Source: a virus
Lineage: Duplodnaviria > Heunggongvirae > Uroviricota > Caudoviricetes
IMG/VR virus record: IMGVR_UViG_2648501392_000016
Span: 1 to 6,622 of that record
Strand: one strand, 5' to 3'
Length of the DNA: 6,622 bases
Part shown: positions 1-6,622 of the stretch, piece after piece
Layout: the number at the start of each line of letters is the position of its first letter
Position numbering within the stretch: the stretch's first letter is position 1
Position numbers and translations under genes: made by a program
Notes under the pieces: model-generated
What the model was told of the DNA's origin: nothing
Database searches by the model: none
Seen by the model: the letters and a program-made list of their open reading frames with translations, nothing else

Positions 1-24
1 GATTCGGTATCAGAAGAGGTGAGT

Positions 25-1095
25 ATGGCTAACGCCTGGCTCAGATTATGGCATGACATGCCAAATGACCCTAAGTGGCGAACAATTGCCAGGGTGTCAG
101 GGCAGCCAATTGCAACAGTGATGGCAGTGTATATCCACCTCCTGGTGAGCGCGTCACGAAATGTCACGCGAGGTCACATTGATGTCACGACAGAAGATTT
201 GGCAAGTGCGCTCGACGTGACAGAAGAGGTAATTGATTCAATTTTGCAGACGATGCAGGGGCGGGTACTTGATGGTGATTTAATCACTGGATGGGAAAAA
301 CGCCAGGTGCTGAAAGAGGACAACGGCAATATTTCGCAAACCGCAAAATCTCCTGCAGAGCGCAAGAGGGCGCAGCGAGAGAGGGAAAGAAAGCGGGAAC
401 AAAATGGCGATTGTCACGGCGCGTCACGAAATGTCACGCACATGTCACGACGAGTCACGACAGATAAAGATACAGATAAAGATACAGATAAAGATACAGA
501 TAAAGATACAGATCAAGAAGATCAAAACACTATGGTCCATGGCGTAAAAAACGCCACGAACCAGGCAGGGGATGTTCAGACCGTCAATCCTGGTCAGCCA
601 GCAGGCACGACACCGGAAGCCGATTCGGGCGCTGTGCAGCAGGTGATGACCGCAAGGCCGGAGCAATCACACCAACTGCAGCAGCCCGAAGCCGATTCCG
701 CCATTCAGCGGGAAGCCGATCGGGTAGTCCCGGAAAACACCGGGCAGTCTGTGGGACGAGTGGATTATCCGGATGTGTTCGAACAGGTCTGGCGGGAGTA
801 CCCGTTGCGTGCCGGAGCAAACCCGAAGAAATCCGCATTCAGTGCCTGGAAGGCCAGATTGCGCGAGGGGGTGCCACCAGAGACCATGCTGGATGGTGTG
901 AGGCGTTACGCGAGATACCTGGCGGCGACCGGGAAAGCGGGAACGGAATTTGTTCAGCGAGCGACGACGTTTTTTGGGCCGGACCGGAATTTTGAAAACC
1001 CCTGGTTGCTCCCGGTAAGCGGCACGAACAACCAGCGTTGCGTGAATCACATTTCTGAACCGGACACTGAAATACCGCCGGGATTCAGGGGGTGA
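25..1095 (+). CDS. Phage replication initiation protein, YdaU/DUF1376-like (O-like initiator); in-frame alternative GTG start at 19
   Basis: Long ORF; AGAGG(14-18)/GAGGT(16-20) RBS ahead of ATG 25. N-terminus (MANAWLRLWHDMPNDPKWR...) recalled as resembling Rac prophage YdaU-type proteins. Sits directly upstream of a DnaC-like loader gene, the usual O-P arrangement. Contains internal iterons and a low-complexity TDKD linker. Confidence 0.7.
   Translation: MANAWLRLWHDMPNDPKWRTIARVSGQPIATVMAVYIHLLVSASRNVTRGHIDVTTEDLASALDVTEEVIDSILQTMQGRVLDGDLITGWEKRQVLKEDNGNISQTAKSPAERKRAQRERERKREQNGDCHGASRNVTHMSRRVTTDKDTDKDTDKDTDKDTDQEDQNTMVHGVKNATNQAGDVQTVNPGQPAGTTPEADSGAVQQVMTARPEQSHQLQQPEADSAIQREADRVVPENTGQSVGRVDYPDVFEQVWREYPLRAGANPKKSAFSAWKARLREGVPPETMLDGVRRYARYLAATGKAGTEFVQRATTFFGPDRNFENPWLLPVSGTNNQRCVNHISEPDTEIPPGFRG
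153..189. repeat. Iteron-like direct repeat array A: GTCACG/GTCACA at 153, 163, 173, 184, with an inverted copy CGTGAC at 215-220
   Basis: Read directly from sequence: four hexamer copies spaced 10, 10 and 11 bp apart (one helical turn). The 19-mer gcgtcacgaaatgtcacgc at 151-169 recurs at 421-439. Confidence 0.5.
413..459. repeat. Iteron-like direct repeat array B: five GTCACG copies at 413, 423, 433, 444, 454; candidate replication-origin iterons
   Basis: Read directly from sequence: five perfect GTCACG hexamers at 10-11 bp spacing inside the initiator gene, immediately upstream of the tandem repeat. Analogous to lambda ori iterons lying within the O gene. Confidence 0.5.
460..519. repeat. 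12-bp tandem repeat (acagataaagat), four perfect copies plus one degenerate copy; encodes (TDKD)n in the initiator protein
   Basis: Read directly from sequence: perfect copies at 460-471, 472-483, 484-495, 496-507, degenerate copy 508-519. In frame with the CDS and translated as TDKDTDKDTDKDTDKDTDQED. Confidence 0.85.
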
Positions 1096-1101
1096 CGTGT
1101 C

Positions 1102-1848
1102 ATGAAAAACATTGCGGCAGTTGGGGTTCTTGAACGTATTCGCAGACTTGCACCACAGGGGGCGGTTCCACCGTACCGGACGGTGGAGGAGTGGCGGGAA
1201 TGGCAACTTGCTGAAGGACGAAAACGCAGCGAGGAGATTAACCGCCAGAATCGCCAGTTGCGGGTGGAAAAAATCCTGAATCGTTCGGGCATCCAGCCTC
1301 TGCACAGCAAATGCTCGTTTGCGAATTATCAGGTGCAGAATGACGGGCAAAAATACGCGCTGAGCCAGGCCAAATCCATAGCTGACGAACTGATGACCGG
1401 GTGCACGAATTTTGTGTTCAGCGGTAAAACCGGCACCGGGAAAAATCACCTTGCAGCGGCGATGGGTAACCGGCTGATGGCGAAGGGGCGCAGCGTGATT
1501 ATCGTCACCGTGTCTGATGTCATGAGCGTGTTGCATGACAGCTACGACAACGGCAAATCCGGGGAAAAATTTTTACAGGAGCTTTGCGGGGTTGATTTGC
1601 TGGTCCTGGATGAAATAGGCGTTCAGCGGGAGACGAAAAACGAGCAGGTGGTATTACACCAGATAATTGATCGCCGGACAGCATCACTGTGCAGTGTCGG
1701 GATGTTAACAAACCTGAATCATGCCGCAATGAGCACGCTTCTTGGTGAGAGGATTATGGACCGGATGACCATGAGCGGTGGTCGATGGGTGACGTTTAAC
1801 TGGGATAGCTGGCGTCCAAATGTCAGCAATATGAGGGTTGTGAAGTAA
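1102..1848 (+). CDS. DnaC/IstB-like AAA+ ATPase, phage replicative helicase loader (Rac YdaV-like)
   Basis: 248-aa ORF starting 7 nt after the upstream stop. Walker A-like FSGKTGTGKNHLAAA and Walker B LLVLDEIG are visible in the translation; size and position match DnaC-like phage replication proteins. Confidence 0.85.
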   Translation: MKNIAAVGVLERIRRLAPQGAVPPYRTVEEWREWQLAEGRKRSEEINRQNRQLRVEKILNRSGIQPLHSKCSFANYQVQNDGQKYALSQAKSIADELMTGCTNFVFSGKTGTGKNHLAAAMGNRLMAKGRSVIIVTVSDVMSVLHDSYDNGKSGEKFLQELCGVDLLVLDEIGVQRETKNEQVVLHQIIDRRTASLCSVGMLTNLNHAAMSTLLGERIMDRMTMSGGRWVTFNWDSWRPNVSNMRVVK

Positions 1849-1869
1849 TTTTGTCCGGAGGAAATTTTA

Positions 1870-2640
1870 ATGGAAACCGTATCTGACGCACTGAAAGCAC
1901 TGAAAAAAGCCTCTTCACATGTGGTGGCAGCTCGCCTTGGAATCAGTCGTGAAGAGGCTGTCAACGAGCTGTGGGAACTCAAAAGAAATGGCGTCGTTGA
2001 TAAAACTGGTCACACCTGGTTTCTGGCTGGCGAAGGTGAATCCCTGGTAACCGAAGAGCTGCCAGTAAAATCTGAAGCACAGGATATGCTGACCGGGGAG
2101 GTCGAACAAAAAGTTACCGCAGACATGATGATTGAGTTTATCGGTCAGGATGGGGCTAAAACGTGTGAGGAACTGGCGGGTAAGTTCGGCGTCAGTACTC
2201 GCAAGGTTGCTTCCACGCTGGCGGTGGTAACCGCAACGGGGCGGCTGGCACGCGTTAATCAGAGCGGTAAATTTTGTTACTGCATGCCGGGCGATAATTT
2301 ACCAGCAGAGTCGAAAGCCGCGCTGGTAACGGAAAATGATGGTAAGGCCTTTCCTCAGCCAGCAGGTGCTGCGTTACCAGTCCGGGAAGCCGCAACACAG
2401 GAAGAAATTAAAACAGAAACTGTGGCGGACATTGTGCAGCCGTTGCTATCGTTTACCGAAACGCAAGCAGATGAGCTGATTTTTCCGTCCCTGCGCAGGG
2501 CAAACCTGGCGCTGCGCAGGGCGAAAAGTGATGTTCAGAAGTGGGAGCGAATCTGCGCCGCGCTGCGGGAGCTGAACAAGCACCGGGATATTGTTCGACA
2601 GATTACTGATTCTTCCCGCCGTGTTGTATCGGAAAAGTGA
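1870..2640 (+). CDS. Phage hypothetical protein (256 aa); N-terminal region may be winged-helix-like
   Basis: GGAGG RBS at 1857-1861, 8 nt before ATG 1870. Uninterrupted ORF in the same orientation as the replication genes. No recognisable catalytic motif. Confidence 0.65.
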   Translation: METVSDALKALKKASSHVVAARLGISREEAVNELWELKRNGVVDKTGHTWFLAGEGESLVTEELPVKSEAQDMLTGEVEQKVTADMMIEFIGQDGAKTCEELAGKFGVSTRKVASTLAVVTATGRLARVNQSGKFCYCMPGDNLPAESKAALVTENDGKAFPQPAGAALPVREAATQEEIKTETVADIVQPLLSFTETQADELIFPSLRRANLALRRAKSDVQKWERICAALRELNKHRDIVRQITDSSRRVVSEK

Positions 2641-2655
2641 TTGCCGAAGGCGCTT

Positions 2656-3081
2656 ATGGCAAAAGTATTTACACAAGAAGAGCGAGAAAAAATTAAAGGG
2701 CAGGTTGTTGAGCTAGTACGCCGGAGTGGGCGCGAGACGTTACGGCAACTGGAAGCCAAGACAGGTGCGACAAGATATCTGATGAGCGTTCTTGCCAGAG
2801 AGCTGGTTGCCAGTGGTGATGTATATCACTCTGGCTATGGGTTGTTCCCGTCAGAACAGGCGCGTAAGGACTGGCAAAACGCCCGCAAAAAACTCTCGAG
2901 GGCAAAGGTGAAGAAACCTGTTGTGGTTGATCCGGGCCTTATCTGGACATTACCCGACGGAGAAATACACCGCTACGACAGGCGTATGAACATAATCTGT
3001 CGCGAGTGCCGGAAGAGCGAAGCTATGCAGCGTGTACTGGCATTTTATCAAGGAAATGTTAGATATTTTAGACGTTACTAG
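2656..3081 (+). CDS. Phage hypothetical protein (about 141 aa); track ORF begins at TTG 2641 but ATG 2656 with a GAAGG RBS is preferred
   Basis: ORF directly follows the upstream stop at 2640; GAAGG at 2645-2649 precedes ATG 2656. Basic C-terminus containing a CxxC pair (CRECRK). Does not match lambda NinB as I recall it. Confidence 0.6.
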   Translation: MAKVFTQEEREKIKGQVVELVRRSGRETLRQLEAKTGATRYLMSVLARELVASGDVYHSGYGLFPSEQARKDWQNARKKLSRAKVKKPVVVDPGLIWTLPDGEIHRYDRRMNIICRECRKSEAMQRVLAFYQGNVRYFRRY

Positions 3082-3108
3082 ATTAAAGAGCATTAGTTCA
3101 GATGTGAA

Positions 3109-3137
3109 TTGACATTTTCATGGCGCAGGGTAGAGCC
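3109..3137 (+). promoter_or_regulatory. Candidate sigma70 promoter for the cargo island (perfect -35 TTGACA, weak -10); alternative extended -10 TGcTACACT at 3213-3221
   Basis: TTGACA at 3109-3114 with TAGAGC 16 bp downstream (3 of 6 matches to TATAAT). Lies in the 153-bp gap between the phage genes and the QueH-like gene. Sequence-only guess. Confidence 0.2.
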
Positions 3138-3234
3138 AGCGTGGTTGTCCGCTTTGCGTCAAAACCAGAGATTACCAGATTTAGACATATATTCCCGATA
3201 GCCCTGCTCTGATGCTACACTCTGTGCTATTTTC

Positions 3235-3921
3235 ATGACCCCAATAAAAATATTTATGACTATTGCTGATTTCAAACGGCCTAAATTGGAGCTTCCAAAC
3301 GGGGCAAACAAACTACTACTGCACTCTTGCTGTGCTCCATGTTCCGGTGAAGTGATGGAGGCGCTTCAGGCCTCGGGAATCGACTACACCATCTTTTTCT
3401 ACAACCCGAACATTCATCCTCAGAAAGAGTATTTAATTCGTAAGGATGAAAATATTCGCTTTGCTGAACAACACGGCGTGCCGTTTATCGATGCTGATTA
3501 CGACACCGACAACTGGTTTGAACGTGCCAAAGGAATGGAATGGGAGCCTGAGAGGGGGATCCGTTGTACCATGTGTTTTGACATGCGTTTTGAGCGGACA
3601 GCGTTGTACGCTGCTGAAAATGGTTTCAGTGTGATCAGTAGTTCACTGGGCATTTCACGCTGGAAAAATATGCAGCAGGTTAACGAGTGTGGGCGGCGAG
3701 CTGTTGCGCATTATCCGGGTATGGTGTACTGGGATTATAACTGGCGCAAGCAGGGCGGCTCGTCCCGTATGATTGAAATCAGCAAGCGCGAAAAATTCTA
3801 TCAGCAGGAATATTGTGGCTGTGTGTATTCTCTGCGCGATACCAATCTACACCGCAAATCTCAGGGACGCCCTCTTATCAAAATTGGCCAACTCCACTAC
3901 GGAAAAGAAGAGAAGGAGTGA
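3235..3921 (+). CDS. QueH-family (DUF208) epoxyqueuosine-reductase-like Fe-S protein; alternative start ATG 3256
   Basis: The translation carries the [11 protein letters not shown] and FYNPNIHP motifs that I recall as hallmarks of DUF208/QueH, plus further Cys pairs (CTMC, CGC) consistent with metal-cluster ligation. No strong SD before either candidate ATG. Confidence 0.65.
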
Positions 3922-3991
3922 TTTTATGGATCACCTTTCTGATTGATTTCATATTGGCGAGGTGACGTGAGTTAAGTAGAATTGCTGCGGG

Positions 3992-4016
3992 TGCCTGAGG
4001 CTGTCTGCCTCAGGCA
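3992..4016. other. Perfect 9-bp inverted repeat (TGCCTGAGG, 7-nt loop, CCTCAGGCA) between the QueH-like and methyltransferase genes
   Basis: Read directly from sequence. No T-tract follows (downstream is gaacaccaaaagg), so it is not a canonical intrinsic terminator; it could be a protein-binding site or an RNA stem-loop. Confidence 0.4.
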
Positions 4017-4099
4017 TGAACACCAAAAGGCAGATAGAGAAAGCCCCAGTTAACATTACGCGTCCTGTAAGACGCTCAACATTAATCTGAGGCATATGG

Positions 4100-5224
4100 A
4101 TGCGGATGAAAGAATTAAATAAATTCAGAGTGATAGACCTCTTTTGTGGGGCAGGTGGATTATCTTATGGTTTTCTTCATGGAGAGATGTCTGACTACTT
4201 TGAAAGTATCCTTGCTATTGATAATAATGCTGCAGCTATAAATACCTACAATGCCAATTTTGGTTTGCATGGAGTTCAGGCAAATATTGAGGAGTGGGCA
4301 TCCAGCAATACTGTTCCTGAGGCTGATGTGGTCATAGGTGGCCCCCCGTGTCAGGGATTCAGTTTATTGAATAAGAATCGTTATGGTGATCACCGAAGAG
4401 CATTGTGGGAGCCTTATATGGATGTCATTGAGCGTTCAAGGGCTTGTATGTTCGTCATGGAAAATGTCCCCGGATTGCTGATAAGCGATGAGTTTGCGGA
4501 CATTACGTTTAGAGCGAAATCCATGGGCTTTATTCTGCTTAATCCAATGGTGTTGAATACTGCTGACTATGGAGTACCTCAGACAAGAAAACGAACGATA
4601 GCAATCGGTATCAAACGAGAACTCTTCGATGTGCATAGTATTCCGGCGTTCCCGCCAGCACCAACGCATCGTTCCCCTGATAAGGATGTCGCTTTGCCTG
4701 AATGGGTCTGTACGCGTGATGCAATTGGTGACTTACCTGCTCCTGTTGGAACTGATATTCGTAATGAACTTCCTCCGCTGAACTTACATTTTGGGCGTAA
4801 TCCCACACCTGTTTCTCTGGAGCGATATAAAGCGGTTCCACCAGGAGGTAACCGTTTCGATTTACAGAAAAAAAGACCTGATATAACCCCGGCGTGCTGG
4901 CTAAAAAAGAAATCTGGAGGGACCGATTTGTTTGGACGTCTGTGGTGGGACAAACCTTCAGTAACGATTCGTACTGAGTTTTTCAAACCGGAGAAAGGGC
5001 GATATTTACATCCGGAAGAGGATCGGCCAATAACTCATCGTGAGGCAGCGAGATTAATGTCTTTTCCTGATAATTTCATTTTTACCGGTTCAAAAACTGA
5101 GATTGCAAAGCAGATCGGGAATGCTGTTCCACCGCTATTTGCGGCAAAAATCGCACAATATGTGTATGGAGTTTTGCAGGGACGGTATAAGAATAACATC
5201 AGTAAGAATAGTCAAGCAGCCTGA
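4100..5224 (+). CDS. DNA (cytosine-5)-methyltransferase, type II R-M modification subunit
   Basis: Canonical m5C-MTase motifs in the translation: motif I DLFCGAGGLSYGF, motif IV GGPPCQGFS, motif VI ENVPGL, motif VIII QTRKR, motif X GNAVPP. GAGG RBS at 4088-4091. Confidence 0.9.
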   Translation: MRMKELNKFRVIDLFCGAGGLSYGFLHGEMSDYFESILAIDNNAAAINTYNANFGLHGVQANIEEWASSNTVPEADVVIGGPPCQGFSLLNKNRYGDHRRALWEPYMDVIERSRACMFVMENVPGLLISDEFADITFRAKSMGFILLNPMVLNTADYGVPQTRKRTIAIGIKRELFDVHSIPAFPPAPTHRSPDKDVALPEWVCTRDAIGDLPAPVGTDIRNELPPLNLHFGRNPTPVSLERYKAVPPGGNRFDLQKKRPDITPACWLKKKSGGTDLFGRLWWDKPSVTIRTEFFKPEKGRYLHPEEDRPITHREAARLMSFPDNFIFTGSKTEIAKQIGNAVPPLFAAKIAQYVYGVLQGRYKNNISKNSQAA

Positions 5225-5237
5225 AGGAAATCCAGAA

Positions 5238-6116
5238 ATGAATGGAGATTTGGTTGACAGCATAGTTGGTTTTGCTGAAGCCAGAAAGGAGTTTCATGCC
5301 CAATTGTTACTGAATACGCTCACAATTAATACTGCCGGAGTTGTTAGTAACGCAGATAGCAGTAACAAAAACAGTAAAGCTATAGCAAGAGAAATTGCTC
5401 GCTTCTTGCAGGCTGAAACGATTGGTGAACGTGTTGCAGGGCAAACATCTGGTAATCAGTTTGAGAGTATCTGCGCAGAGTTTATAGAAAAAACCTTTTT
5501 TAAACTCAGCCACTTACGCCCTGGAAAATGGAATGTACATCAGGTTTCTGGTAGAAACAGATTAGAGATAGCTAAATATGAACAATATGCCCATCTTATA
5601 GCATTGGATAGTGCTGCAAAAAGTAATCCTCAGCTAGCTGCTGCACTGGGGAGTGATTATACGATTTCACCAGATATTATTGTTGAAAGAGAACCTGAAT
5701 GTGATCAAGTTATCAACAGTCCTGAATTACTGGTGGATGATTCTGTTACCCGCATGTCAGCTCTCAGGAGTTCGAATGGTGGGAAACCAATATTACACGC
5801 AAGTATTTCCTGCAAATGGACAATAAGAAGCGACCGGGCCCAGAATGCTCGTTCTGAGGCATTAAATCTTATTCGCAACCGTAAGGGAAATCTCCCTCAT
5901 GTAATGGTTGTTACTGCTGAGCCTACTCCAAGTCGTCTGGCGTCTATTGCTCTTGGTACTGGTGATATAGATTGCGTGTATCATTTTGCGCTTTATGAAC
6001 TTATATCAGCAGTTGAAATACTGGGGCTCAGCGATGCAGCTGACATGCTTTCCGTGATGGTTAATGGTAAAAGATTAAAGGATATTTCTGATCTTCCCTT
6101 GGATCTTGCAGTCTGA
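5238..6116 (+). CDS. Type II restriction endonuclease, NgoMIV/Cfr10I/Bse634I family (predicted CCGG-core site, possibly GCCGGC); start ATG 5238 preferred over track start 5103
   Basis: AGGA RBS at 5225-5228, 9 nt before ATG 5238, which lies 13 nt after the MTase stop. The translation has PD at 145-146, SCK at 191-193 and RSDR at 197-200. Numbered from ATG 5238, E76, D146, K193, R197, D199, R200, E207 and R233 all sit at a constant +6 offset from the NgoMIV residues E70, D140, K187, R191, D193, R194, E201 and R227 as I recall them from the literature. Confidence 0.75.
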   Translation: MNGDLVDSIVGFAEARKEFHAQLLLNTLTINTAGVVSNADSSNKNSKAIAREIARFLQAETIGERVAGQTSGNQFESICAEFIEKTFFKLSHLRPGKWNVHQVSGRNRLEIAKYEQYAHLIALDSAAKSNPQLAAALGSDYTISPDIIVEREPECDQVINSPELLVDDSVTRMSALRSSNGGKPILHASISCKWTIRSDRAQNARSEALNLIRNRKGNLPHVMVVTAEPTPSRLASIALGTGDIDCVYHFALYELISAVEILGLSDAADMLSVMVNGKRLKDISDLPLDLAV

Positions 6117-6188
6117 CATCTCTACGTAAATAGAGTCTGTCATATTTTAACTGTGATGGCACGTCATTGACTTCAGTACATTTTTACT

Positions 6189-6214
6189 AACCCGCTTCGC
6201 GGGTTTTGTTTTTT
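6189..6214 (+). terminator. Rho-independent terminator closing the R-M operon
   Basis: 7-bp GC-rich stem AACCCGC/GCGGGTT with a 3-nt loop, followed by the T-tract TTTTGTTTTTT; 73 bp downstream of the endonuclease stop. Confidence 0.7.
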
Positions 6215-6286
6215 CCTGGCATTCTGGTTTACAATCCACACGCCAGCCTGAACAACTGGCACCTGCTGCGCCAGCAGAGACAACCG

Positions 6287-6532
6287 ATGGCGCACAATAC
6301 CAAACACCACAATTCTGATGCCGACCCTGCCAGCAGACACGGACGGCGCTCTCACGCATTCAAATATGACTGGTACCAGCATGACCAATGCACTGAAGAA
6401 CAGGCCGAGTGGCTGATTCAGAATTACCGCAGACGTGGATACCAGTTTCAGAAAGGCCTCAGTCCTGACTTCCGACGCTGGATAATTTCCGTCAGGCTCC
6501 CTTATTCCGAACGCCCGCCGCGTCCGTCCTGA
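6287..6532 (+). pseudogene. Hypothetical ORF apparently truncated by the IS insertion (its stop codon is supplied by the IS terminus TGA)
   Basis: The open frame (from 6206; first ATG with a weak RBS at 6287) runs without a stop until the TGA at 6530-6532, which is the first three bases of the IS inverted repeat. The product is not recognised and coding status is uncertain. Confidence 0.3.
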
Positions 6533-6622
6533 ACCGCCCCGGGAATCCTGGAGACTAAACTTCCTGAGAAAGAGGTAAACAGGATGACTAAAAATACTCG
6601 TTTTTCCCCTGAAGTCCGTCAA
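6530..6622 (+). mobile_element. IS3-family insertion sequence (IS629/IS1203-like), left end; continues beyond the window
   Basis: Terminal sequence TGAACCGCCCCGGG... and an OrfA N-terminus MTKNTRFSPEVRQ recalled as the IS629/IS1203 group; 5'-TG terminus is typical of the IS3 family. Confidence 0.7.
6584..6622 (+). CDS. IS3-family transposase OrfA (partial, N-terminal 13 codons in window)
   Basis: GAGG RBS at 6572-6575 then ATG 6584; translation MTKNTRFSPEVRQ matches the remembered OrfA start of IS629-like elements. Truncated by the window edge. Confidence 0.7.
   Translation, partial: MTKNTRFSPEVRQ

Follow-up and report, generated by a model that had tools for sequence, protein, structure and literature searches.

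Does a short sequence that recurs inside a phage replication gene serve the protein that the gene encodes, or the DNA in which it is written? The question is raised by the first gene of a viral stretch of 6622 nucleotides (the window, which here means the whole stretch of DNA that was analysed). An earlier note on this DNA had proposed a candidate lambda-type ori inside an initiator gene, and the proposal is supported by the choice of codons, a trough of AT-rich sequence, an O-P gene order and a predicted winged helix. Positions 153-519 are quite probably an origin built of iterons and a DNA unwinding element (DUE), with the product of the containing gene as its predicted reader. This segment is proposed to be the vegetative replication origin of a lambdoid (Qin/Rac-like) Escherichia coli prophage, and its proposed core is the second of two iteron arrays together with the AT-rich tract that adjoins it. 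Among homologs the two arrays co-vary and the AT-rich trough is conserved, and both the gene context and the fold fit an initiator.

The window (6622 bases) shares 99.9% identity with a prophage of E. coli E110019, which lies near 2.6505 Mb of NZ_CP035751. In that prophage the genes run in the order repressor, cro-like regulator, YdaT (cII-like), the 25-1095 gene, a DnaC-like ATPase, DUF1627, DUF977, QueH and an NgoMIV-type restriction-modification pair. Because of this gene order, the 25-1095 gene occupies the position of lambda O and the 1102-1848 gene that of P. The 1102-1848 product matches PF01695 IstB_IS21 with E=2.8e-19 (70 bits against a cutoff of 24.1), scores 505.9 bits with NF009043, above the curated cutoff of 389, and matches the DnaC equivalog NF005931 with E=2e-89. 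By the cutoffs of curated models the gene therefore encodes a helicase loader of the DnaC/IstB type.

The product of the 25-1095 gene matches phrog_3729, 'replication initiation protein', with E=5e-243, and it is labelled in RefSeq either as hypothetical or as a phage replisome organizer. When the complete protein is compared with Pfam (E<=0.01), no family is above threshold, and the only match is a spurious sub-threshold one to TFIIF_alpha. Residues 5-125 score 19.0 bits (E=0.0012) with TIGR01714 phage_rep_org_N, which is below the cutoff of 49.8 and suggests distant relatedness only. A Foldseek search with the initiator against the PDB returns nothing below E=0.4, and the sole match of a PDB sequence profile search is DnaT, at a marginal E=0.63. 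The AlphaFold2 model, computed from a 43-sequence alignment, has pLDDT values above 90 for residues 11-90 and below 50 for residues 134-167. In this model a predicted winged helix (residues 1-95, with a helix at 29-45, a loop or bridge at 46-55, helices at 56-63 and 67-77 and a hairpin at 78-87) is followed by a basic helix (110-130), a disordered linker (134-172) and a modular C-terminal domain. A possible likeness of the N-terminal domain to the DnaD-NTD/RepA_N type is at the level of the fold only, and CRP-type winged helices score just as well.

Table 1. Features of the candidate origin and its replication module, in window coordinates
Feature	Position	Strand	Details or evidence
Initiator gene, 356 aa, 'phage replisome organizer' type	25..1095	+	ORF, phrog_3729, structure model
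Iteron array 1	153..189	+	GTCACG at 153, 163, 184; GTCACA at 173; spacing 10/10/11
Inverted hexamer copy (CGTGAC on + strand)	216..221	-	27 bp past array 1
Iteron array 2	413..459	+	Five GTCACG at 413, 423, 433, 444, 454; spacing 10/10/11/10
AT-rich, purine-skewed tandem repeat, candidate DNA unwinding element	460..519		12-bp ACAGATAAAGAT x4.9 (460-518), coding (TDKD)n
Imperfect palindrome (13 pairs, loop 5)	533..563		Just past AT-rich stretch
DnaC-like helicase loader, partner gene of replication module	1102..1848	+	PF01695 IstB_IS21, NF009043, NF005931

Exact GTCACG occurs nine times on the two strands of the 6622-base window, where 2.6 copies are expected, and none of 200 shuffles gave nine. 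All nine exact copies are confined to the 307 bp of 153-459. At least three direct repeats beyond chance were sought within the initiator gene, and arrays of four and five were found (Table 1). The five copies of array 2 and the 10-11 bp spacing in both arrays agree with what had first been described. Four GTCACG copies had also been counted at 153-189; three of these are exact, and the remaining one, at 173-178, is a GTCACA variant in the window and GTCACG in most homologs. The inverted copy likewise exists, at 216-221 and not at 215-220 as first given. A 19-bp block, gcgtcacgaaatgtcacgc, is present twice, at 151-169 and 421-439, just as the earlier note had it. Because the spacing is 10-11 bp, the hexamers all lie on one face of the helix. 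A DnaA box was also considered at 131-139 (TATATCCAC) and was rejected, as homologs do not conserve it.

Array 1 codes for A43-T55, which form the end of helix 1, the loop and strand 1 of the predicted winged helix. Array 2, about 260 bp away in the window, codes for C130-T145 within the predicted disordered linker. Since residues 134-172 are disordered in the model, array 2 and the AT-rich tract code for a disordered linker, as in lambda. The location of array 1 within the coding sequence of a domain that is predicted to be folded, a point that the earlier note had passed over, is unusual.

The layout of the arrays recurs among homologs. In about 24 of 56 homologous loci, from genomes of 34-69% GC, GTCAC stands at gene positions 129, 139, 149, 160, about 389, 399, 409 and sometimes 418, and the inverted copy at gene nucleotide 193 is kept in most loci of the GTCACG class. 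The spacing in 20 homologous loci is 10 bp in 85 instances and 11 bp in 28. The conserved iteron core is 6 bp long, with weak flanks and without an internal dyad. Two arrays are present in 42 of the 47 motif-bearing loci, and the copy number of array 2 ranges from 2 to 7 among homologs. Compared with other genera, E. coli and Citrobacter have a 7-residue insertion (21 bp, two iterons) in array 2, and E. albertii has an equivalent two-iteron insertion in array 1. The distance between the arrays varies from 157 to 350 bp among homologs, with a median of about 260, and no fixed helical phase or distance between them was found among homologous loci. A specific looped geometry between the arrays is not supported by these spacings.

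Distant subfamilies without GTCACG have GTAACG, CGAACG(C) or GTGACG at the same two places, and in each of the four hexamer classes (GTCACG, GTAACG, CGAACG and GTGACG) the same hexamer is found in both arrays. With the hexamer the encoded peptides differ too. The peptide Ser-Asn-Ala-Thr-Glu-Arg-Gly-Arg-Thr-Gln, for example, is three CCGAACGCAA units read in three frames. An Erwinia locus of the GTCACG class (L023) differs from close relatives of the GTAACG class (L021 and L024) by a change of C to A at every homologous iteron of both arrays. This change is synonymous in frame 1 (GTC to GTA, Val) and replaces His with Asn in frame 2. Gene conversion between the arrays (concerted evolution) could contribute to their identity.

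Since both arrays are part of the gene, iterons and protein are linked automatically, and their linkage does not count as separate evidence. Outside the iteron-encoded segments no residue cleanly tracks the hexamer class, and the winged helix is nearly identical across classes; where L023 and L021/L024 differ in residues, relatedness is a confounder. In principle the hexamers could be read by some other protein. The loop encoded by array 1 was considered as the determinant of specificity, in which case a binding site would itself code for the peptide that recognises it. This candidate was rejected because loci of a single hexamer class can have unrelated loop peptides or lack array 1 altogether: array 1 is missing from L036 and displaced in L050, and the loops of L029, L032 and L040 are unlike one another.

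The reading frame provides a direct view of what the repeat constrains. If the gene is read from its ATG (position 25), hexamers are found in each of the three frames, as gcG TCA CGa (Ala-Ser-Arg), GTC ACG (Val-Thr) and gGT CAC Att (Gly-His-Ile), with further readings as tGT CAC Ggc (Cys-His-Gly) and aTG TCA CGa (Met-Ser-Arg). Because the 10/11-bp period shifts the copies through three frames, the repeat is one of DNA and the peptide is secondary. In a codon alignment of 23 homologous loci (GC 34-69%), 17 iteron codons have a normalised codon entropy of 0.18, as against 0.80 for 58 conserved codons elsewhere (Mann-Whitney p=1.8e-8). Within array 1 the codons are TCA for Ser44 (22/23), GTC for Val47 (23/23), ACG for Thr48 (23/23), GGT for Gly50 (23/23), CAC for His51 (22/22), GTC for Val54 (23/23) and ACG for Thr55 (22/23). 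The inverted copy is reflected in Val65, whose codon is GTG in 20/20 homologs of the GTCACG class, and array 2 in His131 (CAC, 21/21), Ser141 (TCA, 23/23) and Val144 (GTC, 23/23). The equally conserved residues Arg7, Leu8, Pro13, Arg19, Thr20, Gly79, Arg80, Val81 and Arg93 use four to six codons each. The earlier note had named conservation of the hexamers beyond the need of the codons as a check on its proposal, and such conservation is found both in the near-invariant iteron codons of the 23 homologs, where other conserved codons are free, and in the concerted switch of C to A. Codon comparison thus shows the iteron sites to be under selection at the level of DNA.

Array 2 is followed directly by repeats of the type (c)AGATAA(A/G)A(T)A, whatever the class of the iterons. 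In the window, positions 461-520 have 28% GC and an AT skew of 0.58 (a strong excess of A on the coding strand), and this is the lowest GC content in positions 1-1200. In 39 of 46 loci, the 40-nt segment with the lowest GC in the gene starts between -10 and +30 nt relative to the point where array 2 ends. The 40 nt past array 2 have a mean of 31% GC, versus 55% for the gene, and are 75% purine. Asp-Lys-Asp is encoded as GAT-AAA-GAT in 18-21 of about 20 loci, including those in genomes of 60-69% GC. The low-complexity linker that had been described as abutting array 2 is therefore a family-wide, AT-rich and purine-skewed trough that directly adjoins the repeats, and it is a probable unwinding element. 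It is uncertain that the palindrome just past it is part of the origin. A post-tract palindrome of the kind seen in ori-lambda was considered: small palindromes 30-60 nt past array 2 recur in homologs, but with only modest enrichment (score 6.1 versus 5.3 in the rest of the gene).

Over 1100 relatives were found for the N-terminal 150 residues, and a scan of one genome per species finds 56 loci in gamma-, beta- and alpha-proteobacteria and in Acidobacteria MAGs. About a third of the complete E. coli genomes (1817 of 5426) contain the module, with up to four family prophages per genome. Phage records that encode the domain number only 25 and include no model phage. The N-terminal domain and its arrays are paired with different C-terminal domains, and the downstream partner also changes, being DnaC-like (the window and L016), lambda-P-like (L003), weakly G39P/P-like (L004) or DUF6475 (L033 and L029). 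Across these changes of partner gene the N-terminal domain and the arrays are constant, and in E. coli genomes the similarity to the window usually ends inside the AT-rich repeat. This modular pattern would be expected if a module for origin recognition were combined with loader-recruitment modules that can be exchanged.

The repeats could be the by-product of a repeated amino-acid motif (SRNVT or xVT) that the protein needs, and ASRNVT indeed occurs at residues 43-48 and 133-138 and is invariant in alignments. Copies in three frames nevertheless give different peptides (ASR, VT, GHI, CHG and MSR), synonymous sites show a fixed choice of codon, a quite different peptide (NATERGRTQ) stands at the same place in other hexamer classes, the synonymous switch of GTC to GTA follows the change of class, and array 2 codes for a predicted disordered linker. 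A peptide motif as the cause is thus highly improbable and, on the codons compared here, already contradicted. The refutation that the earlier note had set for its own origin interpretation, an SRNVT peptide with synonymous variation in homologs, was survived, the homologs having instead hexamers in three frames, fixed codons and concerted hexamer switches. The synonymous constraint might alternatively come from an overlapping gene in another frame or on the other strand, or the repeats might be functionless and prone to slippage. Mechanical ORFs do run across the region (291-467 and 404-547 on the + strand and 174-365 on the - strand), and the repeat number differs among strains. An overlapping ORF is rejected as the source of the constraint, however, because the homologs do not keep any alternative frame open: over either array the shortest open stretch is 0-6 codons. 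Neutral slippage, for its part, would neither preserve the same 6-bp core in gamma- and beta-proteobacteria nor switch that core in concert. Both versions are highly improbable.

A different account accepts the hexamers as protein-binding sites at the level of DNA and takes them not to be an origin, or not only an origin. They would then serve autorepression or a transcription roadblock, handcuffing-type replication control, a centromere-like function or the binding of a host factor or another phage factor. Plasmid partition centromeres and control arrays such as P1 incA can also contain two clusters of short repeats with a phase of 10-11 bp. The placement of array 1 within the coding sequence of the folded domain, accompanied by a conserved inverted copy, and the lack of class-specific residues in the winged helix also speak for such an account. 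Against it stand the AT-rich, purine-skewed trough, which follows array 2 in all classes and even in genomes of 60-69% GC, and the identity of the gene as the initiator of an initiator-loader module. Furthermore, the gene neighbourhood in the prophage contains no partition genes near the 25-1095 gene, and no further hexamer cluster is found elsewhere in 18.5 kb of the prophage. A non-origin function is unlikely for the hexamers in general; for array 1 alone it is viable.

It is possible, though somewhat doubtful, that array 1 is a distinct control element, that the hexamer classes form an origin-specificity code, or both. As a control element in the coding sequence of the DNA-binding domain, array 1 could let the initiator, once attached to its own gene, gate its synthesis or pair with array 2, the modes of control being autorepression, a roadblock or handcuffing. 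The classes GTCACG, GTAACG, CGAACG and GTGACG, together with the CTACG type, may be a specificity code. If so, several family prophages in one E. coli genome would replicate without cross-talk, and the code would change through concerted single-base switches at eight or more sites under coding constraint.

If 153-519 is an origin of iterons and a DUE, as is preferred here, the following sequence of events can be envisaged. Induction would lead to rightward early transcription and to production of the initiator and the DnaC-like loader. The N-terminal winged-helix domain of the initiator would then bind the GTCACG hexamers. The five-copy array 2 (413-459) would nucleate an oligomeric complex, and the adjoining 28%-GC (ACAGATAAAGAT)n stretch (460-519) would melt. 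Next, the modular C-terminal domain would recruit the DnaC-like loader, together with the host's DnaB, to the melted stretch. Array 1 (153-189), with the inverted copy at 216-221, would act as a second cluster some 260 bp upstream of array 2, most likely aiding the loading or wrapping of the initiator, or else regulating the initiator.

Origins inside initiator genes have precedents. Iterons with an AT-rich tract directly behind them are the standard signature of an origin. In lambda such elements make up ori, which is situated centrally in O, and O gains residues when iterons are added (PMC7466680). The prophage resembles lambda and its Stx-phage variants in having the candidate origin in the initiator gene, between the DNA-binding N-terminal and the loader-engaging C-terminal domains. 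As in lambda, the iterons are followed directly by the AT-rich tract, a variable number of iterons adds residues, the loader gene comes next, and the module is positioned after cro/cII. Unlike O, the 25-1095 product has no sequence homology to lambda O and no match to Pfam Phage_rep_O, and the loader of the window is DnaC-like, not P. The prophage also has a second array, for which lambda offers no counterpart, in DNA that codes for a predicted folded domain. Lambda iterons are dyad-symmetric and roughly 19 bp long, whereas those of the prophage are direct repeats of a 6-bp core every 10-11 bp. Membership in the lambda O family was rejected on account of the missing Phage_rep_O match and of iterons that are not dyads of about 19 bp.

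The oriL of SPP1 is located inside gene 38 and contains iterons and a DUE (PMC5737612). The prophage shares with G38P/oriL the presence of repeated boxes and an adjoining DUE within the organizer's own gene, a loader gene downstream, a weak N-terminal likeness to phage_rep_org_N and the NCBI name 'phage replisome organizer'. It differs in that the TIGR01714 score stays far below the cutoff, so that membership in the family is not reached. Moreover, the second region of SPP1, oriR, is far off and non-coding, whereas the second array of the prophage is about 260 bp away in the same gene.

In RepA_N proteins a DnaD-like domain binds iterons and the C-terminal domain is variable (PMC7145576). Any likeness of the RepA_N initiators of pSK41 and pTZ2162 and of the Vibrio PLE RepA to the N-terminal domain of the prophage protein is restricted to the fold. 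The iterons of RepA_N systems differ from those of the prophage in that they are as a rule longer and semi-palindromic. The iteron plasmids P1 (incC/incA) and F (ori2/incC) likewise have the repeat that their initiator binds in two separate clusters, one at the origin and the other auxiliary. Both clusters of the prophage are coding. In P1 and F, by contrast, the clusters are found in non-coding DNA on either side of rep, and negative control by the second one is proven. The proposed prophage origin is to be placed functionally with ori-lambda/O, SPP1 oriL/G38P and the RepA_N plasmids, among origins located inside the initiator gene.

No relevant publication on GTCACG iterons or on an origin in this initiator family was found in literature searches, and papers on the 'Eru' replication types of Stx phages contain neither this module nor a discussion of iterons. 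The origin family has apparently not been described before. An origin of this kind is in itself unsurprising; the comparative evidence for it is unusually clear. The module is common in E. coli and yet is labelled 'hypothetical' or 'replisome organizer'. A candidate location for the origin helps the annotation of prophage origins and provides a target for studies of induction and replication in Qin/Rac-like prophages, including those of EPEC and STEC strains. The family is also a clean natural case in which selection on DNA-binding sites overrides the choice of codons: a repeat of 10/11 bp, read in three frames, dictates the peptide, and its specificity is switched in concert at many sites. 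The natural sister elements with GTCACG and GTAACG make both effects directly testable.

Just beyond the iteron arrays and AT-rich repeat of the initiator gene lies an imperfect palindrome (see table), which recalls the palindrome found to the right of the AT-rich region in ori-lambda. Small palindromes recur 30-60 nt past array 2 in many homologs, where they are modestly enriched relative to the remainder of the gene and often take the form CCCCC...GGGGG, coding for Pro-Pro...Gly. On the other side of the arrays, TATATCCAC was considered as a DnaA box and rejected. The sequence is not conserved in the homologs, so its resemblance to a DnaA box is probably due to chance.

Among the divergent homologous loci, L036 (Edaphobacter MAG, Acidobacteria) carries an array 2 of seven CGAACG iterons (L036:3346-3412). 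This locus lacks array 1, so at least one lineage keeps the layout without it. Yet another repeat class, GTAGTAACTACG / CTACG, forms two clusters in each of the loci L045 (Serratia MAG; L045:3300-3710) and L053 (Pantoea; L053:3320-3700), and these clusters are followed by AAGATAAAGAT repeats. Both loci also have a domain of ~90 residues inserted in the linker, with the pattern YVYFVV..YVGIS.NPW.R, that was judged only by eye to be GIY-YIG-like.

The initiator open reading frame as called mechanically starts at GTG 19 of the window. RefSeq and the homolog alignment favor ATG 25 instead (window 19-27; MANAWLRLW...). At its other end, the initiator has a PD..IP.GFRG tail (residues 344-356; window 1054-1095). 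In alignment A1 of the initiator homologs, this tail is common to proteins whose C-terminal domains are otherwise unrelated, and it weakly matches the C-terminus of the primosomal protein DnaT (NF002770, E=0.0016). One possibility is that the loader or the helicase docks on this short motif.

Features of the window flanking the arrays and among the early genes
Feature	Position	Strand	Details
DnaA-box-like TATATCCAC	131-139		7/9 positions; just upstream of array 1
Imperfect palindrome	533-563		13 pairs; directly after AT-rich repeat
QueH epoxyqueuosine reductase	3235-3921	+	PF02677, E=1e-65
Match to sok antitoxin (CssrC)	3989-4169	+	Rfam RF01794; 61 bits vs gathering score 59, E=4e-12
NgoMIV-type restriction-modification pair	4100-6116	+	Complete; prophage-carried

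In the restriction-modification pair, the methyltransferase is of the C5 cytosine type (PF00145, E=4e-54), and its partner is an NgoMIV endonuclease (PF09015, E=1e-126). Because RefSeq places the endonuclease start at 5238, the apparent overlap produced by the long TTG open reading frame is not real. QueH is likewise borne by the prophage and placed amid its early genes. The RF01794 match is located between the QueH and cytosine methyltransferase genes, and it points to a toxin-antitoxin locus resembling hok/sok within the early region of the prophage.

Follow-up and report, generated by a model that had tools for sequence, protein, structure and literature searches.

The segment downstream of the replication genes in the window (the whole 6,622-nt stretch analysed) is probably the part of an E. 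coli lambdoid prophage (Rac/Qin type) that holds accessory genes, both moron and defence, with two exchangeable slots around a hokD locus. With the same confidence, we read the second slot as holding a foreign restriction-modification (R-M) pair that would be hok-driven, protective and addictive and that later spread by recombination, and the first slot as holding a captured QueH gene that may spare B12.

Position and extent of the cargo region

The interval lies between replication genes (O, DnaC-like, DUF1627 and DUF977) and a DUF968-RusA-DUF1133 block, a nin-equivalent position, and the gene after RusA in related prophages is annotated as antiterminator Q. These flanks bear out the proposal of the first-pass annotation that cargo had entered at a site resembling the nin region. 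The features of the region are as follows.

2656–3081, +, DUF977 (LygF-like) gene (PF06163, 9e-28; RefSeq annotation in L001)
3082–3174, +, A+T-rich intergenic backbone (comparison with L004 and L005)
3175–3923, +, single-gene QueH module (coding sequence 3256–3921; alternative ATG at 3235)
3924–4093, +, putative remnant of a hokD type I toxin-antitoxin locus (in L002–L005 it immediately precedes hokD)
4094–6187, +, R-M cassette, 2094 bp (homology breaks at 4093/4094 and resumes at 6188–6190)
4100–5224, +, C5 cytosine DNA methyltransferase (PF00145, 4e-54; PADLOC MTase_II, 9e-88)
5238–6116, +, NgoMIV-family type II restriction endonuclease (PF09015, 6e-127)
6117–6187, +, 3' tail of the R-M cassette, 71 bp (comparison with relatives and R-M homologues)
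6189–6215, +, intrinsic terminator of the hok locus (hairpin 6189–6205 plus T-run)
6287–6529, +, backbone gene of the right flank, first 81 of 90 codons (annotated at 15287–15559 in L001)
6530–6622, +, IS3-family insertion sequence, left end (identity of 100% to the termini of both IS3-family copies in L001)

Of the genes in the conserved left flank, DUF977 comes last; the 146-aa reading frame of the first-pass annotation starts at TTG 2641. Left-flank homology to the cargo-free relatives L002, L004 and L005 ends between 3057 and 3174, and a 35-bp linker (3140–3174) is common to QueH-positive and QueH-negative relatives: L005, which has no QueH, matches the window up to 3174, and L004, which has QueH and a different upstream gene, matches it from 3140. 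On the right, the cargo ends at 6187 and not at 6286 as first annotated, the latter being merely the base that precedes the ATG of the next gene. This 90-aa gene had no Pfam or PADLOC match and is cut at 6530 by the IS3-family element, with homology to E110019 stopping at 6529. The element is the only insertion sequence in the window and lies outside the cargo. When the junctions were searched, no direct or inverted repeats were found flanking 3175/3923 or 4094/6187. A transposon, an IS-borne element and an integron-type cassette were rejected, given the lack of flanking repeats and the unrelated position of the sole insertion sequence.

Relatives with the same flanks hold other genes at this position, so the cargo is not universal there. 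The left slot contains QueH, AbiH with an ORF, small ORFs, or sce7726 with a 'beta family' protein; the right slot contains hokD alone, hokD with an RmrTA-like pair, hokD with rem, or the R-M pair. Conserved flanks with differing cargo in related phages, the mark of a moron or defence hotspot, are thus present. The promoter- and terminator-like sites that frame the R-M pair are those of hok, and the R-M pair, unlike QueH, has an atypical composition. The patchy distribution among 5426 complete E. coli genomes likewise supports horizontal acquisition as first proposed: the R-M pair is present in 60 (1.1%), and at least 80% of 3082–4093, the QueH side, in 942.

Base composition of the window

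G+C content was 52.5% at 1–3081, 44.3% at 3082–6286 and 52.4% at 6287–6622 (chi-square p = 7.5e-11), and a two-breakpoint maximum-likelihood fit to G+C placed breaks at ~3040 and ~6240. The A+T-rich shift after the replication module, noted earlier by eye, is therefore real, and neither G+C nor GC3 is uniform across the window. The reading of the whole cargo as compositionally foreign stood for the R-M genes and failed for QueH. Compared with a GC3 of 0.547 in the four genes upstream of the A+T-rich segment, QueH did not differ (0.518; Fisher p = 0.46), whereas the methyltransferase (0.365; p = 2e-9) and the endonuclease (0.300; p = 6e-14) did. Among the 19 genes of at least 300 bp in the 24.5-kb prophage stretch of L001 (mean GC3 0.495, sd 0.081), the R-M genes have the two lowest values, and the G+C content of their cassette is 42.7%. 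Given that the GC3 of QueH is ordinary and that of the R-M genes low, the drop is due to the R-M cassette and A+T-rich intergenic DNA, not to QueH. Other A+T-rich genes of the prophage include dicB (GC3 0.27), a regulator (0.33), iraM (0.39) and a cI-like gene (0.40).

A restriction-modification cassette in the place of mok/hok

The QueH-like, methyltransferase and endonuclease calls of the first-pass annotation proved correct. The methyltransferase start, ATG 4100, lies 7 nt after the mok Shine-Dalgarno sequence GAGG; RefSeq calls ATG 4106. Motifs I, IV, VI, VIII and X of the methyltransferase were found (FCGAGG, PPCQGFS, ENV, QTRKR and GNAVP), and the endonuclease gene follows on the same strand after a gap of 13 bp. 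The endonuclease covers 275 of the 275 profile positions of PF09015 (423 bits) and is 66% identical to NgoMIV (1FIU) over 281 residues (E = 1e-118). It is identical to NgoMIV at R191-S-D-R194, D34 and R227, of which D34 and R227 were reportedly described by Deibert et al. in 2000 as contacting the outer G:C pair of the NgoMIV site. It also conserves E70, D140 (in PDIIV), K187 and E201, that is, PD-X46-K-X13-E plus an upstream Glu, and Q63 lies within a conserved GQTSGN as read by eye from the alignment. The NgoMIV-type catalytic motif has been defined as PD-X46-53-K-X13-E plus an upstream Glu, RXDR reads the CCGG core, and Q63 contacts the outer G:C pair (PMC3413111). The endonuclease is predicted to cut G/CCGGC. 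There is no GCCGGC site in the window, and the 24.5-kb prophage stretch has 5 sites against 5–8 expected, giving no site-avoidance signal either way. Neither a controller protein nor any other evident mechanism that would hold back the endonuclease relative to the methyltransferase was found.

Every relative loses homology to the window at 4093/4094 and regains it at 6188–6190, and the junctions map to the base against several relatives. In phage vB_EcoS-813R8 (L002), only a 287-bp mok/hok core lies between these two junctions. Judging from the alignments, the R-M cassette occupies exactly the place of the 287 bp with the mok start, the hok toxin gene and the fbi element. The mok and hok ORFs are correspondingly absent from the window, and the fbi element (CCTCAACGCACCCGC, complementary to the 5' end) falls within the replaced DNA of L002. 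We infer that the Sok antisense promoter was also in the replaced 287 bp: a weak Sok promoter, TTGCCT-17-TAACCT, was read by eye in this stretch of L002, where the promoter scan missed it, and the scan detected no minus-strand promoter-like site in 4094–4200 of the window.

What precedes the cassette is hok-derived. A promoter-like site, TTGGCG-17-TAGAAT, was found by consensus match in the promoter scan at 3954–3982, and homology to hok loci puts the start of the hok mRNA leader near 3989 and identifies GAGG at 4089–4092 as the mok Shine-Dalgarno sequence. The 170 bp at 3924–4093 were matched in 3947 of the 5426 genomes, and hokD is annotated ~65 bp beyond the junction in L003, L004 and L005. 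The Rfam sok model RF01794 scored 61 bits in the window (gathering score 59) with only model positions 1–88 well aligned, compared with 108–112 bits for intact hok loci. By these sequence comparisons, the leader appears to be a relic of a hok/sok locus and not a member. The hairpin at 6189–6205 is the only terminator-like site in 2900–6622; the same hairpin follows hokD in L002 (6564–6581), and the backbone from 6188 was matched in 2576 genomes. The hokD remnant between the cassettes, in which the R-M cassette is seated, was absent from the first-pass annotation.

Homology to the R-M pair of another phage (L086) spans 4095–6116, and homologues with 72–79% nucleotide identity were found in another lambdoid phage contig, Pantoea and Cronobacter. 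The Pantoea and Cronobacter pairs are below the G+C content of the whole locus, the Cronobacter pair not being below that of its immediate left flank. The homologues share a conserved upstream block, which the window cassette does not have, and the 71-bp tail matches neither the hok-locus relatives nor the R-M homologues L086–L092. The junction with the hok leader is found in every one of the 60 R-M-positive genomes; QueH is present in 57 and absent from 3, one of which loses homology just past the terminator, at 6207. The R-M pair is 97–100% identical among the 60 genomes (99.9–100% in 53), and the carriers listed span O157:H7, O111, O103, O39 and unrelated strains, with both genes annotated as intact in all listed cases. 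The best-matching genomes with QueH and hokD carry ~670 bp of extra DNA after hokD, whereas a precise ancestral empty site would run straight from QueH and hokD into the backbone.

The QueH module

QueH matches PF02677 over 174 of 175 profile positions (9.6e-66, 221.6 bits) and aligns with Thermotoga maritima QueH (7LC5; E = 8e-22) at the CCAPC-like, C-x2-C (RC..C) and YCGC motifs. The promoter scan found no promoter-like site for the gene. Phage HannyBb carries QueH at 96.8% amino acid identity, and proteins named QueH in other Enterobacterales are 79–86% identical. The nearest relatives are Enterobacterales QueH proteins, several of which are encoded on Mb-scale contigs and are thus taken as chromosomal. 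The prophage queH was probably captured from an Enterobacterales genome and would give the lysogen a cobalamin-free route from epoxyqueuosine to queuosine in tRNA, a step for which E. coli QueG needs this cofactor. The predicted B12-independent queuosine maturation may be of benefit even to a host that already has QueG.

Proposed expression, function and spread of the R-M pair

Upstream, the R-M pair still has the promoter and 5' leader of hok and the ribosome-binding site of mok; downstream, it has the hok terminator. This hok promoter would transcribe both genes together whether or not the prophage is repressed, and the methyltransferase would be translated from the mok Shine-Dalgarno sequence. 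The minimum-free-energy structure predicted for this chimeric leader leaves the Shine-Dalgarno region partly paired, which makes the efficiency of translation uncertain. The pair would methylate host and prophage DNA and cleave incoming unmethylated DNA that bears GCCGGC, which may protect the lysogen from other phages. It may also penalise loss of the prophage, as hok/sok did before, and would then be a substitute addiction module. Homologous recombination in the flanking backbone could have spread the unit of hok leader, R-M pair and terminator among lambdoid prophages of different serotypes.

One further reading, which we regard as a long shot, is that the retained leader is a working regulatory platform, on which antisense Sok RNAs from intact hokD-type loci of sibling prophages in the same cell could throttle expression of the methyltransferase and endonuclease. 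About 54 nt of the putative Sok target region (4040–4093) are still in the window, so sibling Sok RNAs could pair with the R-M leader, and R-M-positive O157:H7 genomes have 5–7 matching places, which suggests that sibling hokD-type loci exist. If this were true, restriction strength or post-segregational killing would be tied to the presence of other prophages and, more generally, hok loci would be landing pads and expression sites for defence cassettes of lambdoid phages.

Alternative explanations

The first-pass annotation treated the segment as one island, and the cargo that it predicted is indeed present, as two cassettes that are distributed independently of each other, with 170 bp of widely conserved backbone between them. 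A single horizontal transfer of QueH, methyltransferase and endonuclease would agree with the adjacency and co-orientation of the three genes, with the presence of QueH immediately upstream in 57 of the 60 R-M-positive genomes and with the average of 44.3% G+C over the whole stretch. We nevertheless consider it highly improbable, given that roughly 880 genomes have QueH but no R-M pair and 3 have the pair but no QueH, that the intervening 170 bp belong to hokD and are conserved in 3947 genomes, and that GC3 is host-like in QueH (0.518) and 0.30–0.365 in the R-M genes. The closest relatives differ as well: those of QueH are Enterobacterales QueH proteins, whereas the R-M pair belongs to a promiscuous family whose members, wherever checked, have less G+C than their locus. 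It is also very unlikely that the G+C drop reflects only the normal heterogeneity of lambdoid mosaics and says nothing about recent acquisition. Other prophage genes (dicB, the regulator, iraM and the cI-like gene) are A+T-rich too, and QueH is not deviant; against this, the methyltransferase and endonuclease have the lowest GC3 of all genes of at least 300 bp in the prophage stretch, their junctions are sharp and base-precise against several relatives, and the pair is found in 1.1% of genomes at 97–100% identity across several serotypes.

Decay of the R-M cassette, whether through an inactive or silent endonuclease beside an orphan methyltransferase or through lack of expression of both genes after loss of the native promoter, is unlikely. 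The missing upstream block conserved before the homologues and the partly paired Shine-Dalgarno region would fit such decay, but neither ORF is truncated, every catalytic and recognition residue and every methyltransferase motif is intact, the pair is 99.9–100% identical in 53 of 60 genomes and annotated as intact in all those listed, and a promoter-like site, an ideally spaced Shine-Dalgarno sequence and a terminator frame it. As for QueH, service to the phage itself, in a pathway of 7-deazaguanine DNA modification or anti-restriction or by tuning tRNA for phage translation or against tRNA-targeting defences, is quite unlikely. Its presence in the sequenced phage HannyBb and, at the same position in the prophage, in 17% of E. 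coli genomes suggests that selection acts on the phage, whereas no further queuosine or deazaguanine gene (tgt/dpdA, queC, queD, queE or folE) is annotated in the 24.5-kb prophage stretch, and the 79–86% identity to Enterobacterales QueH together with the intact Cys motifs points to the ordinary tRNA epoxyqueuosine reductase reaction.

Significance

The preferred reading, two exchangeable slots around hokD, offers a base-precise example of how temperate phages exchange accessory and defence genes, in which the addiction and exclusion module hok/sok appears to have been replaced by a type II R-M pair that borrows the hok promoter, ribosome-binding site and terminator. Prophages of this family are very common in E. 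coli, and their two neighbouring variable slots offer a place to search for defence systems. Occurrence of the R-M pair in Shiga-toxin-associated serotypes (O157:H7, O111 and O103) could affect phage susceptibility, DNA uptake and methylation-based typing, and the prophage QueH of about one-sixth of complete E. coli genomes is an uncharacterised, possibly B12-sparing tRNA-modification gene.

Comparison with known systems

The R-M pair resembles the NgoMIV system of Neisseria gonorrhoeae (type IIF, G/CCGGC; 1FIU, 4ABT) in its motifs, recognition residues and adjacent C5 methyltransferase. Unlike that system, it lies in an E. coli lambdoid prophage and not in a neisserial chromosome, its specificity and activity are predictions, and it is fused to the hok promoter and leader without the upstream block of its homologues. 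QueH shares the full-length PF02677 domain and cysteine motifs with QueH of T. maritima (7LC5), Erwinia, Providencia and Photorhabdus but is borne by a prophage, in a species whose own enzyme for this step is QueG. The prophage QueH is a redundant, alternative-cofactor copy carried as phage cargo.

Among hok/sok-type loci (hokD of lambdoid prophages, hok/sok of plasmid R1), intact hokD loci are homologous to the window, at 92–95% nucleotide identity, in the promoter, the leader with its first hairpin, the mok Shine-Dalgarno sequence and the terminator. The window no longer has a toxin-antitoxin locus at this place, since a protein-based R-M pair stands where mok, hok and the 3' fbi element would be; the role proposed for this pair, stabilisation of the element and phage exclusion, would be analogous to that of hok/sok. 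Temperate phages are known to carry morons and defence hotspots, such as the variable defence loci of P2/P4 and the accessory genes of the lambda nin region. Cargo of this kind typically comes with a promoter and terminator of its own. The region is like these in the conserved flanks around exchangeable cargo that is often rich in A+T, and unlike them in having two adjacent slots around a hok locus, with one cargo that appears to rely on the hok signals for its expression in place of signals of its own. It is an ordinary kind of phage cargo with one twist, a rare NgoMIV-type pair in place of the hok toxin, and leaves the concepts of the field unchanged.

Composite structure and prophage setting

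The segment that follows the replication genes in the window is composite, and its restriction–modification (R-M) cassette occupies the exact place of the mok/hok core of an intact hokD locus. The hok promoter-like site, leader, Shine–Dalgarno (SD) sequence and terminator are kept, the usual upstream block of the R-M family is gone, and the catalytic and recognition residues of the R-M system are intact. The parts are as follows.

Features of the segment (window coordinates)
ca. 3175–3923: QueH module
3924–4093: hokD relic
4094–6187: R-M cassette
4100–5224: C5 methyltransferase (M)
5238–6116: NgoMIV-family endonuclease (R)
6189–6215: hok terminator

Positions 1–6529 are 99.9% identical to a prophage of E. 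coli E110019. The left arm of this prophage is of the Qin/Rac type (exonuclease, dicB, ydfABC, a repressor-like gene and YdaT), followed by an O-like gene, a DnaC-like gene, DUF1627 and DUF977, and then by QueH, the C5 methyltransferase, the NgoMIV-family endonuclease, a 90-aa gene, DUF968, RusA, DUF1133 and lysis genes. In related prophages, the gene 3' of RusA is annotated as antiterminator Q. The E110019 gene order thus places the segment between replication and late-gene control, bearing out the nin-equivalent position proposed in the first-pass annotation. Pfam supported every gene call within the segment.

The 90-aa backbone gene (6287–6559 in E110019) is cut at 6530, where the window departs from E110019; from there to 6622 lies one end, the left, of an IS3-family element, which matches both of the IS copies at other sites in that prophage at 100% identity. 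Because this element begins at 6530, the genome matches all end at 6529. Downstream of its DUF1133 gene, at 18115–19191 of the E110019 locus (L001), the prophage encodes a further, unrelated DNA methyltransferase. Within the O-like gene, a 10–11-bp unit resembling TGTCACGACA is repeated about five times in tandem at 412–462, similar to origin iterons; at 460–518, a tandem array with 4.9 copies of a 12-bp unit codes for a DKDT repeat in the protein.

Base composition

Sliding-window and segment counts agreed with the earlier impression of an A+T-rich segment: the G+C content is 52.5% in 1–3081, 44.3% in 3082–6286 and 52.4% in 6287–6622 (chi-square p = 7.5e-11), and the maximum-likelihood breakpoints lie at about 3040 and 6240. 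The codon-usage deviation that the same annotation led us to expect held for the methyltransferase (third-position G+C 0.365, p = 2e-9) and the endonuclease (0.300, p = 6e-14) but not for QueH (0.518, p = 0.46 against the four upstream genes at 0.547). When the 24.5-kb prophage stretch of E110019, the best-matching genome, was used as the reference, the R-M genes gave the lowest two values among its 19 genes of at least 300 bp (mean 0.495, sd 0.081). The drop in G+C is therefore real, and it comes from the R-M pair and from A+T-rich spacers, with no part played by QueH.

Junctions of the cassettes

Breaks were mapped by pairwise BLAST of the window against five relatives. Homology was lost at 4093/4094 in every one of them and returned at 6188 and 6190 in phage vB_EcoS-813R8 and E. 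coli APEC E19035. The QueH module ends at 3923 on the right, and its left edge falls between 3060 and 3174, varying with the relative. A 35-bp stretch at 3140–3174 occurs both in L004, a relative that has QueH but another upstream gene, and in strain A11, which has no QueH; it is a candidate linker for recombination at the left border of this slot. Neither direct nor inverted repeats were present at the junctions of the QueH module or the R-M cassette, and we rejected a transposon or integron origin for both because such flanking repeats are absent. Sub-segments of the window differed in their frequency among 5426 complete E. coli genomes.

Genomes matched by sub-segments of the window (of 5426)
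3082–4093, QueH-bearing: 942 (coverage at least 80%)
3924–4093: 3947
4094–6290, R-M-bearing: 60 (coverage at least 80%)
6188 onward: 2576

The hokD relic

In APEC E19035, L004 and strain A11, hokD is annotated about 65 bp past the equivalent of 3924–4093 (170 bp). The cleanest intact reference is phage vB_EcoS-813R8, which has no QueH and in which just 287 bp separate the equivalents of 4093 and 6188. Read directly, these 287 bp contain a GAGG with the mok start 8 nt past it, the hok ORF, and a 3' element, CCTCAACGCACCCGC, whose sequence complements the 5' end of the mRNA, GCGGGTGCTTGAGG; this complementarity is the fbi–tac pairing of plasmid R1 hok/sok. A terminator hairpin follows directly. 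A weak minus-strand TTGCCT-17-TAACCT, read by eye, is a putative Sok promoter; at the threshold used, the promoter scan did not call one in this intact locus. A synthetic QueH–hokD–backbone query found QueH and hokD together in 608 genomes, the best matches carrying about 670 additional bp downstream of hokD.

Retained in the window are a promoter-like TTGGCG-17-TAGAAT (3954–3982) and the region's only terminator-like site (6189–6205); mok, hok and fbi are missing, as is the stretch holding the putative Sok promoter. The Rfam sok model scored 108–112 bits on intact loci and 61 bits in the window, where it aligned only at model positions 1–88. The stretch 3924–4093 is a decapitated hokD locus. 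A spacing of 7 nt separates the mok GAGG from the methyltransferase ATG at 4100. The modelled fold of the resulting chimeric leader (z = −3.15) is suggestive of structure and ambiguous on SD accessibility. The Rfam RyhB model scored 24 bits at 6155–6212 (gathering score 55, E = 0.47); the terminator hairpin accounts for this match, which was dismissed as chance.

Identity and relatives of the R-M system

PADLOC classed both proteins as type II R-M components, and the methyltransferase has the full set of canonical C5 motifs. The endonuclease shares 66% identity with NgoMIV (E = 1e-118) and keeps E70, D140, K187, E201, RSDR 191–194, D34, Q63 and R227. NgoMIV is characterized by the motif PD-X46-53-K-X13-E, a CCGG core read by RXDR, Q63 and a strict specificity for G/CCGGC (PMC3413111). 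Given the kept catalytic and recognition residues and this strict specificity, the predicted target of the endonuclease is G/CCGGC. GCCGGC occurs 0 times in the window and five times in the prophage stretch; these counts are near expectation and thus uninformative, giving no signal of avoidance either way.

Members of this highly conserved, promiscuous family share 60–89% amino-acid identity across many phyla; among the matches listed, a contig scan found endonucleases from distant phyla at 59–78% identity. The nearest DNA relative is in a different lambdoid phage contig, L086, with 78.7% identity over 4095–6116, followed by chromosomal copies in Pantoea and Cronobacter (about 72%), and no donor above 79% nucleotide identity was found among the matches listed. 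L086 (Logan contig DRR526053_9944) carries the M–R pair at 4297–6307, with an endonuclease 89% identical in amino acids. Its gene order is cI, cro, cII, lambda-type O, P, one ORF, and then M and R, and it has no hok leader. Since the pair is thus found in a second, different lambdoid phage without that leader, the family has arrived in the region behind the replication genes of lambdoid phages on at least two occasions. In both Pantoea and Cronobacter the G+C content of the R-M pair is lower than that of the whole locus, although in Cronobacter it is not lower than that of the immediate left flank.

In otherwise unrelated contexts, these three homologues share a block about 55–95 bp upstream of M, TATGGG.TTT.TACAGC.T.A.A.ATATG.TAAATT (4215–4270 in L086 and 4795–4850 in both the Pantoea and the Cronobacter locus, L087 and L090), which is probably the native promoter or operator of the family. 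The block is missing from the window, where the cassette starts only 6–12 nt before the M start codon. At the other end, the 71 bp between the R stop codon and the hok terminator (6117–6187) had no match in the hok-locus relatives or R-M homologues fetched; a short palindrome, CTCTACGTAAATAGAG, lies within them.

Distribution of the R-M unit

The hok-leader junction is present in all 60 R-M-positive genomes, and 57 also have QueH. In the other three, the match starts at 3969–3977 and the upstream genes differ; in one of these, strain A34, homology stops just past the terminator, at 6207. R-M identity is 99.9–100% in 53 of the 60, which span O157:H7, O111, O103, O39 and unrelated strains. The pattern fits a single replacement event, after which the leader/R-M/terminator unit would have spread via recombination in the flanking backbone. 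Only one of 50,697 phage records, a fragmentary metagenomic one, has an NgoMIV-family enzyme (56% identity).

QueH

The QueH gene is full length, and its cysteine motifs align with those of T. maritima QueH. The protein is 79–86% identical to NCBI-named QueH of Erwinia, Gibbsiella, Photorhabdus, Providencia and Proteus, several on Mb-scale contigs, and the sequenced phage HannyBb carries it at 96.8% identity, annotated as hypothetical. The promoter scan found no promoter-like site upstream of QueH. The enzyme QueG requires cobalamin, and E. coli has no de novo cobalamin synthesis. The last step of queuosine synthesis can be carried out by either of two enzymes, QueH or QueG (PMC9508795). From these properties, we infer that QueH gives the lysogen a B12-independent route to queuosine.

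Contents of the two slots in relatives

Left slot
vB_EcoS-813R8: small ORFs
A11 (L005 2269–4658): AbiH and a 463-aa ORF, on or partly on the opposite strand
L004: truncated methyltransferase and QueH
A34 (L094 2990–4625): 'sce7726 family' and 'beta family' pair, on or partly on the opposite strand

Right slot
vB_EcoS-813R8: hokD alone
L004: hokD and rem
APEC E19035 (L003 6399–8155): RmrT/RmrA-like pair downstream of intact hokD (PADLOC, RmrT 7.5e-10, RmrA 5.5e-102)
Window: R-M pair without hok

Contents that vary in this way are typical of a hotspot for phage accessory and defence genes. In APEC E19035, a second copy of the hok-like terminator follows the RmrT/RmrA-like pair.

Proposed function and relation to known systems

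We propose that the hok promoter would transcribe M and R in the lysogen and that the mok SD would drive translation of M. The R-M system would then methylate GCCGGC and restrict unmethylated invaders, and the pair may take over from hok/sok as an addiction and exclusion module.

RefSeq names all three genes. In the literature, we found nothing specific on prophage QueH or DUF208 in phages, on NgoMIV-type systems in E. coli prophages, on hokD with restriction–modification, or on this arrangement. The concepts of the prophage-borne R-M system, the moron and the phage defence hotspot are established, and the one detail that specialists might find pleasing is the exchange of hok for an R-M pair with capture of the hok expression signals.

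Follow-up and report, generated by a model that had tools for sequence, protein, structure and literature searches.

A QueH homolog carried by Escherichia lambdoid prophages as a putative cobalamin-independent backup for queuosine maturation

QueH converts epoxyqueuosine (oQ34) into queuosine (Q34) in tRNA-Asp, tRNA-Asn, tRNA-His and tRNA-Tyr by means of an iron-sulfur, cobalamin-independent chemistry. In the enzyme of T. maritima, work by Li et al. in 2021 reportedly showed that six conserved cysteines bind a [4Fe-4S] cluster and an adjacent iron, and we take Asp13 of this protein to be the third ligand position of the mononuclear iron. In E. coli, oQ reduction is said, after the work of Frey et al. 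in 1988, to be cobamide-dependent, and E. coli does not synthesize cobalamin de novo and relies on its uptake. The canonical enzyme, QueG (b4166 in E. coli), is a cobalamin/[4Fe-4S]-dependent epoxyqueuosine reductase (PMC5175355, PMC4646009), to which QueH was described as a cobamide-independent alternative (PMC6461909). Both proteins are predicted to carry out the same reaction, oQ34 to Q34, and in the E. coli strains discussed below they would do so in the same cells; however, QueG has an unrelated fold and unrelated cofactors and needs imported cobalamin, a requirement that QueH does not have.

Two other kinds of phage-borne systems are comparable to the locus described here. [quoted passage not shown] Lambdoid morons, such as bor and lom of phage lambda, and auxiliary metabolic genes are single genes that lie between conserved phage modules. 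Literature searches that paired QueH or DUF208 with phage or prophage, or that used the accession WP_000150294, retrieved no report of a phage-borne QueH; the publications in which QueH and prophages appeared together were coincidental matches and were discarded.

The gene studied here is located in a stretch of 6,622 nucleotides (hereafter, the window) which corresponds to the early-right part of a lambdoid prophage of the Rac/Qin type. An O-like replication gene (19-1095), a DnaC-like loader (1102-1848), a DUF1627 gene (1870-2640) and lygF, a DUF977 (Ren-like) gene (2656-3081, plus strand; PF06163, phrog_142), precede it. The lambdoid prophage setting proposed in the original prediction was confirmed by these upstream replication genes, by related prophages and by HannyBb, an isolated complete temperate phage that carries a copy of the gene with 95% identity, annotated as "hypothetical protein".

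The maximal ORF extends from 3235 to 3921 on the plus strand and its translation has 228 residues. As had been noted from the letters of the sequence, an 11-residue signature containing CCAPC (residues 27-37) and the motif FYNPNIHP (residues 55-62) are present in it, together with the additional cysteine pairs C111/C114 and C194/C196 (numbering of the 228-residue ORF). The ORF is real and ends at 3921, as proposed, but its start was probably placed too far upstream. The ATG at 3235 is not kept in all alleles, being replaced by ATT in the divergent prophage allele L009, residues 1-10 of the AlphaFold2 model were of low confidence, and RefSeq as well as the orthologs open at the second ATG, at 3256; for these reasons the queH coding sequence most likely corresponds to 3256-3921 (plus strand, 221 residues; RefSeq/PGAP start).

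That the ORF encodes a member of the QueH family was the central claim of the original prediction, which had proposed to check it by a profile search, by a structure prediction aligned with a solved QueH and by a survey of related prophages; all three were carried out. The protein matched the Pfam profile PF02677 (QueH, DUF208, IPR003828) over its full length, with an E value of 1.1e-65 and 221.5 bits (cutoff, 23.5), residues 27-201 being aligned with positions 1-174 of the 175 of the profile, and T. maritima QueH (7LC5) was matched by phmmer at an E value of 8e-22. A search of the window protein against NCBIfam gave no QueH match and, therefore, the RefSeq name "epoxyqueuosine reductase QueH" (WP_000150294.1) derives from some other rule. 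Since this RefSeq family assignment is already QueH, the enzyme as such is not new.

The cysteine pattern was compared in 61 diverse representatives, taken from clusters at 50% identity, together with the crystallised T. maritima QueH, and in an alignment of 42 sequences (A1) on which the AlphaFold2 model was also based. Residues C32, C33, C111, C114, C194, and C196 of the window protein align with C9, C10, C87, C90, C169, and C171 of T. maritima QueH, so the ligand pattern (CC...CxxC...CxC) is retained with all six cysteines; these are essentially invariant among the 61 representatives and invariant in A1. The 16 invariant columns of this alignment comprise seven cysteines (the six mentioned and C36) as well as N59, Y66, R69, E106, R110, R118, K144, Q191, and G195. 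On the plus strand of the window, the codons of CCAPC (C32-C33-A-P-C36) occupy positions 3328-3342, those of C111-x-x-C114 positions 3565-3576 and those of C194-G-C196 positions 3814-3822. Position 36 is Asp13 in T. maritima QueH and Cys in the window protein. The possibility that CCAPC, compared to CCAPD in the crystallised enzyme, represents a variant active site was considered and rejected because Cys occurs at this position in 57 of the 61 representatives (Asp in one) and is thus the norm of the family.

The AlphaFold2 model (mean pLDDT 94.6, pTM 0.90) matched the fold expected for QueH, with a core resembling that of the adenine-nucleotide alpha-hydrolases. The five T. maritima QueH entries 9D86, 7LC5, 7LC7, 9DCO, and 9DEU were the top Foldseek matches in the PDB, with target-normalised TM scores of ~0.90-0.92, rmsd values of 1.2-2.0 Å and E values of 1e-12 to 1e-14 (TM 0.92 and 1.2 Å for 7LC5), whereas the next folds, namely TtuA, LarE, TilS, and other PP-loop proteins, appeared at E values of ~5e-5, nine orders of magnitude weaker. 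Apart from position 36, the window protein differs from T. maritima QueH in a basic C-terminal extension of ~25 residues that is common to the proteobacterial orthologs and absent from the T. maritima protein. Judged by its sequence, its ligand pattern and its predicted fold, the product of the window ORF is a bona fide canonical member of the QueH family, which agrees with the original assignment.

The gene is widespread in E. coli. DNA of queH was detected in 995 of 5,426 complete genomes, in 985 of them at a coverage of at least 80%, the exact protein, named [quoted passage not shown], recurs on at least 1,000 contigs, and at least 214 viral contigs of IMG/VR carry a relative of queH. In PHROGs the family corresponds to phrog_3217, of "unknown function" and built from truncated gene models, the profile of which lacks CCAPC because it begins at residue 41. 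The survey of related prophages showed that queH recurs directly after lygF, its constant upstream neighbour, in every E. coli context examined, while the downstream neighbour varies; related phages contain the lygF and hokD region without queH. More divergent QueH matches were also obtained in records named "Bacteriophage sp." and in Staphylococcus, Listeria, and Acinetobacter "phage" records, and these were not accepted as evidence of a broader carriage on the ground that the one examined, MT835504, proved to be bacterial: QueH is surrounded in this 49.6-kb virome scaffold by ABC transporters, argH, argC, and topA, as expected for a bacterial chromosome. The lambdoid lineage of Escherichia is, therefore, the only verified case of a phage-borne QueH in these data.

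Outside this lineage, proteins annotated as QueH and 78-92% identical to the window protein are encoded by many Enterobacterales and other Proteobacteria in chromosomal contexts unrelated to phages. Those with 84-92% identity belong to Providencia, an Erwinia-type genome, Photorhabdus, Scandinavium, Kluyvera, and Enterobacter. The gene lies between dapE/tmcA and purC/bamC in Providencia and between purL and glrK in an Erwinia-type genome, it adjoins benE in Photorhabdus, and other chromosomal copies are next to dcm-vsr (one copy) or to a LysR regulator and acetyltransferases (one copy with 90% identity). When the 80 species-representative genomes that encode the closest QueH proteins were examined, lambdoid neighbours within 5 kb were detected only in E. 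albertii (O-like, DUF1627, DUF977, and YdaT). At the DNA level, positions 3206-3925 of the window are 84% identical to a chromosomal locus of Scandinavium, the closest chromosomal copy, and a blastn comparison showed that just 3207-3925 are shared with the divergent prophage allele L009. This block (3206-3925, plus strand), common to the phage contexts and to the Scandinavium locus, includes a promoter-like element, the ORF and four additional nucleotides. Based on these comparisons, queH is best described as a single-gene unit that was captured by Escherichia lambdoid phages from the chromosome of a related bacterium; the window copy thus differs from the chromosomal QueH of Enterobacterales in its location on a lambdoid prophage and resembles them in identity and in the element that precedes the gene.

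This element, TGCTACACT (3213-3221, plus strand), is located just inside the 3206/3207 boundary of the captured unit, 34 nt before the ATG at 3256. It fits the TGnTAnnnT pattern of an extended -10, with TACACT (3216-3221) as the hexamer. The motif TGCTACA[A/C]T is found 31-37 nt before the start of the chromosomal orthologs in Scandinavium, Kluyvera, Enterobacter, Symbiopectobacterium, and an Erwinia-type genome (two of the three Enterobacter loci have a variant of it), and the DNA upstream of these orthologs is otherwise unrelated. It is suggested that TGCTACACT is a putative native promoter element of queH that was captured along with the gene. A scan of the region around queH for -35/-10 consensus promoters called no site, and TGCTACACT was missed because it has no -35; likewise, no intrinsic-terminator-like site was detected between 2900 and 4300, and a hairpin at 3990-4015, which is part of a sok/hok remnant, has no T-run.

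The transcriptional arrangement bears on the possibility that queH serves the phage and not the lysogen. Since the gene is oriented like the early-right operon, it could be expressed on induction only, and a lytic role is conceivable because queH is located in the early-right transcription unit with no terminator that isolates it. According to this explanation, queH would be cotranscribed mainly with the early-right (pR-type) genes upon induction, and the conversion of residual oQ-tRNA into Q-tRNA would tune the decoding of NAU/NAC-rich phage genes, to the benefit of the phage. The orientation and position of queH, which are those of a delayed-early gene placed after the replication genes and lygF, agree with this idea, as do the failure of the scan to find a -35/-10 promoter or an isolating terminator and the occurrence of queH on a viable isolated phage, HannyBb. 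We nevertheless regard it as unlikely: the gene keeps the extended -10 element of the chromosomal orthologs and is intact in a clearly defective prophage, incapable of lytic growth, in which the exonuclease is disrupted by an IS and the portal gene is frameshifted. In addition, the tRNA genes seen in the prophages (Ile, Arg, Thr, and Gly) do not correspond to Q-tRNAs, and we know of no difference in decoding between oQ and Q.

The region downstream of queH is a variable slot. In the window it is occupied by a restriction-modification (R-M) cassette (4094-6187, plus strand) that encodes a C5-cytosine methyltransferase (4106-5224, plus strand; PF00145) and an endonuclease of the NgoMIV family (5238-6116, plus strand; PF09015), with boundaries defined by blastn. 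Collinearity with a prophage that bears hokD (L006) ends at 4093 and restarts at 6188, and between queH and the cassette there remains the 5' part of a hokD/sok locus, a type I toxin-antitoxin system (3989-4093, plus strand; including the hairpin mentioned above), recognised by an Rfam match to sok (RF01794; 3989-4169) at 61 bits for a gathering score of 59. From the break in collinearity and the sok match, the R-M cassette took the place of the segment with the hokD toxin, leaving behind a 5' stump of sok/hok. The GC content of the cassette is 0.41-0.44, compared to ~0.5 in its flanks. In other prophages the 3' side of queH is occupied by hokD (L006), by a KwaB-like pair followed by hokD (L007), by a 370-bp insert followed by hokD (L008) or by DUF1971 (L009).

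The location of queH at the head of a cargo island, directly upstream of an R-M pair, had been singled out as unusual in the original prediction, and the immediate vicinity of the methyltransferase and the endonuclease in the window, as well as the presence of other defence-like cargo (KwaB-like) in the same slot, could be read as signs that queH is a regulator or an accessory of restriction. The distribution of both elements takes this significance away, since R-M DNA is present in 60 of the 5,426 genomes versus 995 with queH, and among 80 IMG/VR loci queH is followed by hokD in 57, by the R-M cassette in 19 and by both in none (in the remaining four the sequence ends before the slot). Likewise, the idea of a cassette boundary shared by queH and the R-M genes was contradicted, as a separate boundary at 4093/4094 and the sok remnant lie between them; the R-M block is also distinct in GC, and the chromosomal orthologs of queH as a rule have no R-M neighbour. 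A role of queH as a partner in restriction is accordingly extremely improbable. The two are independent cassettes placed side by side in a hotspot, and their adjacency is incidental.

The original prediction had also offered, as an alternative to tRNA modification, that the enzyme acts on 7-deazaguanine-type bases in DNA. A QueH-like protein that takes part in an anti-restriction hypermodification of the phage DNA would be in line with the 7-deazaguanines known from other phages, referred to above, and with the proximity of queH to DNA methyltransferases and to the R-M pair in some prophages. As in the Dpd-type systems, a gene of queuosine/7-deazaguanine metabolism is carried here within a phage genome; however, those systems combine DpdA with preQ0 synthesis, and neither DpdA/TGT nor FolE, QueC, QueD, or QueE is annotated in HannyBb (90 features) or in a 35-kb related prophage sequence (L001; 54 features). 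Given this lack, a role in DNA modification is unsupported, and the step of the pathway at which QueH acts is the last one, on the tRNA itself. Moreover, at 84-92% identity to the housekeeping QueH of bacterial chromosomes, the protein shows no divergence peculiar to phages, no DNA base of the epoxyqueuosine type is known to us, and the absence of QueA, QueG, and QueH from the 7-deazaguanine phages analysed by Hutinet et al. points in the same direction. This reading is, in our opinion, scarcely credible.

Whether queH is maintained by selection was addressed by comparing the window allele with three other prophage alleles (Nei-Gojobori), which gave dN/dS values of 0.041-0.050; among those three alleles the values were 0.047-0.060, with dS up to 0.46. 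Part of this low dN/dS could have been inherited from chromosomal hosts if several independent captures took place. At least for the pairs formed by the window and L007 or L008, the divergence accrued in the phage context, since both pairs have phage-specific flanks in common. These data are relevant to the explanation that queH is a neutral passenger, brought in by illegitimate recombination and then spread by hitchhiking in successful prophages with no selected function in E. coli. Such a view is compatible with the presence in all E. coli genomes of QueG, which already takes care of the reaction, and with the nature of the slot, a known hotspot for cargo (hokD, R-M, the KwaB-like pair, and DUF1971). 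The low dN/dS (0.04-0.06) among alleles that diverged in the phage context, together with the intact state of the gene in a defective prophage, argues against it, as do the retention of all the catalytic cysteines, the conservation of at least 80% of the gene in 985 of the 995 genomes and the greater steadiness of queH compared to its neighbours in the slot; hence, we consider it very unlikely.

Consistent with the statement of the original prediction that hosts of this type normally use QueG, queG was found in 5,426 of the 5,426 complete E. coli genomes and, therefore, every carrier of queH also holds the canonical enzyme, queG being a core gene and queH an accessory one (995 of 5,426). The reading of queH as a tRNA-modification moron, already put forward in that prediction, provides the best explanation for the available evidence, with support from the discrete insertion and the orthology to QueH, the activity being predicted. 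As in morons, the presence of queH varies among related phages, the gene is dispensable for the phage cycle, it is of host origin and it is preceded by a promoter-like element; unlike in typical morons, no intrinsic terminator was detected and the product is a tRNA-modification enzyme instead of a surface or virulence factor.

Based on this evidence, a model is proposed in which a Rac/Qin-type lineage of Escherichia phages would have taken queH, along with its native extended -10 element, from the chromosome of a related member of the Enterobacteriaceae, the gene now occupying, as a moron, the variable slot bounded by lygF and hokD. In the lysogen, QueH would duplicate the step performed by the cobalamin-dependent QueG of the host, and the likely benefit would be that Q-tRNA can still be completed where corrinoids are lacking, much as MetE backs up MetH. 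We estimate at roughly 70% the probability that the gene encodes a functional QueH, captured by the phage with its own promoter element, that provides lysogens with a B12-independent backup for queuosine synthesis. Within this model, three features are inferred: that the protein is enzymatically active in E. coli, that uninduced lysogens express queH from its own promoter, and that sparing B12 is of benefit. A role as a B12-sparing isozyme, by analogy with the MetE/MetH pair, is likely, given that E. coli depends on external sources of cobalamin. To our knowledge, no phenotypic difference between oQ-tRNA and Q-tRNA has been established, and what distinguishes them is poorly defined. Regarding the loss of the canonical enzyme, one report describes no effect of a queG deletion on growth, under one condition (PMC11841063). 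These two points make the selective benefit uncertain.

A bolder extension of the model is that the widespread prophage QueH uncouples queuosine maturation from the import of corrinoids. B12 enters the cell through the transporter BtuB, which doubles as a receptor for E colicins and some phages. Lysogens would retain fully matured Q-tRNA in a B12-scarce gut as well as after the loss or repression of BtuB, and resistance through loss of this receptor would become cheaper. This proposal seems to us quite unlikely. If it were true, QueH would become the first enzyme of the queuosine-tRNA pathway that is delivered by a phage and has a demonstrated host phenotype, and ~18% of the complete E. coli genomes would carry such a conversion factor.

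With respect to the literature searched, the new aspect is that Escherichia gains QueH only via Rac/Qin-type prophages. The locus provides a clean example of a phage that carries a host tRNA-modification gene together with its putative native promoter. Provided that the enzyme is active, about a fifth of E. coli strains would possess a B12-independent route to queuosine that is absent from K-12, and this would bear on the interpretation of experiments on tRNA modification, cobamide dependence and translational fidelity across strains. Although no new mechanism is opened by these observations, they offer a tidy case in which lysogenic conversion of tRNA modification can be put to the test.

Just 3' of queH, the window holds a match to the sok antitoxin RNA (3989-4169; Rfam RF01794, with a score above the gathering threshold), which is truncated by the type II restriction-modification (R-M) cassette (4094-6187) at a boundary located at 4093/4094. 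The equivalent slot in related prophages is occupied by an intact hokD. Among 80 viral loci, hokD was found in this slot in 57 and an R-M system in 19, and both together in none. It appears that the type II R-M system replaced the hok/sok type I toxin-antitoxin, a swap of one addiction-type module for another. A 42-bp segment (3976-4017) contains a hairpin, GCCTGAGGC-tgtct-GCCTCAGGC (3990-4015), and in L007, an E. coli prophage carrying queH, copies of this segment (5242-5283 and 7261-7302) flank on either side a two-gene insertion of KwaB-like (Kiwa-type) genes. The segment may be a recombination site for cassette exchange in this hotspot.

Within the cassette, the methyltransferase starts at 4106 in RefSeq, not at 4100. 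For the NgoMIV-family endonuclease, the longest ORF (5103-6116) begins with TTG and shares 122 nt with the methyltransferase gene. The shorter form (5238-6116) is likely the correct one: it has the start assigned by RefSeq (5238), and the Pfam match to the long ORF leaves out everything before residue 64. To the right, the best whole-window matches all end at 6529, leaving the last 93 bases (6530-6622) uncovered, and the very end of the window was aligned only to a PPompW-type phage record, which points to a further mosaic junction near 6529.

Two adjacent tandem arrays (412-462 and 460-518) lie within the O-like replication gene (19-1095). The first, with about five copies of a 10-11-nt unit (TGTCACGACA), is iteron-like in appearance and, by analogy with lambda, may represent an origin embedded in an O-type gene. 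In the second, a 12-nt unit (ACAGATAAAGAT) is present in 4.9 copies and encodes a (TDKD)n stretch. The total length that aligns differs among close relatives by tens of bases, which may reflect copy-number variation of the repeats.

The function of queH is overlooked by phage resources. In PHROGs, the ORF at 3235-3918 is matched by phrog_3217, a family labelled "unknown function", whose profile begins at residue 41 and whose underlying gene models are truncated and lack the CCAPC motif; the queH of the isolated temperate phage HannyBb (PP925841.1, 33011-33697) is labelled "hypothetical protein". No model in NCBIfam release 20 matched the window queH, although its RefSeq name is QueH. A QueH homolog on a virome scaffold titled "UNVERIFIED: Bacteriophage sp." in GenBank (L096; MT835504.1, 27818-46402) was rejected as phage-borne, since the scaffold carries ABC transporters, argH, argC and topA and is bacterial chromosomal DNA. 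Other short "Bacteriophage sp." contigs with QueH, and the QueH found in "phage" records of Staphylococcus, Listeria and Acinetobacter, are probably host contamination too.

Proteobacterial QueH, compared using loci L092, L094, L003, L004, L097 and L098 together with 80 species representatives (L100-L179), is unusually conserved: homologs from Alpha-, Beta- and Gammaproteobacteria are 75-92% identical. In the lineages examined it is a single gene preceded by the TGCTACA[A/C]T motif, and its chromosomal site differs from lineage to lineage: purL-glrK (L092), next to dcm-vsr (L094), dapE/tmcA-purC (L003) or next to benE (L004). Altogether, the high identity, the differing sites and the constant upstream motif suggest that QueH has often moved horizontally as a self-contained promoter-plus-gene unit.

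Follow-up and report, generated by a model that had tools for sequence, protein, structure and literature searches.

Restriction endonucleases of the CCGG family use one scaffold to serve several specificities, and their published hallmarks are a catalytic motif, PDX46-53KX13E, and an RXDR stretch that recognizes the core. NgoMIV (NgoAIV) of Neisseria gonorrhoeae, a type IIF enzyme of this family, cleaves G^CCGGC, and a minor-groove contact to the outer C has been published for its residue Q63. Cfr10I, Bse634I, and SgrAI, which are likewise type IIF, cleave R^CCGGY or CR^CCGGYG; Bse634I reads the outer pair via Asn73 and Pro203. The Stx2 prophage of E. coli O104:H4 has also been reported to carry a type II restriction-modification (R-M) system. 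Type II R-M systems and hok/sok loci are both able to act as post-segregational killers, or addiction modules (PMC3874152).

The window analyzed here is the whole of a 6,622-nucleotide stretch (positions 1 to 6,622 of IMG/VR virus record IMGVR_UViG_2648501392_000016). It is best explained, with high confidence, as containing an intact two-gene type II R-M operon that a lambdoid E. coli prophage carries as cargo. The pair has one unusual feature, which is that it takes the place of the toxin gene in a hok/sok locus, behind the promoter and leader of that locus. The relevant features are as follows.

3954..3982, plus strand: sigma-70 promoter-like site (TTGGCG-17-TAGAAT) from the hok/sok locus, presumed to be the promoter of the methyltransferase-endonuclease (M-R) pair; found by promoter scan and identical in an intact locus, L094
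3989..4093, plus strand: remnant of the hok/mok mRNA leader, with the 5' hairpin and the mok Shine-Dalgarno sequence GAGG (4089-4092); identified by Rfam RF01794 and alignment
4094..6185, plus strand: R-M cassette of 2,092 bp, replacing ~300 bp of the hok locus interior; defined by junction alignments and an intact sister prophage
4100..5224, or from the favored ATG at 4106, plus strand: C5-cytosine DNA methyltransferase gene (M); identified by PF00145, TIGR00675, and motifs; RefSeq WP_024184491.1
5225..5229, plus strand: ribosome-binding site of R (AGGAA), read from the sequence, 8 nt before the ATG at 5238
5238..6116, plus strand: NgoMIV-family type II restriction endonuclease gene (R), 292 aa; identified by PF09015 and NgoMIV 1FIU; RefSeq WP_001012717.1
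6189..6214, plus strand: intrinsic terminator (AACCCGC-TTC-GCGGGTT plus a T-run) from the hok locus, ending the M-R unit; homologous to the intact hokD terminator

A sequence-only reading of this DNA had described a complete NgoMIV-family R-M system, and both reading frames are present on the plus strand where it had placed them. The description stands with regard to completeness, as M and R are both intact, and with regard to the family of R. It does not stand for M, which belongs to another m5C lineage. The assignment of the gene pair is already known, with both genes correctly named in RefSeq (R as "NgoMIV family type II restriction endonuclease"). The family assignment itself is of little weight, being routine, correctly auto-annotated, and within a family of restriction enzymes that is among the best understood. 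Literature searches found neither a paper on this E. coli system nor an E. coli methylome with m5C at GCCGGC.

The reading frame of R begins at 5103 in the mechanical list, and its real start is the ATG at 5238, 13 nt past the M stop (5224). R matches the Pfam PF09015 (NgoMIV_restric) profile from the first to the last of its 275 positions (422 bits, cut-off 23.2; E 1e-126) as well as NgoMIV itself (PDB 1FIU/4ABT; E 1e-118; 65.8% identity over 281 residues), and it is of the same length class as NgoMIV, to which it is related at orthologue grade. The PD...SCK...RSDR signature noted earlier was recovered at residues 145-146 (PD), 191-193 (SCK), and 197-200 (RSDR). It had further been claimed that the functional residues lie at a constant +6 offset from those of NgoMIV, and pairwise alignment confirmed this for all 14 of the catalytic and contact residues checked, each of which is identical in the two proteins (NgoMIV numbering: D34, S36, Q63, E70, D140, S185, C186, K187, R191, S192, D193, R194, E201, and R227); the offset changes to +7 solely on the N-terminal side of a single-residue indel near position 25. 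Eleven of these residues do not vary among 80 homologous loci, which come from many phyla. The metal-site residues D146, K193, E207, and E76 correspond to NgoMIV D140, K187, E201, and E70, with a spacing (D146-X46-K193-X13-E207) that matches the family motif, and R197-S-D199-R200 corresponds to R191-S-D193-R194, the RxDR stretch by which the CCGG core is read. The key codons lie at 5673-5675 (D146), 5814-5816 (K193), 5826-5837 (RSDR), and 5856-5858 (E207). R and NgoMIV have the same PD...SCK...E catalytic set, the same RSDR, and the same outer-base contacts.

The earlier prediction of a CCGG-core site, plausibly GCCGGC, is supported by comparison with the solved NgoMIV sequence and the published contact residues, and GCCGGC is the best prediction for the target of R. 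In addition to Q63, residues D34 and R227 of NgoMIV were reportedly identified by Deibert et al. in 2000 as outer-base-pair contacts. Their counterparts in R are Q69, D40, and R233, and all three are invariant in the 80 homologues. Cfr10I, Bse634I, and SgrAI belong with R to a PD-(D/E)XK alpha-class fold family and have both the PDX46-53KX13E motif and the RxDR recognition stretch, but they read the outer base pair loosely, whereas R keeps the Q63 of NgoMIV. None of these three enzymes was detected among PDB sequences at E values up to 0.01, where NgoMIV was the only match to R. Given an expectation of just 1.6 ± 1.3 GCCGGC sites, their absence from the window (0 sites) is uninformative, and site avoidance lends no support.

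M is 374 aa long when counted from 4100 and 372-374 aa depending on the start. The ATG at 4106 is more likely to be the start than that at 4100, because it is the RefSeq start, the N termini of homologues align there, and the codon at 4100 is GTG in the divergent copy of the cassette (A34). The match of M to Pfam PF00145 spans positions 1-320 of the 324-position profile (E 4e-54), and that to TIGR00675 scores 154.5 bits (cut-off 100.65). The full m5C motif set previously ascribed to M was found, comprising FCGAGG at aa 15-20 (motif I), PPCQ at 82-85 (IV), ENV at 121-123 (VI), QTRKR at 161-165 (VIII), RE at 314-315 (IX), and GNAV at 340-343 (X), with the variable region between motifs VIII and IX and the codon of the catalytic Cys84 at nt 4349-4351.

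The NgoMIV system resembles the present one in having an m5C methylase as partner, with M preceding R in homologous loci, but it differs in the lineage of that methylase. In most of the 80 loci examined with R homologues, the neighbor is a methylase of ~318 aa upstream of the NgoMIV-type nuclease, to which M (372-374 aa) is ~25% identical (24-35% in loci where similarity is detectable). This comparison rests on the neighbors of the 80 R homologues rather than on the Neisseria protein itself; the named M.NgoMIV was absent from the best 120 matches to the 319-aa methylase of a Neisseriales locus. Close relatives of M pair elsewhere with an unrelated HNH nuclease, which in family and PDB scans matched only a generic HNH motif. 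The target-recognition region is 72-83% identical among M homologues, whichever nuclease is the partner. Given the ~25% identity to the usual methylase and the pairing of its relatives with an HNH nuclease, the specificity proposed for M derives solely from its partnership with R. M and R are adjacent and co-oriented, and the pair recurs in Cronobacter, in Klebsiella, and in 60 E. coli genomes; in Cronobacter dublinensis and a Klebsiella michiganensis lambdoid prophage, the same M lineage and R are separated by 10-19 nt, and the Klebsiella prophage carries the cassette in the equivalent region.

A hok/sok type I toxin-antitoxin locus has received the cassette by recombination, in place of its mok and hok frames. 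When aligned with two intact loci (L094 and L002), the window is near-identical up to 4093 and unrelated beyond, and homology resumes at 6186 with the hok terminator; the replaced interior comprises the mok and hok open reading frames and the 3' fold-back region. An intact state, in the order QueH-hokD-hypothetical protein, is present in a prophage of strain WP7-S18-ESBL-09. The promoter-like site at 3954-3982 recurs unchanged in front of the intact hokD locus of L094, and the Rfam sok/hok-leader model begins at 3989, 7 nt past it. RF01794 scores 61 bits against a gathering threshold of 59, with good alignment only over positions 1 to ~88 of 157. Compared with the hok/sok loci of plasmid R1 and of the prophage hokD/hokW type, the window has a homologous promoter, ~105-nt leader, and terminator in the same order, but it has no mok or hok reading frame and lacks the segment with the Sok promoter and 5' end. 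By our own reading, the missing Sok promoter is TTGCCT-17-TAACCT on the minus strand, in positions 1997-2056 of L094. This location was read by analogy with plasmid R1, and even the intact hokD locus yielded no Sok promoter in a consensus promoter scan. With mok, hok, and the Sok promoter segment absent, the hok/sok locus here is a remnant only. A weak RyhB match at 6155-6212 (24 bits against a gathering threshold of 55; E 0.47) was rejected, as it corresponds to the terminator hairpin.

The ~105-nt leader remnant now forms the 5' untranslated region (UTR) of M. The M start lies just 6-12 nt past the junction and the mok ribosome-binding site, which leaves no room for another promoter or a native 5' UTR, and we infer that the site at 3954-3982 serves as the promoter of the M-R operon. 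Unlike those of NgoMIV, the expression signals of this E. coli prophage system come from a hok locus. The efficiency of M translation from this leader is uncertain, because the predicted leader fold (z-score, -3.15) places the GAGG within a stem.

The prophage-borne location asserted earlier was also corroborated. Phage replication genes lie upstream, and in strain E110019, whose locus is 99.9% identical, the downstream side carries genes for RusA, lysis, and the head. This places the cassette in the early-right region, with the replication genes on one side and the Q/lysis genes on the other. The upstream neighbors encode a replisome organizer (O-like), a DnaC-like loader, DUF1627, DUF977, and QueH. 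DUF968, RusA, holin, lysozyme, terminase, and capsid genes occur downstream in both E110019 and O157:H7 strain Z563. The GC content of the cassette is 0.40-0.48, compared with 0.49-0.61 for the replication genes (1-2800). The O104:H4 Stx2-prophage system is alike in being a type II R-M system carried as non-essential cargo of a lambdoid prophage, but the enzyme family and site differ. A Stx-converting carrier prophage was ruled out for Z563 on inspection. The carrier prophage in E110019 is degraded.

Of 5,426 complete E. coli genomes, 60 (1.1%) carry the cassette, one copy each. Carriers include O157:H7, with strain 9000 as one example, and O111, O103, and EPEC strains. Both open reading frames are intact in every one of the 60 copies, and the left junction is identical in all of them and in A34, despite differing outer flanks. 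Relative to the window, the A34 copy (97.4% identity) has synonymous and non-synonymous codon changes numbering 19 and 11 in M and 14 and 5 in R. This synonymous excess points to purifying selection on both R and M. Among 50,697 records of isolated phages, an R homologue was found in one, at 56% identity.

Three other explanations bear on this locus. One, which we consider improbable, is that the nuclease cuts another CCGG-family site (RCCGGY, as for Cfr10I and Bse634I, or bare CCGG) and that M may be broader than GCCGGC. The versatility of the family scaffold would allow this, and M lies outside the lineage usually paired with NgoMIV-type nucleases. Moreover, the M lineage also serves an unrelated HNH nuclease, with a target-recognition region 72-76% identical, for which reason the site of M is only tentatively predicted. 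However, the residues responsible for strict outer G:C reading (Q63, D34, and R227) are identical in R and invariant in the 80 homologues, Bse634I uses Asn73 and Pro203 instead, and NgoMIV was the sole PDB match at E up to 0.01; GCCGGC is thus retained as the predicted site. It is less probable still that the likeness to hok/sok is incidental, with the cassette inserted beside a hok-like sequence whose leader plays no part in expression. The Rfam score barely exceeds its threshold, alignment is poor over the 3' half of the model, and the Klebsiella cassette has its own unrelated upstream region with no sok match. Against this stand the near-perfect homology up to 4093 and again from 6186, with exactly the toxin-coding interior gone, the 6-12 nt that separate the junction from the M start, and a junction shared by all 60 carriers and the divergent A34 copy.

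Slightly more credible than a different CCGG-family site, but still unlikely, is that R is silent or lacks activity in vivo, which would reduce the locus to an orphan methyltransferase or neutral cargo with no defence or stabilizing effect. The native region upstream of M is gone and has been replaced by a borrowed, weak hok promoter and leader, the carrier prophage of E110019 is decaying, and the cassette is rare. These points are countered by the intact reading frames in 60/60 copies, the intact catalytic residues of R, the synonymous excess in A34 for both genes, and the M-then-R order with a good R ribosome-binding site, which is a normal functional arrangement. We therefore favor an operon in which both genes function.

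For such an operon, we infer roles in defence and addiction. M and then R would be transcribed on one mRNA from the hok promoter. R would bind GCCGGC, with the tip of the RSDR helix on the CCGG core and Q69, D40, and R233 on the outer G:C pair, and would cut G^CCGGC via the D146/K193/E207 (plus E76) metal site, probably as a tetramer that needs two sites, as NgoMIV does. M would protect the GCCGGC sites of the lysogen, which would restrict unmethylated incoming DNA, and loss of the prophage could be punished by post-segregational restriction, such that one addiction module would have been swapped for another. The position of the cassette at a former hok/sok killer site fits a stabilizing role. 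A further idea, which we regard as speculative and improbable, is that the operon is functionally wired into hok/sok regulation, with Sok RNAs acting in trans to tune M. Searched with the leader, the genome of E110019 has a total of 3 matching places and that of O157:H7 Z563 has 6. By our own reading, Sok RNAs from intact sibling loci could pair with ~50 nt of the M 5' UTR, including the ribosome-binding site, and could in this way adjust M and, through it, the balance between M and R. If true, the locus would be a hybrid type I toxin-antitoxin/R-M addiction module whose behavior depends on which other prophages are present.

Carrier DNA is predicted to be m5C methylated at GCCGGC, and carriers are predicted to restrict unmethylated DNA, which is of modest practical relevance to how such strains are transformed, treated with phages, or typed with NaeI or NgoMIV. 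GCCGGC methylated in this way should be attacked by either McrA or McrBC, according to which of its cytosines carries the methyl group. Benefits at the level of the phage may be moot in E110019, given its degraded prophage. The association of one methylase lineage with two unrelated nucleases illustrates modular R-M evolution; if the lineage indeed serves both NgoMIV-type and HNH nucleases, this would represent natural nuclease swapping under a fixed methylation specificity. At the hok/sok locus, the replacement of one killer by an R-M killer that reuses its promoter, leader, and terminator shows a prophage cargo slot refilled by a functionally analogous selfish module.

Positions 1 to 6529 of the window match the E. 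coli E110019 chromosome at 99.9% identity; the counterpart there lies within a lambdoid prophage adjoining tRNA-Ser, in agreement with the sequence-only reading that the restriction-modification (R-M) genes are embedded in a prophage. Outside this counterpart (positions 10497 to 17636 and 38341 to 44636 of the E110019 locus, L001), the E110019 prophage is partly decayed: the integrase and portal genes have frameshifts, the gene for the terminase large subunit has an internal stop, and IS3-family elements have inserted twice. Downstream of its RusA and DUF1133 genes, the prophage has a second DNA methyltransferase gene (L001 29115 to 30191), unrelated to that of the R-M pair. We take window positions 6530 to 6622 to be the left end of an IS629/IS1203-type IS3-family element (TGAACCGCCCCGGG…, orfA start MTKNTRFSPEVRQ). 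This element truncates a small hypothetical gene (ORF 6287 to 6532), removing its final codons; the E110019 copy is intact (L001 26287 to 26559), and none of the 15 complete genomes listed as best matches has the junction at 6530. Among the matches listed, none covers more than 82% of the window as query. The following genes, which precede the two R-M genes and share their + strand, were assigned by ORF or family match:

19-1095, +, replisome-organizer (O-like) protein
1102-1848, +, DnaC-like loader
1870-2640, +, DUF1627 protein
2641-3081, +, DUF977 protein
3235-3921, +, QueH, epoxyqueuosine reductase (Pfam PF02677, E 1e-65)

The O-like gene contains two adjacent tandem arrays (412 to 518) reminiscent of the iteron-type origin that lies within lambda O: five copies of a 10-bp unit (TGTCACGACA) at 412 to 462 and 4.9 copies of a 12-bp unit (ACAGATAAAGAT), encoding TDKD repeats, at 460 to 518.

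The endonuclease ORF as listed opens at TTG 5103, but the biologically sensible start is ATG 5238, which lies 13 nt past the methyltransferase stop, has AGGAA 8 nt upstream, and yields 292 aa, the length of the closest homologues in Pantoea and Cronobacter. The protein (R) spans the full Pfam PF09015 profile (NgoMIV_restric; E 1e-126), and a search of all PDB sequences returned NgoMIV as the only match (E 1e-118; 65.8% identity). In the alignment printed by that search, which spans NgoMIV residues 5 to 286, D34, S36, Q63, E70, D140, S185, C186, K187, R191, S192, D193, R194, E201, and R227 (NgoMIV numbering) are all identical in R at exactly +6; the constant offset that the sequence-only reading had given for the catalytic and recognition residues was therefore right. 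D34 and R227 are said to have been described by Deibert et al. in 2000 as outer-pair contacts. Eleven of the checked positions were tested across 80 homologous loci, which span Proteobacteria, Acidobacteria, Planctomycetes, Firmicutes, and Chloroflexi, and all 11 proved invariant. With identities of 60 to 89% across phyla, this very large family shows unusual conservation, and sequenced free phages almost never encode such a nuclease.

The spacing D146-X46-K193-X13-E207 in R agrees with the published family motif PDX46-53KX13E, and its RSDR agrees with the published RXDR stretch, through which NgoMIV, Bse634I, and SgrAI read CCGG identically. In NgoMIV, Q63 has been published as contacting the outer C. 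Because the motif spacing, RSDR, and the residues Q63, D34, and R227 all match and 11 positions are invariant in the 80 loci, GCCGGC is the best prediction for the R target, as had been proposed from the correspondence with NgoMIV; RCCGGY or another CCGG-family site is a less likely alternative. The window contains no GCCGGC site, an absence that is not significant.

The methyltransferase (M) ORF covers essentially the whole of Pfam PF00145 (E 4e-54) and scores above the TIGR00675 cutoff, and motifs I, IV, VI, VIII, IX, and X are all present, so that the full m5C motif set claimed for it was recovered. For its start, ATG 4106 is favored over 4100. The description of the pair as an NgoMIV-family system holds for R, whereas M belongs to another m5C lineage, as judged against the methylases upstream of NgoMIV-type nucleases rather than M.NgoMIV: most of the 80 loci have a preceding m5C methylase of ~318 aa that is 24 to 35% identical to M where tblastn detects it. 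The lineage of M is well populated (65 to 80% identity) and mostly gammaproteobacterial. Downstream of its closest relatives, in Cronobacter dublinensis and a lambdoid prophage of Klebsiella michiganensis, the next gene encodes a 292-aa NgoMIV-type nuclease. Relatives at 67 to 75% identity (Salmonella Cerro, Edwardsiella tarda, Idiomarina, and a small Rep3-carrying contig) are instead followed by an unrelated HNH-domain nuclease of ~325 aa, whose gene abuts or overlaps the methylase stop and whose only match to known proteins (PDB, NCBIfam) is the generic HNH motif. In the loci of M homologues, this nuclease lies at:

L083 5088-6071, HNH-domain nuclease
L085 5105-6073, HNH-domain nuclease
L087 5088-6068, HNH-domain nuclease
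L089 5088-6071, HNH-domain nuclease

The variable target-recognition region of M (72 to 83%) is conserved to the same degree as the catalytic domains in both partner groups. Two unrelated nucleases probably share a single methylation specificity.

The Rfam sok model matches window positions 3989 to 4169 at 61 bits (gathering score, 59) and aligns well only at model positions 1 to ~88; the corresponding score for the intact hok/sok locus in phage HannyBb is 115 bits. We aligned the junctions with HannyBb and with the E. coli WP7-S18-ESBL-09 prophage, which has QueH and the downstream genes as in the window but an intact hokD (L094). Near-perfect homology to intact hok loci runs up to the mok Shine-Dalgarno sequence (…AATCTGAGGC, ending at 4093) and restarts at the terminator (…ACTAACCCGCTTCGCGGGTTTT, from 6186), retaining:

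3954-3982, hok-type promoter-like site
6189-6214, hok terminator

The ~300-bp interior of an intact locus comprises the ORFs of mok and hok together with the 3' fold-back region; on our own reading, by analogy with plasmid R1, the Sok promoter and 5' end would lie there too (L094 1997 to 2056, TTGCCT-17-TAACCT, minus strand). In the window, the M-R pair takes the place of the whole interior. M starts 6 to 12 nt past the junction, and its native upstream region is therefore gone. The retained terminator (window 6189 to 6205, L094 2284 to 2301) has lost one loop base (TTC versus TTCG), with the same stem. The QueH gene lies directly upstream of the hok-derived promoter, and the same protein (WP_000150294.1) is encoded beside intact hokD in other prophages.

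The cassette (4094 to 6185, 2,092 bp) occurs once each, always chromosomally, in 60 of 5,426 complete E. coli genomes, among them O157:H7, O111:H11, O103:H2, O39:NM, and commensal isolates; 59 of the copies are at least 99% identical. The O157:H7 carrier prophage, checked for Stx conversion, is not Stx-converting. The leader-M junction is common to all 60 carriers, and the divergent copy in strain A34 (97.4%) keeps both junctions despite different outer flanks; the unit spreading among prophages is therefore the chimera of hok promoter/leader, M, R, and hok terminator. Both ORFs are open in A34, and synonymous codon differences outnumber nonsynonymous ones in M (19 versus 11) and R (14 versus 5) despite ~3-fold more nonsynonymous sites, which indicates purifying selection on both genes. 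Homologues of the hok-type leader (query, window 3975 to 4215) occur in 3,595 of the 5,426 genomes, at up to 7 places each, with 3 in E110019 and 6 in O157:H7 Z563; carriers of the chimera therefore also hold sibling hok/sok-type loci. The Klebsiella copy (L091 to L093, K. michiganensis and related contigs, 5001 to 7004; M identity, 79%) pairs M with an NgoMIV-type R in the equivalent early-right region of a lambdoid prophage, flanked by DinI and lambda-P-like genes on one side and LexA-like, DUF968, and Q genes on the other. It has its own, different upstream region, with no hok leader and no Rfam sok match.

Post-segregational killing by hok/sok relies on a weak promoter together with a stable mRNA, and type II R-M systems are capable of similar behavior (PMC3874152). 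For this reason, the exchange of hok/sok for an R-M pair fits the earlier suggestion that the pair could act as an addiction module. Both the observation and the interpretation in the sequence-only reading are supported, with R-M function as a prediction. RefSeq names the proteins "DNA cytosine methyltransferase" and "NgoMIV family type II restriction endonuclease," so that as far as annotation goes the system is already known; for the E. coli system, a literature search turned up neither a publication nor methylome evidence. Within its classic family, the system is an ordinary member with existing annotation, to which the replacement of a hok locus and the methylase from a noncognate lineage are small additions rather than a new kind of system.
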